Virus record (IMG/VR): IMGVR_UViG_3300025011_000030
Location: 21,651-85,650 of that record
Reading direction: 5' to 3' (one strand)
Length of the DNA stretch: 64,000 nucleotides
Origin: a virus
Shown here piece by piece: positions 1 to 64,000 of this stretch (positions are counted from its first letter, which is position 1; each line of letters opens with the position of its first letter). The notes under the pieces were generated by a model. The model searched no databases, was not told the origin of the DNA, and saw only the letters and a list, made by a program, of their open reading frames with translations. Made by a program: the position numbers and the translations under genes.

Positions 1-114
1 TTTTTAATTCGGTTAGAGCATTCAGCTTGGAAGGAGCCGGGTATTGAAACTACGAATAAGGAGTTTTATAACAAGCGAAATAAGAACTGTAAAACTCTCA
101 AGCGAAACAGATAG
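1..114 (+). CDS. 3' end of an upstream gene (partial)
   Basis: Frame 1 is open from the window edge to TAG at 112-114, followed by a hairpin and T-tract. Confidence 0.4.
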   Translation, partial: FLIRLEHSAWKEPGIETTNKEFYNKRNKNCKTLKRNR

Positions 115-300
115 CTGAACAGGTTAAAAAGTCGCTCACTTAAAAAAGTGGGTGACTTTTTTTATATGTTATTCAAACGGGTTAATAAGGAGGGAGTATT
201 AAAAAAATGGTAGTTGGTAAGGTTATTAACGGAGTACCTATGCTTCATTTCACTAAGTCTAAATGTTGGGTGCCATTACACATGTTAAAGGAGATAACTG

Positions 301-657
301 ATGTCAGACAGGTCAACTCGGTATTTTAGTAACAAACAGGAAAAGCGAGTCACTCAGCGACATCAGCCTCACGGTAGCTCTAAAGTAGCTAACAGCGGTG
401 CCCGGCCGTTAGATAAGGGTGACGTACGATTTAAGCATGTTCTTACCGAGTGTAAAACGTTAATCAAACCACAGAAATCACGTTCAATAAAGAAAGAATG
501 GTTAACACAGGTTCGGGAGGAGGCTTTTGCTGTCGGTAAAGAACTTTCGGTATTGGTTTTTGATTTCGGTGACGGTGATGATTTTTACGCTGTTCATCCC
601 GACGACTTTATTAGTTTATATGAAGCTTGGGTAGAAGTTAATAAAGGAGTTGAGTAA
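301..657 (+). CDS. Holliday junction resolvase-like PD-(D/E)xK nuclease
   Basis: KQEKRV...NSGA...KGDV...ECKT catalytic pattern. Confidence 0.65.
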   Translation: MSDRSTRYFSNKQEKRVTQRHQPHGSSKVANSGARPLDKGDVRFKHVLTECKTLIKPQKSRSIKKEWLTQVREEAFAVGKELSVLVFDFGDGDDFYAVHPDDFISLYEAWVEVNKGVE

Positions 658-886
658 TATGAGCGAAGTATGTACAGCATGTCACCGTAAACTCAAAGAT
701 CCGGAGAGTATTGCTCGCGGTATGGGCCCTGTTTGTTACCAGAAATTCGTGGGTAGCCCTATTCGGTTAACTATTAAACAGTTAGATCCCGAACAGGTGC
801 CGGCGGTGTTTACGTCAAAGATTTTGCCTGAAGATTTACCGTTGATTCGCTTATGCCGGTTATTACAAGATAAATTTGGAGGTTGA
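650..886 (+). CDS. DUF6011-like zinc-finger protein
   Basis: CxxCHRKLKDPESIARGMGPVC motif. Confidence 0.7.
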   Translation: MSNMSEVCTACHRKLKDPESIARGMGPVCYQKFVGSPIRLTIKQLDPEQVPAVFTSKILPEDLPLIRLCRLLQDKFGG

Positions 887-890
887 TATT

Positions 891-1976
891 TTGATATCAT
901 TAGCTTTGAAATACCGTCCAAAAACTTTTGAGGATGTAGTGGGTCAGGAAAACACTATTAAAATACTAATGAACCAGCTGCAGAACAAAGATACTCGTCA
1001 AGGTTATTTATTCACAGGTTCTGCCGGGACTGGAAAAACCACGGTGGCCAGAATATTTGCCAACGCTATCAACGAGGGTAAAGGTTCACCTATTGAGCTA
1101 GATGCTGCAAGTAATAACGGTGTAAACGAAGTAAGAGAACTCCGTGAAAACTGTAAGTTTAAGCCCATTGACAGCCCATATAAAGTTTATATTATTGACG
1201 AAGTTCACATGTTATCAACAGGTGCATTTAATGCCTTGTTAAAAACATTGGAAGAGCCTCCTGCTCATGCCGTGTTTATTTTATGCACTACAGACCCGCA
1301 GAAAATACCGGCAACTATCATCAGCAGGACTCAACGATTTGGTTTTAAGAGAATACCCACCGAACAAGTGACTGCACGACTTCGTTATATTTTGGATGTT
1401 GAATCTGTTGGTTGTGTAAAGTGCCCAAAAACTGAAGAGTATCATGCTACTTGTTTAGAGTGCGAAGAGCCTGATATTTACTATGTTGAACTTGATGCGA
1501 TTGAGTTTATTGCTAAGTTAGCTAACGGAGGTATGCGAGATGCTATAAGTCTTATGGATACCTGCCTTTCCTACAAGAACAGGCTGTTGGTCAACGATGT
1601 ATCTGAAATTTTAGGTACGGCTAACTATACTGATTGCATAGATCTTTTATACAACTTGAACGATCGGGAAGTTAATACAGTTATTGAAATGATCGAAGAC
1701 CTGTATCAGGAAGGTAAGGATCTTAAGTTATTTGTTAAGACAATGACTGACTTCCTGTTAGACTATCAAAAGTATGTGCTATTTAATGGTTTGCAATATT
1801 GTACAATACCGTCAATGTATGTACAGGATCTTGAACGGTTACGGGATGTTTTGTCCAATGATTTTCTGCAAAATACTTTCAAATCGTTTGTTAAGTTAGT
1901 ACAAACGGTTAAATACGAAAGTGATCCTAAAATGTTGATTGAATGCGAGCTGTTACTACTTTGTAACGCCGGCTAG
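891..1976 (+). CDS. dnaX: DNA polymerase III clamp loader gamma/tau subunit (gamma-length)
   Basis: LALKYRPKTFEDVVGQ, Walker A GSAGTGKTT, ELDAASNNGV, IIDEVHMLS, LKTLEEPP, GGMRDAISL; TTG start after GGAGG. Confidence 0.95.
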   Translation: MISLALKYRPKTFEDVVGQENTIKILMNQLQNKDTRQGYLFTGSAGTGKTTVARIFANAINEGKGSPIELDAASNNGVNEVRELRENCKFKPIDSPYKVYIIDEVHMLSTGAFNALLKTLEEPPAHAVFILCTTDPQKIPATIISRTQRFGFKRIPTEQVTARLRYILDVESVGCVKCPKTEEYHATCLECEEPDIYYVELDAIEFIAKLANGGMRDAISLMDTCLSYKNRLLVNDVSEILGTANYTDCIDLLYNLNDREVNTVIEMIEDLYQEGKDLKLFVKTMTDFLLDYQKYVLFNGLQYCTIPSMYVQDLERLRDVLSNDFLQNTFKSFVKLVQTVKYESDPKMLIECELLLLCNAG

Positions 1977-1984
1977 ACTGCGAG

Positions 1985-2785
1985 GTGAAATTGTTGATAG
2001 GACAGAAAAAATTATTAGATCATTTACGTTCGTTAATTGAGCATACAGGTATGCCGGCACTATTAATATTAACAGGGCCTAAAGGTCAGGGTAAATACAC
2101 ATTAGCCAAAGAAGTCGCAGCATTATTTGATGCAGATGTATACGAGCCGGAAGCACTGAAAGTTGACGACATAAGAGCTTTAATTGAAGATACGTTTACG
2201 GTTAACCGACGGAAGATTTACATTTTACGCGATGCTCACGAAATGACGGTTCAGGCTCAAAACGCTCTACTTAAAACAGCTGAAGAGCCGCCGGTCAACT
2301 GTACTATAATAATGACGGTGAGTTTAGTCACTAAAATATTACCTACTATTTATTCCAGGTCGGTTCAGCTGAGTTTGGACTTGTATTCAAAAGAGGAACT
2401 GAAACAGTTTACGGATAACGAGGTATTGTTAACCGTATGCAGTAACCCTGGACAAATAAAGGAATTCCTAGAAATAGATTTCGTTGCGATGTTCGACAAT
2501 TGCCTGAAGATACTAAAGAGTGTGGGTAAAGTCACTCATGCAAATACTTTTAACATTTTAAAGTTTGTTGATGTTGAAAAATTGCATTTGTTTATGCTGG
2601 TACTTAAACATATCTATGCAGCTCAGTTACCTTTAGTAGACAAAAGTAAAGCTCCTTTTTTAGCTAAGAGCATTGAAATACTGCACAGGTATTCAGCTTT
2701 ATTAACTAATAAGTCTATCAATAAGAATCATGCTTTAGAAATGATGTTTATTGATCTTAAGGAGGCTGAATACATTGGAATTTAA
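1985..2785 (+). CDS. holB: DNA polymerase III delta' subunit
   Basis: GPKGQGK, KVDDIR, AQNALLKTAEEPP, LPTIYSR arginine finger. Confidence 0.85.
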   Translation: MKLLIGQKKLLDHLRSLIEHTGMPALLILTGPKGQGKYTLAKEVAALFDADVYEPEALKVDDIRALIEDTFTVNRRKIYILRDAHEMTVQAQNALLKTAEEPPVNCTIIMTVSLVTKILPTIYSRSVQLSLDLYSKEELKQFTDNEVLLTVCSNPGQIKEFLEIDFVAMFDNCLKILKSVGKVTHANTFNILKFVDVEKLHLFMLVLKHIYAAQLPLVDKSKAPFLAKSIEILHRYSALLTNKSINKNHALEMMFIDLKEAEYIGI

Positions 2786-3680
2786 GCAGCTGAAAAAAGA
2801 ACTTGATTCTGGTAAGGTTCGACCTTTTTACATTTTCACAGGTGAAGAAAAGGAAGTACTTAGGAAGTACATTAAGCGCATAAGTCCCGATGTACAGACA
2901 GCTCAGTCCTTAGCCAGTATTGCCGGTAAGTTAAGCAGTCGCGGCCTGTTTGCCCGTAAACAGACTTTCGTTATACATAACGATAAAGAGGCCGTCAAGG
3001 TTGAGTTGAGCACGTTATTGAAGCTCATAGGTAACAATACGGTAATACTTGTGTACGACAGTATTGACGGACGAATTAAGTTTTTCAAAGAAGCTAAGGA
3101 CTATATCACCGAGTTTAAAAAGTTCACCGAAGCTCAATTAGCTGCAACGGTTAAACGTCTTTTAGGAACAGATGTAGAACCTAAAATATCTTTGATGTTG
3201 AGTTTGTACTGTGGTAACGATGTCGCCCGGTTAGAACTTGAATGTCATAAATTAAGAAGCTTAGGGTTACCTATAACCGAACAGTTAGTTGACGAGTTAG
3301 TGATACCGCCGGTCGAAGACGAGATTTTTAAAATGACCGAAAGTATTGCTAAAAAGGACGCCGTTATGGCTTGGTGCTTATACGATAACCTTCGGCAGTT
3401 GAAGGAAAGTCCTATTAAAATGATTAGTATACTCTATACCAAGTTTCGCGAAATATTTTTGGTACAGAGTATGCTTGACAGGGAAAATACAGAGGTATGC
3501 TCTAAGACAGGGTTGGTTTTTTGGCAGGTTAATAAAGCCCGTGAGTTAGCTAACAGGTTCAGCCTGACTGAGCTACTAAGGCACTTAAAATCCATTCAAA
3601 AAGCCGAGGTAGATATAAAGACAGGTCGTATTGAGGATATAGTTGCTTGGGAAAGCTTGTTGCTTAGCATTCTAAAATAA
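2775..3680 (+). CDS. holA: DNA polymerase III delta subunit
   Basis: FYIFTGEE N-terminus, ELECHKL, DIKTGR C-terminus; adjacent to dnaX/holB. Confidence 0.8.
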   Translation: MEFKQLKKELDSGKVRPFYIFTGEEKEVLRKYIKRISPDVQTAQSLASIAGKLSSRGLFARKQTFVIHNDKEAVKVELSTLLKLIGNNTVILVYDSIDGRIKFFKEAKDYITEFKKFTEAQLAATVKRLLGTDVEPKISLMLSLYCGNDVARLELECHKLRSLGLPITEQLVDELVIPPVEDEIFKMTESIAKKDAVMAWCLYDNLRQLKESPIKMISILYTKFREIFLVQSMLDRENTEVCSKTGLVFWQVNKARELANRFSLTELLRHLKSIQKAEVDIKTGRIEDIVAWESLLLSILK

Positions 3681-3686
3681 AAGGAA

Positions 3687-4385
3687 TTGGTTACCGTGGT
3701 AAATACAGCTGAGTGTAAGAACTCTAATATACATCCATCGTTAAATTTTAGAATAGACGACTATGATTTGCAGTTAGTTATAAGGGCGAAAACTGACGAA
3801 CGGTCGTTTGATAATTTGTTTAACCGACCCAAGTCGCAGAAGATACGTCAGGTTATGGCTCGGAGGTATTGGGCTCCCGGAGCAGACTTTGACGATCTGT
3901 TGCAAATAGCTAACATAGGGTTCTGGTTTGCCGTTCGTGACTTTAACCCTGAAAGGGATACTAAGTTTCTAATTTTTATGAAGATTTGCATAAAAAGACT
4001 TCTTATAACATTCTTAAAGTTTTCAACCAGGCAAAAACAAATGCCGTTAAATTTTTCACGTTCTTACGATGCTTGTATTTACGACGGTTCAACCGAAACA
4101 TTGTTAAATAAAGTTCCAGATTACGATGCAGACCCTATTGCATGTATATTGAAGGTAGCCGACTGTAACGACCTCTTGGTCGTTCTTTCGGAATTCCTTA
4201 GTACTTTAGAATACGATATCCTGATAATGCGGTATATTGAGGGTTTAGATTACGAACAAATTGCACACATTCGGCGGTGCTCGATTAAGCGAGTCAACAA
4301 TGCCCTTCAACGAGTCAAGAAAAAGGCATTAAAGCACAAAGCCAAGGTATTAAATGATTGCTATTTTATACAAAGAGGAAGGTGA
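3687..4385 (+). CDS. SigH-like RNA polymerase sigma factor
   Basis: GADFDDLLQIANIGF..AVRDF, STRQKQMPLN and region 4 YEQIA...KRVNNALQRVKKK resemble Bacillota SigH. Confidence 0.85.
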   Translation: MVTVVNTAECKNSNIHPSLNFRIDDYDLQLVIRAKTDERSFDNLFNRPKSQKIRQVMARRYWAPGADFDDLLQIANIGFWFAVRDFNPERDTKFLIFMKICIKRLLITFLKFSTRQKQMPLNFSRSYDACIYDGSTETLLNKVPDYDADPIACILKVADCNDLLVVLSEFLSTLEYDILIMRYIEGLDYEQIAHIRRCSIKRVNNALQRVKKKALKHKAKVLNDCYFIQRGR

Positions 4386-4815
4386 CTATTACTTGGGTTG
4401 GTTAGCTTTTGTCTGTTCCATATTAGGGTATTATTTCCTCATAAAGAAAAGTCATTGGGTATTCCCTATATGGACAGTATCCAACATTGGATGGGTAGTG
4501 CTTGCGGTTTATAATAAGGATTTACCGCAGTTGGCTTTATTTAGTATTTATATTGTTATCAACTTTTATGGTTGGTACAAGTGGGCACAGGGTTCTACAA
4601 TTATTATCGGTGCGGTTTATCAGAATTCTAAAAATGGCGTATTTTATAGAGTATTGGGAATCGACGGCGAACAAGTTGTTTATATGTGCGAAGATACTCA
4701 ACTATATTCAAGACCTGTTAAAGAGTGGTTCGGTAAAAACCGCAAAGGGGAAGTAAGATTCAAACATGCACCTATTCACAACGATAAAGTTCCAAAAGTT
4801 TGTTCCTGGAACTAA
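4354..4815 (+). CDS. Membrane protein (PnuC-like transmembrane segment) fused to a DUF1653-like domain
   Basis: Three hydrophobic segments ending YGWYKW, then YRVLG..VVY...LYSRPVKEWF...RF. Confidence 0.5.
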   Translation: MIAILYKEEGDYYLGWLAFVCSILGYYFLIKKSHWVFPIWTVSNIGWVVLAVYNKDLPQLALFSIYIVINFYGWYKWAQGSTIIIGAVYQNSKNGVFYRVLGIDGEQVVYMCEDTQLYSRPVKEWFGKNRKGEVRFKHAPIHNDKVPKVCSWN

Positions 4816-4843
4816 ATCAGTTCAACAAAGGGAGTGGTAACTC

Positions 4844-5671
4844 ATAAGTAAGGCAGATACAATTTTTATAAACATGTGTCAGAATATATTAAATAACGGA
4901 GTAACTTCAGAAGGACAAAAGGTGAGGCCGAAATGGAATGACGGAACTCCGGCACATACCGTTAAAATTTTCGGAGTGATAAATCGGTACAACCTTGCAG
5001 AGGAATTTCCAATCACTACACTCAGGCCCACTAATTTAAAAGCTGTAATAGACGAAATACTTTGGATTTGGCAAAAGAAATCGAATAACGTTAATGAACT
5101 TAATACTCGAATTTGGGATAGCTGGGCCGACTTTGACGGTTCAGTAGGTAAGACATACGGTTACCAGCTGGGTATTAAGCATAGATACCTAGAAGGGGTA
5201 TTTGATCAGGTTGACAGGGTATTATACGATTTAAAGCATAATCCTTATAGTAGAAGGATAATAACCAACATGTATAATCACCATGACCTACATGAAATGA
5301 ACTTATATCCATGCTGTTATAGCATGACATTTAATGTTATAGGTGATACATTAAGTGCCATTTTAAATCAGCGATCACAAGATGTGCTAGTCGCTAATAA
5401 TTGGGATGTATGTCACCATGCAATTGTTTTGTTAATGTTTGCACAGGTGACCGGCTTTAAAGTGGGTGAGTTAATTCATGTGATTGCTGATACGCACATT
5501 TACGACAGGCATGTTGAGGCCGTGAAGGAGCTTATTCAGCGAGAAACATATCCTGCACCCAGTTTACTTGTTAACCCTGATGTGAGAAATTTCTACGATT
5601 TTTCAGTTGACGATTTTGTACTATTGAATTACAAAAGTGGTCCTCAAATTAAAATTCCTGTAGCTGTTTAA
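4844..5671 (+). CDS. thyA: Thymidylate synthase-family enzyme with Asp at the Asn177-equivalent position (possible dCMP methylase)
   Basis: EILWIW, YGYQ, SRRI, catalytic PC, QRSQD, DTHIY motifs; probable ATA start at 4844 (first ATG at 4874). Confidence 0.9.
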   Translation: MSKADTIFINMCQNILNNGVTSEGQKVRPKWNDGTPAHTVKIFGVINRYNLAEEFPITTLRPTNLKAVIDEILWIWQKKSNNVNELNTRIWDSWADFDGSVGKTYGYQLGIKHRYLEGVFDQVDRVLYDLKHNPYSRRIITNMYNHHDLHEMNLYPCCYSMTFNVIGDTLSAILNQRSQDVLVANNWDVCHHAIVLLMFAQVTGFKVGELIHVIADTHIYDRHVEAVKELIQRETYPAPSLLVNPDVRNFYDFSVDDFVLLNYKSGPQIKIPVAV

Positions 5672-5684
5672 AGGAGGGTCTGAA

Positions 5685-6173
5685 TTGATATTATTAAGTG
5701 GTATTCAACTAACTCACATGCTGTTGGCTATTGAATCTTCGAAATTAAATACCTTTTGTTATAGAGGTCAGACAGGTGCCGTTATTGTAGCCGAAGATGG
5801 TGCAGTCGTTTTCGCTTATAATCGTATGCCGGTTAGTATTGATCACCGAATGTGTGTACCTGAAAAATGTCCTAGGGAAGGACAGAAACGGGGTGACTGG
5901 TCTAGTCAAAAAGTTTGCCCTGTTATTCACGCTGAAAGAGGTGCTATTTACAATGCAGCGAAGACAGGTTTAAAAACTGCAGGTGCCGCGATGTATTGCA
6001 CATATAAACCGTGTATGGAATGTGCAGTAGCTATCAGTGAGGCTGATATCGAGACTGTATATTTCCTCAAAGATTATAAGCCTGAGGAAGAAAAGGATAC
6101 CTACGATGAAGTAGAAGTGTTCTGCTCGCGAGCCTTAATACGTTTGTATCATGCACAACTACCGAGGTATTAA
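5685..6173 (+). CDS. dCMP deaminase
   Basis: HAE and PCxxC zinc motifs. Confidence 0.85.
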   Translation: MILLSGIQLTHMLLAIESSKLNTFCYRGQTGAVIVAEDGAVVFAYNRMPVSIDHRMCVPEKCPREGQKRGDWSSQKVCPVIHAERGAIYNAAKTGLKTAGAAMYCTYKPCMECAVAISEADIETVYFLKDYKPEEEKDTYDEVEVFCSRALIRLYHAQLPRY

Positions 6174-6180
6174 GTTTCAC

Positions 6181-6209
6181 TTGTATATTATATCATAATA
6201 TGTTACACT
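6181..6209 (+). promoter_or_regulatory. Sigma-A promoter with operator-like spacer
   Basis: TTGTAT-N17-TACACT with extended TG; spacer shared with promoters at 12943, 18624 and 56887. Confidence 0.65.
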
Positions 6210-6265
6210 ATCAGGTAACAGGTTGTAAAACTTGTTACCTGATATTAGTTAGAGGAGGTCAACCA

Positions 6266-6601
6266 ATGACTCAAACAATTAAAATTAACACTAGCTTTTT
6301 AAGTCAGTTAGCACAGGTTAAGTCCGTTGAAACTCCGTCCAGAAGAGCTAAAACAGAACGCACTGTTACGTCGAACAACGCGAGAAAATCTACAGTTATA
6401 ACTGAAAATGATTTCTTGTCTACTCTTACGTTCAACCCTAACTGGCGGGATAAGCCTGAATTATTAGTACCAACTGCCGGGGTATGTATGCGCCCTCCTC
6501 GAAAACGTAACCTTTACTGTGCCGACTGCAAGTATCACGAAGGTTGCACCAACGACGGTAAATGTGAACCGGCAGGTGCACCACCCAAGAAGAGAAAATA
6601 G
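6266..6601 (+). CDS. Hypothetical protein with C-terminal Cys cluster
   Basis: ORF after GGAGGTCAA RBS; CADCKYHEGC. Confidence 0.6.
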   Translation: MTQTIKINTSFLSQLAQVKSVETPSRRAKTERTVTSNNARKSTVITENDFLSTLTFNPNWRDKPELLVPTAGVCMRPPRKRNLYCADCKYHEGCTNDGKCEPAGAPPKKRK

Positions 6602-6610
6602 TATAGAGGT

Positions 6611-6657
6611 AAAATAAGGTCGCCTACTTAAAAATAGGTGACCTTATTTTATATATT
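6611..6657 (+). promoter_or_regulatory. Terminator hairpin overlapping CTTAAAAA/TATATATT promoter motif
   Basis: AAAATAAGGTCGCCTA-cttaaaaa-TAGGTGACCTTATTTT followed by ATATATT. Confidence 0.6.
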
Positions 6658-6700
6658 GAGTGTCGCGAGAAAATTAAAATTTGAAGGGAGTCGTAACTAT

Positions 6701-7276
6701 GTGAGGAAATCTGTATTTCTACTAAGTTTGTTAATTGTTTTAATAGGGTTTCAAAGTTCTTCAACTCCGGAATTACTATCAACACCTGTAGCTCGTAAAA
6801 CTGTTTCGGTTAGTCGCGAGCCTACTAACTATCTAAGTATACCGTTAGAACCTCGTTATCAAGCACTTGTTAAACAATTAAGCGATACGAATGGGTTAGA
6901 CTTTTTGTTGGTGGTAGCTATTGCAGGTGCTGAGACAGGTGAAACGTACGATGTTAATACGGTGGGCGTCACAGGTGATTTGGGTTTATTTCAGCTGAAC
7001 CCGAATTATTGTCAATACTTCGCAGAACAAGCTGAAGTAGTCAATGAACCGTTAGAGGCCGTACCTAATATCAAAATGGCTCTTTGTGAACTGACTCGGT
7101 TAAGGGACTTCTGGCAAGACAAAGGTAAACAGGGAGTTGACTTAGAGAACTGTATTTTGTCTAGCTATAATAAGGGAATTGCTGGGTTTAATCGGTACGG
7201 TTATGCAGTACAGTATATATCCAAAGTAAATCGTGTTCGTACAGCATTAGTAGAGGAGGTTTCAAATGAATCCTAA
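6701..7276 (+). CDS. Secreted or membrane-anchored lytic transglycosylase (SLT domain)
   Basis: N-terminal hydrophobic signal, AIAGAET catalytic Glu, GLFQL, SYNKG. Confidence 0.8.
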   Translation: MRKSVFLLSLLIVLIGFQSSSTPELLSTPVARKTVSVSREPTNYLSIPLEPRYQALVKQLSDTNGLDFLLVVAIAGAETGETYDVNTVGVTGDLGLFQLNPNYCQYFAEQAEVVNEPLEAVPNIKMALCELTRLRDFWQDKGKQGVDLENCILSSYNKGIAGFNRYGYAVQYISKVNRVRTALVEEVSNES

Positions 7277-7914
7277 TTGGTTAAATCTTTGCCCGTCTTG
7301 TAAAAACGCTTGCAATGAGGTTCCTGTTCAAGAATACACTCAGTACGAGTTAGACCAGCCTAAAGCTGTACAGTATCATTTCGGTCGTATGTTAGATAAT
7401 ATAAAGACTCCATTAATTCGCCGAGTTACTGCAGGTACTAGAAACATGTCCGGCATACATATTTAAGGTTCCGGCATCCTCTAGCGGCAAGTATCATCCT
7501 CCATTTAGTTTGGGCCGAGAAGGTTTGATTCGGCATATCAAGGCGGCGGTTAAAATTGCAATAGCTCTTTTGGAGCACCCTTACTATGGGTTCACTCAGT
7601 ACGAAAAAGACTTAATCGTTGGAGGATTGTTAATTCATGACTGCGTCAAATCAGGTTTTGATTATGATGAATCAACTGGTAAGGTGCATACTATTGATGA
7701 GCATCCTATGTTAGTTGAACAGTTGATTAACGTTGACGGTTTAGTTGATGTTGATAAGTTAGTAGTGCAAACACTTGTTCAGGCTGTACGTGGGCATATG
7801 GGCCCTTGGCATAAAAACAAAATGCCAGAGCCTAAAACCCGGTTGGAAAGATTTGTACATCATTGTGATTATATTTGTAGTCGTAAAATCTTTTTGGACT
7901 TTGATTTTTCGTAG
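7266..7914 (+). pseudogene. HD-domain phosphohydrolase, frameshifted near 7420-7435
   Basis: The second frame reads ..LETCPAYIFKVPASSSGKYHP..GLIRH..LLIHD..HMGPW..HHCDY and joins the 7266 ORF. Confidence 0.75.
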
Positions 7915-7930
7915 AGAGGTGACCGAATTA

Positions 7931-8479
7931 ATGCACGTATGTATAGCAGGCCCAATGGGCTCTGGAAAGTCTACCACAGCTAAGATTATACAAGATACTC
8001 TACTGTTTGACGACGTGATACTGTTAAACCAAACGACAGGTATTAAAACTCTTATGGACGAGCTTAACTATCAAAAGTTACCTTCTCGTAAAGTTTATCA
8101 GGACGTTATGGAATATTTTCGTGAACTATGTGGGCCGGATTGTCATTGTAGGAGAACAGTTCAACAAGTAGAGAAGGCTGCCGGTAAGATTTGTGTGGTT
8201 GACGATGTTCGCCAACATAACGAAATGGCTGTATTCAAGGAGCACGGTTTCGTTTCAATTGGTATTACCGCGCCGGATAATTTAAGAGCCAACAGGTTAT
8301 TTAATCGGGACGGGTACGACCAAACCCAGTTTTTTACTCACCCAAAAGAGTACGAGGCTATGCAAGTGGTTAAATCTTGTGATTTCGAAGTTACTAATAA
8401 CGGTTCCATAGCCCAATTAAAAGCACACGTTCGACGTATTTTAAACTTAATTCCCAAACGTGACCTCAGTACATCATGA
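7931..8479 (+). CDS. Deoxynucleoside monophosphate kinase-like P-loop kinase
   Basis: GPMGSGKST, VDDVR.HNE, NNGSI. Confidence 0.75.
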   Translation: MHVCIAGPMGSGKSTTAKIIQDTLLFDDVILLNQTTGIKTLMDELNYQKLPSRKVYQDVMEYFRELCGPDCHCRRTVQQVEKAAGKICVVDDVRQHNEMAVFKEHGFVSIGITAPDNLRANRLFNRDGYDQTQFFTHPKEYEAMQVVKSCDFEVTNNGSIAQLKAHVRRILNLIPKRDLSTS

Positions 8480-8898
8480 CGGTTTTAGGTTATTTTGACG
8501 GCGCTAACAAAGGTCAACCAGGCCCTGCCGGGATAGGTGCTCTTATAATCAAGGACGGAGTTATGATATGGGAAAAGGCGGAGTATATCGGTCTTAAAAC
8601 TAATAACGAAGCTGAGTATATGGCTTTGTTAGCTGTACTCAAACAAGCTGTATATCTTGGTATTAAAGAAATAACTATTCGCGGCGATAGTTTATTAGTA
8701 GTTAATCAGGTCAATCGAAAGTGGAAGTGTGAAACGCCACATTTAAAACCTTTGTTGAAACAAGCTTGGGAATATTTAGCATATATTCCTCGTTATAAGC
8801 TAAAATGGATTCCTCGTACCCAAAATACTTATGCCGATGCTCTTAGTAAACGAGGCCGCATTGAGTTAGCACCTAAGGAGGTTGGCGAGTTTGCCTGA
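8476..8898 (+). CDS. rnhA: Ribonuclease HI
   Basis: FDGA..GPAGIG, TNNEAEY, GDSLLV, N..ADAL. Confidence 0.9.
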   Translation: MTVLGYFDGANKGQPGPAGIGALIIKDGVMIWEKAEYIGLKTNNEAEYMALLAVLKQAVYLGIKEITIRGDSLLVVNQVNRKWKCETPHLKPLLKQAWEYLAYIPRYKLKWIPRTQNTYADALSKRGRIELAPKEVGEFA

Positions 8899-11071
8899 AA
8901 TTAAAGTATTGAAGAGGGATGGAAAAACATTAGCTCCATGGGAACCGGAGAAAATAACTAGAGCTGTAGAAAAAGCTTTTAAGGCTGTTAAAGTCCCAAT
9001 CACTAAAGATAAATTAAACGTTATTACTTTTAGGGTGAATAGTACATTAGCGAGCGTTAATGCAATTAAGCCCAAGACTCGCCCACTTGTTATTGAAATT
9101 GAGTCCATTCAAAATACTGTTGAATATACTTTACGTGATATGGGTTACTGGGAAGTGGCTCGGGCTTATATTGTATACCGAGAACAAAGGGCTGATATTC
9201 GCCGAGGTAAGAATTTATTGCTAGACGTCATACAGGAAATTGATATTGAAGCCACCAAAGATAATGCTAATGTAGGTAACACCATGGCTGGAAAGGTATT
9301 ACAAATCTCAGAGGCTGCCTCGTCTTATTTTTATAGTAAGCGGGTTATCCCTGAAGTATTTAGTACAGCTCACGATTCGGGTGATATTCACATACACGAT
9401 AAAGCCTGGTACGGTAAAGGAATTAATTGTTGTCAAATACCGTATACCAAATTAGCTCGTGAGGGATTTAATACGGGTCACGGTTTTATTCGGCCGGCAC
9501 ATAGTTTAAAGACGGCTGCTATGCACGCTAGTATTATTATTCAAGCTAACCAGAACGAGATGTACGGAGGTCAGAGCTACCCTGATTTTGATAATCAGTT
9601 TGTCGCTACAGGTGTTCTTGACTATCAGCGAGGTAAAATACGTCGTGACTTACAATACGGTGCCGGCCTGGCAGGTAAGCAACTTGAAGAATTAAATACT
9701 ACAGATGTTGACGTACAGGTAGAAAAAATACTTGACCACAAAGGTTTTCAAGCTATGGAAGCTCTAATTTATAACCTCAATACAATGCATAGCCGAGGAG
9801 GAGGACAAATTCCGTTTTCCTCGATAAATATTGGTGACGTACAAAGTGAAGATGCTGCTAAAGTTTGTGAATGGATTTTGAAAGCTTTTGAGGCAGGTTT
9901 AGGGAAGGGTGAGCAACCTATATTCCCTAATATTTGTTTCAAAATTAAAGCTGGAGTTAACATGTATCCAACAGACCCATATTATCTATTGTTTAAGTTA
10001 GCTCAACGGGTATGTGCGAAACGACTTAACCCGAGCTGGGTTTTCTGTGATAGTAGTTTCAACAAAGGTGGCGACATTTCGTATATGGGTTGCAGAACTC
10101 GTGTAGTAGCCGATCGTCACGGAGAGTCTACTACAATAGAGCGAGGTAACATCTCATTTACTACTGAAAATTTACCTCGTTTAGCGCTAAAAGCTCTAAA
10201 TAAGTTTCCTACTGACCAGCAGGCGAGGATTGAGTACTTCTTTGAACTGCATAATAACATGTTGGAGCTCATTGTGCAGCAACTCCTACACAGGTTTCAC
10301 TATATTTGTAATACGTTGAAAGCCAAAGATTTTCCATTCTTACTGGGTCAGCATTTATACCGGGATGCTGAGTTGTTGAAACCTGATGACAGTATTTACA
10401 TGGCAGCTCGGCACGGTACTCTTACGTTAGGCTTTATTGGTCTAGCCGAATGTCTGACAGCCCTTGTGGGTAGTCATCACGGTGAGGACGAGAATGCTTT
10501 ATTTTTAGGACATAAGATTATATCAAGAATTCGGGGAGTAGCTGATGCTGCTTGTAACCAGTATGACCTTAATTTTTCAGTTATTGCTACGCCGGCCGAA
10601 GGGTTATCCGGTCGGTTCACTAAGCTGGATAAGGCCCACTTTGGACATGTAGTTGGAGTGACAGATAAGGACTATTATACAAATAGTTATCATTTGCCGG
10701 TAAGTTACAATACAAGTTTCCAACACAAAATAGCTACAGAAGGGCCGTTTCATAAGTACTGTAACGGAGGTCATATAAGCTATGTAGAGCTTCAAAGTAT
10801 GCCTCCTGAATACAATTTGGAAGTTGTAGAACAAATCGTAATGAGTATGGCTGCCAGTGATATGGGCTATGCTGCAATTAACTATCCAGTTGATTATTGT
10901 AACTCTTGTGGTACATCTAATAACGTTATACCTCACAGTCAGCCGTGCCCTATTTGTGGGGAAATTGAAAACATTGACAGAGTTAGACGAATCACAGGTT
11001 ACCTTAGTACATTAAACCGTTTTAATGATGCGAAAGTAACTGAGGAAAGCGACCGTAAAGTTCACGTATAA
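8882..11071 (+). CDS. nrdD: Anaerobic (class III) ribonucleoside-triphosphate reductase with ATP cone
   Basis: VLKRDG ATP cone, INCCQ, MGCRT, ATPAEGL, CxxC..CxxC, RITGYL glycyl-radical loop. Confidence 0.95.
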   Translation: MASLPEIKVLKRDGKTLAPWEPEKITRAVEKAFKAVKVPITKDKLNVITFRVNSTLASVNAIKPKTRPLVIEIESIQNTVEYTLRDMGYWEVARAYIVYREQRADIRRGKNLLLDVIQEIDIEATKDNANVGNTMAGKVLQISEAASSYFYSKRVIPEVFSTAHDSGDIHIHDKAWYGKGINCCQIPYTKLAREGFNTGHGFIRPAHSLKTAAMHASIIIQANQNEMYGGQSYPDFDNQFVATGVLDYQRGKIRRDLQYGAGLAGKQLEELNTTDVDVQVEKILDHKGFQAMEALIYNLNTMHSRGGGQIPFSSINIGDVQSEDAAKVCEWILKAFEAGLGKGEQPIFPNICFKIKAGVNMYPTDPYYLLFKLAQRVCAKRLNPSWVFCDSSFNKGGDISYMGCRTRVVADRHGESTTIERGNISFTTENLPRLALKALNKFPTDQQARIEYFFELHNNMLELIVQQLLHRFHYICNTLKAKDFPFLLGQHLYRDAELLKPDDSIYMAARHGTLTLGFIGLAECLTALVGSHHGEDENALFLGHKIISRIRGVADAACNQYDLNFSVIATPAEGLSGRFTKLDKAHFGHVVGVTDKDYYTNSYHLPVSYNTSFQHKIATEGPFHKYCNGGHISYVELQSMPPEYNLEVVEQIVMSMAASDMGYAAINYPVDYCNSCGTSNNVIPHSQPCPICGEIENIDRVRRITGYLSTLNRFNDAKVTEESDRKVHV

Positions 11072-11119
11072 CTTCAGGTTCAACAGCTTAAAAAGTGAGT
11101 AGGTGATTTTATATATTAA

Positions 11120-11240
11120 GTAGCTGACAGCTAACAAACTGACTGAAGGGAGTCGGTTATCATGTAACCTTATGCTGAAAGTATAGAAAAATGTTGTTTC
11201 AGCGAACTGAGGGCCGGGACTGTACACCCGGCCTTCCATA
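11120..11240 (+). ncRNA. Candidate structured leader or small RNA (three hairpins)
   Basis: AACTGACT/AGTCGGTT, GCTGAAA/TTTCAGC and GAGGGCCGGG/CCCGGCCTTC stems just downstream of a promoter motif. Confidence 0.35.
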
Positions 11241-11300
11241 TTAACTAAAAACTATTAAAATTGAACGAAAAGAGGTGTTATTACGAATATTAATAAAGTT

Positions 11301-11546
11301 TTGGATGAAGACGGTGACGAAGTAGAACAGCCTGAAGAAATAGTAACTCAGGAAATGGCCACAGGTGAATCGCCCAGGATGCTTACTTTATACGGTTATA
11401 ATACATTTGAGTTAGTTAATGAGTTAAAGCGGCGCGAAGAAGTTAGCTCGGTGAACGTTTTACCGGGTACTGACTACATGTTAACATCCGGTAGTCGTAG
11501 TATTAAAAATACCGGGCCGGCAATTATTTTAGTAATAATAGATTAG
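11301..11546 (+). CDS. BC1881-like small phage protein
   Basis: ELVNELKRREEV...GPAIILVIID; RBS-compatible ATT start at 11280. Confidence 0.55.
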   Translation: MDEDGDEVEQPEEIVTQEMATGESPRMLTLYGYNTFELVNELKRREEVSSVNVLPGTDYMLTSGSRSIKNTGPAIILVIID

Positions 11547-11584
11547 AAACTTATTAGTAATAAAAACGGAAGAAGGTTGAATGA

Positions 11585-12052
11585 ATGCGTTACGAAGGAA
11601 GAATTGTGAAATTAAGTGACGGTTTAGTAGTTATACCACATACTTATTACAGTAGAACAGACGACTACAGTTGCTCAGTATTAAAAAACAGTGATAAACG
11701 TGAACTATTTGTTGGTGATACAGTTATACTATCTACAGTTGAGTTACGTCGTGGCAACATACTGATTTTTTCACAATTGGGTGACATGGACAGCGATATT
11801 AAACAGGCTTGTAACAAATACTCAAGAGTACCTTTGTCACAGATTGTAGAAGAAGGACGTCGAGTATTAAAGCTACTTGAATCGTTAAACCTCGCTTCAG
11901 CCGAGTATTATTACGAAATGATTAAAGGCATTATTGAAAACTATTACGACGCCGGTCGTGAGGTAAGTGAACGTCAACGAAATGCACTGACTATGGTAGT
12001 ATGCCGGTATAGCTTACGCTGTACTCTTAAATTAGTAAAGCAAACTCAGTAA
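11585..12052 (+). CDS. Hypothetical protein
   Basis: 155-aa ORF with RBS. Confidence 0.6.
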   Translation: MRYEGRIVKLSDGLVVIPHTYYSRTDDYSCSVLKNSDKRELFVGDTVILSTVELRRGNILIFSQLGDMDSDIKQACNKYSRVPLSQIVEEGRRVLKLLESLNLASAEYYYEMIKGIIENYYDAGREVSERQRNALTMVVCRYSLRCTLKLVKQTQ

Positions 12053-12128
12053 TAGCAACGGCCCTGTCGCCTACAGCGAAGGGCCTTTTTAATTTTAAAA
12101 ATAATTCACAAATTTCATTAAAAAGTTC

Positions 12129-12158
12129 TTGTCTGAGGAACAGTTTAGGAGTATAATA
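12129..12158 (+). promoter_or_regulatory. Sigma-A promoter
   Basis: TTGTCT and TATAAT hexamers upstream of a GGAGGTCAA RBS. Confidence 0.65.
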
Positions 12159-12210
12159 GCTACAAGAGGAAAACAAAAAACTTAAAAAAAAAACAGGGAG
12201 GTCAAATAAC

Positions 12211-12897
12211 ATGATGGTAAACGTAACCTGCAAGCGTACAGGATTAGAAGGTATTGCAGTAGTAAATATAGACGGTTCTGCAACAATATCATTTGAAAAC
12301 GGTTCAGTTAAAACCGCAACAGCTAGTACATTTAAGCGTTGGTACAAAAAATCGGCCGTGATTGACAGTTCCGAATTTGTAGCTGTTGAAGCTACTGACG
12401 TTGAAGTTCAACTCGAAATACAGCCAGAAGTTGAAGTAGCCGAAGTTGAAGTAGCCGAAGTTGAAGTAGCCGAAGTTGAAGTAGCCGAAGTTGAGGTTAC
12501 CGTTGAGGTTGCAGCGCCGATCGCGGTTGAATCACAAATTCAGGCCCAGTTAGTGGTTGCACCTGTAGTAGTAACCGAAGTTCCAATAAACTTAACTCAA
12601 CCGACCGAAGTTATAATCAGCTTAGTTGGAACCGAAACTCACGTCACTAAAAAAGAAATCGTACATGTTATCCAGCGAGTACAGTTTGGCGAAAACATTA
12701 TTGAGCTACAGTCACAGCAAGGTTTTATTCATGTAGTAAAATTAGTTGACCGGGAAGGTAACTTAATTCACCGCAGTAATAAGGCTAGTTTAAAAGACCT
12801 GTTCGCAACTTACTTCGGTTACGACGAAGCCACTTCAAAGGCATACCGCAAAGAAATAACTAAAGTTCGTAAGCAAGCTGAAAAAACCGTACATTAA
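12211..12897 (+). CDS. Hypothetical protein, paralog of 55766..56836, with (EVEVA)n repeat
   Basis: Shared KRTG..ASTFKRWYK N-domain and IELQSQQGFIHVVKL C-domain. Confidence 0.75.
   Translation: MMVNVTCKRTGLEGIAVVNIDGSATISFENGSVKTATASTFKRWYKKSAVIDSSEFVAVEATDVEVQLEIQPEVEVAEVEVAEVEVAEVEVAEVEVTVEVAAPIAVESQIQAQLVVAPVVVTEVPINLTQPTEVIISLVGTETHVTKKEIVHVIQRVQFGENIIELQSQQGFIHVVKLVDREGNLIHRSNKASLKDLFATYFGYDEATSKAYRKEITKVRKQAEKTVH
12427..12494 (+). repeat. 15-bp tandem repeat GAAGTTGAAGTAGCC, four copies plus a partial
   Basis: Read directly; encodes EVEVA. Confidence 0.95.
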
Positions 12898-12904
12898 AAC
12901 TTCT

Positions 12905-12929
12905 ACCAGGTTTCGGCCTGGTTTTTTTT
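12905..12929 (+). terminator. Rho-independent terminator
   Basis: ACCAGG-tttcgg-CCTGGT followed by a T-tract. Confidence 0.75.
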
Positions 12930-13004
12930 ACTTAAATTTGAGTTGCATATTACTATATAATATGTTAGAATGTATTTACTCGGTTAAAAACGAAGAGGGT
13001 TAAG

Positions 13005-13211
13005 TTGATTGGCACCGATTTGTACGAAAATCAAGGCGAAAAGTACGTCATATATGAACTTGAGTATTTGTGCAAGTACTATGAAATCGATGGATTAACG
13101 ACAATATCTTTAGCTCTTGGTTGGACTGGAGATTCTGTTAAAAGTAAATTAAAGAAAATACGTAAGCAAGGTTTATACAAGTATTACAAAAACTTAAATA
13201 AATACCAATGA
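13005..13211 (+). CDS. Hypothetical phage protein (possible HTH)
   Basis: ELEYLCKYYEIDG..ISLALGWT..SVKSK; promoter and RBS upstream. Confidence 0.55.
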   Translation: MIGTDLYENQGEKYVIYELEYLCKYYEIDGLTTISLALGWTGDSVKSKLKKIRKQGLYKYYKNLNKYQ

Positions 13212-13314
13212 AGGAGGTTAAAAATGTTCAACGAAATTTCAGGTATTGTACCTTTTACATGTATGCTCTTACCGTTGTTACTGGTTGCCAGTATTTTAGC
13301 CTTAGACAACTGCT

Positions 13315-13650
13315 GTGCCGGTCGTAAGATTCGTAGAAGGAGGTTATTTTAGTTTGTACGAACATGTTATTAAGCGCCCTGACGGAGTTAAAGTTTGTAT
13401 ACGAGTGATGCGTAATAGTAGTGCCACCTTCTATGTTGACAACATAGGAGTTATTCCTAAAGGTAAGCGTAAGTCCGTCTATGTGTTAGATCAGTTTAGC
13501 GATTACCGGTACAGAAGACTACCCTTAAACGAGCGCGAAAATTATAAGTTACAAAAGTTTTTAGAGGTAGCTACTTTGGAGGAGTTAAATCAGGCTTTAG
13601 AGGCTGCTTGGCTGTCAATCAAACCTCAGCCGTTAGTTTCAAAAGTATAG
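13315..13650 (+). CDS. Hypothetical protein
   Basis: ORF with internal GGAGG; start uncertain. Confidence 0.55.
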   Translation: MPVVRFVEGGYFSLYEHVIKRPDGVKVCIRVMRNSSATFYVDNIGVIPKGKRKSVYVLDQFSDYRYRRLPLNERENYKLQKFLEVATLEELNQALEAAWLSIKPQPLVSKV

Positions 13651-13751
13651 TCAGTGATTTTATACTACTGTGCCGTTTGAACGACCTGTTTGGGCTATTA
13701 TGAGGCAGCTAACAGGTCGTTAATCTAATTAATAAACATGGAGGTAACAAG

Positions 13752-13919
13752 ATGACTAGGAAAAAAGACCCGATTTCAAGTTTCAGGTCACTTTTGTATA
13801 CGACTGCTAAGTTACTGGGCGATGTGAATGCGGTGCGTAAGGGTAAAGTTGGCGAGCGAATATGTCGTAGAGCGGCGGGTAAGGTAACCGGAAAGCTGCT
13901 GGGTAAACTTTTTAAATAG
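13752..13919 (+). CDS. Small basic phage protein (55 aa)
   Basis: GGAGG RBS; MTRKKDPISSFRSLLYTTAKLLGDVNAVRKGKVGERICRR.. Confidence 0.6.
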   Translation: MTRKKDPISSFRSLLYTTAKLLGDVNAVRKGKVGERICRRAAGKVTGKLLGKLFK

Positions 13920-13940
13920 AACCTTAAAATCGTTATAGAA

Positions 13941-15037
13941 ATGGGGATTGATGTGAGTAAATTTGAATTGTCAATTTCACCTGACTATGTTCCTAATTGG
14001 ACGGTCGTTGACGGTGTTCGTGAGCTTTTCCAGAATGCATTAGACCAACAAACACTGTTACCAAATAATGAAATGTTTTTCAGTTACGAAAACGAAATTT
14101 TAAGAGTAGGTAACAAAAGTTCTGTATTGGGTATAAACACACTGTTATTAGGAGCTTCTACCAAGCGCGAGGACGCAATACCATCGGTAAGTTCGGTGAA
14201 GGCTACAAGATAGCTACGTTGGTATTACTTAGACACGGTAAGCAAGTCACGTTCTATAACTACGGTAATAAGGAAGTTTGGAAACCGCGGTTCGTTAACT
14301 CCAAAAGATTTGGGGCTCGGATCTTAACGTTTTTCGTTGATAAAAAATACTTTTGGCAGTCTGTACCTGACAATAACTTAATCATTGAGGTCACCGGGAT
14401 CACTCAAGAAGAATATTGGGACATTGTGAACTCTAACTTACATTTACAGACGTTAGATCCGGACCGAGTGATAGAAACCGAGTTTGGCCGTATTATAGAA
14501 GACCCAAAGCTCACCGGGAATGTGTATGTCAACGGGCTGTTTGTTTGTGACTATGCACCGTACAAGCTGTCATATGACTTTAAGTCGGCACATATCAATA
14601 TTGACCGTGACCGGAAGTTAGTATCGAACTTTGATTTGGAATGGCTGGCTTCGCGAATGTGGGCTACTGTGGGCGGCCCTAAGGTTGTAAAAATGGCTCG
14701 TGAAGGATATGCCGATGTTAAATATGTGGGTAGTATGCCGGCTGAAGGTAACCTTTTTACAAGTGCTTTGTTTGATTTTCGTTGTGAACACGGTGAAAAG
14801 GCTGTTCCGGTAACTACTCAGGACGAAATGGAAAAAGTCGCTCAAGGTTATAAGCCGGTCATTGTTAGTTCGGCATATATGAAGTTAATAACTTCGTGCT
14901 CGTTATACCGTGAGCCTGACGCACCGAAGGTCACCGTTAAAGGGCGTCTTCATAAATGGTTAGAAGGTGTTGAGACTCGCTTGTATACAGAGGAAATTGC
15001 AGAGTTTAGAGCTATTTTAGTAGATATTAGCGAATAA
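13941..15037 (+). pseudogene. GHKL-type ATPase-like protein, frameshifted near 14170-14180
   Basis: RELFQNALD in ORF1; the TIGKFGEGYKIA G-box lies in the frame of ORF2 upstream of 14219. Confidence 0.75.
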
Positions 15038-15157
15038 CAGAGTAAGTTAATATTAAGTTAAGTATGGAAAACCATCCTTAACTTTTTTTATTCTTAAAAA
15101 TGCAGTCGCTTTTTTTATATATTAAATTAAAACTGTACAGAAGTAGGTGGTTATTTT

Positions 15158-16550
15158 TTGACGAACTATGAGGATTTTTTAGAAAGTAAGAAGTTGTCTG
15201 TGGTCAGTTGCGGGTTTTCTGTAAATGAGTACAGTATTAATCCTAGTTTAAAATTGTTTTAGTCAGACATTGTTAGGTGGGCCCTCTACAAAAAGGAAAA
15301 GCTGCTATATTCGCCGGTACAGGGTTAGGTAAGACTTTAATGCAGTTAGAATGGGCAAACAAAATACATCAAACTACGAACGGTGATATTCTTATTTTAG
15401 CGCCGTTGGCAGTGAGTCGTCAAACGGTGCGAGAAGGGATTAAATTTGGAATAGAAGTTACGAGTTGTCGTTCTCAGGCCGATGTAGTACCGGGAGTTAA
15501 TATTACGAACTACGAAATGTTGCATATGTTTGAATTAGACAAATTTATTGCAGTAGTTTTAGACGAATCGTCTATTCTTAAATCTTTTACGGGAAAAGTT
15601 AGGACTCAAATAATTGAAGCATTTAAACAAACTCCATACAGGTTGGCCTGTACAGCCACCCCGGCACCTAACGACCTGATGGAGCTTTGCAACCATGCCG
15701 AGTTCCTGGGCGTTATGACAAGAGCAGAGATGTTGGCTACATGGTTCGTCCATGACGGGGTGATACGTCTAAATGGCGACTGAAGGGTCATGTGACAGAG
15801 AGTTTTTGGATTTGGGTTGCTTCATGGGCTGTCATGTTACAGAACCCTTCAGATTTAGGTTACGAGGACAGTGAATACATGTTACCTCCACTTAACATTA
15901 TACCTATTGTAGTACCTGTAAAAGGACGTAAAGCTACGACAATGACAGCTCGCAGGGAAGCTCGTAAAGCCAGTCTAGACCAACGGGTAGCTGCTTGTGC
16001 CAAAATTGTCAACTCTTCCAATGATTTGTCTTGGATTATATGGTGCGAATTAAACGAAGAGAGCAGTAAATTAACGTCGGCTATTACAGGTGCAGTTGAA
16101 ATTGCAGGAAGTCACGATGCACTGTATAAAGAAAAGAGTATGGAGGATTTCTCCATTGGTAACATAAGCCGTATTGTCAGAAAGCCTAAAATATGTGGGT
16201 ACGGTATGAACTTTCAAATCTGTCACAATATGGCATTTGTAGGACTGTCGGATAGTTTTGAAAAGTATTATCAAGCAATTAGGCGCTGCTGGAGATTTGG
16301 ACAGTTGAATCCTGTTAACGTGTATGTCATAACATCTTCATTAGAGGGTGCAGTAGTTAATAACATTAAACGTAAAGAAGCTGAGTTCAACAAAATGTTA
16401 TCGGGAATGATAGCAGCAACTCAGGAAATAACTAAATCAAATATACAAAATACTATTAAGGAAAGTTTACAATATATTCCGGTAGCGCCAATGTTACTAC
16501 CGAGCTGGATTAAAACAGAACAGGAGTTTTGTAATGACAAACGTTATTGA
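15158..16550 (+). pseudogene. SNF2/DEAD-like helicase with an in-frame TAG and two frameshifts
   Basis: MTNYEDFLESKK..LF*SDIVRWA (TAG 15260), shift near 15285 into GTGLGKT/LDESS/TATP, shift at the G-run 15757-15760 into GDTSKWRLKGH..QAIRRCWRFGQ. Confidence 0.85.
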
Positions 16551-17511
16551 TCGAGTATTAGAATCACGATATGCATTATACCACGGCGACTGTATTGAAG
16601 TACTGAAAGGCATCCCAAGTAACTCAGTACACTATTCAATATTTTCACCTCCATTTGCGAACCTATATACGTACAGTAATAGTGACCGGGATATGGGTAA
16701 CTGTGTTAATGATGCTCAGTTTGTGCAGCACATGAACTTTTTAGCTCCAGAAGTTTATCGGGTAATAATGCCGGGTAGGTTGGTTTCAGTACATTGTATG
16801 GACTTACCGTTGATGAAATCAAAAGACGGTATGTTAGGTTTAAAAGATTTCCCGGCTACTCTTAGAGAAATATTCGAAGCTGCAGGCTTTATTTACCACT
16901 CAAAAGTTACAATATGGAAAGACCCTGTCGTAGAGATGCAAAGAACAAAGTCACTCGGTTTATTACACAAGCAGCTCAAGAAAGATAGCTGCCGTAGTCG
17001 TCAAGGTACGCCGGATTATATCATAACTTTGTATAAGCCGGGTGACAATCCGGAACCTGTTACACATACCAATGAAAGTTTCCCTGTCACCATATGGCAG
17101 CAGTATGCTAGCCCTGTCTGGATGGATATTCGGCAAGGCGATACGTTACAGCGACAAAGTGCCCGGGATGAGCACGATGAAATGCACATTTGTCCTCTTC
17201 AACTTGAAGTGATACGTCGCTGTATAGCTTTATGGACGAATGAAACTGACATTGTACTAGACCCTTTCAGTGGTATTGGAAGCACAGGACACGAGGCTGT
17301 GAAATACGGTCGTAATTACGTGGGGATTGAGTTAAAGACAAGTTATTTCAAACAGTCTACAGGAAATCTTAAAATGGCTGTTAATGAGTATAACAAGCTG
17401 CAGCAAGACCCGTTGAAGTTACTGACTATTTTAGAAGGTTACGAGCAACATGTGAATTCTCAATCAACTAAAATATATAAGGTAACTAGAAATCAGCGAA
17501 CTTTATTTTAA
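16534..17511 (+). CDS. DNA amino-methyltransferase (N4-C/N6-A, beta class)
   Basis: GDC, FSPPF motif IV before LDPFSGIGSTG motif I; usual partner of the upstream helicase in phages. Confidence 0.9.
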   Translation: MTNVIDRVLESRYALYHGDCIEVLKGIPSNSVHYSIFSPPFANLYTYSNSDRDMGNCVNDAQFVQHMNFLAPEVYRVIMPGRLVSVHCMDLPLMKSKDGMLGLKDFPATLREIFEAAGFIYHSKVTIWKDPVVEMQRTKSLGLLHKQLKKDSCRSRQGTPDYIITLYKPGDNPEPVTHTNESFPVTIWQQYASPVWMDIRQGDTLQRQSARDEHDEMHICPLQLEVIRRCIALWTNETDIVLDPFSGIGSTGHEAVKYGRNYVGIELKTSYFKQSTGNLKMAVNEYNKLQQDPLKLLTILEGYEQHVNSQSTKIYKVTRNQRTLF

Positions 17512-17596
17512 CTGTTACTTAAAATAGGCTCTTGTATATTTATATATAATATGCAAGAGCTTTTATTGTTAGCTAAATTATCGGAGGTGACTGTTC

Positions 17597-17770
17597 TTGA
17601 ACTTCTTCATTGGGATTGGAGTTGGGTTAGTGGCTGGAGTGCTGATAGGTATGTTTATTATGGCTGTAACAATAAAGGTTAGAGAGTATGAACTTTGTCC
17701 TAGGTGTAAAACACCGTTAGACGACAAAGATGTTTGCACAACTTGCGGTTACATTTATTTAGGGAGGTGA
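17597..17770 (+). CDS. Small membrane-anchored zinc-ribbon protein
   Basis: GGAGG RBS, TTG start, TM helix, then CPRC..CTTCG. Confidence 0.55.
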   Translation: MNFFIGIGVGLVAGVLIGMFIMAVTIKVREYELCPRCKTPLDDKDVCTTCGYIYLGR

Positions 17771-17777
17771 CGTTATA

Positions 17778-17915
17778 ATGGAAGACCGCTGTAAATGTAT
17801 TAAGTGCGGTGCAATTATGGAGGATACCGATATTGAAGGTGCTTCGCCGGCCGACGATGTGAACTGGTGCTGTACTTGTCCTGATTGCGAAAATACGTGC
17901 GACGATTGTCGTTAA
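17778..17915 (+). CDS. Cys-rich miniprotein (45 aa, 9 Cys)
   Basis: GGAGG RBS; MEDRCKCIKCG..WCCTCPDCENTCDDCR. Confidence 0.6.
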   Translation: MEDRCKCIKCGAIMEDTDIEGASPADDVNWCCTCPDCENTCDDCR

Positions 17916-17927
17916 GGAGGTTGAACC

Positions 17928-18134
17928 GTGAGTAATTATCGTACTGCAGCTAGAAAATTTGTTCAAGCCAGTTACGGAGGTTACTGTAACTTGGTCAGGG
18001 CCCAATGTCTTGAGCCTATACCGTTTGTTAAGTTTACTGAAGTATTAAAGTCACTTTCACATTTGTCTAAAAAAGAACGTAACGTCAAATATATTGAGGT
18101 TACTAGAACGGAGGGACATAATGTCAGACGCTGA
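17928..18134 (+). CDS. Hypothetical protein
   Basis: AAGGAGG RBS. Confidence 0.55.
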   Translation: MSNYRTAARKFVQASYGGYCNLVRAQCLEPIPFVKFTEVLKSLSHLSKKERNVKYIEVTRTEGHNVRR

Positions 18135-18612
18135 TTGGGATATGGAGTACAGCTTGGCCGGGAAGTTAGAGCAGGAGATTAAAGACCTGTGCTTAACGAA
18201 AGGTATTAACTGTCCTGAAATCAAACCTTTTGCACGTTCAACAGAACTGCAGTTAATACTAACAGCTTTAAAGGAAACCGCTCGTCCGAAGCACGATTTC
18301 AAAACATCTGAGGACTGCAATTGTACTGAGGCGGGCTGTATGATTTGTGATGGTGGGTTAGCTTTATGTAAGGTCTGTGGGTTGTTAGAAGGAGCCTTGA
18401 CTACAGATTGCCCAGGTCATAAAGTACCGTACTGTATGGGAGAAATGATTTACGGTGGCCTGTTAGATTACCGGGAAGCTGAAGGTGGTTGGGCAGCAGC
18501 GAAAAACCCTACCAATCAAACGTGGGAAAAGGCCCATAAAAGGGAACAGCTTAGAAGAAACCAATTAGCTAAAGCCCGTGCAATACAGCGAGCCGTGCGA
18601 AGAGTTTTATAA
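18121..18612 (+). CDS. Cys-rich hypothetical phage protein
   Basis: CMICDGGLALCKVCGLLEGALTTDCPG. Confidence 0.65.
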   Translation: MSDADWDMEYSLAGKLEQEIKDLCLTKGINCPEIKPFARSTELQLILTALKETARPKHDFKTSEDCNCTEAGCMICDGGLALCKVCGLLEGALTTDCPGHKVPYCMGEMIYGGLLDYREAEGGWAAAKNPTNQTWEKAHKREQLRRNQLAKARAIQRAVRRVL

Positions 18613-18623
18613 TTAAAAAGGTC

Positions 18624-18652
18624 TTGTATATTATATAATAATATGTTACTAT
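18624..18652 (+). promoter_or_regulatory. Sigma-A promoter with operator-like spacer
   Basis: TTGTAT-N17-TACTAT with extended TG. Confidence 0.7.
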
Positions 18653-18681
18653 ATAGTTGACTTTGAAAGGAGGTCAATTTA

Positions 18682-19056
18682 GTGCGGTTATGGCATGAGA
18701 CTCTAATCCCTGTATTGCCGAATAATCAGTTGAGCGGTCAGCACCGGGAATGTGCAGCTCTACGAGGTAACGGTTGGGGACGGAAACACAGCACGGTAGA
18801 CTATGTATTTAAACATGACCCGTTATTATTGTTTGAATATCACCGGAAAGTGATGGCCGAAATGATAAAAAGAGGATTTAAAGTAGATCCTTTATGGCAG
18901 AGTTTTCGATACAGAGGTAAATACTGTGCCGGTTACGTAACTCCTTATTACGGGCCGTTGATGGATTATCCAATTTATCCCGAGCATAACGACAGTTATT
19001 TAACCGAGTGCATTGAGAACTTGAAGAATAAAGGAATTGCTGTTGTTTTGCAGTAA
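18682..19056 (+). CDS. TIGR02328-family (pyrimidine-dimer glycosylase-like) protein
   Basis: MRLWH..LI..LP..QL.GQHREC.ALRGNGWG.KH.TVDYVF. Confidence 0.85.
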   Translation: MRLWHETLIPVLPNNQLSGQHRECAALRGNGWGRKHSTVDYVFKHDPLLLFEYHRKVMAEMIKRGFKVDPLWQSFRYRGKYCAGYVTPYYGPLMDYPIYPEHNDSYLTECIENLKNKGIAVVLQ

Positions 19057-19108
19057 ACAGAACCTGTACGACGGGTAAACGTTTAATTGGAGAGGAGGTC
19101 AAAGGTAG

Positions 19109-19330
19109 TTGGTAAAGGAAGTAAAAACTTATTCAGCTGTCGCCTTAAACGGGCGACAGTTTACCCACAAAAGTAAGCGCTACTATACTCATGTAGTCGT
19201 TGTCAGCGATAACGGTGATCAGTGGGCCGAACGTTATTGTACTAAACAGTACACAGCTGAACGTGAGGCTGTTAGGTGCCGAAAGGAATACGAGAATGTT
19301 GAGGTAATAGAACTGCGAATTATTAGTTAG
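19109..19330 (+). CDS. Hypothetical protein
   Basis: GGAGGTCAA RBS. Confidence 0.55.
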   Translation: MVKEVKTYSAVALNGRQFTHKSKRYYTHVVVVSDNGDQWAERYCTKQYTAEREAVRCRKEYENVEVIELRIIS

Positions 19331-19343
19331 GAGGAACTGGGTT

Positions 19344-19454
19344 ATGTACTACGAAAATATTTACTGTCACCTGTGCGGTCAGTTAGTATGTCAAACCTGC
19401 GGGTGCTGTGCTAATCCCGGCTGCGAAATTTGTAGTTGTCCGGGAGGTGAATGA
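19344..19454 (+). CDS. Cys-rich miniprotein (36 aa, 9 Cys)
   Basis: GGAGG RBS; MYYENIYCHLCGQLVCQTCGCCANPGCEICSCPGGE. Confidence 0.6.
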   Translation: MYYENIYCHLCGQLVCQTCGCCANPGCEICSCPGGE

Positions 19455-19648
19455 CGTTGAGTAAACAGGTGCAAAGTAGTTTAGAAGCTTTAATTTTATA
19501 CGTCGGTAGTATAACTGATCGTAAACGCCGCAACAAGCTGGCTGAGGCTCTGTACGTGTTTGTAGAGAATATGCATCAAACCCATAAAAGTTTTTGTAAC
19601 GAGGTTGATTTATTATTTAAACGGAGGTGATTATTAACGGCAGTTGCA

Positions 19649-19912
19649 TTGTTCTTTCCGGGTATGTTTGTTGTTCATACAGAGAATACAGGTATAAAAA
19701 TCCCACCTGACCCCAATAACTACGAAAAGCACGAATACCCTCATTGGGCAGTGTTTATAACTATTCACTGTGGTCATGCTTTTGATTATACAGTGTTGGA
19801 GGAAAATGCTAGAATTATTGCCAGTATACCTGACGATAAAATTAAGGAAATAACTTTAGACGATTTAAAGGAGCTGGGTTGTGACGTAGAACCCAACATG
19901 ACTTGGGACTGA
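19649..19912 (+). CDS. Hypothetical protein
   Basis: ORF; the upstream RBS suggests a start near 19634. Confidence 0.55.
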   Translation: MFFPGMFVVHTENTGIKIPPDPNNYEKHEYPHWAVFITIHCGHAFDYTVLEENARIIASIPDDKIKEITLDDLKELGCDVEPNMTWD

Positions 19913-19945
19913 ACTACTTTTAGACAAATTGGAGGTTGACTATTT

Positions 19946-20494
19946 ATGTGCGAGTATTGTACTGAGCCATCAGGTACTAGCCGAACAGAGTTTGCCGGTG
20001 GCGATGGAATTATGTATAACGAAAACGACGGTAAACATTATCTTGTTATAGAGCACTTTAGACGTGAAATTAACCAGCTAGAAATTAGCCATTGTCCTCA
20101 GTGTGGTCGGAAGTTAGATAGTACAGAAGCGCCGGTAAACGTTGCTTCGGTTACTGTAAAGGAAAACCTTGAAATTATAAAAGAAATTATGTTGAATCAA
20201 ATACGTGCACTACAAAAACGCTTTGGGTTACCTTCATTAAATTCTCCCATACAAACATTAACTTCCAGGTATGTGCTTGAAGACGTACCTTCAGTAAGTA
20301 CCGAAAAAGTGTTCAAGTGTTACGGTTGCGGAGGTATGGAGTTTCACGAGGATGGATTGCAGGTAAACATATTAAATTCAAAGGTTGAAGTTAGTTTAGC
20401 CAGTAACTTTGCAAGTTCAAACCAACTTAAAGTTTTGATTTGTAACGGTTGTGGGCATGTTAATTTATTTTGTAAGAACGCGACTTTAGGTTAA
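19946..20494 (+). CDS. Hypothetical protein with two zinc-ribbon motifs
   Basis: MCEYC..CPQCGRKL; CYGCG..CNGCG. Confidence 0.6.
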   Translation: MCEYCTEPSGTSRTEFAGGDGIMYNENDGKHYLVIEHFRREINQLEISHCPQCGRKLDSTEAPVNVASVTVKENLEIIKEIMLNQIRALQKRFGLPSLNSPIQTLTSRYVLEDVPSVSTEKVFKCYGCGGMEFHEDGLQVNILNSKVEVSLASNFASSNQLKVLICNGCGHVNLFCKNATLG

Positions 20495-20509
20495 TCAACG
20501 AACGGAGGT

Positions 20510-21151
20510 ATGGTAGAGGTGAGTGAACAAAATACCGTAAAAGTAACCAGTTTACCGAAATGTGACTTCTGTACTAAATTGGCTAACTATGACGGCGCTA
20601 CAAAGCAGGGCCCTTGGGCTTATATGTGCGATAAGCATTTTAACCAGTACGGTAAGGGGTTAGGAATGGGAGTTGGGCAACGATTAATATTATTAGGTCA
20701 ACATTATACTGAAGAGGAGTTAGATGCCTTAGAAGTTGAATGTTCGCAATGTACTGTCGAAACTAACGTTATTTGTCACGGTTGCGGTGAATGCGAAAGT
20801 TATGTTGAGTCGCCGTTTCTAAAATTCAAAAATAAAATCTTAGCTATGAAACCTGGGCCGGAGTTAGACGCCTTAGTAGTTGCTAAAGTTATGCCGGATG
20901 TGTCTTTTAAACAATACTCAACTATTTCTAGTATACCGTATTCAGTTGATATAACTGCTGCGCATGAAATAGCCCTTAAGTTGAACTATAAACTTATCCT
21001 CACTAAAGTAGATAGTGAAATATGGTTAGCCGAATTCGGTGAATACAATAGGAATTTCAGTACAGGTCAAATTATAGGTAAGACAGGTGCCGAGGCTATA
21101 TGTAAAGCCGCGTTGATCATGTGCGAAATGAAAAGATTGCAGCTGAATTAA
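20510..21151 (+). CDS. Zinc-finger protein with phage ABA-sandwich-like domain
   Basis: CDFC..WAYMC; C-terminal GPELDALV..YSVDI..AEAICKAAL. Confidence 0.55.
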   Translation: MVEVSEQNTVKVTSLPKCDFCTKLANYDGATKQGPWAYMCDKHFNQYGKGLGMGVGQRLILLGQHYTEEELDALEVECSQCTVETNVICHGCGECESYVESPFLKFKNKILAMKPGPELDALVVAKVMPDVSFKQYSTISSIPYSVDITAAHEIALKLNYKLILTKVDSEIWLAEFGEYNRNFSTGQIIGKTGAEAICKAALIMCEMKRLQLN

Positions 21152-21153
21152 GA

Positions 21154-21490
21154 ATGGAAAGGATAACCGTACATCAACTAATAGAACTATCACCAGGGCA
21201 AACAAAAAAAACTTCGGGAATTATGGGAACCTAAACTATACGATGTTTATACGTTTGGTTATGGTATGTTCCTCTTCCAATTGTCGAGACCCGAAGGTTT
21301 CAACAAAAACGAAGCGTTACCTCTTTTGTCAACAGGTCAGATGTTTAAGTTACTGGAGTGTAAGTCCGTTGAATTGAACTACAGTACTGAGTCACATCCC
21401 GTTATTTGTTTAAACGACGGCACCCAATTTAGTGCGCTCGTTCTTGTAGACGCTCTTTGGTTAGCCGTGAAGTATGTAATAGGTAGTTGA
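21154..21490 (+). pseudogene. Hypothetical protein frameshifted in an A-rich tract near 21200
   Basis: MERITVHQLIELSPGQ joins QKKLRELWEPK..LPLLSTGQM in the frame of the 21266 ORF. Confidence 0.55.
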
Positions 21491-21602
21491 CTTTGGAAGG
21501 ATTAAACGATGGCGATTTTGTTGAACTACCTGTCAACTTTCCATTGAGGAAATTGATCAAAAGCCACTTACCAGGAAACTAAATAAGTGAGGAAATAAAA
21601 CA

Positions 21603-21863
21603 ATGCATGAACTTATAAATTTTATAAAAACTAAAGTTGAATATTCAGAACATTTTGTTAATGTGAATAAAATTATTGCCATGGCTGCTTACGAGCAGTA
21701 CGGGATAATGCACATAGCGCATATTAACTGTTTTAGCTTAAAAGTTTTTAAACAATTTAGAAACAATTATCCTCGATCAGAGATTAGATTAATAGTGTCG
21801 TACGAGGATAACGAAGACATAGACATAGACATAGACATATATACTATACCTACAGCTAGTTAG
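21603..21863 (+). CDS. Hypothetical protein (AT-rich)
   Basis: ORF with GAGG RBS and downstream terminator. Confidence 0.5.
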   Translation: MHELINFIKTKVEYSEHFVNVNKIIAMAAYEQYGIMHIAHINCFSLKVFKQFRNNYPRSEIRLIVSYEDNEDIDIDIDIYTIPTAS

Positions 21864-21989
21864 CCGCCTCAGGGCGGTTTTTTTAACTTTTAACCAGGTA
21901 GACAAACAAAAACAACTCTTGTCTATTTTCTAAATGTATTATATAATAATACATGCAAGACAAATTAAATTAACAGGAGGTCAAACTTA

Positions 21990-22301
21990 ATGGCACAGTT
22001 ACATCACGTGAGTTTTGTTGTAAGTACTGGTTGGGTGAAAGAGAACGACGAGGAAGTTTATTACGTATTACGTGACATGATGAACGATTTTGCAGAAGAC
22101 GAAGGAAATGCCTGCACTGAGGAAGAACTGGTTGATTTTGAAGCCGGAAATTGGTTGGTTGAATACCTGTTTCGCGACGGCGAAGTTATGTACACAGCAG
22201 GCCGGGATGGGCAGATGTTAGCTAATCAGCCTCACTGGTCAAGTGATAAAATCCAGGATATTGAACCGGAGAAAATTGAGTTGTATAAAAGCCTAATATA
22301 G
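21990..22301 (+). CDS. Acidic hypothetical early protein
   Basis: Sigma-A-like promoter near 21919 and GGAGGTCAA RBS. Confidence 0.65.
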   Translation: MAQLHHVSFVVSTGWVKENDEEVYYVLRDMMNDFAEDEGNACTEEELVDFEAGNWLVEYLFRDGEVMYTAGRDGQMLANQPHWSSDKIQDIEPEKIELYKSLI

Positions 22302-22685
22302 TACAGAACAACAAGGGGCTTAGTCCCCTGCCGAGCGTCCAAGAGGGCGTTGGGTAGAGGATTAAAAAAAGAATTTTAATGACGAAGGAGGTCAAAACAA
22401 ATGACATTAGAATTTAAAAAACACATCGCTAAAGAATTAAAAAAAAGTAAGTGGGATTTACGTGCCGGCTAATAAGGTTGAAGAGTATCATGTTATACTG
22501 TTAGAGCAACGTAAAATGGGTAAATAAATACATCGAAGCACCCACCAAAAGGGTGCTTTTTTTAAATTTGTCGAAAATTGTGCCGGCGAGACTAAAAAAT
22601 CACTTGTCTAACTCAATCACTAAAGAGTATATTAACCTCTAAGTAATATAACAGTACTCGTTTAAAATAAAGAGGGTAGAGAGCA

Positions 22686-23591
22686 ATGGAAGCAGGAAGC
22701 GCGAAAAGAGACCAGGCTTTTGAACTATTCAAAAAACATAACGGCAATATAACTAATCAGCAAATAGCCGACATAGTAGGGGTTAAGCGAGCCACAGTAT
22801 GCGGTTGGCGATATAAATTCCAATGGAACGAAAAACTAAACATAACAACAAAACAATATAAGGCAAATGAGCCACTAATAAATATAGACCCGGATGACAT
22901 ACCTATAGGTACTAATAACTTGAACGAGAAACAAAGATTATTTTGCCTTTATTATGTTAAAAGCTTTAATGCTACCCAAGCAGCTATTAGAGCTGGGTAC
23001 TCTAGGAACTCAGCTTACACAATAGGACATGACCTCTTAGGAAAACCCAGAATCATTTCCTGTATTCGTGAAATAAAAAGTAAAATGCGTAAAGAGGTAT
23101 TCGTAGATAGTACAGATGTGTTAGATAAACATTGTAAAATAGCTTTCGCCGACATGACTGATTTTGTTGAGTTTGGGCAAAAGGCCGACCCAGTACCACC
23201 TGACCAGTCACCCGGCACTAATACGCCGCCTCAGGTCAGTAACTACGTGCATTTGAAGTCAAGTGATGAAGTTGACGGTTCGCTGATTCAAAGTATAAAA
23301 GTAGGTAAAGACGGTGCTGTGACTGTTAAGCTACAAGACAAGTCTAAGTCGCTGGATACTTTAACAAGGTATATGGATTTAACACCTGATAGGCATAAGC
23401 GGCACATTGAGGAAGAAAAACTCGCACTCTCAAAAGAGCAGTTTGCATTAACTAAACTGAAGGTAATGAAAGAGTTACAGCTCGCCAACGAGCCTGCTCG
23501 TGATGCGAGTAATATGACTGATGAAGAACGGAGGGCGAGAATAGATGCCCTTATCGCCAGAAGAAGAGCTGGAGCTGCAGCAACTTCTTGA
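22686..23591 (+). CDS. terS: Terminase small subunit with N-terminal HTH
   Basis: LNEKQRLFCLYYVKSFNATQAAIRAGYS; IAFADMTDFVEFG; directly upstream of terL. Confidence 0.9.
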   Translation: MEAGSAKRDQAFELFKKHNGNITNQQIADIVGVKRATVCGWRYKFQWNEKLNITTKQYKANEPLINIDPDDIPIGTNNLNEKQRLFCLYYVKSFNATQAAIRAGYSRNSAYTIGHDLLGKPRIISCIREIKSKMRKEVFVDSTDVLDKHCKIAFADMTDFVEFGQKADPVPPDQSPGTNTPPQVSNYVHLKSSDEVDGSLIQSIKVGKDGAVTVKLQDKSKSLDTLTRYMDLTPDRHKRHIEEEKLALSKEQFALTKLKVMKELQLANEPARDASNMTDEERRARIDALIARRRAGAAATS

Positions 23592-25110
23592 AGAAGAAGC
23601 TCAGCATATGGGCCGGCAATGTTTACTTGACTTTACCTTATATACATACCTGGCCTACGAGGTTAATTGGCATCATGAGGTACTGTGCGATTATTTAGAT
23701 AAGTTTGTTTCCGGCGAGGTTAAACGCCTTATGATATTCTTACCTCCCAGGAACGGCAAAAGTGAGCTTGTTTCTCGGCGATTACCGGCATATATACTGG
23801 GCAAAGACCCGGATGCAAGTATTATAGCCACTAGCTATACAGCCGATTTGTCTAGTATGATGAACAGGGATGTGCAACGTATACTGGACAGCAATGATTA
23901 TTCTAATTTATTCCCGGAAACTCGGTTATTTGGGTCAAACGTTAGGACGGTTGCTAAGGGTAGTTATTTAAGAAACTCGGACATTTTTGAGGTAGTAGGC
24001 CATAAAGGCGTTTATAAAAGCGCAGGTGTAGGTGGGGCTATTACTGGTATGGGCTGTAAGTACGGTATTATAGACGACCCTATTAAAAACAGGGCTGAAG
24101 CCGAGTCAATCACTTACCGTAACGCACTTTGGGCCTGGTATACGTCAACATTCTACACCAGGCTCGAGAAGGATGCTCGAGTACTAATAACCTTAACTCG
24201 CTGGCACGAGGATGATTTAGCTGGTAGGCTTTTAAAGTTAGCTCACGAAAACCCTGACGCCGACCAGTGGGAAGTGATAACATTCCCGGCGTTAGCTGAA
24301 GAAATTAAGCATTCAGCCGACATAAGACAAACAGGTGAGGCATTATGGCCGGGTAAATACCCACTGAAAGAGCTCAGTACAATGAAGGCGACAATGGGTA
24401 GTTACGAGTGGAATGCCTTAATGCAGCAGCGGCCCAGCTCTGTTGGAGGTAACATCATACAAAGACAGTGGTGGAAGTATTGGCACTTCAGGGGTCAGAA
24501 CTTACCTCCGGTCACCGTTAAAACACCTGACGGCGAGTACATTTTAATTGATTCTGAAGAGCTGCCACTTAGTTTTGACGAGTTAATACAGTCTTGGGAT
24601 ATGGCCTTCAAAGATACTAAAGCCAGTGCCTATGTAGTAGGGCAGGTTTGGGCTCGCAGTAAAGCCCGTAAGTACTTACTTGACCAACTCCGAGATAAGA
24701 TGGACTTTGTTAAAACCATACAGGCGGTTAAAACCCTAACAACTAAATGGCCTAAAGCTGTGGGTAAACTTGTAGAGGATAAAGCCAACGGGCCTGCCGT
24801 TATATCGGCCTTAAAGCGCGATGTACAAGGTTTAATTGAGGTACAGCCTGACGGTACTAAAGAGGCTAGAGCGTTTGCTGTATCGCCTCAAATCGAGGCC
24901 GGCAACGTGTATTTACCGCACCCAATGATATTTAACTGGGTAGGCGATTTTCTAGAAGAGGTTACAAATTTTCCTAACAGTGTATACAAAGATCAGGTTG
25001 ATGCAATGACCCAGGCATTAAGTCGCTTGGGTAAAAATACTACTCCGGCAAAAGATGCACTGGCCGGCGTAAATAACCCGCGTAGTAGGGCTTCACAGAT
25101 GCATTGGTAA
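23545..25110 (+). CDS. terL: Terminase large subunit
   Basis: PPRNGKS, IIDDPIK, TRWHEDDL, SWD.AFK, EDKANG, DQVDAMTQAL. Confidence 0.95.
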   Translation: MPLSPEEELELQQLLEEEAQHMGRQCLLDFTLYTYLAYEVNWHHEVLCDYLDKFVSGEVKRLMIFLPPRNGKSELVSRRLPAYILGKDPDASIIATSYTADLSSMMNRDVQRILDSNDYSNLFPETRLFGSNVRTVAKGSYLRNSDIFEVVGHKGVYKSAGVGGAITGMGCKYGIIDDPIKNRAEAESITYRNALWAWYTSTFYTRLEKDARVLITLTRWHEDDLAGRLLKLAHENPDADQWEVITFPALAEEIKHSADIRQTGEALWPGKYPLKELSTMKATMGSYEWNALMQQRPSSVGGNIIQRQWWKYWHFRGQNLPPVTVKTPDGEYILIDSEELPLSFDELIQSWDMAFKDTKASAYVVGQVWARSKARKYLLDQLRDKMDFVKTIQAVKTLTTKWPKAVGKLVEDKANGPAVISALKRDVQGLIEVQPDGTKEARAFAVSPQIEAGNVYLPHPMIFNWVGDFLEEVTNFPNSVYKDQVDAMTQALSRLGKNTTPAKDALAGVNNPRSRASQMHW

Positions 25111-25148
25111 ACTTACTATAAATGCAAAAGTTCCTATTTGTTTAAATA

Positions 25149-25352
25149 TTGGAGTTGGTTGAAATAGCTAAATACGTTATTGATGGTATATTATTTCAAC
25201 ATAAATTTGGAATTATCCCTTACCCTGAACAGCAAAGTAACGATACTGCCGACAACAAAAACGCCTCAGCTGACATGGAGATCTATAAAACATTTCACCA
25301 CAGTGCATTAATGGCCTGTGGTGGAGGCGGTGGTGGTGGAGGTGGTAGCTAG
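25149..25352 (+). CDS. Possible small protein ending in ACGGGGGGGGS
   Basis: ORF track; start and RBS uncertain. Confidence 0.35.
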   Translation: MELVEIAKYVIDGILFQHKFGIIPYPEQQSNDTADNKNASADMEIYKTFHHSALMACGGGGGGGGGS

Positions 25353-25408
25353 CTGTTAACGAGTACTAATAGCTTATAAGTTCCTATTCGTTTATAGTAG
25401 TCTAGTGC

Positions 25409-25698
25409 TTAAAATGGCTAAGGTGTAGGTTTTACCCCGGGTAAAACATTGCACAAAACAGGTTTTAACCTGTTTTTGCTGTAGGAACGACGAAATCTTG
25501 CATTGAAAACGGTCGTTCCATGTAGGAACTACATACGAATTAGACCATTTCCTTAGGAAATATACCGATAATTATACGAGTTCCTTAGGAAATATATAGC
25601 ATAAACAAGTGAGTTTCCTGTGTTCCTGCACAAAAAGTAGCCCTTTTTATTAGGTTGGTGTTTTACCCGGGGTAAATACCATACTTTTGCTGGTTTAA
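25409..25698. repeat. ~290-bp imperfect inverted-repeat element with internal palindromes
   Basis: TTTACCCCGGGTAAAACA in the left arm mirrored by TGTTTTACCCGGGGTAAA in the right arm; internal TTCCTTAGGAAATATA twice. Confidence 0.75.
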
Positions 25699-25745
25699 TA
25701 TTAAACGTTACTTTAGAATATGAAATGACAAGGGAGGTCACTACA

Positions 25746-25964
25746 ATGTACCCTATTATGCAGGTTGTTCACCGTTCAATAAACAGTGATTTGTTAAAAG
25801 TATTGAAAGCTAATAAACATACCTGCAAACGAGTTTATGACTCAGCTGGTATGTATTGTACTTATACGAACTGTCCTAAAGAAGAACTAAAAAGAATAGC
25901 TGTTGAACTTGGTTACAAGATCAGAGAAACTGAGCTTGAAATAAGTGAGATTACTCGTACATAA
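25746..25964 (+). CDS. Hypothetical protein
   Basis: GGGAGGTCA RBS. Confidence 0.55.
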   Translation: MYPIMQVVHRSINSDLLKVLKANKHTCKRVYDSAGMYCTYTNCPKEELKRIAVELGYKIRETELEISEITRT

Positions 25965-26143
25965 TAAGTTCCATATAAACGTCGTTAAAAACTGTGGGTG
26001 CTTAAGGGTATTACCCGCTATAATCGAAACCGTATACGGGCAAGCTACAGCGCAGGCTGAATGATTAAAATACTATTTAGAGCCACTATTACCTCAGCTT
26101 AAAAAGAGTCATACTTCTTTTTATATAATGTAGTGAAACTTAT

Positions 26144-26878
26144 ATGAAGGGAGTAGTTGAATTGACTGTAGACAAACAAAAAAATCCTTCGGTGGGTGCT
26201 GTAAGTAAAAGAGTTTACATTATAGCTATTGACTTTGATGGTTGTATATGTAAGAACGGTTGGCCTGATGCTTCTAAAGGTGAACTTATTTCATCAACGG
26301 TGAACCGTATGCATGAGCAACTAAAGAAAGAACCCAATACTGAGTTTGTTCTTTGGACTTGCCGGGCAGGTAACGACTTGGAAAGTGCCAAGGAATTTAT
26401 CGTTAAGCATAATTTACCCATTTTTATTTTTAACGAACCTCACCCGTCAGTATTCCCTTGGATGACAGGTGCAGAGAAGTGCCGTAAGATATTCGCTCAC
26501 GAGTATTGGGATGATAGGGCTGTAACTGTTAAAGAGGTAGAGGCTACTTCAAAAACAAAACTCGCTCAACTACTTAGCGTTGCTCGTGGGTTATACGTTC
26601 TTCGGGATGAGCCTAACACTATTGACCCTTATATTTGGTTAGCTGCTCAGCTGTTAGGTATTAACGAAAGGTTAGTTAACTACGATCAACGGCATATGGC
26701 TAAAATAAAAGCTCAATACGACACAATAATTGCACTAACTGAAGAGCAAATTAAAGCCGTTTTAAATAGTTGCGAACTTGACAAGGAAACAAGCTTAGTT
26801 GATGACCTTATCAAAATTAAGGTTTTGCTGATGTACCGTCACGAATTTGAACAGTTACCGGAATTTAACGGTTGTTAA
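26144..26878 (+). CDS. HAD-superfamily phosphatase-like protein with C-terminal extension
   Basis: IAIDFDGCI, LWTCR, KIFAHEYWDDRA. Confidence 0.75.
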   Translation: MKGVVELTVDKQKNPSVGAVSKRVYIIAIDFDGCICKNGWPDASKGELISSTVNRMHEQLKKEPNTEFVLWTCRAGNDLESAKEFIVKHNLPIFIFNEPHPSVFPWMTGAEKCRKIFAHEYWDDRAVTVKEVEATSKTKLAQLLSVARGLYVLRDEPNTIDPYIWLAAQLLGINERLVNYDQRHMAKIKAQYDTIIALTEEQIKAVLNSCELDKETSLVDDLIKIKVLLMYRHEFEQLPEFNGC

Positions 26879-26896
26879 TTGAGGAGTGAATATTAG

Positions 26897-27109
26897 GTGC
26901 TAACCAAACTATTACAGGCTAAAGTGAGCGACCTCGAGAATGAGGTAACCACTTTAAAGAACCAGGTGATTGGACTGGAAAAACAGAGTAATCACTATCG
27001 TAGCGAGTTAAAGTCTTTCACCGAGCAGGTGTTAGCCAACTTGGCTGTAGTGATAGCTAACTCTAAAGATACTGTTAAACGAGATTCAGCGATTATACTT
27101 AGACAGTAG
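26897..27109 (+). CDS. Coiled-coil hypothetical protein
   Basis: GAGGAG RBS, heptad pattern. Confidence 0.55.
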   Translation: MLTKLLQAKVSDLENEVTTLKNQVIGLEKQSNHYRSELKSFTEQVLANLAVVIANSKDTVKRDSAIILRQ

Positions 27110-27151
27110 TCTGGTTATTTTGTTGCAAGGTTTTAGTAGGGAGGAAGTAGC

Positions 27152-27331
27152 TTGAGCGAATTAAAGCCCTGTCCTTTTTGTGGCGGTGAAGCGAAGATTA
27201 ATAAAATGCCTTATGGAGATACCTATAAAGTTACTTGTTATGGTTGTGGTATAACTATTGGGTTTACTTATAGTCATATTCACCCAAAGACGAAGGAAGA
27301 AGCTGTGACTGCGTGGAATACGAGAAATTAG
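27152..27331 (+). CDS. Lar-family restriction-alleviation zinc-ribbon protein
   Basis: MSELKPCPFCGGEA...CYGCG...EEAVTAWNTR. Confidence 0.8.
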   Translation: MSELKPCPFCGGEAKINKMPYGDTYKVTCYGCGITIGFTYSHIHPKTKEEAVTAWNTRN

Positions 27332-27340
27332 TACCAAAAA

Positions 27341-27369
27341 AGCAGTAGGCTTTTAGTAGCCTACTGCTA
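27341..27369. terminator. Probable bidirectional terminator
   Basis: AGCAGTAGGCT/AGCCTACTGCT inverted repeat between convergent ORFs. Confidence 0.65.
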
Positions 27370-27377
27370 TAATTTGC

Positions 27378-27548
27378 TTACATGTATCCTCCACTCTTAC
27401 GGGTTACTTTTACTTCTTTAGGTATAACTGGAGCGACTGGCTGTGATACAATAACTTGCTCTTTAGGTATAACTGGCACTGACGGTTGAGCTACTACAGG
27501 AGTGATTTCTGTTCTATTTACAACCGGGATAACTTTTACATTTTTCAT
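27378..27548 (-). CDS. Pro/Val-rich 56-aa protein, the only well-supported minus-strand gene
   Basis: Minus-strand TTGTCT-N17-TATAAT promoter (27616-27588), GGGAGGTCAA RBS; MKNVKVIPVV..PVIPKE twice. Confidence 0.65.
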   Translation of the reverse strand: MKNVKVIPVVNRTEITPVVAQPSVPVIPKEQVIVSQPVAPVIPKEVKVTRKSGGYM

Positions 27549-27716
27549 ATTGTTGACCTCCCTTTAATTTGTTTTCCTCTTTCTACTATTATAATCGTTA
27601 TTGAGGAAATAGACAATAGTTTTTTTAAATATTTTTGAATAGTAACAGCGAGTAAGAGGTTAATTCCTCTTACTCTTTCACTTTGTAACACGTTACCCTA
27701 ATAAGGAGGTGATATC

Positions 27717-29927
27717 ATAGCAACTCAACAAATTTCACTACAGGAAATAGGTGCAGCTACCCGATCACTATTTAACCGCATGTCCGATACAGAGTACCTA
27801 TCCATACTAAAGTGGCCGTATTGTTTTACTATTTATGATAAGATGCGCCGCTCAGACGCCCAAATACAGGCGTTACTTTATTGTTTGGAGTTACCTTTGA
27901 GATCAACCAGGTGGTATGTAGAGCCGTATGATAAGAACGACCCTAAGTCGGTGCAGATAGCCGAGTACATTGAGGAAAACTTATTCTCCGGCCCACCTAA
28001 AGGGCTAAGTACCCATTGGGACGATTTTATCCGGCTTACTTGTTTAATGTTTCCATTTGGGCATAGCGTATTTGAGAAGGTTTATGAGGTTGATAATAAA
28101 GGATACGCTAAATGGAAGAAATTCGCCGAAAGACCTCAGGAAACAATAAAAGACTTTACCTATGATGAAAAAGGTGGACCGATATTTATTGAGCAGTATG
28201 CAGCCGGGACTTCTTTTGTGCAAATACCTGTAGAGAACAGCTTAATTTTTACTCACCGTAAAGAAGGTGGGAGGCTACACGGTATCTCGGCTTTACGAGC
28301 ACCGTATAAACACTGGTTTATCAAAGACTTCCTACTTAAAATCAGTAACATTGGTATTGAGAAGAACTATGTAGGAACGCCTGTCGCCAGGCTACCTGAA
28401 AATATAGTTGAAGGCGACAAGGAAGAAGCTGAAAAGATAGTAAGTAACTTGCGGTCAGGTCAGGATGCTGGGGTAGTATTACCTTATGGATTTACCCTTG
28501 ATATGTTTGAAGGTAAGCGAACCGCAGTAGAAGTTCTACCTTACATTCAGTATCAGGATGAAATGATTGCAAAGGCTTTTCTAGCACATTTCCTTCAGTT
28601 AGGTACTGGGAGCGTCGGTAGTTTCGCGTTAGGTAAAGACCAAAGTGACTTCTTTTTAATGTCTCTAAACGCCCAAGGTAACTATATTTGTAACACGATT
28701 AATAGCTATGCCATACCGCAGTTAGTTGACTATAACTGGGATGTAGAAGGTTACCCGAAACTTCGCTGTGATAAAGTAGGTGGTCGCGATACTACAGGTT
28801 TAATTACAGGTGTATCCTCGCTTGTAGCTCAACAAATTATACTGCCGGATCAGGGACTAGAAGAATTTATGCGCGACGTGCTAGCCTTACCCGAGGTTGA
28901 CGAGGATACTATACGAGGCGGCCCAGCTGAAGCATTTGCACAAACTGTTGATGCCGATGGAAACTCTATAAATCCTCAACCTAACAAGCCTGCAGCGAAA
29001 AAGCCTGTTACTCCAGAAGACGGACCACCGAAACTTGATCATAAAGTCGTACCTGTTGACGAGGATGAATCAATAAAGGCTACTGAATGTGGTTGCGGAG
29101 GTAAGCAACTTTCGGATAATGCCGGTATAAAATGGCGCAGGGATTTGACTGTATACGAAAAGCGAATAAAGTTCGCCGATATTAAAGACGAGTTTGATAC
29201 CTCGGAGGCCGAGTTTGTTAAACAGGGAACAAGTATATTAGGCGAACAGTTTGCTCCGTTTTTAAAACAATTAGCCATACTTATTCAAGAAGGTAAGTGG
29301 GAAGAAATAAGTAACTTAACTATTAACAATGGGCCGTTACTCACCTATGTTGAAAGTTACCTTACAGGGTTATTCAACTTCGGTGTCGGTCAGACAGCTG
29401 ATGAACTAGATACTGAAGCACCTGATACTGTGCCTGACGTCAACAAACAACTAATCGCAGTCAGGTCGGCCACAGTAGCAGAGAAGACTATTGTACTCCT
29501 TCGTAGCAAAGTGATTTTTGATACTTTAAATAGTGTTGAGTCTGGAACTAAGCCGAAGGATGCTGTTAAGCAGGCTGAACAAGGGTTGAAAGATGTAATG
29601 AAGAAAGAGTTAGACGGTCATGCAACGGTTCAAACTGCATGGGCCATAAACTCAGGTCGTCATTTTGTTGCAGGTGATAGTGGCGTAAAGGTTGCACAGT
29701 ACTCAGCCATTTTGGACGACCGTACTTGTGCACTATGCCGTGAATTGGACGGGCAGATATTTGACGTAACTTCAAAAGAGTTTAAGAAGTTTACTCCTCC
29801 GGTGCATAATCGGTGCCGGTGCATATTTGCTTATATAATGCCTGACGAAGCTAACCCACCCGACCCGAATTTCAAACCACCTTCAGACGACATAGTTCAA
29901 CGTCATGGAAGCTTTGTACCTAAATAA
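27717..29927 (+). CDS. Mu gp29/DUF935-like portal fused to a MuF (gp30/SPP1 gp7) head-morphogenesis domain
   Basis: Portal-like N-region (YDKMRRSDAQI, GSFALG); C-terminal SAILDDRTCALC..LDG..PPVHNRCRC; probable ATA start after AAGGAGGTGA. Confidence 0.85.
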   Translation: MATQQISLQEIGAATRSLFNRMSDTEYLSILKWPYCFTIYDKMRRSDAQIQALLYCLELPLRSTRWYVEPYDKNDPKSVQIAEYIEENLFSGPPKGLSTHWDDFIRLTCLMFPFGHSVFEKVYEVDNKGYAKWKKFAERPQETIKDFTYDEKGGPIFIEQYAAGTSFVQIPVENSLIFTHRKEGGRLHGISALRAPYKHWFIKDFLLKISNIGIEKNYVGTPVARLPENIVEGDKEEAEKIVSNLRSGQDAGVVLPYGFTLDMFEGKRTAVEVLPYIQYQDEMIAKAFLAHFLQLGTGSVGSFALGKDQSDFFLMSLNAQGNYICNTINSYAIPQLVDYNWDVEGYPKLRCDKVGGRDTTGLITGVSSLVAQQIILPDQGLEEFMRDVLALPEVDEDTIRGGPAEAFAQTVDADGNSINPQPNKPAAKKPVTPEDGPPKLDHKVVPVDEDESIKATECGCGGKQLSDNAGIKWRRDLTVYEKRIKFADIKDEFDTSEAEFVKQGTSILGEQFAPFLKQLAILIQEGKWEEISNLTINNGPLLTYVESYLTGLFNFGVGQTADELDTEAPDTVPDVNKQLIAVRSATVAEKTIVLLRSKVIFDTLNSVESGTKPKDAVKQAEQGLKDVMKKELDGHATVQTAWAINSGRHFVAGDSGVKVAQYSAILDDRTCALCRELDGQIFDVTSKEFKKFTPPVHNRCRCIFAYIMPDEANPPDPNFKPPSDDIVQRHGSFVPK

Positions 29928-29945
29928 AAAGAAGGTTATAACAAA

Positions 29946-30413
29946 ATGATTAAGTATGCTGACATTATTAGTGATTCAATCGTCGACGGCCCAGGTATTA
30001 GGGTCGTCGCTTTTCTTTAAGGTTGTCCTAGAGTTTGTGAGGGTTGTCATAACCTTACCCTCTGTTCAACCGAAGGTGGTATACTAACTACCGAAGAAGA
30101 ATTCGCCGAACTACTGCTGAGTAAATTAACTCCTCTGCATACTGGAGTAACTTTCAGTGGCGGTGATCCGTTAATGCAGGCCGAGGCATTAAATAATGTA
30201 ATAAAATTTTTACGTTTTCGACAAACAGGACTTGACATATGGGTTTATACCGGGTATATTTACGACGAGGTAAAGGATCTACCTGTGATGCAGATGATTG
30301 ACGTATTGGTTGATGGGCCGTTTATTGCAGAGAAGAAAAGCTTGAACTGTGCTTTTCGGGGATCGTCTAACCAACGAGTCATTGAAATTAAATCCGGAAA
30401 ACTGTTATTTTAA
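29946..30413 (+). pseudogene. nrdG: Anaerobic RNR activase with an in-frame TAA at 30018
   Basis: DSIVDGPGIRVVAFL*GCPRVCEGCHN, TFSGGDP, DVLVDGPF, FRGSSNQR. Confidence 0.9.
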
Positions 30414-30429
30414 AGAGGAGGTGAACTTT

Positions 30430-32079
30430 TTGGGTGCAGATGTTGACGGTAAAAATTCAAACAAACGATATAAAGGGAAGTTACAATATCTTCTTAAATT
30501 AGGAGTTGACCCTGTAGTCGCTGCTAGAAAAGCTAGAGGGTATGCCGGAGGTAAAACATCGCCTAAAGCTGGGAAGACTGAAGGTGAACTTGAAGCCGAA
30601 GGTATTACTGCAGGTGAAGATGAGCAGGTTGCCGTGCCGTATAGTACAGCCAACGACTTACCGAGTACAGTTAAGGATGCACTACCTCCCAAAGCGCAAA
30701 AGATATGGATGAAGGCTTATAATTCAGCTACTGAAGACGAAGCTCACGATGCCGATAGTTGCACTATTATCGCTTGGGAAGCTATTAACGAGGCGGGTTA
30801 TACTAAGCAGGCCGAAGGTTGGGTTAAGGCAAGTGACCGTGTAGGTAAAATTCACGGAATGATTGCTCTACAGGAGGCTATGCTCACACCGGCCCCTTCA
30901 GGGTTGCAGTATTCAGCTTCTTCTATGATTGAAATTATGCGAACAGGTCAATGGGATCATCCATTGTACGGTATATTGACAATCACGTCCGAAAGCATGG
31001 ACGGTTTTATAGCTAACTTCTACAATAACGTTAGAGGAATAGACTTGGCTGTAGATAAGGAGCACGAACCGGAAGCTGGAGCATTAGGGTGGTTCAAGAA
31101 ACTTTGGAAAGTACCCAGTGACGACGGTGAAGGTTCTTTCAGCCTTATGGCAGAGATTCAATGGACTTGGCAAGGTGAGCAACTTATTCGCGATGGAGTT
31201 TACCGTTATTTCAGTCCTGAGTTTGACTTTGAATGGACTGACCCGGAAACAGCTAATACTTATAGTAACGTGCTATTCGGTGGTGCTTTGACTAACCGCC
31301 CGTTTATAAAACGTATGGATCCTATTATATTAAGTGAAGACATGATTAATAACCTTGGGTTCGTATTTAATAGGACGAGCGGTAAACAAACAAGTGTTCC
31401 CGGTAGTAACCCGCCTGACAAGGGTTCAGGTAAACAAACCAAAGGAGGAGATGTAGACGTGAAATTATCTAAAGAGCATTATCAGGCCCTTGGATTAAGC
31501 GAAGGTGCTACTGATGAACAAATTCTCGAAGCTATTAAAGCGAAAACTGCAGTCCCACCGACAGGCTTAAAGTTAAGTACCGAACATTTAACCGTTCTCG
31601 GTTTAAGCGAAGGTGCTACTGATGAGCAAGTATTGAATGCCATTAAGGCTGTGAATACCGAAAAGCAAGAAACAGTTCAACTTTCTGAAACTGTTAGACA
31701 TCTTAACGAAAAAATGACTGCCCTACAAGGTCAAACCGAACTGTTGAACAAAGAAAATATCAGGCTGGCTGAAGCTGCGAAAGAAGCTCGTTGGGAAAAA
31801 GTATCTCAAGACGCTTTTCGTGACGGTCGTATGACTGTGACATTAGCTGAAAAGTTTAAGCCGTTATTTGTAGCTAATCCGGATTCTATTGAGCCCATCA
31901 TTGCTAGTTTACCCAAGGTTATTGCAGGCGAAACAGGTACTTCCGGAGCTGCCGGCAGTGCTGCAGGTAGTACTACAAAGTTATCCGAAAGTCAGGATAA
32001 TGTTGCAAAACAACTGGGCCTGAGTGAGGATGCCATGTTGAAAAATGTACCGGCTTATATGAAACCTCAAGGGGAGTAA
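30430..32079 (+). CDS. Mu-like prohead protease/scaffold (gpI) with a ChaB-like domain
   Basis: ChaB PYS..DLP..VKDALP..AQKIWMKAYNSA; protease DKEH..ALGWF..YRYFSPEF..ALTNRPF; scaffold repeats LGLSEGATDEQ. Confidence 0.85.
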   Translation: MGADVDGKNSNKRYKGKLQYLLKLGVDPVVAARKARGYAGGKTSPKAGKTEGELEAEGITAGEDEQVAVPYSTANDLPSTVKDALPPKAQKIWMKAYNSATEDEAHDADSCTIIAWEAINEAGYTKQAEGWVKASDRVGKIHGMIALQEAMLTPAPSGLQYSASSMIEIMRTGQWDHPLYGILTITSESMDGFIANFYNNVRGIDLAVDKEHEPEAGALGWFKKLWKVPSDDGEGSFSLMAEIQWTWQGEQLIRDGVYRYFSPEFDFEWTDPETANTYSNVLFGGALTNRPFIKRMDPIILSEDMINNLGFVFNRTSGKQTSVPGSNPPDKGSGKQTKGGDVDVKLSKEHYQALGLSEGATDEQILEAIKAKTAVPPTGLKLSTEHLTVLGLSEGATDEQVLNAIKAVNTEKQETVQLSETVRHLNEKMTALQGQTELLNKENIRLAEAAKEARWEKVSQDAFRDGRMTVTLAEKFKPLFVANPDSIEPIIASLPKVIAGETGTSGAAGSAAGSTTKLSESQDNVAKQLGLSEDAMLKNVPAYMKPQGE

Positions 32080-32139
32080 GCTTTGTTTCTTCTCTTACCG
32101 TAATATAAATTTAATTTAGCATCAAGGAGGTTATACCTA

Positions 32140-33171
32140 ATGGCTTTAGCTACTGGTAAAGATCGTAAAAGTAAAGACGGTAACATGTTAGCTTTGACTG
32201 TGAAGGCTAACAGTGCAATTTATAAAGGAGCTGCGGTATGTGTAGGTGCGGACGGGTATCTTATTCCCGGTGCAGATACTGCCGGGCTGATTTTCGCTGG
32301 AATAGCTTATGAGTCATTGACAGGTGATGGTGCATTGAAATGCCGAGTTGAACGGAGAGGTTTATTCCTGTTTAGTATTGCTGCAGCTACCATCGCCAAC
32401 ATTGGTGACGCTGTATTCTTGGTTGACGATGATACTGTTGGTGTAGCGGCTACTACAGATAATGACATTTACTGCGGGGTTATTGCTGCTTATGAATCGT
32501 CTACTACAGTATGGGTAGATATTTATCCGGCATTGTTGCAGACTGATGTGGCTGTACACATCGCCGATACTGCTGATGCTCACGATGCTAGTGCAATTTC
32601 GTTAGTTGATGTTGGTACATTTACCGCAGAAACTGAAGTTGAAGGTGCTTTGCAGGAGATTTACCAAGAACTTATTTCAGCTCAAAAGGTTATTCCTATT
32701 CCGTTGAATTCATTCACCTTGGAGGACGGGACTGCTATAACAAAGTATTCTGCAGGCGGAGCAACTCCCGGATTTCAGCAGTTAGCCAATAAAGAGGTTG
32801 TACTAACCTGGGACGGTAACGCTACTCAAACCCCAATTGCCGTCACGGTGCCTTTTGTAGATCCTGGCATCGACGATGCTGCTGCTTGTGTAGTTCACCT
32901 ATTAGCTAGGATGGCCGGAGCAGCTGATACTCCTGTAATTGTGCATGAGGCTTATTTTGGCGCTGGTGATACTGATTGTGCTGGTACAGACCCGGAAGTA
33001 ACTGCTGCAACTTTAGCTGAGTATACCTGCACTATCGCGCACGGAGACGTACCTGCTGCACCGTCAAGCTTGACATTGATTTTAACCCCTACTGCCGGGC
33101 AGATGGCGACTGATGAACTATATATCTATGCTGCTTGGTTAGAGGTAACAAGTAAACTGAAAACTAGCTAA
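32140..33171 (+). CDS. Head decoration/cement-like protein with C-terminal extension
   Basis: Lies between protease and capsid; IYKGAAVC..DDDTV N-domain; HIADTADAHDASAIS linker. Confidence 0.65.
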   Translation: MALATGKDRKSKDGNMLALTVKANSAIYKGAAVCVGADGYLIPGADTAGLIFAGIAYESLTGDGALKCRVERRGLFLFSIAAATIANIGDAVFLVDDDTVGVAATTDNDIYCGVIAAYESSTTVWVDIYPALLQTDVAVHIADTADAHDASAISLVDVGTFTAETEVEGALQEIYQELISAQKVIPIPLNSFTLEDGTAITKYSAGGATPGFQQLANKEVVLTWDGNATQTPIAVTVPFVDPGIDDAAACVVHLLARMAGAADTPVIVHEAYFGAGDTDCAGTDPEVTAATLAEYTCTIAHGDVPAAPSSLTLILTPTAGQMATDELYIYAAWLEVTSKLKTS

Positions 33172-33227
33172 TTAGTATTTAAAGAAATAAGCTTTTATTT
33201 TCATAATTTATTAGGGGAGTGATACAA

Positions 33228-34118
33228 ATGGCTGTAGTAACAAGTGATTATTTAGTTGCTGCTTATCAAGGTCTTTCAGCTATTTACAATGAGACCTTTG
33301 AAGCAACTGTTCCCGAATGGCCTAAAATTGCTATGGAAGCTCCTTCGGATACAGAGTCCGAAGTTTATAACTGGGTCGCTGAAGTACCTGGTATGAAGGA
33401 ATGGGTTGACGAGAGAACGTTAGAAGGACTCAAGCAGTTTAGCTTCACTATTAAGAACAAAGACTGGGAATCCACTATTGCCGTTGACCGTAACACTATG
33501 GAAGACGACAAACTGGGTCAAATCAAGCCACGTATTCAGGACTTGGCAATGGCAGCTAAAACTCACCCGGACGAGTTAGTATTTAACCTGTTAGCTAACG
33601 GGTTCACTACTATTTGTTTTGACGGTCAATACTTCTTCGACGACGATCATCCACTAGCCGACGGTACTACCCAAAGTAATAAATTAACTTTGGCCCTTGA
33701 TGCTACTGGGTTACAAACTGCACTGAGTACAGGCCGTCGCCTTAAGGGTTATACCGGCAGACCGTTGAACATTGTTTTTGATACTTTGTGCGTTCCTCCT
33801 GAACTTGAAATGGCTGCCCGTAAACTTTTGTTCGCCGATGTTAACGACGCCGGTGCTACCAACATTATGAAGGGTATCCTTCCGAACCTTGTAGTTAATC
33901 CGTGGTTGACTGACCCGTCTGATTGGTATATTCTTTGTACCAAGAGACCATTGAAATCTGTTATTTTACAGATGCGCAAACGTCCCGAATTCATTTCTTT
34001 GGATAGGCCGGACGACTACACTGCATTTATGAAGAAGCAGTTCCTTTATGGAGTAGATTCCAGATACAATGTGGGCTTCGGTATGTATCAACTGGCTGTA
34101 GGATCACATGCAGCATAA
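33228..34118 (+). CDS. Mu-like major capsid protein (gpT)
   Basis: YNWV..PGMKEWV, KNKDWESTI.VDR..MEDDKLG, CFDGQYFFD.DHP, YGVDSRYNVGFG. Confidence 0.92.
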   Translation: MAVVTSDYLVAAYQGLSAIYNETFEATVPEWPKIAMEAPSDTESEVYNWVAEVPGMKEWVDERTLEGLKQFSFTIKNKDWESTIAVDRNTMEDDKLGQIKPRIQDLAMAAKTHPDELVFNLLANGFTTICFDGQYFFDDDHPLADGTTQSNKLTLALDATGLQTALSTGRRLKGYTGRPLNIVFDTLCVPPELEMAARKLLFADVNDAGATNIMKGILPNLVVNPWLTDPSDWYILCTKRPLKSVILQMRKRPEFISLDRPDDYTAFMKKQFLYGVDSRYNVGFGMYQLAVGSHAA

Positions 34119-34142
34119 GCATTTTTATATTTAAACTGTACA

Positions 34143-34175
34143 AAGGGAACCTAACTATAATGAGGTTCCCTTTTA
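34143..34175 (+). terminator. Terminator after the capsid gene
   Basis: AAGGGAACCT/AGGTTCCCTT followed by Ts. Confidence 0.7.
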
Positions 34176-34211
34176 ACTAAATTTTAAGTCTACGAAAGGG
34201 AGGGTACATAA

Positions 34212-34391
34212 GTGTTATATTTTATTCGTGCCATTTCTCCTAACGGTTTTTGGAGAGCCGGTATTCATTTTACCCATAAAGGTATTAATGTAGATGCGTC
34301 TTTGTTAACCGATGCCCAGTTCACTGCCATTATGGACGAGCCCATGTTAATCGTTACCGAAATACCTCAAAAGGTTGCTGACGAGGATTAA
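34212..34391 (+). CDS. HI1506-like Mu-type small head-region protein
   Basis: GFWRAGIHF...IMDEPMLIV. Confidence 0.65.
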   Translation: MLYFIRAISPNGFWRAGIHFTHKGINVDASLLTDAQFTAIMDEPMLIVTEIPQKVADED

Positions 34392-34412
34392 ACTGTATTG
34401 AGGTGATTCATT

Positions 34413-34838
34413 TTGGCTTATCATTCTCAGAGTGACGTTGAAGCTTTACTTAAACAATTAAATTTCACGTTTACTGACGTTTCTAAAATAACTTTAACCC
34501 AGCTTCAGCAGTATATTGTAGATACTGATTTGTATGTTGATAACAGGTTGGCACGTATTTATGCAGTGCCGGTAACAGATGCTGAGGCTATGACGATTCT
34601 ACGGCCTGTAGCAGCTCAATTAACGGCTTCAAAATGTTGGCGCATACTATATGCGGCTCAACAAGGTGAAAGTAATAAAGCTAAAGAGTGGGAGCGACTG
34701 TCTGAGACAGTGTTAAAACAAATAATTTCTGCTGAAATGCTGTTCGGTAAAGCTGTTAAATCAAGTTCACATGTTACTCCATGGTCGGCTTTATCCGAAT
34801 CAACTCCTATATGGAAAATGTCTACTGATCAGTGGTGA
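34413..34838 (+). CDS. Head-tail adaptor (Mu gp36-like)
   Basis: MAYHSQSDV..VDNRLARIYAVPV; gene position. Confidence 0.7.
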   Translation: MAYHSQSDVEALLKQLNFTFTDVSKITLTQLQQYIVDTDLYVDNRLARIYAVPVTDAEAMTILRPVAAQLTASKCWRILYAAQQGESNKAKEWERLSETVLKQIISAEMLFGKAVKSSSHVTPWSALSESTPIWKMSTDQW

Positions 34839-34844
34839 TAGGTT

Positions 34845-35369
34845 ATGCTAAATCTTAGATTTGAAGTGGCAGGCGATGTTCAACTCTCCCGAATGCTTGA
34901 TCGAGTGAGTGGTGATTTGTCTAACATGAGGCCCGCTTGGGACAGGATACACGAAAACTTTCTTCGAGGTGAGCACGGTACTTTCGCCATGGAGGGAGCT
35001 TTCGGTGGTAAGGCTAAATGGGCTTCATTGAGTCCTAAGTACAAACTATGGAAAGAAAGTCGCTATCCTGGGCAGCCTATTTTAGTTTTAACAGGTTCGT
35101 TACGAGCGAGTTTAACGCAATCAAGCGACCCTGATCATATATATGAACCTACCGATGCAGGAGTTTCTATTGGTACAAAGATACGTACTCCCAATGGCAG
35201 ATGGAACCTTGGGTTTCTTCATCAAAAGGGAACCAGTAAAATGCCGGAACGTCCTCCGGTTGAATTAACAGCCCAACAGAAAAACGATTGGGTGAATATT
35301 ATGCATGAATGGCTTTGGGACGATGTAATACCGTGGCAGAGACAGAACGAAATGAGGCCGCCGAGGTGA
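34845..35369 (+). CDS. Virion morphogenesis/neck protein (Mu gpG-like)
   Basis: WASLSPKY..ILVLTGSLRASL..HQKGTSKMPERP. Confidence 0.8.
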   Translation: MLNLRFEVAGDVQLSRMLDRVSGDLSNMRPAWDRIHENFLRGEHGTFAMEGAFGGKAKWASLSPKYKLWKESRYPGQPILVLTGSLRASLTQSSDPDHIYEPTDAGVSIGTKIRTPNGRWNLGFLHQKGTSKMPERPPVELTAQQKNDWVNIMHEWLWDDVIPWQRQNEMRPPR

Positions 35370-35375
35370 TAAGCA

Positions 35376-35837
35376 GTGCCAAACGCTGAACAGATAACTG
35401 ATGTTTGTAAGTCAATCATCGCTAATAATATCGAAGCAAAGCTGGCAGAGATAAACGAAAAGAACGGTAAAGGAGTAATCACTCCTGTTCCTGTAGAATA
35501 CTTCAGCCGTGAAATAGACGAAAACATGCTAGTCAATTATCCGGCCTGCAAGATTAGCTATTTAAGATTTTCTAAAATTGAGGAATACACCTGGCGACAT
35601 TATTTGAATATAGAGTTTTACCAGGTCAACCACGATCAAGATGCACTTGAAATACAAATCAAAAGGCTTGCATCAGCAGGTCAAAAAATACTTGAAAAAG
35701 AGCTGAATTGGCATGGATACGGGCATGACCCAAAGGTAACTGATGGGTTCATAAGTTCTGTATTGCCCGTAGAGTCAGGATTCCTTCGGGCCTGTCGGTT
35801 GCAGTTTAGTGTAGATACTATCGAGGAGGGATATTGA
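35376..35837 (+). CDS. Putative tail terminator/completion protein
   Basis: Position before the tail tube; size. Confidence 0.5.
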   Translation: MPNAEQITDVCKSIIANNIEAKLAEINEKNGKGVITPVPVEYFSREIDENMLVNYPACKISYLRFSKIEEYTWRHYLNIEFYQVNHDQDALEIQIKRLASAGQKILEKELNWHGYGHDPKVTDGFISSVLPVESGFLRACRLQFSVDTIEEGY

Positions 35838-36388
35838 TGGCAGTAAATACAAGTTTAATTCATGTTGGGGCCGGTGTTTTGTCCTTAGATGAGGGATTAT
35901 CTACGGCACTGACGGTTGAGGCTACAGAAGAAGGTGGTACTTTAGCTTTTTCAGCAGCCTTGGAAGCTATTGAAATAGATGAGGCTATTGGGCCTGTTGA
36001 AATGTTTATCACTGGTGAAGAATGTACCTTTGCCGTTACCTGTAAAGAAATTGAAGCCGCAAAGGTAAAAATGGCTATGGGTCACGGCACTATCGCGACT
36101 ACTGCTGCCGGGGTAGGTACAAAAGGTAAGGATGTTTTGGAGTTCGGTAGTAGCAGTACAGTGACAAAGCGTACATTAAAGTACACTGTGCCGCGCAAAC
36201 ATAACCCGGCCCTTAACATCGTTGTAGAGCTGTATTATGTTGTCGCTGTTCCTTCGTTGGAAAAGAAATTTACTAAAAAAGGTCAAACCATGATAGCAAT
36301 GACCTTCAAAGCATTGAATGACATGACTAAGATTGCAGGTAAGCGCCTGGGCAAGATAACCTATGAAACTGCCGAAGCAACAAGCTAA
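35834..36388 (+). CDS. Major tail tube protein
   Basis: IHVGAGVL..TEEGG..MTFKAL; position; no sheath gene nearby. Confidence 0.7.
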   Translation: MMAVNTSLIHVGAGVLSLDEGLSTALTVEATEEGGTLAFSAALEAIEIDEAIGPVEMFITGEECTFAVTCKEIEAAKVKMAMGHGTIATTAAGVGTKGKDVLEFGSSSTVTKRTLKYTVPRKHNPALNIVVELYYVVAVPSLEKKFTKKGQTMIAMTFKALNDMTKIAGKRLGKITYETAEATS

Positions 36389-36402
36389 GGAGGGCTAAAT
36401 AA

Positions 36403-36735
36403 ATGGCAAGAACTGCATTGGCTGTACAATCCTGTGCCATCACAGGATTGCTCCCTTTATATACCGCTGCTAATGCCCTTGGGCATAGTGTAGCCAATAA
36501 CGGGGAAACTTTTCTTCATGTTAAAAATGGTGATGCTTCCGACATAACGGTAACGCTTGTCAGTATACCTGACCCGTGGGGACGGACTGGTGACAAAGTA
36601 ATTACCGTATCGGCTGCGAGCGAAAAGATGATAGGGCCTATACCGCCGTTACTATTTAATCAGGCAGACGGTACTGTTAATGTTGATTTTTCAGCTGTCA
36701 CCAGTGTAACTTTAACTGCTGTAAAGTTGAGGTAA
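36403..36735 (+). CDS. Tail-associated small beta-rich protein
   Basis: NNGETFLHVKNG..GPIPPLLFNQADG. Confidence 0.55.
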   Translation: MARTALAVQSCAITGLLPLYTAANALGHSVANNGETFLHVKNGDASDITVTLVSIPDPWGRTGDKVITVSAASEKMIGPIPPLLFNQADGTVNVDFSAVTSVTLTAVKLR

Positions 36736-36739
36736 TGAT

Positions 36740-38617
36740 ATGAGCGATACATTATTAAGAGAGACGCAACCAAAGCCGGGACAGTTACCTGAAATTGTCC
36801 CGGGTCAATATTGGGATCATGATACGGAGCAATACGCAGCTATTAAAGGAGCTCACGGAGCTCCTAGAGTACTTTTATGGGACACGAATGGAGGCCCGTT
36901 ACTAACTACTGAGCAGCCTGGTATCGTTGACGTTACCGACCGAGCTGCCAGGGAGTTAGGTAAGATAAGTGCCGATAATCTTGATATTTCTTTGTCTGAC
37001 TTGCGGGATGCTATTGCCGGAGCAGGTGCAGCGACGAAAACTCTTGCCGATTTAGCCACTCTATTAACTTCGGTTAACGCGAAGGATTTCGCAAGTCAAA
37101 CCACGTTAGCTGCTATTTTAGGTAAGCTTATCTCAGATCCCTCAACATCGGCGAAACAGGACATATTGATTGCTAAAGATTTCGCAACCGAAACGACGCT
37201 TGCGGCAATTGGGTTGCTGATGACTGCCCTTACTGGCAAAGACTTTGCCACACAAACAACATTAGCAGAAATTTCAGCAAAGCTTTTAACTGCTCCTTCT
37301 ACAGAAGCAAAGCAAGATACACTCATCAGCCATGTTGACGGAGTAGAAACTGCACTAACTATATTAAACGCTAAGGATTTCGCCACACAAACGACCCTTG
37401 CAGCAGTATTAGCAAAGATCATTGCAGCACCGGCGACTGAGGCTAAACAGGATACTTTAAATGCGAAAGACTTTGCAACACAGGCTACATTAGCGGCAGT
37501 CTTAGCGAAAATTATAGCCGCCCCAGCTACAGAAGCAAAACAGGATATTCTAAACGCTAAAGATTTTGCTACGCAGACAACATTGGTCGCTATTCTAAAT
37601 AAGATTATAGAGGCACCTGCTACGGAGGCAACGTTAGCATCCGTGCAAGCCACATTAGCACAAGGCGGTATCCCGGCGACAACGCTGGAAACTACACACC
37701 AAAACGCTGCAACGACAAACGGCAATGGTACTGCCGCAACTGTAAGCGGGTATGGGCCAATCGCTTTCCAAATTACCGGAACCCCTGATGGTGCAACAAT
37801 AACTTGGGAAGGTTCTGTGGACGGTACAAATTATACGGCTTTTAGTGCCACGAAAACTGATACAGGTGCGGCAGCGACCACGGCAACTGCCACAGGAATT
37901 TATTCTGCCAACGTATCCGGCTATAAATCCGTGAGGGCGGTAATTTCTACAGCAGGGGCAAGTACGAGTCTAACTGTCAAATCTCTTGCCGTGGGTGTTG
38001 CTAGACCTCTAACTGCCGATGTGATAACAGTCGGTAAAGCCGCCGATAATGCCGCTGTGAGTGGTAATCCTATTCTTTTGGCAGGTAGATATAGCACAAC
38101 CCCAGCAACGAGGGATAACGGCGATGTTGTGACATTAGAAACTGACGCTACTGGTAGTTTACTTACCAAGCTAACTGGTAGTAAAGCTCTGGTAAGAGTT
38201 ATAATGGCAGACTCAACAGTCACCTTGGGAACGTCACAAAGTGAAATAATTAGTATAACTCCAACGGCTGGGTATAAAGCGAAAGTAATTAATATGTTTA
38301 TATATAGCCCAATCCCTACGGGTGGCACTACCGGTACACATGAATTTAACTGTCATTTCGGATCATCAGTAAACCAGAGAGCGTTTAATATTAAAACAGC
38401 GTATAATAAAGAGCTACTTATATCAGGTAATGCGCCATCCTCGACGGTAGATACTAAAACACCAAACAATGACGCTATTATTAATTCAAATATACAAAAA
38501 ATAGAATTTACCGTAGCTGAACCGTTAAAAATACAATATAAAAACGACACTGGTGCAACACAAACATTTTCCCGGAACATCAGATTAGTTGTAATTGAGG
38601 AGGCAATAATAGCATGA
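36740..38617 (+). CDS. Tail-associated fibre/decoration-like protein with KDFATQTTL repeats and a distinct AT-rich C-terminal domain after 'KLTGS'
   Basis: Seven AKDFA(T/S)Q(T/A)TL-like repeats; base composition changes after ~38180. Confidence 0.65.
   Translation: MSDTLLRETQPKPGQLPEIVPGQYWDHDTEQYAAIKGAHGAPRVLLWDTNGGPLLTTEQPGIVDVTDRAARELGKISADNLDISLSDLRDAIAGAGAATKTLADLATLLTSVNAKDFASQTTLAAILGKLISDPSTSAKQDILIAKDFATETTLAAIGLLMTALTGKDFATQTTLAEISAKLLTAPSTEAKQDTLISHVDGVETALTILNAKDFATQTTLAAVLAKIIAAPATEAKQDTLNAKDFATQATLAAVLAKIIAAPATEAKQDILNAKDFATQTTLVAILNKIIEAPATEATLASVQATLAQGGIPATTLETTHQNAATTNGNGTAATVSGYGPIAFQITGTPDGATITWEGSVDGTNYTAFSATKTDTGAAATTATATGIYSANVSGYKSVRAVISTAGASTSLTVKSLAVGVARPLTADVITVGKAADNAAVSGNPILLAGRYSTTPATRDNGDVVTLETDATGSLLTKLTGSKALVRVIMADSTVTLGTSQSEIISITPTAGYKAKVINMFIYSPIPTGGTTGTHEFNCHFGSSVNQRAFNIKTAYNKELLISGNAPSSTVDTKTPNNDAIINSNIQKIEFTVAEPLKIQYKNDTGATQTFSRNIRLVVIEEAIIA
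37078..37640 (+). repeat. Degenerate coding tandem repeats (NAKDFATQTTLAAVLAKIIAAPATEAKQD)
   Basis: Visible in the translation and the DNA. Confidence 0.85.
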
Positions 38618-38721
38618 ATATAGGAGACCGTTTTGAGGTTGAAAATGAACAAATGCAAATAGAAATATATGAAGTAATTGAAATTCGTGATGGAGTTATA
38701 ATTTCGAGAAAGGTATCGTAA
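38614..38721 (+). CDS. 35-aa ORF translationally coupled (ATGA) to the upstream gene
   Basis: GAGGAGG RBS; MNIGDRFEVENEQMQIEIYEVIEIRDGVIISRKVS. Confidence 0.6.
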   Translation: MNIGDRFEVENEQMQIEIYEVIEIRDGVIISRKVS

Positions 38722-38723
38722 TT

Positions 38724-38817
38724 TAACCAACTAACGAAGGTGCTGCTGTTAGTTGGTTAGTTGACATTAGGTGAACTTAAAATACCTCCAGCTATTATTT
38801 ATACATTAGCTGGAGGT
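38724..38817. promoter_or_regulatory. Two inverted repeats upstream of the recombinase; the second sequesters its RBS
   Basis: TAACCAACTAAC-N12-GTTAGTTGGTTA (38724-38759); ACCTCCAGCTA-N12-TAGCTGGAGGT (38784-38817). Confidence 0.75.
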
Positions 38818-38824
38818 GATTATT

Positions 38825-39667
38825 TTGTTATTAACCGAATCTTACAAATTATACGATGCTGACAAACGGTTACTTGGTTATTCGCCACATACATTAACAG
38901 CTTACGGGTTACAAATAAAACTACTTATTCGGGATATAGGGGATGTTGAAATTTCAACTGTTACCTACTTACAACTGAAGGAATATTTGATTAAACAAGA
39001 GCATCTTAAGCCGGCTTCAGTTGGTCACCGAATAAGGTTCATTAGATCGTTTTTCAGATATCTGCACGAAGAAGGATTCATGGAACGAAATATTTCGGCC
39101 AAACTTAGGGAACCCAAACAAGGTACTAGGGTTCCAAAGTTTTTAAACGAAGAAGAAGTTGAATTGTTAAGGGATAGCTGTAATACTTTACTTGAAAAGT
39201 CTCTCACTGAATTTTTCTATGCCACAGGATGTAGGATTGGTGAAGTAGCAGGTCTCAACCGAAAGGATATTGATTGGGACTCCCGGTCGGCTATGGTTAT
39301 TGGTAAAGGTGACAAACAACGGGAAGTGTACTTTACTGTCAAGTGCCGAGTATGGTTACAGAAGTATTTACAAAGTCGAACCGATGATTGCGAAGCTTTG
39401 TTTGTTACCGTGCGAAAACCTATTCGCAGAATGTCTATAGCTAGGATTAGAGAAGTCATAAAAGCTGTTGCCCAACATTCTGAAGTTGAGACTAATGTTT
39501 ATCCTCATCGGTGGCGACACACTACAGCCACTGTTATGGTTAACAATGGAGCTCCTATTGAAGTAATACAGTCTAACTTGGGTCACGCTAGACCAACTAC
39601 TACAATGATATATGCGCACTTATCTGGCGAACGTCGCCGTCAAGAGTACAACAGGTATTTTAGGTAA
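38825..39667 (+). CDS. XerC/D-like tyrosine recombinase inside the tail operon
   Basis: TGCRIGE (R), GKGDK (K), HRWRH (HxxR), LGH, TTMIY (Y); TTG start after GGAGG. Confidence 0.95.
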   Translation: MLLTESYKLYDADKRLLGYSPHTLTAYGLQIKLLIRDIGDVEISTVTYLQLKEYLIKQEHLKPASVGHRIRFIRSFFRYLHEEGFMERNISAKLREPKQGTRVPKFLNEEEVELLRDSCNTLLEKSLTEFFYATGCRIGEVAGLNRKDIDWDSRSAMVIGKGDKQREVYFTVKCRVWLQKYLQSRTDDCEALFVTVRKPIRRMSIARIREVIKAVAQHSEVETNVYPHRWRHTTATVMVNNGAPIEVIQSNLGHARPTTTMIYAHLSGERRRQEYNRYFR

Positions 39668-39692
39668 ATTAATTTTTTAGGGAGGTAACATA

Positions 39693-40112
39693 ATGATTTG
39701 TGAAACGAACAATACCGTTGAAGGTAAAATTGAATCCATAAAAACCCGCACATCCGATCAAAAAATGACCCGTGAGGGTGTACCAGTCAGTATCGGTGGT
39801 CAGGTATTCGAAATTAAGCCGTTGGTACGCAAGCAGGCTCGGGCTTTTCGTAGAAAATGGGCTGAAATGACAGGGAATTTTATTGGTCTGCAAGATGTAC
39901 AGGTAGAATCACCTGCCGAAGCTATCGCTGCCGCGTTCGATAAGCTAGACAGTGCTGAACCCTTACAACTAGAAACCATTGCATTGGCTATTCCAGAACT
40001 GGTAGGCAAAGAGGACTGGATTGACGATAACGCTACGAATGAGGAATTAGCTGAGGCAATGGTTTTAGCCTTACATATGAACGGCCTGGGAAACCCTACG
40101 AACCCTCGGTAG
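39693..40112 (+). CDS. Tail assembly chaperone (G-like)
   Basis: Upstream of the tape measure gene; ends just after a slippery site. Confidence 0.8.
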   Translation: MICETNNTVEGKIESIKTRTSDQKMTREGVPVSIGGQVFEIKPLVRKQARAFRRKWAEMTGNFIGLQDVQVESPAEAIAAAFDKLDSAEPLQLETIALAIPELVGKEDWIDDNATNEELAEAMVLALHMNGLGNPTNPR

Positions 40113-40390
40113 AGGGGGAGCAAGTAACTCTTGCAAATGTATACGAAGGTTTTATGACAGCCTTCCCATCGTATACGGTGGAAAAGATAGAAACTGAGCT
40201 TACCGACGAACAAATGACTTTGCTTGTTGAGAGTAGACTAAACAGGGTACAGGGAACCTCCGGTGATACTACGGAAGATCTGGCACTTAATGCTCTTGAT
40301 AGTAAGGGCAAGGTAACACGAATGAACATAGAGGATATGGAAAATATGCCGGGATTTGCGGTTGAAAAGGTGGTGGTGCATCGTGGCTAG
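40088..40390 (+). CDS. -1 frameshift extension (GT-like chaperone)
   Basis: G GGA AAC heptamer at 40088-40094; the -1 frame is open to 40390; CCCTC-GGTA-GAGGG hairpin follows. Confidence 0.85.
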   Translation, partial: GKPYEPSVEGEQVTLANVYEGFMTAFPSYTVEKIETELTDEQMTLLVESRLNRVQGTSGDTTEDLALNALDSKGKVTRMNIEDMENMPGFAVEKVVVHRG

Positions 40391-43300
40391 TGCAGCTGAT
40401 TTACTTATTAGGATCGTGGGTGATTCAAGAAACGCTGTTGGTGCTTTTTTAGGTTTACGTCAGGAAAGTACAAATACTATGGCAGCAGTTAGAAACGCTG
40501 TGCGAGGTGCTACTAACCAACTTAATACTGATGCTAACGGGGTTAGGCAATCACTCAGTCGAATGTTTAACGATGTAAGCGCCGATCAACTTATCTCTCA
40601 ACTCAGACAAGGTGGTCAGGCTGGTGACGCGGCCGCACAAGAAATTATTCAGTCACTCAATTCTATTCAAAGTGAGACTGACCGCACTGCTGCCGGTATG
40701 GCTATATTTGGTGAATCTTGGAGAGATGTACAGCAACAAGCAGGTCAGGCAGCCGACAGTATGCGCAATTCGTTGTCAGATTTATCCAGAAGAGCTGAAA
40801 CCGAGTCGGAACAGATGCGACAGGCCCTGTCGGGCATATTCGATAATGTGACTGCTGATAATTTAGTTCGCGAGTTAAGGGCCGGAGGTGCCGCCGGTGA
40901 GCGAGCTGCTCGGGAAATATCAGCAGCTCTGGCACAGGTGAATGACGACGTTGACCGTAATCGCCGAGGACTTGTTATTTTCGGTGCGTCCTGGCGGGAT
41001 GTTTCGCAGGATGCCCGTCGTTCTCAGGATGATGCTCAAGACGAACTCCGAGATACTGAAAATCTTTTAGACAGAGCGAAAAGAGCTGCTGTAGGATTGG
41101 CAGGTGCCTTTGCAGGGATACAGATCGCTGGTGTTATGGATGATGCGGCTGCCAGTGCCGGTCATTTGCGAGCAATGCTTGGGTTAGCGAAGGAAGAAGC
41201 AGAGGAGTTCACAAAAATATCTCGTGAAGTATACGGAGGTAACTTTAGCGAGAGTATGCGCGAAGCAAGCGAGGCAACTGTTAGAACCCACCAGTCGCTT
41301 GGTTTAGTGGGTGAAAGTCTTAAACAACAGACCCAAAATGTTTTAATGCTGAATACTGTTTTCGGTGAACTTGGTGCAGACACTCAAACTAATCTTGGAG
41401 CAATAAGGTCAATGACTAAGGCTTGGGAAATGGATTCCAGTCAAGCAACTGACCTTATTTCTAAAGGTTTGCAGGGAGTGGCCGGTAGTGCCGGTGATCT
41501 TTTAGATACTTTAACCGAATACCCAGCTCACTTTAAAGCCCTTGGATTAAACTCACAGGACGCTTTGAAATGGCTTAATATTGGCATGGAAAACGGTGCG
41601 ATGAATACGGATATACTAGCCGATGCCGTAAAAGAGTTTGGGATTAGGGTTAAGACTGAAGGGGAACTTGTAAAAAAAGTAAGTAAAGAAGATGAAGAAG
41701 CATTGAAAGGTATGGCTGATGCCGCTAAAGCTTCTTTTGATAGTACCAATGAATCGGCTAAAGACTCTTATGAGAAAACAAAAGAAGCTTCTACGGAAGC
41801 TTATGAGTCAGCTAAGGATTTAATAGACAAGAGTATTGAACTTACTAAAAATGAGCACGACGAAAAGGTACAAGCGGCTAAGGATTATAAGGATAAACAG
41901 AAAGAATATTATGACGAAATACTCCAAAAAGCGAAGGACAATTATACCAAAATAGTTGAGGCCGCCGAACTGGCTAGAGACGGAGACCTTGCAGCCCTAC
42001 AAGGTCAACTTGACGAAATTGACAAGCAGGAAGAACAACGACAAAGGGATGCTGAGCAGAAAAGTTTGCAGCAGGCTATTAATCAGGCTAAGGACGCTGA
42101 GGCTAGATCTGCGGCAAAAGCTAGACTCGCTGACTGGGTACGAAAGCAAGAAGTAAATGCAAGTAAGGAAAGTATACGTGAACAAATGCAAAAGGTCAGG
42201 GATTCATACGAGCTGAAGAAAAAACAAGCTGAAGAAAACCTGACTAAGTCCGAAAAAACTTACCAGTTAGATACAAAAAATCTTGAAGTTGAAACAAATA
42301 ACAAACTTAGAATAATTGAAAAATCCTATAAAGAACAAGAAATTAAGGCTAAAGAAAATTTAGCTAGTATTAAGCAAACGTATGAAGATCAACAAGCAAA
42401 AGCTAAAGAAACATATGACTCCATAACTACCTATGCGAGCCAGCGATACGAGGCTGAGGAAGCGAACATAGTAAAACTTCAAACTAGCCTGGAAGTAGTT
42501 ACCGACACAAATCCAGCTCGTCAAGCGATACGGGAATTATTTTCTCCGGAAGAAGCAGAGAGACTGATATCCGATTTTGACAAGGGTGGCGAAGCTGGGA
42601 GAGACGCTTTTTATAAGGTTCTTGAAGCCTTAAACCAGGTACAAGATCCGGCCCAACGGTATAATATGGCGGTTGCCTTAATGGGTACACAGGCCGAAGA
42701 TTTGACTGCCGACAAACTGCTGCCCATGATTGATGCTTTTGTAAGTGCTAAGGATACAACTATTGAAACCGCGGGTGCAACCAATTCACTGAATGAGGAG
42801 TATTCTGGATTCAGTAATACCCTTCAGGGTCTGAAAAAGTCTATTGAAGCTTCTGCTATCGGTACGTTGGGTGATATTATAAGCCCGGTTATTGATAGTG
42901 CCGGGTCATTAGGACTTGCTATGTTAGGACTTGGGCCTATTTTTAGTAAACTGAAAGAATGGAAGATTGCTGATGCAATTGTTACAGGAGCCTCTACAGT
43001 CGCCTATTGGGCAAGTGTTGCTGCTATGGTAGCTATGGACTTAGCGAGTAAGGCATTTGGCGTCACTATGGCAGTTTTAACGTCACCTGTGACCGCGGTG
43101 ATTGCGTTGGTAGCAGCGTTGGCTGCAGGGGCTTATTTAATTTATACAAATTGGCAAACGATTGAACAATTTTTTTCTGACATGTGGAATGGTATAAAAA
43201 CCAACAGCGAAACAGCTATTGGTTATATAAAATCCGGTTGGGAAGGTTTTAAAGTATTTTTCGTTGGTTTATGGAGCAATATTTGGAGTCCGGTTAAAGG

Positions 43301-43742
43301 ATTTTTAAACATGATGATTGGCGGGGTAAATTCGTTAATCGGTGGTCTAAACAAACTGCAGGTTACAGTCCCTGACTGGGTTCCCGGTGTTGGCGGTAAC
43401 AGATGGGGAATCAACATTTCAAGAATACCGATGTTAGCTGCCGGAGGTGAAATAATTAATTCCGGTCTTGCTATTGTTGGGGAAAAAGGGCCTGAATTAG
43501 CTTATTTCGGTGCGGGTGCAGGTGTTGTTTCAAATCGGGATACTATTGATATGCTTAAACAGTCGTCGCAAACTGTTAATCATACCGGCACGATTACCGT
43601 TAAAGGTGTTAATGATCGTGGTCAGCTTATAGGAGTTATTGATTTACTTGTTTCGGATAACAGGGAATTAACCCGTCTCGAACGTGCAATGAAGCCGATT
43701 AGGTCAAATGAAAAGGGAAGGACAGGTGGTTACAGTGGCTAA
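40383..43742 (+). CDS. Tail tape measure protein
   Basis: ~1120 aa, helical; DLLDTLTEY, ADAVKEFGIR, Trp/Phe repeats, LAAGG..VGEKGPE. Confidence 0.92.
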   Translation: MASAADLLIRIVGDSRNAVGAFLGLRQESTNTMAAVRNAVRGATNQLNTDANGVRQSLSRMFNDVSADQLISQLRQGGQAGDAAAQEIIQSLNSIQSETDRTAAGMAIFGESWRDVQQQAGQAADSMRNSLSDLSRRAETESEQMRQALSGIFDNVTADNLVRELRAGGAAGERAAREISAALAQVNDDVDRNRRGLVIFGASWRDVSQDARRSQDDAQDELRDTENLLDRAKRAAVGLAGAFAGIQIAGVMDDAAASAGHLRAMLGLAKEEAEEFTKISREVYGGNFSESMREASEATVRTHQSLGLVGESLKQQTQNVLMLNTVFGELGADTQTNLGAIRSMTKAWEMDSSQATDLISKGLQGVAGSAGDLLDTLTEYPAHFKALGLNSQDALKWLNIGMENGAMNTDILADAVKEFGIRVKTEGELVKKVSKEDEEALKGMADAAKASFDSTNESAKDSYEKTKEASTEAYESAKDLIDKSIELTKNEHDEKVQAAKDYKDKQKEYYDEILQKAKDNYTKIVEAAELARDGDLAALQGQLDEIDKQEEQRQRDAEQKSLQQAINQAKDAEARSAAKARLADWVRKQEVNASKESIREQMQKVRDSYELKKKQAEENLTKSEKTYQLDTKNLEVETNNKLRIIEKSYKEQEIKAKENLASIKQTYEDQQAKAKETYDSITTYASQRYEAEEANIVKLQTSLEVVTDTNPARQAIRELFSPEEAERLISDFDKGGEAGRDAFYKVLEALNQVQDPAQRYNMAVALMGTQAEDLTADKLLPMIDAFVSAKDTTIETAGATNSLNEEYSGFSNTLQGLKKSIEASAIGTLGDIISPVIDSAGSLGLAMLGLGPIFSKLKEWKIADAIVTGASTVAYWASVAAMVAMDLASKAFGVTMAVLTSPVTAVIALVAALAAGAYLIYTNWQTIEQFFSDMWNGIKTNSETAIGYIKSGWEGFKVFFVGLWSNIWSPVKGFLNMMIGGVNSLIGGLNKLQVTVPDWVPGVGGNRWGINISRIPMLAAGGEIINSGLAIVGEKGPELAYFGAGAGVVSNRDTIDMLKQSSQTVNHTGTITVKGVNDRGQLIGVIDLLVSDNRELTRLERAMKPIRSNEKGRTGGYSG

Positions 43743-44109
43743 AATTTATCTCGGTACGGTAGGTTCAGCTCAAGCAGCCAAAACATTATTACCACCAAAC
43801 AACCGTCAATTCTCCGAACTGACAAATGACCTAAGACGTGAAGCTACAGTTGCCAGTGGTAAAAAAGTAGTTGACATTATAGCTACTAAAAAAACCTTCA
43901 CGTTCAACTATAACAGTATCACAGGGCCAGACATTGAAATATGGTTAGTGTTCTTAGGTTCAACAACTTGGGAAATTGAGGTTGAACGTAGAAATGGAAC
44001 TTATGATAAATATTCAGTTAGGATGTCTAACGAAACAAGTAATACGTTGCGCAAGAGTGTAGGTGACTGGCTGTATGAAGGAGTTTCCTTTGTATTGGAG
44101 GAAGTTTGA
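43708..44109 (+). CDS. Distal tail (Dit-like) protein
   Basis: Position after the tape measure; ends VSFVLEEV. Confidence 0.6.
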   Translation: MKREGQVVTVAKIYLGTVGSAQAAKTLLPPNNRQFSELTNDLRREATVASGKKVVDIIATKKTFTFNYNSITGPDIEIWLVFLGSTTWEIEVERRNGTYDKYSVRMSNETSNTLRKSVGDWLYEGVSFVLEEV

Positions 44110-45521
44110 TGCTAACGGTTAGTAACGATTACAAAACAGCGGTTAATGCGAGCTCTCGAAGATGGGTTCCAAAAATAGAAGTTTATTTCGATGGCATCAA
44201 TCAACCACCTGTCGTTTTTAACGGTGACGATATTATTGATTGTACTTTTCTTGAGGAGGCAACGGCTGAATCTGATAATCCTCTTGGTTCAGTCAGTGCT
44301 AATGAGGTTACAATTAGTTTTAATAATTCAACTAGGGCTTTTACTCCTACTAATACACTATCACCGTATTATGGCAAGCTCAAACCTAATGTGCTGGTTA
44401 AACCTTACCTGGGCCTGGAATTAACAGGCGCGACGTATGAGTACATACCTCTTGGCGTATTCCGTACAGGTGACTGGAGCAGTCCCAGTTCAAGCGTAGA
44501 GGCAACCGTAACATGTTTTGACAAACTGTATGAAATAGGCGACAAAGGCGTTCCCATGTTGCCAGTCAAACAGGATACAATCATTGGCGAATTGTTTGTG
44601 CTGCTATTTACCGCATTGGGCATAACCAACTACTCAGTTGATGCAAGTCTAAATCAGACTATCCCCATCGGCTGGCTACCGAAAGGAACTGTCCGAAACG
44701 CACTACAAGCGCTGGCTGTGGCCGGGAACTGCAATGTCACAGCAGACCGGTATGGATATATTGTGGTCCGGTCAAATTTTATAACCGGCGCAGCGGTGGA
44801 AACTTGGACAGACGCAAATCAAATATTTACGGCTGAAAATCCACAAAAATACTTGGATACCTACAGTAAGGTAAAGATTAACTACTATCAACCGTATATC
44901 AAACCTACAGCGTCACTGCTCAAAGTAGAGAACCTTAAAATACCCAACGGTGGCTTAACGCTAACAAACATTGCTTTTACTACAGGCCCGGTGGCAACGG
45001 TTGATCAAGTTATACTGTCCGGTGCAGTTAACTCTGCAGTTGACAGTGTCGAGTACGGAGCGTGGGGAATAACCGTCACTATAACCAACACAAGCGCAGA
45101 GGAAACGGTAACCCTTGAAGTAACCGGCAAGGCAATTGACAGTATATCATCAAGCTATGAATTGCAGGAAGATGCGGCAGTAGCTAGTTTCGGGGAGAAA
45201 GTTTTTTCAGTAGAAAACTATTTAATTCAGTCGTTGGACGTTGCAAAGACCTATGCCACGGAGCTATTGCAGTACGTTAAAGACCCACTGGCTAATATAA
45301 GCTTAAGCATCCGGGGAAACCCGGCAGTCGAAGTCGGGGACGTTGTCCAAATCCAAGATGATACCGACAAAATAGGCACCGTCGATTTTGTACCAACCAG
45401 GATAAATATTAACTATGATGGTGCTTTAGATTCTACGGTAGAGGGTAGGAAAGTAACGGCAAATACCCGCTATACTTGGGTATGCGTTTCTCCTGGTTTG
45501 TACGAATATGTAAGTTATTGA
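44106..45521 (+). CDS. Baseplate hub/Tal-like tail protein
   Basis: EYIPLGVF, RGNPAVEVGDVV; position. Confidence 0.7.
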   Translation: MMLTVSNDYKTAVNASSRRWVPKIEVYFDGINQPPVVFNGDDIIDCTFLEEATAESDNPLGSVSANEVTISFNNSTRAFTPTNTLSPYYGKLKPNVLVKPYLGLELTGATYEYIPLGVFRTGDWSSPSSSVEATVTCFDKLYEIGDKGVPMLPVKQDTIIGELFVLLFTALGITNYSVDASLNQTIPIGWLPKGTVRNALQALAVAGNCNVTADRYGYIVVRSNFITGAAVETWTDANQIFTAENPQKYLDTYSKVKINYYQPYIKPTASLLKVENLKIPNGGLTLTNIAFTTGPVATVDQVILSGAVNSAVDSVEYGAWGITVTITNTSAEETVTLEVTGKAIDSISSSYELQEDAAVASFGEKVFSVENYLIQSLDVAKTYATELLQYVKDPLANISLSIRGNPAVEVGDVVQIQDDTDKIGTVDFVPTRININYDGALDSTVEGRKVTANTRYTWVCVSPGLYEYVSY

Positions 45522-45534
45522 GAGGTGAATTAAT

Positions 45535-46197
45535 ATGGCGGTTTTACTTACGGATGAAGGTGGTAAACCAATACCACAATATCAAAATGCGGCCGGCACT
45601 GCTTTTGAGGCAGTAAAAGGCGCAGATGGTCATATGAGTGCCCGGTCAGATGATGGGAAAATAGTCACTCTTGGAGCTACAACTGATGAGGATACAGCCA
45701 ACACTGTCATTGGTAGACTGAAAAAATTAATCTCGCTCATACCGGCGGCACTAACTGCAGGAGGTAACTTAAAAACTGCAATACAAGAAGCCTTGCCAGC
45801 AGGGACGAATGTGGTTGGTAAGATGGGTATTGATCAAACAACGCCAGGGACAACAAACGGGGTACAGGTTATAGCGGCGCTGCCCGCAGGGACAAATAAT
45901 ATTGGTGATGTTGATATTGCCAGCAAACCAGCCTACAGCTTTTTAAATGTCACCACAGACGTACAGGTAAAAAGTAGTGCAGGTAAACTTCGCAAGGTGA
46001 TCGTTGGCAAGGTGACAGTTGCCGGTGACTTAGCTTTATACGACAGCCTAACAGAAACGGGAACCGTCATAGCCACATTAGGCCTAGAAACTACCGGAAA
46101 CCCTAAGGATCTTGAATTAGATGCCACATTCGCCACGGGACTGTACGCCGGATTTGATGGAACATTAGCCGGGAATATAACTTTTGTCTATGAATAG
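45535..46197 (+). CDS. Tail fibre-like protein with ALPAGTN repeats; N-terminus resembles that of 36740
   Basis: KPIPQY...EAVKGADG; ALPAGTN twice. Confidence 0.6.
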   Translation: MAVLLTDEGGKPIPQYQNAAGTAFEAVKGADGHMSARSDDGKIVTLGATTDEDTANTVIGRLKKLISLIPAALTAGGNLKTAIQEALPAGTNVVGKMGIDQTTPGTTNGVQVIAALPAGTNNIGDVDIASKPAYSFLNVTTDVQVKSSAGKLRKVIVGKVTVAGDLALYDSLTETGTVIATLGLETTGNPKDLELDATFATGLYAGFDGTLAGNITFVYE

Positions 46198-46208
46198 AGG
46201 TGTAGGTA

Positions 46209-46541
46209 TTGGCCGAACTCTATAGCGCAAATAAACTAACCAACGGTGGCGCAGAGACAGGCAACACGACGGGTTGGACAACCTCTGGAGTAGCAGTTGT
46301 TACTGGCGGCACGGAAGGAACCAAATGCTTTAATTTGACCGCTGATGCCGATATGTCTCAAACAGTTAACTCCGGGGGAATACAACCACCGGACGTAAAA
46401 GCATCGTTTACTTTTCTTCCGGAGTTTGAACCTACAGAGGGCGATCCTAAGATATATGCCTGTGTTGCTGTAGAGCATGAGTATGCCGATAACAGTACGG
46501 ACTCGTTTACGGTGCCTTGTCGGTTTGATGCGGGGGTGTAG
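46209..46541 (+). CDS. Carbohydrate-binding-module-like tail protein (N-part)
   Basis: LTNGGAETGNTTGW. Confidence 0.5.
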   Translation: MAELYSANKLTNGGAETGNTTGWTTSGVAVVTGGTEGTKCFNLTADADMSQTVNSGGIQPPDVKASFTFLPEFEPTEGDPKIYACVAVEHEYADNSTDSFTVPCRFDAGV

Positions 46542-46544
46542 GGT

Positions 46545-47090
46545 GTGATATGGGTATCAGGCGAACTAAATAACCTGCAAATAGAATGGCTGGCGATCGA
46601 AGCCGTATGCCCTGTAAGCGACAGCAAAGAACTTCTCAGCACTAAAATAAAAGCCGTCACCAAGGATTTAACGGGCGGCGGGTATTTTGACGATTTTCAA
46701 ATTCGCCTTAATTTAACAAATGAAAAACTAACCGGCAGTGAAAAGATATTCCTGCCTATTGAGGAATCGGCGGGAGACATTGAATTGCCTGTTTTCGGGG
46801 CTGTGGTTGATGCTCAAATTATCGCGGCACATATTGTACCTAAATCGACAATTACAGGTAATACAGGCAGTCCTATGACGCTGGAACTGGTTAACAAGAA
46901 TACAGGAGATACTATCTGCACTAAAACATTTATTACAGGCACAGACGCAACAGCTTATGAAGTAACAGACTTCGGTCCCGTAGATGCGGGTGCAGGGGAG
47001 ATAGATTTCGGGTACGGAGTGTCGCTTAGAAAAGCCGGGGGCATGACCTTACCGGAGTGCCTAATCGTAGTGGAATGGGATTTGAGGTGA
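46545..47090 (+). CDS. Tail-tip associated protein
   Basis: Position; GYFDDFQI resembles the end of a CBM. Confidence 0.45.
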   Translation: MIWVSGELNNLQIEWLAIEAVCPVSDSKELLSTKIKAVTKDLTGGGYFDDFQIRLNLTNEKLTGSEKIFLPIEESAGDIELPVFGAVVDAQIIAAHIVPKSTITGNTGSPMTLELVNKNTGDTICTKTFITGTDATAYEVTDFGPVDAGAGEIDFGYGVSLRKAGGMTLPECLIVVEWDLR

Positions 47091-47094
47091 TAAT

Positions 47095-49557
47095 TTGAGT
47101 TGGCCGAAGTATAACCACGACCTAAAAAATACGGGTTTGAGTACCTACAAAGTAGTTGACCCGCCAGTACAAAAACTTTGGGAATTTACGACTGGAGGTG
47201 CTATAAATCAACCTCCCGTAATCGGCCCTGATGGTACAATTTATTTTGGTTCCAGTGATGGCTATCTTTATGCAGTATACCCTATTAGTGGGGTGCAGAA
47301 GTGGCGGTTTCAACTAGGAACCGATTCTCCCGCAGCGGTAATAGGTGCCGATGGAACGATATATACCAGAAACCAAAGCACGATCTACGCATTAAACCCT
47401 AGCGGCACTGTAAAATGGTTTTTTGATAACGTAGGTTATGTGATGCTTGACACTATCCCAATGACCATAACAGCCGACGAAACGTATCTCCTTATTCCTG
47501 TCTATGACAGCGGTCTGGAAGTTGGAAATGTCTGGCGCTTAGACATAGTATCAGATCCAAAGGCGATAAGCATTATCTACCATTGGTACGACAAAGTATT
47601 TACACCAGCAATAGGATCTGACGGAACGGTGTATATAACCAGTGATGAACACGAACTTGCTGCATTAAATCCAGACGGTTCAGCTAAATGGGAATTTCCA
47701 GTACCTTATTACACAACGAATTCTCCAGCGATAGGCCAGGATGGTGCAATTCATTTTGGAGCCGGAACTGTCCTATACGCAATCAACCAAGATGGTACTA
47801 AAAAGTGGGAACTCAATTTATATGTAGGACTTCAAAGTCCGTCTATCGGCCCTGATGGTACTATATATATCGCTAGTTCAAGATACTTACACGCAATTAG
47901 CCCTGACGGTACTCAGAAATGGGAGTATTATTTATCTTGGTCATGGAGAAACCTATCTATTGACTCTGACGGCGTCGTTTATACTATCAGAGGTGAGTCT
48001 GGAATTGCTGTTGAAGCTATCTATCCCCAAGGTACCAGTAAGTGGAGTTTAACCCTTAATGCCGCGATGTCTTACGCTCCAGTGATCGCATCTAATGGTT
48101 TTTTATATGTAGGTTCTGCGAATGGTAAACTGTACGCTATGGGTCCTCCCAGCTTTATAGTCTTAAATTGTAATCCGAGCAGTGGTACACCAATTGGTAC
48201 TGAGCAATCGCTGGAACTTAGCTTTAGCGAATCTATCGACGCAAATACTGTAAATCTGTCTTCTGTCCAGTTGAATAGTTCGTTTAAGTGGACTTACGAC
48301 GATATAGAGAAAAAACTTACATTACTTGGTGCTACCGGTGAGTGGACAGCTAACTCACATTTAACGCTCAGCCTAACTTCTGCACTAAAGGACATATATG
48401 GTAGACCTCTGGCCAATCCTACATCATACGAATGGGATGTTATTGGCTCATCACCGGCGACATATTACGTCAGGACCGATGGGGACGATGCTAACAACGG
48501 CCTGGGACCGGAACAGGAAAACGCTTTTCAGACCATTTCCCACGCAATTAATATAGCAGTAGCTAACGGTGCAAATGGGATAAAAATCTATATAGCCCCT
48601 GGAACATATAGTGAGTATATACAACCTTCCGGTTATCCTCACTACAATAATTTGATTGTCGAAGGCGACACCAGTGGAAAGTTATTTGACTTATCAAGTG
48701 GTTCCGTTATAGCTAATTATATTTATTGTAATCATGGTGGTGGGCAGGATTCGGTTGTTACCTACAAAAACATTATCGTTATCAACTCCGTGTATAGTTC
48801 GGATGATAATGGAGAAAATTGCAGTCTGACTTTAATTAATATAGTTACAAAAAATGGTGGCTTCTATCTAAACTCTGATACAACATATGTTTTAGCGGTT
48901 AACTGTACCTCTTGGAATGGGTTTTTTACAGGCGATGGTGATTTTTATAACTGCATAACTCCTTATGGGTTTTACCCTGGATTGGCTAGAATCTATAATT
49001 GCATGGCTCCAAATGTTTACCCTTCCAGTGGAAGTATAGTAGAGGAACATATATACGAATCACCACAATTTATAGATAGGGCCAGTAATGACTTTCGCTT
49101 AGTTGAGGGTAGTCCTGGTAGGGATAGTGGGGTGGAGGTTGAAAATTATTCGCCCGATATTTACGGAGGTTTACGTATTTCAACACCGGATCGCGGGGCT
49201 GCAGAGGTAGTAGCTCCACTTGTCTCAGACCCACCAATTATTCTAGGCCCGATGCCCATTAGGTGCGCTAAGCCTATGGTGGTGCTACAGGCACCTGTGC
49301 CGGTCGGGAATTGGTTGCTACATTTCAAAATAGAGAGCTTTTCAGATGCGGAGGGAACTATCCCAATAGCAGTAGTAGACAGCAGTATTAACCCTGAGCT
49401 ATTTGAGTACAGCACAGATGGCGGTTTAATATGGACAGCTTTTCCGGAGACTGGTTTACCGCAGGACAAATACGGGGCGTTGGTTAGGGCGAGGTGCGAG
49501 GTAGGCCCAAGACAGCAAGTCTGGTTAAAAGCCAGTGTAGGAGCAGAGGACGCATAA
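47095..49557 (+). CDS. Putative receptor-binding protein: PQQ-like beta-propeller, Ig-like domain and DUF1565/beta-helix region
   Basis: Repeated PxIGPDGTIY..LYAINPDG..KW blades; FSESID; YYVRTDGDDANNG..FQTISHA. Confidence 0.75.
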   Translation: MSWPKYNHDLKNTGLSTYKVVDPPVQKLWEFTTGGAINQPPVIGPDGTIYFGSSDGYLYAVYPISGVQKWRFQLGTDSPAAVIGADGTIYTRNQSTIYALNPSGTVKWFFDNVGYVMLDTIPMTITADETYLLIPVYDSGLEVGNVWRLDIVSDPKAISIIYHWYDKVFTPAIGSDGTVYITSDEHELAALNPDGSAKWEFPVPYYTTNSPAIGQDGAIHFGAGTVLYAINQDGTKKWELNLYVGLQSPSIGPDGTIYIASSRYLHAISPDGTQKWEYYLSWSWRNLSIDSDGVVYTIRGESGIAVEAIYPQGTSKWSLTLNAAMSYAPVIASNGFLYVGSANGKLYAMGPPSFIVLNCNPSSGTPIGTEQSLELSFSESIDANTVNLSSVQLNSSFKWTYDDIEKKLTLLGATGEWTANSHLTLSLTSALKDIYGRPLANPTSYEWDVIGSSPATYYVRTDGDDANNGLGPEQENAFQTISHAINIAVANGANGIKIYIAPGTYSEYIQPSGYPHYNNLIVEGDTSGKLFDLSSGSVIANYIYCNHGGGQDSVVTYKNIIVINSVYSSDDNGENCSLTLINIVTKNGGFYLNSDTTYVLAVNCTSWNGFFTGDGDFYNCITPYGFYPGLARIYNCMAPNVYPSSGSIVEEHIYESPQFIDRASNDFRLVEGSPGRDSGVEVENYSPDIYGGLRISTPDRGAAEVVAPLVSDPPIILGPMPIRCAKPMVVLQAPVPVGNWLLHFKIESFSDAEGTIPIAVVDSSINPELFEYSTDGGLIWTAFPETGLPQDKYGALVRARCEVGPRQQVWLKASVGAEDA

Positions 49558-49612
49558 TGTACTTCCGAACGAACAGGGATTATTTTATTCTGGTTACCGA
49601 GGGGTGAGGTGA

Positions 49613-49813
49613 GTGGAAACTGAAGCTTTAAAAATGGCATCAAGTCAAGGTTTTTTCGCGTTTCTTTTTGTTTGTCTACTTTTTTATGTCCTAAAAGAAA
49701 ACGCAAGGCGCGAGTCACAATATCAAAAGACAATTGATACACTAGCACAAAAATTTGATATTGTCGATAAAATTGAGAAAGATGTGGTGGAAATTAAGAC
49801 TCATGTAATGTAG
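49613..49813 (+). CDS. BhlA/UviB-family holin-like protein
   Basis: SQGFFAFLFVCLLFYVLKENARRE..YQKTIDTL. Confidence 0.85.
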   Translation: METEALKMASSQGFFAFLFVCLLFYVLKENARRESQYQKTIDTLAQKFDIVDKIEKDVVEIKTHVM

Positions 49814-49828
49814 AAGGGAGTAAAATCA

Positions 49829-50041
49829 ATGAAAACGGAGTTCACTAAGATGGATTGGTTTCTTGCTATTTGCATGGCCCTCTGTTTACTGGTCTATTTG
49901 TATAGCTGTGTAAACGGTGAACCGGCCGAACAGGTTAAGGATTTGATGCAGTATTTTGGGATTGGTTTAGGGTTGACTGCTGGCAAGACAGTCGTCAACA
50001 ATATTGTCACCAGTAGTAAGGAGGACGATAAAAATGTATGA
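49829..50041 (+). CDS. Second small membrane protein (putative holin)
   Basis: Two TM segments; upstream of the endolysin. Confidence 0.55.
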   Translation: MKTEFTKMDWFLAICMALCLLVYLYSCVNGEPAEQVKDLMQYFGIGLGLTAGKTVVNNIVTSSKEDDKNV

Positions 50042-50801
50042 CGGTACTTTTGATCCCGGTCACGGTGGAAGAGACCCTGGAGCAATTGGTAAGGGTAAAA
50101 CTAAAGAGGCTGCCATTAATTTAATTACGGCCCGAAAGGTAAGGGATTTACTATTACCTGTGATGACTATTAAATTAACCCGAAATGACGATATTCATTT
50201 AGGCAATAATCCCAACGAAGATTTGAAGGCCAGGGTTGACATTGCCAACCGAAATAATTCTGATATATTCGTATCATTCCATTGTAACAGTAACGTAAAT
50301 GCTTCGGCGCACGGTGCCGAGGTTTACACCACTAGAGGTGAGACAAAAGCAGACCCACTTGCCACAGCTATTATTAACCGAATGGAATTAGCGTTTCCTG
50401 AATTAACATTCAGGAAGGATTTCGCTGATGGAGATCCGGATAAAGAAGCCGGGTTCTACGTCATTAAAAATACCAAAATGCCGGCAGTACTAATTGAGTT
50501 GGCTTTTATATCAAACCCAACGGAAGAAGCCTTGTTAAATAACACTCAATTTCAGGATAGAGCGGCACGGGCTATAGCTGACGGTATTTGCGACTATTTG
50601 GGGATTAAACTACCTGTATCACCGTCAACTAAGGAAAAGGTAACTCTTAACGATGTTAACGTTATTGTTTTTGGAAAACAGTTAAAAGGTTTTTTATTTA
50701 ACGATCATGCATATGTGCAGGTTACGGAGTTAGCCAATGCTGTAGGTGTTACTGAGCCGGTTATTTGGAAACCTGAAATCAATACTGTCGTTATAGGGTA
50801 G
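50034..50801 (+). CDS. Endolysin, N-acetylmuramoyl-L-alanine amidase (Amidase_3)
   Basis: DPGHGG.DPGA, SFHCN, PAVLIELAFISN. Confidence 0.93.
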   Translation: MYDGTFDPGHGGRDPGAIGKGKTKEAAINLITARKVRDLLLPVMTIKLTRNDDIHLGNNPNEDLKARVDIANRNNSDIFVSFHCNSNVNASAHGAEVYTTRGETKADPLATAIINRMELAFPELTFRKDFADGDPDKEAGFYVIKNTKMPAVLIELAFISNPTEEALLNNTQFQDRAARAIADGICDYLGIKLPVSPSTKEKVTLNDVNVIVFGKQLKGFLFNDHAYVQVTELANAVGVTEPVIWKPEINTVVIG

Positions 50802-50812
50802 TCGTTCAACGA

Positions 50813-50995
50813 GTGGAGGTTATTTTAATGCCTGACCGTTCATGCCCCTGGTGGGCGGTGAAGTTAGACTATTATAAGTATATCACGTATAACAAAGTAC
50901 CCATAAGAAACTGTGGTAACTGTAGGTGGTATGATAATAGTCCTTATAAATGTTGCTGTCATCCTTTTATTGAACAACTACGAAGAACAAATTAA
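50813..50995 (+). CDS. Small Cys-rich hypothetical protein
   Basis: GGAGG RBS (start probably at the internal ATG); NCGNCRW. Confidence 0.45.
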   Translation: MEVILMPDRSCPWWAVKLDYYKYITYNKVPIRNCGNCRWYDNSPYKCCCHPFIEQLRRTN

Positions 50996-51108
50996 TCTGA
51001 CTCGTAATACAAAATAGTGTTAATGGACAGACATTATTTAAAATTTACGCGCATATGCTCTTAGTGAGCCTCGGCTCGCTAAGGGTCGGGCATAAAGTCT
51101 GCATTGGT

Positions 51109-51138
51109 AAAAGACCTGTTAACTGCAGGTCTTTTTAC
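51109..51138. terminator. Terminator ending the late operon
   Basis: GTAAAAGACCTG/CAGGTCTTTTTAC inverted repeat. Confidence 0.7.
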
Positions 51139-51237
51139 TGTTTTAAGCGTTAAATTGTTTAAAACTTGTTGACTTTCCTGAGGAAATGGATTATACTATG
51201 TAGTGTAAGTGAATATAAAAACAGGGAGGTCAAGTAA

Positions 51238-51645
51238 ATGCAGATTAGTTTATTTCGTGACGATGTAGGTATGACCTGTGAATATTGCGGGCACCAACAC
51301 ATTAAGAATGTTTACGTGGTTCAAGACGGTGAGGTAACAATGCGAGTGGGTAGTGAATGTGTACTAAAAATTGCTAAGGTTAACGACTACGGTATCAAAG
51401 TATTAAAGAAACATCGAAATAAAATTCGTTCACTCGAAATATGGTTAAAACTGTGTAAGGCAAAAGACTACGATAAAATCAGTAAAAAATACTATAACGG
51501 CACTACAGGTGGTATGACAGACGAACAATTTAAAGCTCACATGGAGTGGTTAGCTACTGAGCGACTACCATTGAGTATTAAAAATGAGCTAAAAGAAATT
51601 AACAAACAATTTAAGGAAATTAAAATTAGAACTAAAAAAGCTTAA
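51238..51645 (+). CDS. Hypothetical early protein with CxxCG..GSEC motif
   Basis: TTGACT..TATACT promoter and GGAGGTCAA RBS. Confidence 0.65.
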   Translation: MQISLFRDDVGMTCEYCGHQHIKNVYVVQDGEVTMRVGSECVLKIAKVNDYGIKVLKKHRNKIRSLEIWLKLCKAKDYDKISKKYYNGTTGGMTDEQFKAHMEWLATERLPLSIKNELKEINKQFKEIKIRTKKA

Positions 51646-51773
51646 TTTGTAACAGCCCACTAATAATGTGGGCTTTTTTATTCTTTGTATTACCGTTAAA
51701 TATTACCTGTAATACCGGCTCTAAAATCTACATATACTCAAAAGTAACTTCAAAACAAAAGGAGGTCAACATT

Positions 51774-52121
51774 ATGGCCGGCATGAAAGAAAAGCTGACA
51801 GTTGTGTCTATACGATTGTATCCTAGTCAAGTTGTTTGGGTAAAAGAACGGTCTGAATTAAGTAGTTACGTTAGGGAGTTAATTGAACAGGAAATCACCA
51901 GTTTTTGCACTAAACCAGAACCTAATAAAACTCTAATACCTGTAGTGCCGAAAGTTAAAACTGTTAAGACCGTATATAAGGTGATGGATGAAATATGTCA
52001 TCTTCCGGCACTATTCAACAATCAGCTACCAACCGAACCAGCTACTCCAGTTGAACCCGCTATACCCAAAAAAGCTGTTTGGGTATTTCCTGAACCTATT
52101 AAACCAAAGGAGGTCGGTTAA
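51774..52121 (+). CDS. Ribbon-helix-helix-like DNA-binding protein with Pro-rich tail
   Basis: VVSIRL....LSSYVRELIEQEI. Confidence 0.55.
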   Translation: MAGMKEKLTVVSIRLYPSQVVWVKERSELSSYVRELIEQEITSFCTKPEPNKTLIPVVPKVKTVKTVYKVMDEICHLPALFNNQLPTEPATPVEPAIPKKAVWVFPEPIKPKEVG

Positions 52122-52388
52122 ATGTTTGTTGAGTTTTCACTTGTTCAAACTGTTCAGAATATTGCATGGTTAACTGGAGTTATATTGTCTGGGTACGGTA
52201 TAGCCGAATTATTGATTTCAGGGTTAGAGAGTTATATAAAGAGTCGGTAAGTTATTTCATAAATGACCAAACTACCAACCCAAAGCCTATAACGATTTTA
52301 ATTCCAGCAGCTAATGGAGGCATCTACTTCACCTTCCTTATTTTTTTTGTTATTGTATAGTATTAACCAAGAAAGGGTGATTATATAC

Positions 52389-52697
52389 GTGACGAAATTT
52401 AAAAAATTTAACTCTTTTTTATTAGCTATTTATTATACACTTCTTCCGTATACTGTTCAGGCGTCAGCCGGTTTAGATGGAGCTTCACGGCTAATTGATA
52501 AGCTCCAATCGGCTGCCCTGTGGTTTGGTTTAGCTTTAGGTATTTGGGGAATATATGAATGGATGATGGGCTCGCCGGGTGGGTTAGATAGGTTCAAACG
52601 GGCCGTACTTGGCTATGTTGCCATACTGTTGATGCCGTTATTGTTTTTTGAGCTTCGGGACTCGTTTAGTATAAAAACATTTCGCGGTAATAAGTAG
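52389..52697 (+). CDS. TrbC/VirB2-like pilin
   Basis: Signal peptide (VQA/S), two TM helices separated by a basic loop. Confidence 0.55.
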   Translation: MTKFKKFNSFLLAIYYTLLPYTVQASAGLDGASRLIDKLQSAALWFGLALGIWGIYEWMMGSPGGLDRFKRAVLGYVAILLMPLLFFELRDSFSIKTFRGNK

Positions 52698-52705
52698 GTG
52701 ATAAC

Positions 52706-53008
52706 ATGTTTAAAGGGCTATTTGAAAAGGTAAATACGTGGTTTACGGGCAAGGTAGACGCAGCCGTTAACAATGCTGTAAACAAAACAAGTCAGGCCGT
52801 TACTGACAAAGCTGCTGAGATAGCTACGAGTAAGGTTGAGACTTTGTGGGATTGGGTTGTTCATTTTGTCGTGACCGGAGAATCGGTTCTAACCATTATC
52901 ACGATTGTATTCATACTTTTATGGATGTTGGGTATGGATAGATTTGGTATGTATGCAAAATGGCTTTTCGGTATTTACTTCCTAATTTGGGTGGTGATAT
53001 CAGCTTGA
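52706..53008 (+). CDS. Small membrane protein
   Basis: Two C-terminal TM helices. Confidence 0.65.
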   Translation: MFKGLFEKVNTWFTGKVDAAVNNAVNKTSQAVTDKAAEIATSKVETLWDWVVHFVVTGESVLTIITIVFILLWMLGMDRFGMYAKWLFGIYFLIWVVISA

Positions 53009-55665
53009 TTAAGTCGAAGTTAATTTCAACAACAAAAAAGTTTTTCAACCTTGTTTCCGACGACTACATTATCTACCAACTCAAACCAGATACTTCGGTG
53101 CGTAACCAGCGCACTGAAGATATCACAAAGATAGTTGCCGGCCTATTTAAAATTCCAAATCAACGTATTAAAATCAAACCTTTTAAATTTTTCAAAAAAG
53201 GTCACTCCTTTATAACGGTACAGCGACAAGATCAAATATCCTTTAAAGCCGTATTTACCCAAGGTTCTATTACTTTTTATTTGGTAATACCTAAGGATAA
53301 AAAGAACGAAATAATTCGTAAATGTGAGGCTATTTGGCCACATGCGACTATACTGCCCGTGACGACTGACGTATTACCTACTTTTGAACTAACTAAAACC
53401 ATGGCTGCGAGTATGTATTATCGCAAACACGATATATTTTCTATGATTTGCGATAACCGGGATAACTTACCGTTACCTTCGTTACTAACCAGTATACGGG
53501 ATTTAGAAGTTGAAACGGATAAGGCCGTTTTAGATGTACTGTTTATACCTACCAACCGAAGAGACTGGCAACGTAAAGCTGAAGGTGCTCTGACTAAATT
53601 AGAAAAAGGAACCATACCCACTAGAACAGGGCAGCAATTACCTGAAAAACTATTTGAAATAGTTAATTCAATTATGAACAGCATTCGTTACGGGTTACTT
53701 GATTTGACTGCCATGAGTAACGAGGATAAAAAGGCTATTCAACAAATGAAAGCAGAAGAAACTCGTTGGTCGGAAGGTCGTAAACTGTATGACGAAATGT
53801 TACCTGAATCAAAGAAAAAAGTTGGCGAGGATGTTTTAAATACGTGGGTAAGAGTTGCAGCACAAAGCAATGACCCTTTGAAGGCCCAACGCATAGTTCG
53901 TACGATGGTTAACGCTTGGAAAGATATTGCCGGAGATAACGAGTTTGACCGTCAGGATATTCCTCGTCGTTATGTATTGAAATTCTTGGCTCAAATAACA
54001 CATAATCAACCGACTCCGGGAAAACGATTGTGCAACGTACTTAGTGTAAAGGAAGCTAGTAAGTTGATTCAGTTACCTGGTTACGAGCTACAGCAGCAAT
54101 TCCCGGAAATTCAGGCCATACGAGTCAAAGAAGTAACTATCCCTAACGAACTGTTCGTAGATAAAGGTATTCGCATTGGGTACGTGACTGAAAAGGGTAG
54201 TACTAAGTTGGTTCGCATACCTGTTACACCGAATTCCAGTATATCAACGAGTGCTATTTACGACGCCTTATGTACACATAGCTTCGGTCAAGGTAAACAA
54301 GGTACAGGAAAAACCGAGGGTTTCGGTTCTACTTGGTGCCACGACATGGTAGTAAACGGCTTTACAGCTATTATAATTGATACAGCCGACGGTCAAATGA
54401 TTCGTGATTTTGAAGACAGTTTACCTGAGGACTTTCCAGAACAGAAAATCATTCATCTTAACTGCGATAACAAATCGTACCCAGTATCTTTAAATTGGAG
54501 TGACGTATTGGGCAGGGAGTTTAAGTGCACAAAAGGTGACCAAGAGCTACAAGCTGTAGAAATTCAAGAACGTATTACAGCCCGTTTTATTGAGTTTATC
54601 AACGGCGAAGCTACTACCGAATTTTCGGATCTAATGCGACAGTTCTTAGTTAGTGCCACAAAGGCAGCAACTACTCGAAAAAACTGGTCGTTTCAGGATA
54701 TTGATTTAGTACTTGTATCCCCGTCTTTTAGAGAGGAACTATTAAACAGTGCTAAGATACAGAATATGCCGGAAGTAGCCGAGGACTTGAAAAGGTTACA
54801 GGTCATGGCCGAAAAAGGTAGTGCGAGTAACACCGTTGATGGTATTATTTCTAGAATACGGATGTTAAGTAACAACAAGCTATTGGCGAACATGTTTTAT
54901 CAGCCGGCAAAACTCAACTCACGAGGAAAACCTATTCTCGATTTTAGAAAATACATGGACAATAAGCCCACAGGTGACCCTGCTTTCGATAAGTACGGTT
55001 ATGTCGTAACTATTCAAGCTAGTTACGATGCGTGGCAAGAAAATCAACCTCTTATATTAGGTTTCTTTGAAGATAAAATTAACTTCAATGTATTCAGTCG
55101 TATTGAGCTAGAACAAAAAGACAGAGTTCCGGTCATTAAATGGATTGATGAGCCACATAAAGTTATTAACTCGGTAGCCAAATACTATAAGGGAAGTAAC
55201 GTAGAGTTCCGGAAGTATAGGTGCAAGAATTTATTCACCGGGCACAGTATTGAACAAATGGGAGATGCAGCCAACAGCTTACTTGACGGCGGAGCTCAAA
55301 TAACCAGTTATAAAACAGAACGTTTAAGTGAACTTGAAAGGTTTGCTCACTTGTTTGACCCGTACACCGACGCTAAAGAGCTATACGCCGGACTTCCAGA
55401 TAAATGGGTAGCTGTTAATAAAGTAAGGTTACCGAGCGGAGCTAACTGCCCAGCATTTATAGCTAGGATGATGCCACCACCGAAAAAAGTTAAAGACCGT
55501 TCCTCACGTCGGGAAGACTGTTCTAAGCAGTTTGGTCGACCTTGGAAAGAGGTAACTAAGGAGATACTCGATCGTAAACTACATTATCAAAAATTGGACG
55601 CCCAATGGTATGAACAAAAAGCTGAGGAAAAAGAAGCTGAAAAACAAGCTAAAAAAGCCAAGTAG
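53005..55665 (+). CDS. Large VirB4/TraG/HerA-FtsK-superfamily ATPase
   Basis: Walker A GKQGTGKT, AIIIDTADG, Walker B WIDEPH, EFRKYR. Confidence 0.7.
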   Translation: MIKSKLISTTKKFFNLVSDDYIIYQLKPDTSVRNQRTEDITKIVAGLFKIPNQRIKIKPFKFFKKGHSFITVQRQDQISFKAVFTQGSITFYLVIPKDKKNEIIRKCEAIWPHATILPVTTDVLPTFELTKTMAASMYYRKHDIFSMICDNRDNLPLPSLLTSIRDLEVETDKAVLDVLFIPTNRRDWQRKAEGALTKLEKGTIPTRTGQQLPEKLFEIVNSIMNSIRYGLLDLTAMSNEDKKAIQQMKAEETRWSEGRKLYDEMLPESKKKVGEDVLNTWVRVAAQSNDPLKAQRIVRTMVNAWKDIAGDNEFDRQDIPRRYVLKFLAQITHNQPTPGKRLCNVLSVKEASKLIQLPGYELQQQFPEIQAIRVKEVTIPNELFVDKGIRIGYVTEKGSTKLVRIPVTPNSSISTSAIYDALCTHSFGQGKQGTGKTEGFGSTWCHDMVVNGFTAIIIDTADGQMIRDFEDSLPEDFPEQKIIHLNCDNKSYPVSLNWSDVLGREFKCTKGDQELQAVEIQERITARFIEFINGEATTEFSDLMRQFLVSATKAATTRKNWSFQDIDLVLVSPSFREELLNSAKIQNMPEVAEDLKRLQVMAEKGSASNTVDGIISRIRMLSNNKLLANMFYQPAKLNSRGKPILDFRKYMDNKPTGDPAFDKYGYVVTIQASYDAWQENQPLILGFFEDKINFNVFSRIELEQKDRVPVIKWIDEPHKVINSVAKYYKGSNVEFRKYRCKNLFTGHSIEQMGDAANSLLDGGAQITSYKTERLSELERFAHLFDPYTDAKELYAGLPDKWVAVNKVRLPSGANCPAFIARMMPPPKKVKDRSSRREDCSKQFGRPWKEVTKEILDRKLHYQKLDAQWYEQKAEEKEAEKQAKKAK

Positions 55666-55701
55666 TTTTTAATAACTTAAAAATTTTCTTTTAGAAACCT
55701 C

Positions 55702-55730
55702 TTGTCTATACTAAGTTATTATGTTACTAT
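55702..55730 (+). promoter_or_regulatory. Sigma-A promoter
   Basis: TTGTCT-N17-TACTAT with extended TG. Confidence 0.65.
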
Positions 55731-55765
55731 GTTTCTAATTATATTGAACAGGGAGGTTAATTAAT

Positions 55766-56836
55766 ATGTCGTTGTTTATTAGTAAGCGCACAGGTAAAGA
55801 AGTATCAGTTGTTAATTCGGAAGGTCAAAATGTTACAATCAGTGAAAACGGTGTTGAAAAGACTATTACGGCAAGCTCATTCAAACGTTGGTATAAAGCC
55901 GTTGAAGAGGCGAAGGAGGAATCTACCGTGAACACTGTGACAGAAGCTGAACAGTTAAACGAGGCGAACGAAGTTACTGAACCGGCGAACGAAGTTATTC
56001 GTAACGAATCAACTGCTGAAGATACTTCAAAAACCGATACTGAATCCGTTGATATACCTTCGGCACCTGCTGTACCTCCCACTGAGTTAACTGACGAGGA
56101 AAAGGCCGCTGCGAAAGCTAAGAAAGAAGAGGAAAAGGCCGCTGCGAAAGCTAAGAAAGAAGAGGAAAAGGCCGCTGCCAAATTAGCTAAGGAAGTAGAG
56201 GAAAAGGCCAAAACAGAACAAGCCAAGCAAACGTTACAAAGTCAGTCTGAGCTTGAAATTAAGCTAATTTCCAGTGAACCGTTAGTAAGTCCTAGCGGCG
56301 TTCGCCATGTAGTACAAAAAATAGCTTTGGGCCCTGAACATGTTATTGAACTGAAATCACAGTTAGGTTTTATTCATGTCGTCAAGTTACTTGACAAGGA
56401 AGGTAACTTAGTTTACAAGAGTCCTAAGTCTAGCTTACGCGGTTTATTTAGCTTCATTGGTGCGCCGGCAGAAACAATCAAAGAACTTGTCAGTGCAATT
56501 TCTAAAGTCCGTAAAGCAGCCGAAGCTGAAATGGCTCTTACTCCGGAACAGGCTGAGCAGTTAGAAGCTAAGCGTCAGGCGACTAAAGCCAAAAAAGCAG
56601 AGGAAAATGCTAAGAAGGAAGCTGAAAAAGCGCAGAAGGCTAAAGAAAAAGCCGCAGCGAAAGCCAAAAAAGACGCAGAAAAGGCCGCAGCGAAGTTGGC
56701 TAAAGAGGCAGAGGAAAAGGCTAAGAAAGAAGCTGACGATGCTGCCGCGAAATTGGCTGCCAAAGAAACTACTCAGGCAACAAAAACCGAAACCGAAACT
56801 GATTCAACCACAGGTACACAGACAGACGTATTTTAA
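55766..56836 (+). CDS. Hypothetical protein, paralog of 12211..12897, with Lys/Ala/Glu-rich repeats
   Basis: SKRTG..ASSFKRWYK; IELKSQLGFIHVVKLLDKEGNL; 33-bp tandem repeat at 56096-56178. Confidence 0.8.
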   Translation: MSLFISKRTGKEVSVVNSEGQNVTISENGVEKTITASSFKRWYKAVEEAKEESTVNTVTEAEQLNEANEVTEPANEVIRNESTAEDTSKTDTESVDIPSAPAVPPTELTDEEKAAAKAKKEEEKAAAKAKKEEEKAAAKLAKEVEEKAKTEQAKQTLQSQSELEIKLISSEPLVSPSGVRHVVQKIALGPEHVIELKSQLGFIHVVKLLDKEGNLVYKSPKSSLRGLFSFIGAPAETIKELVSAISKVRKAAEAEMALTPEQAEQLEAKRQATKAKKAEENAKKEAEKAQKAKEKAAAKAKKDAEKAAAKLAKEAEEKAKKEADDAAAKLAAKETTQATKTETETDSTTGTQTDVF

Positions 56837-56886
56837 TGACATGCAAAAACCAGTCTTATATGCTGGTTTTTTTTATTCAACAGGTA

Positions 56887-56915
56887 TTGTATATTATATA
56901 TTAATATGTTATTAT
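56887..56915 (+). promoter_or_regulatory. Sigma-A promoter with operator-like spacer
   Basis: TTGTAT-N17-TATTAT with extended TG. Confidence 0.65.
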
Positions 56916-56954
56916 ATTTGTGAGGGCAACGACCCTACAAAGGAGGTCAATTAA

Positions 56955-58664
56955 ATGGTAAACGTACAACTTCGTAAAGCTAATAAGCTAAAAGCTCCCG
57001 AAGCTTTATTCGTTAATTTTCCGTACGACATGCAAAAGGTCGAAAAAATTAAGTCACTGCCGGTACGGTTTTATGACCCAGGCACTAAGTCGTGGGAAGT
57101 GCCTGTACACGAAATTAATGACGTGATTCAACTGTTCGACGGTGAGCGATTAACTATTACCGGGAAAGTAACTACCAAATGTAAGAGTGCTTCAGTAGCT
57201 CAACCGACTGTAGTAGTTCCGTTGAATACGACTAAGATTGAAAAGCTTATCAGCGAGCACCCATTCAAAGTTAAACCGTTTGATCATCAGTTAGAAGGTT
57301 TCCGTCATGCATTAAGTACTCCCAAATTCCTACTCGGCGACGAACAAGGTTTAGGAAAAAGTATGCAGGCTATTCATACAGCGATCGCCCGTAAAAACGA
57401 ATTCAAATACTGCTTGGTTATTTGCGGAGTTAATACGTTGAAATGGAACTGGATGGAGGAAATAAAAATACATAGTAACGAAAACGGTCATATCATAGGT
57501 AGTAAGCGCGACAGCCGAGGCCGAATTCAGGACGGTTCTGTAAAAGAGCGAGTCGCCGATTTAGACCGTGATATCCCGGCACTGTTTTTAATCACTAACA
57601 TCGAAACATTAAGGAACGTTAAAATACAGGAAAAACTGAAGCAGATGTGCGACGACGGCATTATAGGAATGGTTATATTCGACGAGTGCCATGCTTCTAA
57701 GAACCCAACGTCACAGCAGGGCAAAGCTATTCACAAGTTAAATGCTACTTACAAAATGGCAATGACCGGCACTCCGTTAATGAACAACCCGATGGATTTA
57801 TATAATTTGTTAAAATGGCTTGGAGCTGAAACCCATAATTTTTACCAGTTTAGAGCTCGTTACTGTATAATGGGTGGTTACGAGGGTCGTGAAATAGTAG
57901 GTTATAAGAACATGAACGAGTTAAGAGACAGAGTATCTGCTGTTATGTTACGTCGTAAAAAAGATGAAGTACTTAACTTACCTCCTAAAATTAAGACCAC
58001 CGAATACGTTGAAATGACAGCTAAGCAGGCCCAGCTATACCGCGAGGTCAAAGAAGTAATCATGCAGAATATTGACGAAGTAGTTTTAAGCGATAACCCA
58101 TTGGCACAGTTGTTAAGACTTCGCCAAGTAACCGGGCATACCAGTATATTAAGTCAAAAAATTAGCGAATCGGCTAAAATGGATAGGCTTAAAGAACTTG
58201 TTCAGGAAGTAACTGAAAGTGGTGGTAAGGTTATTGTGTTTAGTAACTGGACTCAAATAACCAACATTATTGAAAAGGAGTTAGCTAGTTATAACCCGGC
58301 CGTGATCACAGGTGAAATTAAAGACAGGCAGGGAATGGTTAATAAATTCCAAAACGACCCAACTTGTAAAGTCATTGTCGGCACAGTAGGTGCAATGGGC
58401 ACAGGTTTAACATTAACTGCAGCTAATACAGTTATATTTATTGATAAGCCTTGGAACCCTGCCCGCACAGAGCAATCCGAAGATAGAGCGCATAGAATTG
58501 GAACTACAGGCACGGTCAGTATTATCAGCCTCGTAACCCGCGATACTATTGACGAAAGGATTGAAGAAATTTTAGTTGAAAAAGGTGATTTAGTAGAAGC
58601 TCTTATTGAAGGTAAAATGAACAAACTAAGTAAAAAAGAGTTGGTTGACCGCCTGTTAAGTTAA
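56955..58664 (+). CDS. SNF2-family helicase with HARP-like N-terminal domain
   Basis: FPYD..KIKSLP.RFYDP.TKSWEV; DEQGLGKS, DECH, TGTP, QSEDRAHRIG. Confidence 0.92.
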   Translation: MVNVQLRKANKLKAPEALFVNFPYDMQKVEKIKSLPVRFYDPGTKSWEVPVHEINDVIQLFDGERLTITGKVTTKCKSASVAQPTVVVPLNTTKIEKLISEHPFKVKPFDHQLEGFRHALSTPKFLLGDEQGLGKSMQAIHTAIARKNEFKYCLVICGVNTLKWNWMEEIKIHSNENGHIIGSKRDSRGRIQDGSVKERVADLDRDIPALFLITNIETLRNVKIQEKLKQMCDDGIIGMVIFDECHASKNPTSQQGKAIHKLNATYKMAMTGTPLMNNPMDLYNLLKWLGAETHNFYQFRARYCIMGGYEGREIVGYKNMNELRDRVSAVMLRRKKDEVLNLPPKIKTTEYVEMTAKQAQLYREVKEVIMQNIDEVVLSDNPLAQLLRLRQVTGHTSILSQKISESAKMDRLKELVQEVTESGGKVIVFSNWTQITNIIEKELASYNPAVITGEIKDRQGMVNKFQNDPTCKVIVGTVGAMGTGLTLTAANTVIFIDKPWNPARTEQSEDRAHRIGTTGTVSIISLVTRDTIDERIEEILVEKGDLVEALIEGKMNKLSKKELVDRLLS

Positions 58665-58691
58665 GGCGGTCTTCGCCTTTTACAAAAGTAT

Positions 58692-58973
58692 GTGCGGAGG
58701 TTATCTATTGTGCAGCAAATTAAAAGCAATCTTCAACAAGTACTGAATGACCTAAGAAACATTGTTAATTTAGCTCAAAAGAAAGACATTGACGAAGAGC
58801 TAATTATTCAACTTAAAGCTTGTTGGGCTGACATTGCATGGGTTAATAAAAATTTAAACTTAACCGAGTGCCGTAAATGCTTTCACGACGACCAATTCAG
58901 TAACGAATGTAATGACTGTAGCAAGGGCAGCCGTTTTAAAGTTAAGGAGGAACATATTCATGAAACAAATTAA
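58692..58973 (+). CDS. Hypothetical protein with CxxC..CxxC
   Basis: ORF with GGAGG. Confidence 0.5.
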   Translation: MRRLSIVQQIKSNLQQVLNDLRNIVNLAQKKDIDEELIIQLKACWADIAWVNKNLNLTECRKCFHDDQFSNECNDCSKGSRFKVKEEHIHETN

Positions 58974-59295
58974 CGGAATTAATTACTTGAGAATCGGTGA
59001 GGTTGCTAAGATAATTGACAGAACTGTGATTACAATTAAGAACTGGTACGCTTGGGCCGAATCCCAGTCAGCAGCTATTCAGGCAGCTAACCCATTACCT
59101 GAAATTTGTATTTTAGATGTTAGAGGTACACGGTATTTCGCAGAAACTGACATCCCTATGTTAATTGAATTTAGGGACAACATTGTACCCGGCTCGTTAA
59201 GCGATTTCAATGTTACCTTATGGGGGCAAAGAGGCAAAAGCATATTAGAACGCGGTACCGGCAAAACTAAACAGCTACAGGCCGAAACTAAATAA
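58960..59295 (+). CDS. MerR-like HTH DNA-binding protein
   Basis: LRIGEVAKIIDRTVITIKNW..RGTRYF. Confidence 0.75.
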   Translation: MKQINGINYLRIGEVAKIIDRTVITIKNWYAWAESQSAAIQAANPLPEICILDVRGTRYFAETDIPMLIEFRDNIVPGSLSDFNVTLWGQRGKSILERGTGKTKQLQAETK

Positions 59296-59370
59296 CTCAG
59301 TGCCCTACTTAAAAAGTAGGGCCTTACTTTTTATATAATCAACTGAATAACATTGAAGGAGGTTTCTATT

Positions 59371-59850
59371 ATAGCTATTGTTATTGATAAAGAAGATGTT
59401 AAAAGTATGCCGGCAACTAATTCAGTTGAAACGGTTGCAGTGAAAATCGCTTCACCACCGTCAGTAGTATTAAGTGCATCAGTCCTTTCGAGGTATATTG
59501 ACTTAAAGTCTCGGGAAAAAGTATTAAAGGTTGACATTGATGTACTAAACAAGGGAATTAAGGCCGTGATGAAAGAAAAAGATCTTGCACGTTTCGAGGA
59601 CGGTCAGTTTATAGCCACTTATAGTACATCGTGCAAAGCTGTACCGGACGAAGAAAAAATGATTGCAAGGTTGAAAGAATTAGGCTTTACTGAAGCCATT
59701 AAAATCAAAGAAGTAGTTGATGCCGAAGTGGTAGAGAGCTTGATGTATCACGGAAAGATTACTGCAGCTGAAATGGCTGACTGTGTATCCGAGGGGCCGC
59801 CGGTAGCGACTTTGCGGGTAACTCGTAAAAAAGAAAAGAAAGGAACATAA
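59371..59850 (+). CDS. Conserved phage replication-region protein
   Basis: AAGGAGG RBS followed by ATA/ATT; continuous ORF. Confidence 0.6.
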   Translation: MAIVIDKEDVKSMPATNSVETVAVKIASPPSVVLSASVLSRYIDLKSREKVLKVDIDVLNKGIKAVMKEKDLARFEDGQFIATYSTSCKAVPDEEKMIARLKELGFTEAIKIKEVVDAEVVESLMYHGKITAAEMADCVSEGPPVATLRVTRKKEKKGT

Positions 59851-59851
59851 T

Positions 59852-60064
59852 ATGGCAACAGTCGTTGAGTTTAAAAGTGAAATTGGCGTCAGTGTAGAAA
59901 TTGAAGGAACATGGTATAAATTTAACTGTGGTTTGGTAGTTAAACCGGACAAAGGTGATAACATGGAAGAAGTCAAGAAAAAGGCTTGGAACACCGTCGA
60001 GTCCGAAATTTCCAAACAGGTTAAAGAACAGCTTGCAGCACTGAAGGAAGCTGCGAAAAAGTAA
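59852..60064 (+). CDS. Hypothetical protein
   Basis: 70-aa ORF coupled to the previous gene. Confidence 0.6.
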   Translation: MATVVEFKSEIGVSVEIEGTWYKFNCGLVVKPDKGDNMEEVKKKAWNTVESEISKQVKEQLAALKEAAKK

Positions 60065-60108
60065 GGGCGTTTGCCCTTACTTTTTTCTACATAGAGGGAG
60101 GTTAATTA

Positions 60109-60489
60109 ATGTCGAGTTTAGCTATACAAGAAAATAGTTCAAGCTACTATATGGTTAGCGACTTTAATTCAATGGGTATCACTCATTATATATTACCCAG
60201 TCGTTTATTAGCTGTTCAGGCTTATGCTAAATGTGAATTTGTACCGTCATTTACTGCCAGAGTATTCTACAGTATGTTATTGTACGAATTGTCTACATTC
60301 GCAGAACAACTAAATTGGCGTCGTGACGGTTATTTGTACGTTAAGCGCAACCACGAAAGTATTACACGTGATTTAGGGTTAGAATTGGCCGAAATTGAAT
60401 TGGCCGTTGAGGAACTCACTAAATTAAATCTTCTAATGGAATACAAAAGGACTGACGGTAACTTTTACTTTTTAGGTCGCTTGAAGTAG
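60109..60489 (+). CDS. RepA_N-like winged-helix protein (short paralog of the next gene)
   Basis: ARVFYSMLL..NW..DGYLYV....I..DLGL....AVEEL.KLNLL. Confidence 0.55.
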   Translation: MSSLAIQENSSSYYMVSDFNSMGITHYILPSRLLAVQAYAKCEFVPSFTARVFYSMLLYELSTFAEQLNWRRDGYLYVKRNHESITRDLGLELAEIELAVEELTKLNLLMEYKRTDGNFYFLGRLK

Positions 60490-60512
60490 CTAAATTTAAA
60501 CGTGTTAGGAGG

Positions 60513-61589
60513 TTGTGCTTTAAAATGCTTAAACTGCCGGACGATATTGTATTACCTGAAAATTTGAACTATTTTAAAGATACCGATCAACTTTACGAAC
60601 AGTATATTAAGTTTCCAAAGGACTTATTATGTAACCCTAATTATCCTAAACTAACTTCGCACGCTAAACTTATTTACATGTTACTACTTGAGCGAGTAGC
60701 TCTATCCGTATTAAACGGGTGGGTTTATAAAGATGGAATTGTGTACGTTATCTACCAAAAACAAGAGCTTGCCAACATTTTAGAACTATCTTACGATACA
60801 ATAACAAAGACATTTAAGGAACTTGAAAAGCATCAGCTAATCTACCAACATAAGCTAAAATCAGGTTCTCCTAACGTACTTTTTTTAGCTAAACTACAAA
60901 GTTCAAAAAATGTAACATCTATGGACTGTCCTGCAACATCCGGGACAGTATCCCGTAACATTATGGATACTGTCCTGCAACATCCGGGACAGTATCCCGT
61001 AACATCAGTAACAAGTAACCTTAATAATAAACCTTTAGTTAATACTATTAATTTAAATAATAAAAACATTTCTGCTACCGCAGGAAATAAAAACATTTTA
61101 AACCAAACTACTTTGTTTAATAAACCTCAAACAGTTCCAATCAGTAATCTTTCTAAGTATGAACAAATATCGGTTGACCATATAGCTCATGCCCGACAAA
61201 CAGGTGATTGGTCGGCTGTTACTTTTAGGGATCTTACTTACTACTATGCGGCGCAGCATTTGAAAATTCTTAATGTGGTTATAAGTATTGATTTTCGTAA
61301 CGATGTAGGTAAAATTCGTGACTTTATAAATTTATATAATATAGCAATACCTGATGTGTGTTATTACATTGACCAGCTCCTTGAAAAGTACAGTAAAAAA
61401 GCTGACAGGTCAAAGGTACTACTGCCAGGAGCACTAAAGGTAGAATCTTTGACAAAAATATTTATAAAGTCGATTCGCAGTACATTAGAACGGGAACAGC
61501 GAGATAAGCAGTTTGAACTTGAAACCGAAGCATATTATAAAACACTTACTCCGGAACAATTAGACAGAGCGTTAAATGAAGTTTACTAG
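60513..61589 (+). CDS. Replication initiator with RepA_N domain
   Basis: KFPKDL..NPNY..L..HAKLIYMLLLER..LS..NGW..KDG.VYVIY; internal iterons. Confidence 0.8.
   Translation: MCFKMLKLPDDIVLPENLNYFKDTDQLYEQYIKFPKDLLCNPNYPKLTSHAKLIYMLLLERVALSVLNGWVYKDGIVYVIYQKQELANILELSYDTITKTFKELEKHQLIYQHKLKSGSPNVLFLAKLQSSKNVTSMDCPATSGTVSRNIMDTVLQHPGQYPVTSVTSNLNNKPLVNTINLNNKNISATAGNKNILNQTTLFNKPQTVPISNLSKYEQISVDHIAHARQTGDWSAVTFRDLTYYYAAQHLKILNVVISIDFRNDVGKIRDFINLYNIAIPDVCYYIDQLLEKYSKKADRSKVLLPGALKVESLTKIFIKSIRSTLEREQRDKQFELETEAYYKTLTPEQLDRALNEVY
60911..61100. other. Putative replication origin: iterons followed by an AT-rich tract
   Basis: Exact 37-bp direct repeat at 60925 and 60969; AACAT core every ~22 bp; AT-rich 61020-61100. 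Confidence 0.75.
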
Positions 61590-61602
61590 GATGTGATTCA
61601 TT

Positions 61603-62277
61603 TTGAACAAATGTCAGGCCGAAACATACTGTAAAAGTTACCCGGCTAAGTGCGACCGTTACTGTGTTGGATATGTACAAATGTATAATATTTATTCAAT
61701 GAGTAACATCCCGGTGCGCTACCAGTACGAAATCCCGTTGACCAAGCCAGGTAAAGATCAGGACGTTTACTTGTCATTAGCTGAATATCGCCGAAATGTT
61801 TTAGCAAACGTTAGATCAGGCCGAGGGTTGTTCTTATACGGTAAATGCAAGGGCAACGGTAAAACGACTTGGGCCTGTAAAATAATGAACGAGTATTTCA
61901 GGCATGTAGCATTGAAAAATAACCTCCGGTGCCGCGGGCTGTTTGTTAGTGTACCTCAATTTTTACAAAGTATACGTGACTCTATGGACAGTAAAGATTT
62001 AAGTATTCACGATTTTATGGATAACATACTTAGTGCAGACTTAGTGATATGGGACGACATAGGTGCAGAAAAGTCTAGCGAATGGGTTCGTGAAAGGTTA
62101 TTGTCCTTTATCAACTACCGGGAAGCTAATGGCCGATGTCAAATTTATACTAGCAATTTACCGCTGACTGAATTAGTATTAGACGAATGTTTAGGTGAAC
62201 GAGTGGTCAGTCGTATTAAGGGTCAGTGCCATATTCTTGAATTTAAAGGTGCCGATAGACGAGGTGTATGCGAATGA
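61603..62277 (+). CDS. DnaC/IstB-like helicase loader
   Basis: GNGKTT, WDDIGAEK.SEWV.ERL, TSNL, SRI. Confidence 0.88.
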   Translation: MNKCQAETYCKSYPAKCDRYCVGYVQMYNIYSMSNIPVRYQYEIPLTKPGKDQDVYLSLAEYRRNVLANVRSGRGLFLYGKCKGNGKTTWACKIMNEYFRHVALKNNLRCRGLFVSVPQFLQSIRDSMDSKDLSIHDFMDNILSADLVIWDDIGAEKSSEWVRERLLSFINYREANGRCQIYTSNLPLTELVLDECLGERVVSRIKGQCHILEFKGADRRGVCE

Positions 62278-63620
62278 TTGAACTACAGGTATTAAACAAG
62301 CTTATAAAAGATAAATCTACGATGCTGGTTAGACAGCACGGTATTGGAGTAGAGCATTTCATAACGTATAAAACTGAAGTTGAGTTTTTGTTTGATCATT
62401 ACGAGAAGTATGGTACGATCCCGGACAGAGAAACAGTCGCTGACAAGTTTAACGACTTTCAATTTATTGATGTCAATGAAACCGACAAATATTTGATTGA
62501 ACGACTTCAAGAGCAATATACTTATTCAATGATGGTGCCGGTTGTACATAAGATTGCTGAGCTAGTACAAACAGATGCTAACAGTGCCGCCGTATATGCT
62601 CGTAATGCTATAAATGAGGTATTTCAATCCGTTGGGCAGTATAAGACAGGGTATGACCTAATTAGAAACGCTAAAGACCGCGCTATTGAGTATCAACATC
62701 GGCTAGATGTAAAAGGTTTATTGGGTATTAGCTCAGGGGTTGAACCTTTAGACAATATTTTGCACGGCTGGCTAGACGAGGATTTGATTGCAATTATTGG
62801 GAGGCCCAATCAAGGTAAATCGTGGCTACTTCAGTTTTTCCTTATGATAGCTTGGCGAAGCGGTAAAAGGGTTTTGATGTATAGCGGTGAAATGAGTAAA
62901 ATGATTGTAGGGTTTCGCTTTGATACGTTGAATGCTAACTTTAGCAACCTGGCATTAATGTGCGGAGTTCCTAATATAGGTACTATACAAGATCCCAAAG
63001 ATATGCAGCATTATGAGGAATACACTAATAACCTGTCTGCCGGTGAAGTGCCGTTTATTGTAGTAACGCCTCGGGATTTAGGCGGTAACAGGTTAGATAT
63101 ACCCACTTTACACGGCCTTATTGAAGTACATAAGCCTGACATCATTGGAATAGACCAAGTCAGCCTTATGGATGATTACAGGTCTAAGCGAAATGATAAC
63201 GATGCTACTAGAATAATGCGAGTTTCTCAAGATTTGTATGTTACGAGTGAAAAATACGGTATACCCATTTTAGCTCCAGGCCAAGCATTAAAATCCAAGG
63301 AAAGAGGTAAAAAGAGTAAAAAAGGTGATGAACAGCCGCCTCCGCAGCAGAATGTTGAAATGGATACTCCGGAGCTGGAAGATGCTTACGGTTCAGACGG
63401 GTTACCTCAAAACGCTACTCGTGTTCTAACAATACGGCAACACGATGTTACCCTTAAAATCTCAGTTAAAAAGAACCGTTACGGAGTAAATAACCAGGAC
63501 GTTTTGTTACTTTGGGACATAGATAAGGGAATAATGAAACCTTTTCTAAAAGTCGATAATAACAATAACGATACGGCATCAGGTATCGGTAACGTAGGTG
63601 CCGGAGAAGAATTATTTTAA
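62274..63620 (+). CDS. DnaB-like replicative helicase
   Basis: GRPNQGKS, SGEM, IDQVSLM, KNRYG. Confidence 0.9.
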   Translation: MIELQVLNKLIKDKSTMLVRQHGIGVEHFITYKTEVEFLFDHYEKYGTIPDRETVADKFNDFQFIDVNETDKYLIERLQEQYTYSMMVPVVHKIAELVQTDANSAAVYARNAINEVFQSVGQYKTGYDLIRNAKDRAIEYQHRLDVKGLLGISSGVEPLDNILHGWLDEDLIAIIGRPNQGKSWLLQFFLMIAWRSGKRVLMYSGEMSKMIVGFRFDTLNANFSNLALMCGVPNIGTIQDPKDMQHYEEYTNNLSAGEVPFIVVTPRDLGGNRLDIPTLHGLIEVHKPDIIGIDQVSLMDDYRSKRNDNDATRIMRVSQDLYVTSEKYGIPILAPGQALKSKERGKKSKKGDEQPPPQQNVEMDTPELEDAYGSDGLPQNATRVLTIRQHDVTLKISVKKNRYGVNNQDVLLLWDIDKGIMKPFLKVDNNNNDTASGIGNVGAGEELF

Positions 63621-63687
63621 TTTAGTAGGTATAAAAGCTCACTTAAAAAGTGGGCTTTTTTTATTATATAACAATTAAGTGAGGTGA

Positions 63688-64000
63688 GTGCTCTTGGAAC
63701 ACAACGTGAGTAAGCCAAATAAGCCTGTTAACTATATGACTCGGAAATTTACCGAGGAGTTGGTAAAAAATGAACGTAGAATGCATACTAAAGCTCTTTG
63801 TAATAGGCGCAGGTCATTTGCAAACAGTCTTATTCATGTTGTAGTTAGAGAGCATTATGCCGACGGTGAAATAGTTACTCCAGGGTGCAAAATTGACCGA
63901 CTTCAGGAATTGTGGGATTTAGGTGGTACAGGCATACGTTACGGTAACAATGACCTTCCAGTTAAAACCCACAAAAGGCCCTTTAAAAAAAAAAGCAATC
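63688..64000 (+). CDS. Hypothetical protein, runs off the window edge
   Basis: GAGGTG RBS after a promoter motif; frame open to 64000. Confidence 0.45.
   Translation, partial: MLLEHNVSKPNKPVNYMTRKFTEELVKNERRMHTKALCNRRRSFANSLIHVVVREHYADGEIVTPGCKIDRLQELWDLGGTGIRYGNNDLPVKTHKRPFKKKSN

What the first reader, a model, noticed from the sequence alone, without database searches (positions are those of the whole stretch)
4844..8479. ThyA homolog with Asn-to-Asp at the dUMP/dCMP specificity residue, clustered with dCMP deaminase, HD hydrolase and dNMP kinase
Seen: the motif reads QRSQDVLVANNWDVCHHA. Counting from the RSxD motif (E. coli R166-D169), position 177 is Asp (GAT, 5405-5407). Established: Asn177 selects dUMP, N177D switches thymidylate synthase towards dCMP methylation, and dCMP hydroxymethylases such as T4 gp42 have Asp there. 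As I recall, clostridial ThyA reads ANNWNVxQYA, so neighbouring residues (QY to HH) also differ, which argues against a lone sequencing error. Inference: the enzyme may make 5-methyl-dCMP. This could serve genome-wide cytosine modification (with the kinase and HD hydrolase shaping dNTP pools) or an unusual dCMP to m5dCMP to dTMP route through the adjacent deaminase.
Basis: partly seen in the sequence, partly recalled or inferred. Interest (0 to 1): 0.75.

Follow-up and report, generated by a model that had tools for sequence, protein, structure and literature searches.

The report
Phage dCMP methylase with partner deaminase
An uncultured groundwater phage carries a thymidylate-synthase gene retuned to methylate cytosine nucleotides, followed directly by a deaminase gene, which is a known phage recipe for 5-methylcytosine DNA and for making thymidylate from 5-methyl-dCMP.

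Summary
The ThyA homologue at 4844-5671 reads QRSQDVLVANNWDVCHHA, with GAT at 5405-5407 at the E. coli Asn177 position. Contigs from four runs in two studies carry the same sequence.

Of 119 nearest proteins (71-77% identical, mostly Clostridia ThyA), 118 have Asn. About 50 viral relatives also have Asn.

Five sequences carry Asp. They form one clade even with the trait columns masked, and they evolve under strong purifying selection. Besides N177D they share changes at EcTS positions 93, 147, 180, 181, 184 and 186. The Y181H change also occurs in the unrelated Xp12 enzyme.

All four Asp-type loci with flanking DNA have a dCMP-deaminase gene 4-19 nt downstream. Only one of about 50 Asn-type loci has one within 4 kb.

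The enzyme keeps Leu143, Trp83 and the C-terminal tail, so it looks like a methylase, not a hydroxymethylase.

This arrangement is already described for Xp12 and in the MetaGPA work of Yang et al. (2021, 2024). This scan has also noted it in at least 16 other genomes. It is therefore a new member of a known kind, with an independent, recent origin from a clostridial ThyA.

The role of the HD protein is unproven and its gene has a frame break. No product or DNA base was measured.

The parts
4844..5671 (+). TS-family gene, predicted dCMP C5-methyltransferase (5mdCMP synthase). It probably starts at ATA 4844; the first ATG is at 4874.
   Evidence: Pfam PF00303 E 2e-82. 45% identical to B. subtilis ThyA structures. 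Asp at EcTS 177. Clade-specific changes at EcTS 93, 147, 180, 181, 184 and 186. dN/dS about 0.04-0.06.
5405..5407 (+). GAT codon for Asp at the E. coli Asn177 (base-specificity) position
   Evidence: Identical in contigs of four runs.
5685..6173 (+). dCMP/CDA-family zinc deaminase, starting 14 nt after the TS stop. Predicted to act on 5-methyl-dC nucleotides to give dT nucleotides.
   Evidence: Pfam PF00383 1e-17 and PHROG 174. Best PDB match is the cyanophage S-TIM5 dCMP deaminase 4p9c. Homologues sit directly downstream of every Asp-type TS.
7266..7466 (+). 66-aa ORF with a strong Shine-Dalgarno site. Its C-terminal end is collinear with the N-terminal helix of full-length HD homologues but lies in another frame.
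   Evidence: profile positions 8-23; the score is not significant.
7417..7914 (+). HD-domain phosphohydrolase-fold protein (PHROG 5889). The open frame has no ATG, GTG or TTG before TTG 7510. Function unproven.
   Evidence: Profile of 79 homologues E 7e-56 over positions 26-180. Homologues hit Pfam HD. AF2 model pLDDT 92; best PDB match is the YhaM HD exonuclease at E 1e-3, then SAMHD1.
7934..8479 (+). P-loop dNMP kinase, candidate 5mdCMP kinase
   Evidence: PHROG 139 E 1e-19, Pfam AAA_18, weak DNMK hit.

Best explanation
The gene at 4844-5671 encodes a thymidylate-synthase-fold enzyme that a phage lineage acquired from a clostridial (Acetivibrio-like) thyA. It was converted by N177D and about six accompanying substitutions into a deoxycytidylate C5-methyltransferase. 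The predicted reaction is dCMP + CH2-THF to 5-methyl-dCMP + DHF. The deaminase gene that starts 14 nt after its stop codon converts part of the 5-methyl-dC nucleotide pool to dT nucleotides. This gives the phage thymidylate without dUMP or a canonical TS. The phage dNMP kinase and host NDP kinase take the rest to 5-methyl-dCTP, which is built into phage DNA in place of some or all cytosine. What is shown: the residues, their conservation, the single origin, purifying selection and the gene linkage. What is inferred: the substrate, the product, the deaminase preference and the DNA composition.
For: Asp sits at EcTS 177 while the catalytic set is kept: E58, Y94, C146, R166, S167, D169, H207 and Y209 are invariant in alignment A4. 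N177D alone turns TS into a dCMP methylase (Liu and Santi 1992, and Hardy and Nalivaika 1992, as cited in PMC8670742). The Asp clade of five sequences is one branch with SH-aLRT 99 when the trait columns are masked. Its dN/dS is 0.04-0.06. Methylase features are kept rather than hydroxymethylase features: Leu at 143 (Asp in T4 gp42 and SPO1 gp29), Trp83 (Val in T4) and an intact C-terminal IPVAV tail (criteria from PMC6400193). Tyr181 to His is shared with the independent Xp12 5mdCMP synthase. A deaminase lies directly downstream in 4 of 4 Asp-type loci, against 1 of about 50 Asn-type viral relatives. Xp12 has the same TS-deaminase order. The published statistics are 70% against 6%, 5 of 7 such TS made 5mdCMP, and the in-cis deaminases are 5mC-selective. 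The phage has no second TS and no ThyX. A dNMP kinase lies 2.3 kb downstream.
Against: There is no biochemical or DNA-composition measurement. No recognisable dCTPase was found: no MazG/PRA-PH, and the HD protein is of unknown function with a broken or oddly started frame. Complete replacement of C is therefore not supported. The phage has no DHFR, whereas all Pamexvirus phages have one. Two of the seven tested TS homologues in the preprint did not give 5mdCMP. Cys at position 147 also occurs in some Asn-type relatives, so it is not diagnostic.
Confidence: 0.68

Rival explanations
1. The pair is only a thymidylate route: TS(Asp) and the deaminase together make dTMP from dCMP through 5mdCMP, and little or no 5-methylcytosine enters the DNA.
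For: The phage has no canonical TS or ThyX. TS and deaminase are tightly coupled, with a 14-nt gap. No dCTPase was recognised that could exclude dCTP. Earlier notes of this scan propose the same route for CPR bacteria (untested here).
Against: A dNMP kinase sits in the same gene block. The characterised phages with this module (Xp12, PaMx74) have 5mC DNA. Relatives L006 and L007 add a MazG pyrophosphohydrolase next to the pair.
Confidence: 0.15
2. The enzyme is a dCMP hydroxymethylase of the T4 gp42 type, making 5hmdCMP.
For: It has Asp at position 177, as gp42 does. The clade-specific Ala to Thr change at EcTS 93 puts a hydroxyl where T4 dCH has a functionally important Ser.
Against: It lacks the water-activating Asp at EcTS 143 and keeps Leu there. 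It also keeps Trp83 and the full C-terminal tail that seals the site for hydride transfer. It is 74-77% identical to ordinary ThyA. No glucosyltransferase was looked for or seen in the region.
Confidence: 0.08
3. The enzyme is still a dUMP-using or dual-specificity thymidylate synthase, or it is inactive, and the Asp has no functional meaning.
For: The overall sequence is very close to canonical ThyA. No assay exists.
Against: Asn is invariant in 118 of 118 close relatives and in about 50 viral relatives. The Asp comes with six co-conserved changes. The clade is under strong purifying selection and is linked to a deaminase that Asn-type genes lack.
Confidence: 0.07

Closest known systems
Xanthomonas phage Xp12 (Pamexvirus/Bosavirus) 5mdCMP synthase module: TS homologue with Asp177, dCMP deaminase, DHFR and a HAD hydrolase
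   Same: Both have Asp at EcTS 177 and His at 181. The deaminase lies immediately downstream of the TS on the same strand, and a nucleotide hydrolase gene is nearby.
   Different: The two TS are not orthologues: each is about 30-34% identical to E. coli ThyA. Xp12 has lost the C-terminal tail and has Asn143, Phe83 and Pro147, whereas the window enzyme keeps Leu143, Trp83 and the tail and has Cys147. The deaminases are 26% identical. The window phage has no DHFR and has an HD protein and a kinase instead of a HAD hydrolase.
MetaGPA-defined TS(Asp177) plus in-cis 5mC-selective deaminase (mSCD) loci (Yang et al., eLife 2021, PMC8670742; bioRxiv 10.1101/2024.12.05.627091)
   Same: The diagnostic rule is the same: PF00303 with Asp at N177, next to PF00383. 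Position 147 also differs. That study mined IMG/VR with this rule, and this record is an IMG/VR contig.
   Different: I could not check whether this contig is in their set. Here the TS lineage is a clostridial-ThyA offshoot, and MazG/PRA-PH is absent from the window phage although present in its relatives L006 and L007.
Engineered N177D (E. coli) and N229D (L. casei) thymidylate synthases
   Same: A canonical TS scaffold with a single Asn to Asp change becomes a dCMP methylase. The window enzyme is in effect a natural version on a 75%-identical scaffold.
   Different: The natural clade adds co-conserved changes at positions 93, 147, 180, 181, 184 and 186. These presumably tune activity but are untested.
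T4 gp42 dCMP hydroxymethylase
   Same: It has the TS fold, Cys nucleophile and Asp at the specificity position.
   Different: gp42 has Asp at EcTS 143, Val at 83 and no C-terminal tail. The window enzyme has none of these.

Membership tests
Thymidylate synthase superfamily (Pfam PF00303) | Profile match over the full length, plus the catalytic Cys146, Arg166, Ser167, Asp169, Glu58, Tyr94, His207 and Tyr209 | tested here: met
   E 2e-82 over profile positions 6-266. These residues are invariant in alignment A4.
Canonical dUMP-specific ThyA (EC 2.1.1.45) | Asn at EcTS position 177, which hydrogen-bonds O4/N3 of uracil | tested here: not met
   Asp is encoded by GAT 5405-5407. Asn is present in 118 of 118 nearest Asn-type homologues.
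TS-family dCMP C5-methyltransferase (Xp12 type) | Asp at EcTS 177 on an otherwise intact TS active site | tested here: met
TS-family dCMP C5-methyltransferase (Xp12 type) | Product is 5-methyl-dCMP, with DHF released | not testable with these tools
   This needs an enzyme assay or in vivo LC-MS. The retained Leu143, Trp83 and C-terminal tail favour hydride transfer.
TS-family dCMP C5-methyltransferase (Xp12 type) | Common descent with the Xp12/PaMx74 enzyme | tested here: not met
   The clade nests among clostridial ThyA at 71-77% identity, and the Xp12 TS is distant. It works like the Xp12 enzyme but arose independently.
dCMP hydroxymethylase (T4 gp42 type) | Asp at the EcTS 143 position, no C-terminal tail, and Trp83 replaced | tested here: not met
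   The window enzyme has Leu143, Trp83 and the IPVAV tail (criteria from PMC6400193).
5mC-selective deoxycytidylate-type deaminases (mSCD) | CDA fold with HAE and PCxxC zinc motifs, encoded in cis with an Asp177 TS | tested here: met
   Pfam PF00383. The motifs are conserved. The adjacency holds in 4 of 4 Asp-type loci.
5mC-selective deoxycytidylate-type deaminases (mSCD) | Preference for 5mC over C substrates | not testable with these tools
   The preprint describes the trait as polyphyletic, and no sequence rule was seen in the sections read.
HD-domain phosphohydrolases | The H...HD...D metal-binding set | tested here: met
   H74, D75, H96, H127, H148 and D151 are invariant in alignment A3. 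Homologues hit PF01966. The substrate is unknown.

The most novel reading that the evidence does not exclude
This single 85.6-kb phage may combine two different non-canonical base systems. One is pre-replicative replacement of cytosine by 5-methylcytosine through the TS(Asp), deaminase and kinase set. The other is 7-deazaguanine modification of G, because a full preQ0 pathway (FolE, QueD, QueE, QueC) lies 14-16 kb upstream. In addition, the His180/His181 pair, one helical turn after Asp177 and shared at position 181 with Xp12, may be a convergent second-shell determinant of dCMP methylase activity.
Probability: 0.35. Interest if true: 0.6.

Novelty: new member of a known kind. Interest (0 to 1): 0.4.

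Why it matters
This case adds an independently evolved and very recent example of a TS-to-dCMP-methylase switch. It is 74-77% identical to ordinary clostridial ThyA, and only about seven positions that are otherwise near-invariant are changed. That makes it a compact natural experiment for what, beyond N177D, is needed for an efficient dCMP methylase; Tyr181 to His recurs in Xp12. It also predicts 5mC-containing DNA, possibly alongside deazaguanine, in an uncultured groundwater and sediment phage of a Firmicutes-like host. That matters for restriction evasion and for interpreting metagenomic methylation signals. The partner deaminase is a candidate 5mC-selective enzyme of the kind now used for methylome sequencing.

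Tried and rejected
- **Deaminase homologue search:** the word-based protein search returned only the query itself, so it was uninformative.
- **Degenerate motif scans:** the metagenome scan returned four hits. Two (L008, L011) re-found the L006 and L007 contigs, L009 was a new Asp-type locus, and L010 was a chance hit. The genome-contig scan returned only one chance hit (L012, a high-GC Acidimicrobiaceae frame). No bacterial genome with this clade's motif was found.
- **The search for related loci with the nine-protein alignment A4:** it failed for lack of conserved stretches. Alignment A1 worked instead.
- **First tree run:** it gave no answer and was repeated.
- **Pfam TGT in the phage:** it found nothing, so the DpdA claim in earlier notes is not verified here. 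Only the preQ0 genes are.
- **HD protein:** no sequence match in the PDB, and the fold search gave only generic HD folds. I do not assign it a dCTPase role. The HD protein of the second complete Asp-type phage belongs to a different subtype, so co-occurrence is not an argument.
- **Laid runs:** they were contigs, so they show sequence identity only, not base modification or depth.
- **Cys147 as a marker:** rejected, because several Asn-type relatives also have Cys there.
Full report
**Context**

The window is bases 21651-85650 of an 85,650-bp IMG/VR virus record that CheckV rates as complete. Contigs holding this stretch come from groundwater and sediment metagenomes.

**Observation**

The + strand ORF ending at 5671 is a full-length thymidylate synthase homologue (Pfam PF00303, E 2e-82). 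It is 45% identical to the B. subtilis ThyA crystal-structure sequence (E 1e-69). It reads QRSQDVLVANNWDVCHHA, and 5405-5407 is GAT. In the HMMER alignment to B. subtilis ThyA and the MAFFT alignment with E. coli ThyA, this Asp falls on E. coli Asn177. Contigs from four runs in two studies match the window exactly across this codon, with no substitutions or indels. These samples may include the source of the window, so they are only weak independent support. Stronger support comes from homologues that carry the same residues (next section).

**How unusual is the Asp, and is it conserved?**

- The 119 nearest proteins in the 5.8-billion-protein collection are 71-77% identical. Many are named ThyA of Acetivibrio, Hungateiclostridium or Clostridia.
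Only P0002 shares Asp.
- A degenerate DNA scan for NNWD(V/I)xHH found three more carriers: L006 on a complete 69.9-kb viral contig, L007 and L009.
- About 50 further viral relatives all have Asn-Gln-Tyr at these positions, apart from four distant ones that my pattern did not align reliably.
- The five Asp-type sequences form one branch. SH-like support is 99. SH-aLRT is 99 with the seven trait columns masked. The branch is nested within the clostridial ThyA radiation.
- Within the clade, synonymous sites are saturated while dN is 0.03-0.14. Where measurable, dN/dS is 0.04-0.06. The gene is therefore maintained by selection.

The clade differs from residues that are at least 99% conserved in the 118 Asn-type neighbours at seven positions:

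| EcTS position | Asn-type neighbours | Asp clade |
|---|---|---|
| 93 | Ala | Thr |
| 147 | Ala | Cys |
| 177 | Asn | Asp |
| 180 | Gln | His |
| 181 | Tyr | His |
| 184 | Leu | Val |
| 186 | His | Leu or Ile |

Cys147 also occurs in some Asn-type relatives, so it is not diagnostic. Positions 177 and 147 are the two positions that MetaGPA ranked highest for association with cytosine-modified viral contigs (PMC8670742).

**Methyl or hydroxymethyl?**

I aligned the window enzyme with E. coli ThyA, Xp12 TS (5mdCMP synthase), T4 gp42 (dCMP hydroxymethylase) and SPO1 gp29 (dUMP hydroxymethylase), all fetched by reference. The T4 dCH structure paper names the hydroxymethylase signatures (PMC6400193). 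They are no C-terminal tail, Trp83 replaced by Val, and Leu143 replaced by a water-activating Asp.

| Feature (EcTS numbering) | Window enzyme | Xp12 TS | T4 gp42 | SPO1 gp29 |
|---|---|---|---|---|
| Position 143 | Leu | Asn | Asp | Asp |
| Position 83 | Trp | Phe | Val | Phe |
| Position 177 | Asp | Asp | Asp | Asn |
| Position 181 | His | His | Gln | not read |
| C-terminal tail | kept (IPVAV) | absent | absent | not read |

The window enzyme also keeps Asp169. It is in effect a natural N177D thymidylate synthase. The engineered equivalents are dCMP methylases (papers cited). Position 181 is His in both Xp12 and this clade, against Tyr in ordinary TS, which is a convergent change. By my recollection of the TS structure, position 181 lies one helical turn after 177. 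From that I infer that His181 may partner the Asp carboxylate.

**Linkage to the deaminase**

A CDA/dCMP-deaminase-family gene starts 14 nt after the TS stop codon. Its evidence is PF00383 at 1e-17, HAE and PCxxC motifs, and the cyanophage dCMP deaminase 4p9c as best PDB match. In L006, L007 and L009 a homologous deaminase follows the Asp-type TS within 17-19 nt. These deaminases are only 36-38% identical to the window's, whereas the TS proteins are 77-80% identical.

Among about 50 Asn-type viral relatives with up to 4 to 8 kb of flank on each side (less where a contig ends), a CDA-motif ORF appears only once, 2.2 kb away. Xp12 has the order HAD hydrolase, TS, dCMP deaminase, DHFR.

This matches published results (bioRxiv 10.1101/2024.12.05.627091):
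- 70% of deaminases on cytosine-modified contigs lie within 3 kb of a TS, against 6% on unmodified contigs.
- Five of seven such TS made 5mdCMP in vivo.
- Many of the in-cis deaminases prefer 5mC, which points to dTMP synthesis from 5mdCMP.

The window phage has no second TS, no ThyX, no DHFR, no MazG/PRA-PH and no C5 DNA methyltransferase.

**Other genes named in the finding**

- The kinase at 7934-8479 matches phage dNMP kinases (PHROG 139, 1e-19). It is a reasonable 5mdCMP kinase by analogy with T4 gp1, but this is not tested.
- The HD protein is less clear. The conserved family region, including a PASSSGKYHP motif, occupies the open frame 7417-7911 (profile E 7e-56). That frame has no ATG, GTG or TTG before TTG 7510 and no Shine-Dalgarno site.
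- The upstream 66-codon ORF (7266-7466) has a strong Shine-Dalgarno site and is one base out of frame. Its end is collinear with the family's N-terminal helix, though the score is not significant.
- This frame arrangement is identical in independent contigs. It is therefore a real frameshift, an odd start, or programmed +1 frameshifting.
- The AF2 model is confident (pLDDT 92). It resembles only generic HD enzymes: the YhaM exonuclease at E 1e-3, then SAMHD1.
- Its phage homologues are mostly in SPO1/CP-51-type phages. SPO1 replaces T by 5-hydroxymethyluracil (consistent with its gp29 above), and by my recollection CP-51 does too. This is suggestive but confounded by phylogeny.
- I therefore do not assign the HD protein a dCTPase role. 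Relatives L006 and L007 carry DUF3310 and a small MazG pyrophosphohydrolase right after the deaminase, as in many published loci.

**Conclusion**

However, the system is a known kind, seen in Xp12 and the MetaGPA loci. Earlier notes of this scan record the same kind in at least 16 other genomes (not checked here).

Three points are specific to this case:
- It has an independent, recent origin from clostridial ThyA with a short list of accompanying substitutions.
- It has an HD-plus-kinase context without DHFR or MazG.
- A complete preQ0 pathway (QueD, QueE, FolE, QueC) sits at G000:C1:5675-8075 of the same phage. The virion DNA may therefore carry two kinds of non-canonical base.

The extent of cytosine replacement, the product of the enzyme and the deaminase preference all remain inferences.

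Noticed in passing
window 4838-4876; L006, L007, L009 upstream of their MCQ start: All Asp-type TS genes have an Ile codon (ATA in the window, ATT in the others) exactly where homologues have the Met of MSKAD..IFI. The ten following codons are conserved at protein level with synonymous differences. A GGAG-type Shine-Dalgarno site sits 7-11 nt before that Ile codon, not before the ATG ten codons later. This points to a conserved non-ATG (ATA/ATT) start.
   Followed up: partly
window 7266-7520: The conserved N-terminal part of the HD gene is in a frame with no standard start. It is +1 relative to an upstream 66-codon ORF that has a strong Shine-Dalgarno site. The arrangement is identical in contigs from several runs. 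It could be a frameshifted gene, programmed +1 frameshifting, or an odd start.
   Followed up: partly
G000:C1:5675-8075 (L079 675-3075), 14-16 kb upstream of the window start: QueD (PTPS), a radical-SAM QueE-like protein, GTP cyclohydrolase I and QueC lie in a row, followed by a GIY-YIG endonuclease, a DUF6884-like protein and a SAM methyltransferase. This is a preQ0/7-deazaguanine pathway in the same phage. Three ORFs of 257 to 297 aa after it have no Pfam hit, and Pfam TGT finds nothing in the genome.
   Followed up: partly
phage records (SPO1 gp32.6, SP82G, SP8, CP-51, JL, Shanette, Clostridium phage c-st): The HD family PHROG 5889 is found among isolated phages almost only in SPO1/CP-51-type phages. 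SPO1 replaces thymine by 5-hydroxymethyluracil, and by my recollection CP-51 does too. Its function there appears to be unassigned.
   Followed up: no
L006 2191-3433, 7050-8477 and 8917-9318: The second complete Asp-type phage carries DUF3310 and MazG right after the deaminase. It also has a 474-aa C5 cytosine DNA methyltransferase and a weak nucleoside 2-deoxyribosyltransferase-like protein nearby. A DNA C5-methyltransferase is unexpected if cytosine is already fully replaced by 5mC.
   Followed up: no
window 4354-4815: The 153-aa protein just upstream of the TS gene matches only the first 70 positions of the PnuC/NMN-transporter family (E 6e-8). It may be a truncated or small membrane protein of that family, and its role is unknown.
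   Followed up: no
L063, L064, L070, L071 (viral contigs): Four more distant viral TS relatives gave Gly and other residues at my fixed-spacing readout of position 177. This is probably an indel in the loop, but they were not aligned properly.
   Followed up: no

Follow-up and report, generated by a model that had tools for sequence, protein, structure and literature searches.

A candidate fibre-tip cassette between two short DNA sites, next to a Xer-type recombinase gene, in groundwater phages

Introduction

The precise exchange of receptor-binding modules among phages is an old open question; it is usually attributed to chance events of homologous or illegitimate recombination on which selection then acts. 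Several described systems come close to the locus reported here, in which the segment encoding the tip of a tail fibre lies between two short DNA sites, J on the left and E on the right, with a tyrosine recombinase gene downstream of E. In integrons, as at this locus, the gene of a Xer-related tyrosine recombinase adjoins a recombination site, and one short imperfect palindrome terminates each of many unrelated cassettes. The ends of integron attC sites read RYYYAAC and GTTRRRY, which the arm words of E, AACTAAC and GTTAGTT, resemble, and some site-bearing elements have no recombinase, as is the case for CALINs. The pdif/dif modules of Acinetobacter plasmids and IMEX are comparable in the dif-like sites with a 6-bp centre at their module borders and in the Xer-family enzymes implicated. 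Xer sites have an 11-6-11 geometry, which that of E matches.

The Rci shufflon of R64, the Rin shufflon of Bifidobacterium prophages (PMC6109161) and the Gin, Cin and Min invertases share with the locus a recombinase gene that directly follows the gene of an adhesin or fibre, and a constant N-terminus combined with alternative C-termini. In the PeSL mobile regulatory cassettes of T4-type phages (PMC2839356), short conserved stem-loop sequences flank variable genes and lie at swap points. Finally, the Tyrovirus gp50-like recombinases (Thrax/Tsamsa, Perkons, Lactococcus 949 group) are also Xer-like, are encoded between neck/tail and tape-measure genes and adjoin an 11-6-11 inverted repeat; their function is unexplained in the literature (PMC9703825).

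Results

Organization of the fibre locus

The window, by which we mean the whole analysed stretch of 64,000 nucleotides, belongs to the 85.6-kb genome of a groundwater phage. Among isolated phages, neither a DNA match to the window nor a match to the fibre anchor was found. Genes matching the PHROG annotations 'tail protein' and 'Ig-domain protein' were recognized upstream of the fibre gene. Just 5' of it lies a backbone gene for a 110-aa tail protein (36403-36735, +; phrog_16194 'tail protein', 5.5e-11), which has 74-86% amino acid identity in the syntenic relatives L006 and L035-L037. The 625-aa fibre ORF (36740-38617, +) was confirmed, and the 35-aa and 283-aa ORFs of the preliminary description as well as its motifs were likewise present where it had placed them, all ORFs on the + strand.

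The N-terminal anchor of the fibre protein (about residues 1-110; 36740-37069, +) shows 54-59% amino acid identity to L035-L037 and is the only part of the 625-aa protein common to this syntenic clade; the DNA homology of the fibre gene to these phages stops at 36823-37015. The shaft (37073-37642, +) is built from 93-nt (31-aa) repeats of AKDFATQTTLAAVLAKIIAAPATEAKQDTL type, which have diverged and which are also present in L003-L005 and ahead of the tips of unrelated proteins. This shaft stretch is common to far more abundant phages in the source samples (depth up to about 2300 vs about 80). In the middle domain (about residues 302-476; 37643-38167, +), residues 313-418 weakly match the C-terminal part of PBSX XepA (NF047953, E-value 3.5e-5, far below the cut-off).

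At about 38200 the GC content drops from about 0.47 to 0.33-0.38 and stays low until about 39100, in agreement with the AT-rich C-terminal domain that had been described. This tip domain (K477-A625; 38168-38617, +) was modelled by AlphaFold2 as a jelly-roll knob with a pLDDT of 95.2, and fold searches returned generic jelly-roll matches only (Z 8-9), including PRD1 P5 and XepA. A word-indexed protein search with the tip gave only the protein itself, and an exhaustive search (phmmer, E-value up to 1e-3) gave 241 representatives of an unnamed family, here called type A, in all of which the domain is C-terminal. The type-A domain has about 145 aa, begins with [VQK]L[TS]G[SR]K and ends with R.IRL...EEAI[VI]; the tip of the window is a member.

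The fibre gene is followed by the 35-aa small ORF (38614-38721, +), which is part of the cassette and is translationally coupled to the fibre gene, its ATG overlapping the stop codon of the 625-aa ORF. Beyond the recombinase gene, two small ORFs of 139 and 78 aa (39693-40390, +) with 69-87% amino acid identity in the syntenic clade, for which a family search gave no match, precede the tape-measure gene (40356-43742, PHROGs). The neighbouring tail protein and tape-measure genes were thus confirmed, whereas the names 'tail tube' and 'chaperone' given to neighbours in the preliminary description rest on gene position only.

The junction site J forms the left border

Through the middle domain, up to and including LLTK[LV][TI]GS, the window has 73-86% identity to L003-L005, and past that point the sequences are unrelated. 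The identity of homologs therefore breaks exactly at [KQ]LTG[SR], where the left border had been proposed, and the C-termini beyond it are unrelated. The reverse case was found in L192/L205 and L189/L202, whose shafts are unrelated and which show about 90% identity from J onward. In the window, J is AGCTAACTGGTAG (38169-38181, +) and is read in frame as K-L-T-G-S (AAG CTA ACT GGT AGT, 38168-38182). Its 13-bp consensus AACTAACTGGTAG, read as [KQ]LTG[SR], opens 20 dereplicated cassettes with at least 13 tip families.

The conservation of J is at the DNA level: GGT was found in 20 of the 20 cassettes, an A in the third position of the leucine codon (xTA) also in 20/20, and ACT in 18/20. CTA makes up only 11% of the leucine codons in this phage. 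Changes within J are mostly non-synonymous, amino acid changes outnumbering silent ones. In the tip model KLTGSK forms a lower-confidence linker ahead of the first strand, so the folding of the tip is not the reason for its conservation. J is not palindromic, and its left half is AACTAAC, the same word as in the arms of E. Since J and E have only this word in common and share no central region, a canonical two-strand reaction of J with E is doubtful.

The end site E and its linkage to a recombinase clade

E (38724-38759, unstranded) forms the right border of the cassette and consists in the window of the arms TAACCAACTAAC and GTTAGTTGGTTA around GAAGGTGCTGCT, with 11-12 bp of perfect inverted repeat and a 12-nt spacer. 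The three copies of CAACTAAC that had been reported at 38728 (+), 38748 (-) and 38756 (-) proved to be part of this conserved, recombinase-linked site, the first two lying within its inverted repeat. The consensus AACTAACG-AAGGTG-CGTTAGTT is a dif-like palindrome with arms of 8-10 bp and a 6-bp centre, for which types other than AAGGTG, such as AAAATG, occur as well. The E of the window is a variant with a 4-nt insertion in the centre, and impaired pairing with a canonical E would therefore be expected; a related contig of low depth lacks 4 nt at this place.

E was surveyed by a motif-only scan with a tight pattern and a reversed control pattern, which replaced an earlier broad scan because most matches of the latter were chance or coding. 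The scan gave 31 hits vs 11 for the control; about 26 of the hits came from one metagenome group, namely phage contigs of one groundwater/sediment site, whereas the control hits were scattered. In 24 of the 25 evaluable instances J preceded E by 0.5-2.2 kb, where by our own estimate about 0.02 would be expected per locus by chance. The two sites enclose no fewer than 13 unrelated families of tips and no fewer than 12 families of small ORFs, the latter distinct for each tip family, and the same two sites are shared by these tips in about 20 neighbouring phages. Type-A tips occur inside such a J/E cassette in L157 as well, and tip B and its ORF of about 70 aa travel as a pair. Thus the C-terminal domain and the small ORF form an exchangeable cassette, as had been suggested. 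Each locus holds one cassette (L210 has two loci, 8.6 kb apart), and an 'empty' E site was seen in none of the 32 instances.

A recombinase gene accompanies E in 10 of the 32 instances (5-6 distinct phages); these recombinases are 56-78% identical to that of the window, are encoded on the same strand and start 96-1251 nt downstream of E. In the window this distance is 57 nt. Conversely, among recombinase relatives with at least 64% identity, E was found 88-1252 nt upstream in 8/8 distinct loci, at which the match to E required at most 4 edits vs 6-8 in controls. The recombinases of L054 and L055 (57% identity) are without E. In some relatives a divergent gene for a Cro/C1-type regulator lies between E and the recombinase gene.

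Breakpoints between related phages

Comparison of related phages placed the cassette ends 3-13 nt ahead of E or within it, with no similarity past E. L193 and L195/L197, whose backbones are 88-89% identical, become homologous again from the very first position of E. On the left, further breakpoints were found before J, within the shafts. In the pair L198/L213 (97% identical), the recombinase unit is present in one phage and absent from the other beside E; the differing block includes the recombinase and ends 4 nt past its stop codon, at gene borders rather than at sites.

The cassette, E and the recombinase gene were contiguous in contigs of three runs. No circle, empty site or other recombination product was seen in the assembled contigs, which drop rare forms. 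One contig contained a joint skipping from 36447 to 39152 (side 40), which is most simply a related phage. An inversion switch was considered and rejected: no significant inverted repeats flank the fibre gene, the gap between fibre and recombinase genes is only 200 bp, and the long minus-strand ORFs are of low complexity and without homologs.

At this locus, breakpoints coincide with J and E, diverse cassettes lie between them, and E is linked to one clade of recombinases. We consider it probable, with moderate confidence, that 38168-38759 is a fibre-tip cassette with J as its left and E as its right border, and that the recombinase acts at the arms of E.

The same breakpoints could also arise if J and E were adaptors for general or microhomology recombination by host RecA or phage annealing proteins, the recombinase serving, e.g., dimer or concatemer resolution. 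In the available sequence a recombinase gene is missing from about two thirds of the loci with E, the difference between L198 and L213 stops at gene borders and some left breakpoints lie in the shafts, all of which would fit such adaptors. Shuffling at PeSL without a dedicated recombinase has been published (PMC2839356), and any repeated recombination would homogenise J and E. However, at 13 and 22 bp the sites offer little length for homologous recombination, and adaptors leave unexplained both a palindromic E whose arms repeat the left half of J and the presence of E upstream of all eight close recombinase relatives. We therefore regard this explanation as possible but rather unlikely.

E as a putative RNA element

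E always lies just past the last ORF of the cassette and some small ORFs take their stop codon from its TAA; moreover, true terminators occupy the place of E in L035, L037 and L054. This position would also suit an RNA element, i.e. a hairpin for termination, processing or stability, with LTG[SR] as a structural joint and ordinary fibre mosaicism as the source of the diversity; LTGS/LSGR is indeed conserved throughout the type-A tip family. However, the stem of E is A+T-rich and usually without a T-run, and L213 has a separate canonical terminator 20 nt past E. The invariance of J at the codon level alongside amino acid variation, the opening of so many unrelated tip families by one motif and the linkage of E to the recombinase likewise argue against a mere RNA element, which we consider improbable.

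The recombinase

The recombinase gene (38816-39667, +) encodes a Xer-type tyrosine recombinase of 283 aa. The protein matches Pfam Phage_integrase (PF00589) over residues 108-270 with 120 bits vs a cut-off of 27.1 (E-value 1.2e-34) and a SAM-like N-domain with 23.6 vs a cut-off of 22.3, and it aligns with XerD (1a0p) over its length. The catalytic residues R..H-x-x-R..H/W..Y are in register with 1a0p (ATGcRigE, pHrwRHt, LGH, iYaH), with the catalytic Tyr266 at 39611-39613, so that the enzyme is intact, as had been stated. The equivalog scores lay under the cut-offs for XerA (192 vs 220), XerC (187 vs 335) and XerD (175 vs 330), by which the protein is classified as Xer-like and not as an orthologue of XerC, XerD or XerA. 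Neither did it reach the integron-integrase models TIGR02249 and NF011946 (83.7 bits vs 265 and 45 vs 435). The best matches to Tsamsa recombinases were 34% over residues 160-267 and 23% over residues 72-163, and this comparison did not indicate orthology to the Tyrovirus gp50 or Tsamsa recombinases.

A second perfect inverted repeat, ACCTCCAGCTA-12 nt-TAGCTGGAGGT (38784-38817, +), pairs the ribosome-binding site of the recombinase gene and probably controls its translation; it is not conserved in relatives. Within the recombinase gene, a third near-copy of the E arm was noted at 38869-38879 (p about 0.01 by our own estimate), which encodes residues not conserved in relatives.

The recombinase is the only tyrosine recombinase encoded in the genome and adjoins E, and a Cro/C1-type regulator gene lies by it in some relatives, as might be expected of a lysogeny integrase with E as attP, whose position in the tail operon would be incidental. 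However, the phage encodes its own replisome and nearly all of its genes are on one strand, and no repressor, excisionase or partition family match was found among the proteins scanned. More distant homologs are encoded between the tail-fibre genes and the lysis genes of prophages with another, canonical integrase (L039, L040, TPELB_ph1), many E-bearing phages have no recombinase gene, and E was absent from 401 Bacillota genomes (0 hits). A role as lysogeny integrase is therefore very improbable.

The preliminary description had included the recombinase in the mobile unit and had placed the right att site in the 3' end of its gene, where Y266-A-H-L-S-G is encoded (39611-39628), with a core shared with the junction. 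This core is at chance level: 42% of other 51-nt windows match the junction no worse when the match must be exact, and 88% when one mismatch is allowed. In the syntenic L035-L037 the cassette differs and the recombinase is 77-78% identical at the amino acid level, diverging in step with its backbone neighbours, and homology continues without a break from codon 4 of the recombinase gene into the genes that follow. A unit of tip, small ORF and recombinase with att sites at LTGS and at about 39620 is thus largely refuted and hardly tenable, since the homology does not break there and the gene's 3' end has no E-like or J-like site, the border being the palindrome E upstream of the gene, even though the differing block of L198/L213 includes the recombinase and L036 has a decayed second recombinase copy within its variable slot.

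Discussion

In the reading we favour, a fibre-tip cassette bordered by J and E, the Xer-type recombinase would bind the arms of E and make site-specific crossovers there. Such crossovers may occur as E x E between the genomes of co-infecting phages, and possibly as J x E, and the phage community would have a common pool of alternative tips, any of which would be fused in frame to any shaft. Recombinase action on E or J, the recombining partners and the positions of the strand cuts are what we infer here from comparison of sequences. More tentatively, the locus may be a phage-borne analogue of integrons, in which the recombinase would excise, capture and exchange tip cassettes via E and the in-frame half-site J.

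If the analogy to integrons were true, unrelated phages would draw receptor-binding tips from a common pool and fuse them to their own shafts, which would account for the fast change of host range in natural communities of phages. Next to invertases/shufflons and diversity-generating retroelements, it would be a third way in which recombinases diversify fibres, and it would provide a natural plug-in standard for the joining of tips to shafts. Moreover, it suggests a role for the unexplained recombinases in the tail modules of large Firmicutes phages. The locus offers short DNA addresses, one of them in the reading frame, and a candidate enzyme, which makes the idea testable.

The locus differs from each of the systems it resembles. 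The similarity to the Tsamsa recombinases is only distant (23-34% over parts); the putative site of the gp50-like recombinases lies downstream of the gene, and cassette borders are unreported for them. PeSL are units of promoter and stem-loop for general recombination (PMC2839356), whereas E lacks a promoter, J lies in coding sequence and the locus has a linked, dedicated recombinase. Switches of the Rci, Rin and Gin type act within one genome, by inversion of resident segments that lie between inverted repeats, whereas here no alternative segments are resident and the alternatives are found in other phages. A pdif module lies between two complete sites whose XerC/D-D/C order is inverted, and it relies on the XerCD of the host; here, one full palindrome (E) and one half-site (J) stand in direct order, the enzyme is phage-encoded and the cargo is a protein domain. 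Compared with integrons, tandem cassette arrays were not seen here, and E is about 22-26 bp long with a 6-bp centre, whereas attC sites have 57-141 bp and are folded. The integron recombinase gene is divergent with a Pc promoter, whereas the recombinase gene here is co-oriented with the cassette and downstream of it. Finally, integron cassettes are promoterless whole genes, whereas the cassettes described here are inserted in frame inside a virion gene.

Genome Context of the Recombinase

The phage contig comprises 85,650 bp (the window being its bases 21651-85650) with a GC content of 40.4%, and nearly all of its genes are located on a single strand. The 134-bp direct overlap of its termini (1-134 and 85517-85650 of the whole record) indicates a circular assembly, the record itself being classed as linear. 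The gene order starts (PHROG matches) with the small and large terminase subunits, portal, protease, major head protein and tail completion protein. These are followed by an Ig-domain protein, a small tail protein, the 625-aa fibre gene (36740-38617, + strand), a 35-aa ORF (38614-38721), the recombinase (38816-39667, + strand) and two small ORFs, then by the tape-measure protein, further tail proteins and an endolysin, and finally by a helicase and DnaD-, DnaC-, and DnaB-like replication proteins. The genome encodes one tyrosine recombinase, and among the proteins scanned there was no match to repressor, excisionase or partition families. Matching DNA originated from groundwater and sediment metagenomes of two studies. 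All features described previously in this region were recovered in place.

Mosaic Structure of the Fibre Protein

The fibre protein is a mosaic. Proteins from three viral contigs (L003, L004, and L005) are 73-86% identical to its residues ~182-481, and this identity ends directly after LLTK[LV][TI]GS, while neither their N-terminal nor their C-terminal parts are related to those of the window protein. The neighbours of the fibre gene are tail genes in the window phage and, according to ORF sizes only, head genes in the three contigs. The tip (C-terminal 149 residues) was modelled as a jelly-roll knob, a high-confidence predicted fold (pLDDT 95) in which KLTGSK would form a lower-confidence linker preceding the first strand. 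Its family contains 241 representatives; in all of them the domain is C-terminal and starts with [VQK]L[TS]G[SR]K.

The model of the tip is also similar to the N-domain of XepA (6i56, Z 8.0), and the middle domain (residues 313-418, 37676-37993) showed a weak match, far under the cut-off, to the XepA C-terminal domain of PBSX (NF047953, E 3.5e-5). Over the fibre repeats and middle domain (37387-38037), contig depth in the source metagenomes reached ~2300 compared with ~80, and assemblies break there; the shaft is therefore common to much more abundant co-occurring phages.

The Dif-like Palindrome E

An inverted repeat 3' of the 35-aa ORF (38724-38759, termed E) was found also in L003, L004, and the related contig L037, with unrelated flanks and directly after the final ORF of the fibre module. 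When IMG/VR was scanned for exact matches to the pattern AACTAACGRANNTGCGTTAG, 31 loci emerged, ~26 of which belong to a single group of metagenomes from groundwater and sediment, whereas the reversed control pattern gave 11 loci, all scattered among other samples. The pattern was absent from 401 Bacillota genomes scanned. The consensus (CC)AACTAACG-AAGGTG-CGTTAGTT(GG) consists of two inverted arms of 8-10 bp and a 6-bp centre, the geometry of Xer sites. In the 32 instances analysed, E starts 3-13 nt past the stop of the preceding ORF, usually of 35-79 aa, or overlaps it. The word AACTAACTGGTAG (≤2 mismatches), read in frame as [KQ]LTG[SR], occurs on the same strand 0.5-2.2 kb upstream of E in 24 of the 25 evaluable cases.

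The E of the window contains a 4-nt insertion (AAGGTGC-TGCT-GTTAG), so that this copy may be impaired; a low-depth related contig has four bases fewer at this position. Low-depth related-phage contigs (runs X2 and X5) have small deletions relative to the window in the region where the small ORF ends and E lies (38716-38747), amounting in one set to 4 nt within the E centre; the insertion in the window therefore looks derived. Within the 5' coding region of the recombinase (38869-38879) there is a third sequence close to the E arm, GTTACTTGGTT, with one mismatch. It is the sole other arm match with ≤1 mismatch in the 85-kb genome and of borderline significance.

Contents and Borders of the Cassette

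Between the in-frame junction J (38169-38181) and E, tips of at least 13 families and small ORFs of at least 12 were found, the families being unconnected by BLASTP, and tip and small ORF move as a pair. Tips of the same family from different phages show background similarity in the 150 nt upstream of J and ~75-90% identity from J (within a few bases), ending at E. Comparison of locus L193 with L195/L197 revealed backbones of 88-89% identity with different cassettes, homology returning at the first base of E. It is well supported, and very probable, that the cassette is bounded exactly by J and E. Two phage contigs (L210, 3300001242_000003; L157/L205, 3300025009_000137) have J/E cassettes at two or three separate loci, and in the latter ~220 bp following E are duplicated with 94% identity.

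The preliminary description had proposed an exchange cassette that included the recombinase and ended in its 3' end. The idea of exchange and the repeat flagged upstream of the recombinase were borne out; the right-hand site and the definition of the unit had to be abandoned. The core proposed as common to the LTGS junction and the 3' end of the recombinase was not significant, the junction being matched equally well by 42% (exact word) or 88% (one mismatch) of other 51-nt windows.

J is a DNA site. Alignment of 20 dereplicated cassettes gave xAA CTA ACT GGT AGT, with GGT and the A at the third base of the Leu codon conserved in 20/20 and ACT in 18/20; this sample was biased to the motif by the search pattern, yet nearly all cassettes had such a site. 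Substitutions were mostly amino-acid changes (L to I/V, T to I/S, S to R/N, and K/Q/R/E at the first codon), and CTA represents only 11% of Leu codons in the window phage. The left half of J and the arms of E consist of the same word; the two sites have no common central region.

The Recombinase and Its Association With E

The 283-aa recombinase is Xer-like, yet scored under the equivalog cut-offs for XerA, XerC, and XerD. It aligned with XerD over the full length with the catalytic residues kept (tyrosine Y266). Three contigs (L035, L036, and L037) share the entire gene order with the window at 65-88% amino acid identity (77-78% for the recombinase). DNA homology with them stops inside the fibre anchor (36823-37015), restarts at recombinase codon 4 (38825) and continues unbroken into the following genes. 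The contents of the intervening slot vary between phages. L035 has another tip and a 68-aa ORF there; L036 has yet another tip together with ORFs of 61 and 264 aa, the longer one containing a decayed fragment of a recombinase (35% identity, E 2e-12); and L037 has a short tip and a polysaccharide deacetylase. In this clade the recombinase is therefore as conserved as its backbone neighbours and adjoins a hypervariable slot. The 264-aa ORF (L036:4992-5786, + strand), located between E and the intact recombinase, fuses a Cys-rich, by eye HNH-like N-terminal part to the fragment, which aligns to residues 113-224 of the window enzyme and lacks the catalytic C-terminus.

Of the 32 E instances, ten, representing 5-6 distinct phages and several backbones, are followed on the same strand by a recombinase 56-78% identical to that of the window, starting 96-1251 nt past E. 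Conversely, E was found 88-1252 nt upstream of recombinases with ≥64% identity at all eight distinct loci (window, L035, L036, L037/L214, L022/L023, L100, L157, and L194), with ≤4 edits versus 6-8 in reversed-sequence controls. At 57% identity, L088 has E and L054 and L055 do not; homologs of ≤51% identity have none. A divergent Cro/C1-type regulator (L100, L214, and L188) or palindromic operator-like repeats (L100 and L157) occur between E and recombinase; a small protein of L157 is RHH-like by eye with no Pfam match. In the window, a perfect 11-bp inverted repeat (38784-38817) is present instead; it pairs the ribosome-binding site of the recombinase (GGAGGT), suggesting tight control of translation. 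Conservation of this repeat does not extend to the relatives, where divergent HTH regulators take its place. Loci L198 and L213 are 97% identical downstream, with homology restarting just past the recombinase stop; E is followed by regulator and recombinase in the former and by a terminator in the latter. The recombinase unit itself is therefore present or absent beside E.

The best explanation from these comparisons, which we hold on balance with modest confidence, is that the adjoining Xer-type recombinase acts on the J/E sites and exchanges the cassettes. The assembled contigs yielded no recombination product, and those of three runs have the arrangement in one uninterrupted stretch. The main rival is that general recombination at conserved adaptors would produce the same arrangement, as proposed for PeSLs (PMC2839356).

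Comparison With Other Phages

Our literature search found no published description of fibre-tip cassettes bounded by J/E-type sites. Distant homologs of the recombinase (30-51% identity) are located between tail-fibre and lysis genes, e.g., in phiCp-D, TPELB_ph1, a Fictibacillus prophage and several others, and at least three of these phages also carry a canonical or serine integrase. Xer-like homologs so placed, between tail-fibre and holin/lysin genes of temperate Firmicutes phages that also have a canonical tyrosine or serine integrase, include those of L039 (Fictibacillus aquaticus contig 1, about 154.0 kb), L040, and L002; this type is a recurrent second recombinase. In Tyroviruses, Perkons and the Lactococcus 949 group, recombinases within tail modules have been noted as a curiosity that lacks an explanation (PMC9703825; PMC13245101). 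To the Tsamsa recombinases the enzyme of the window is related only distantly.
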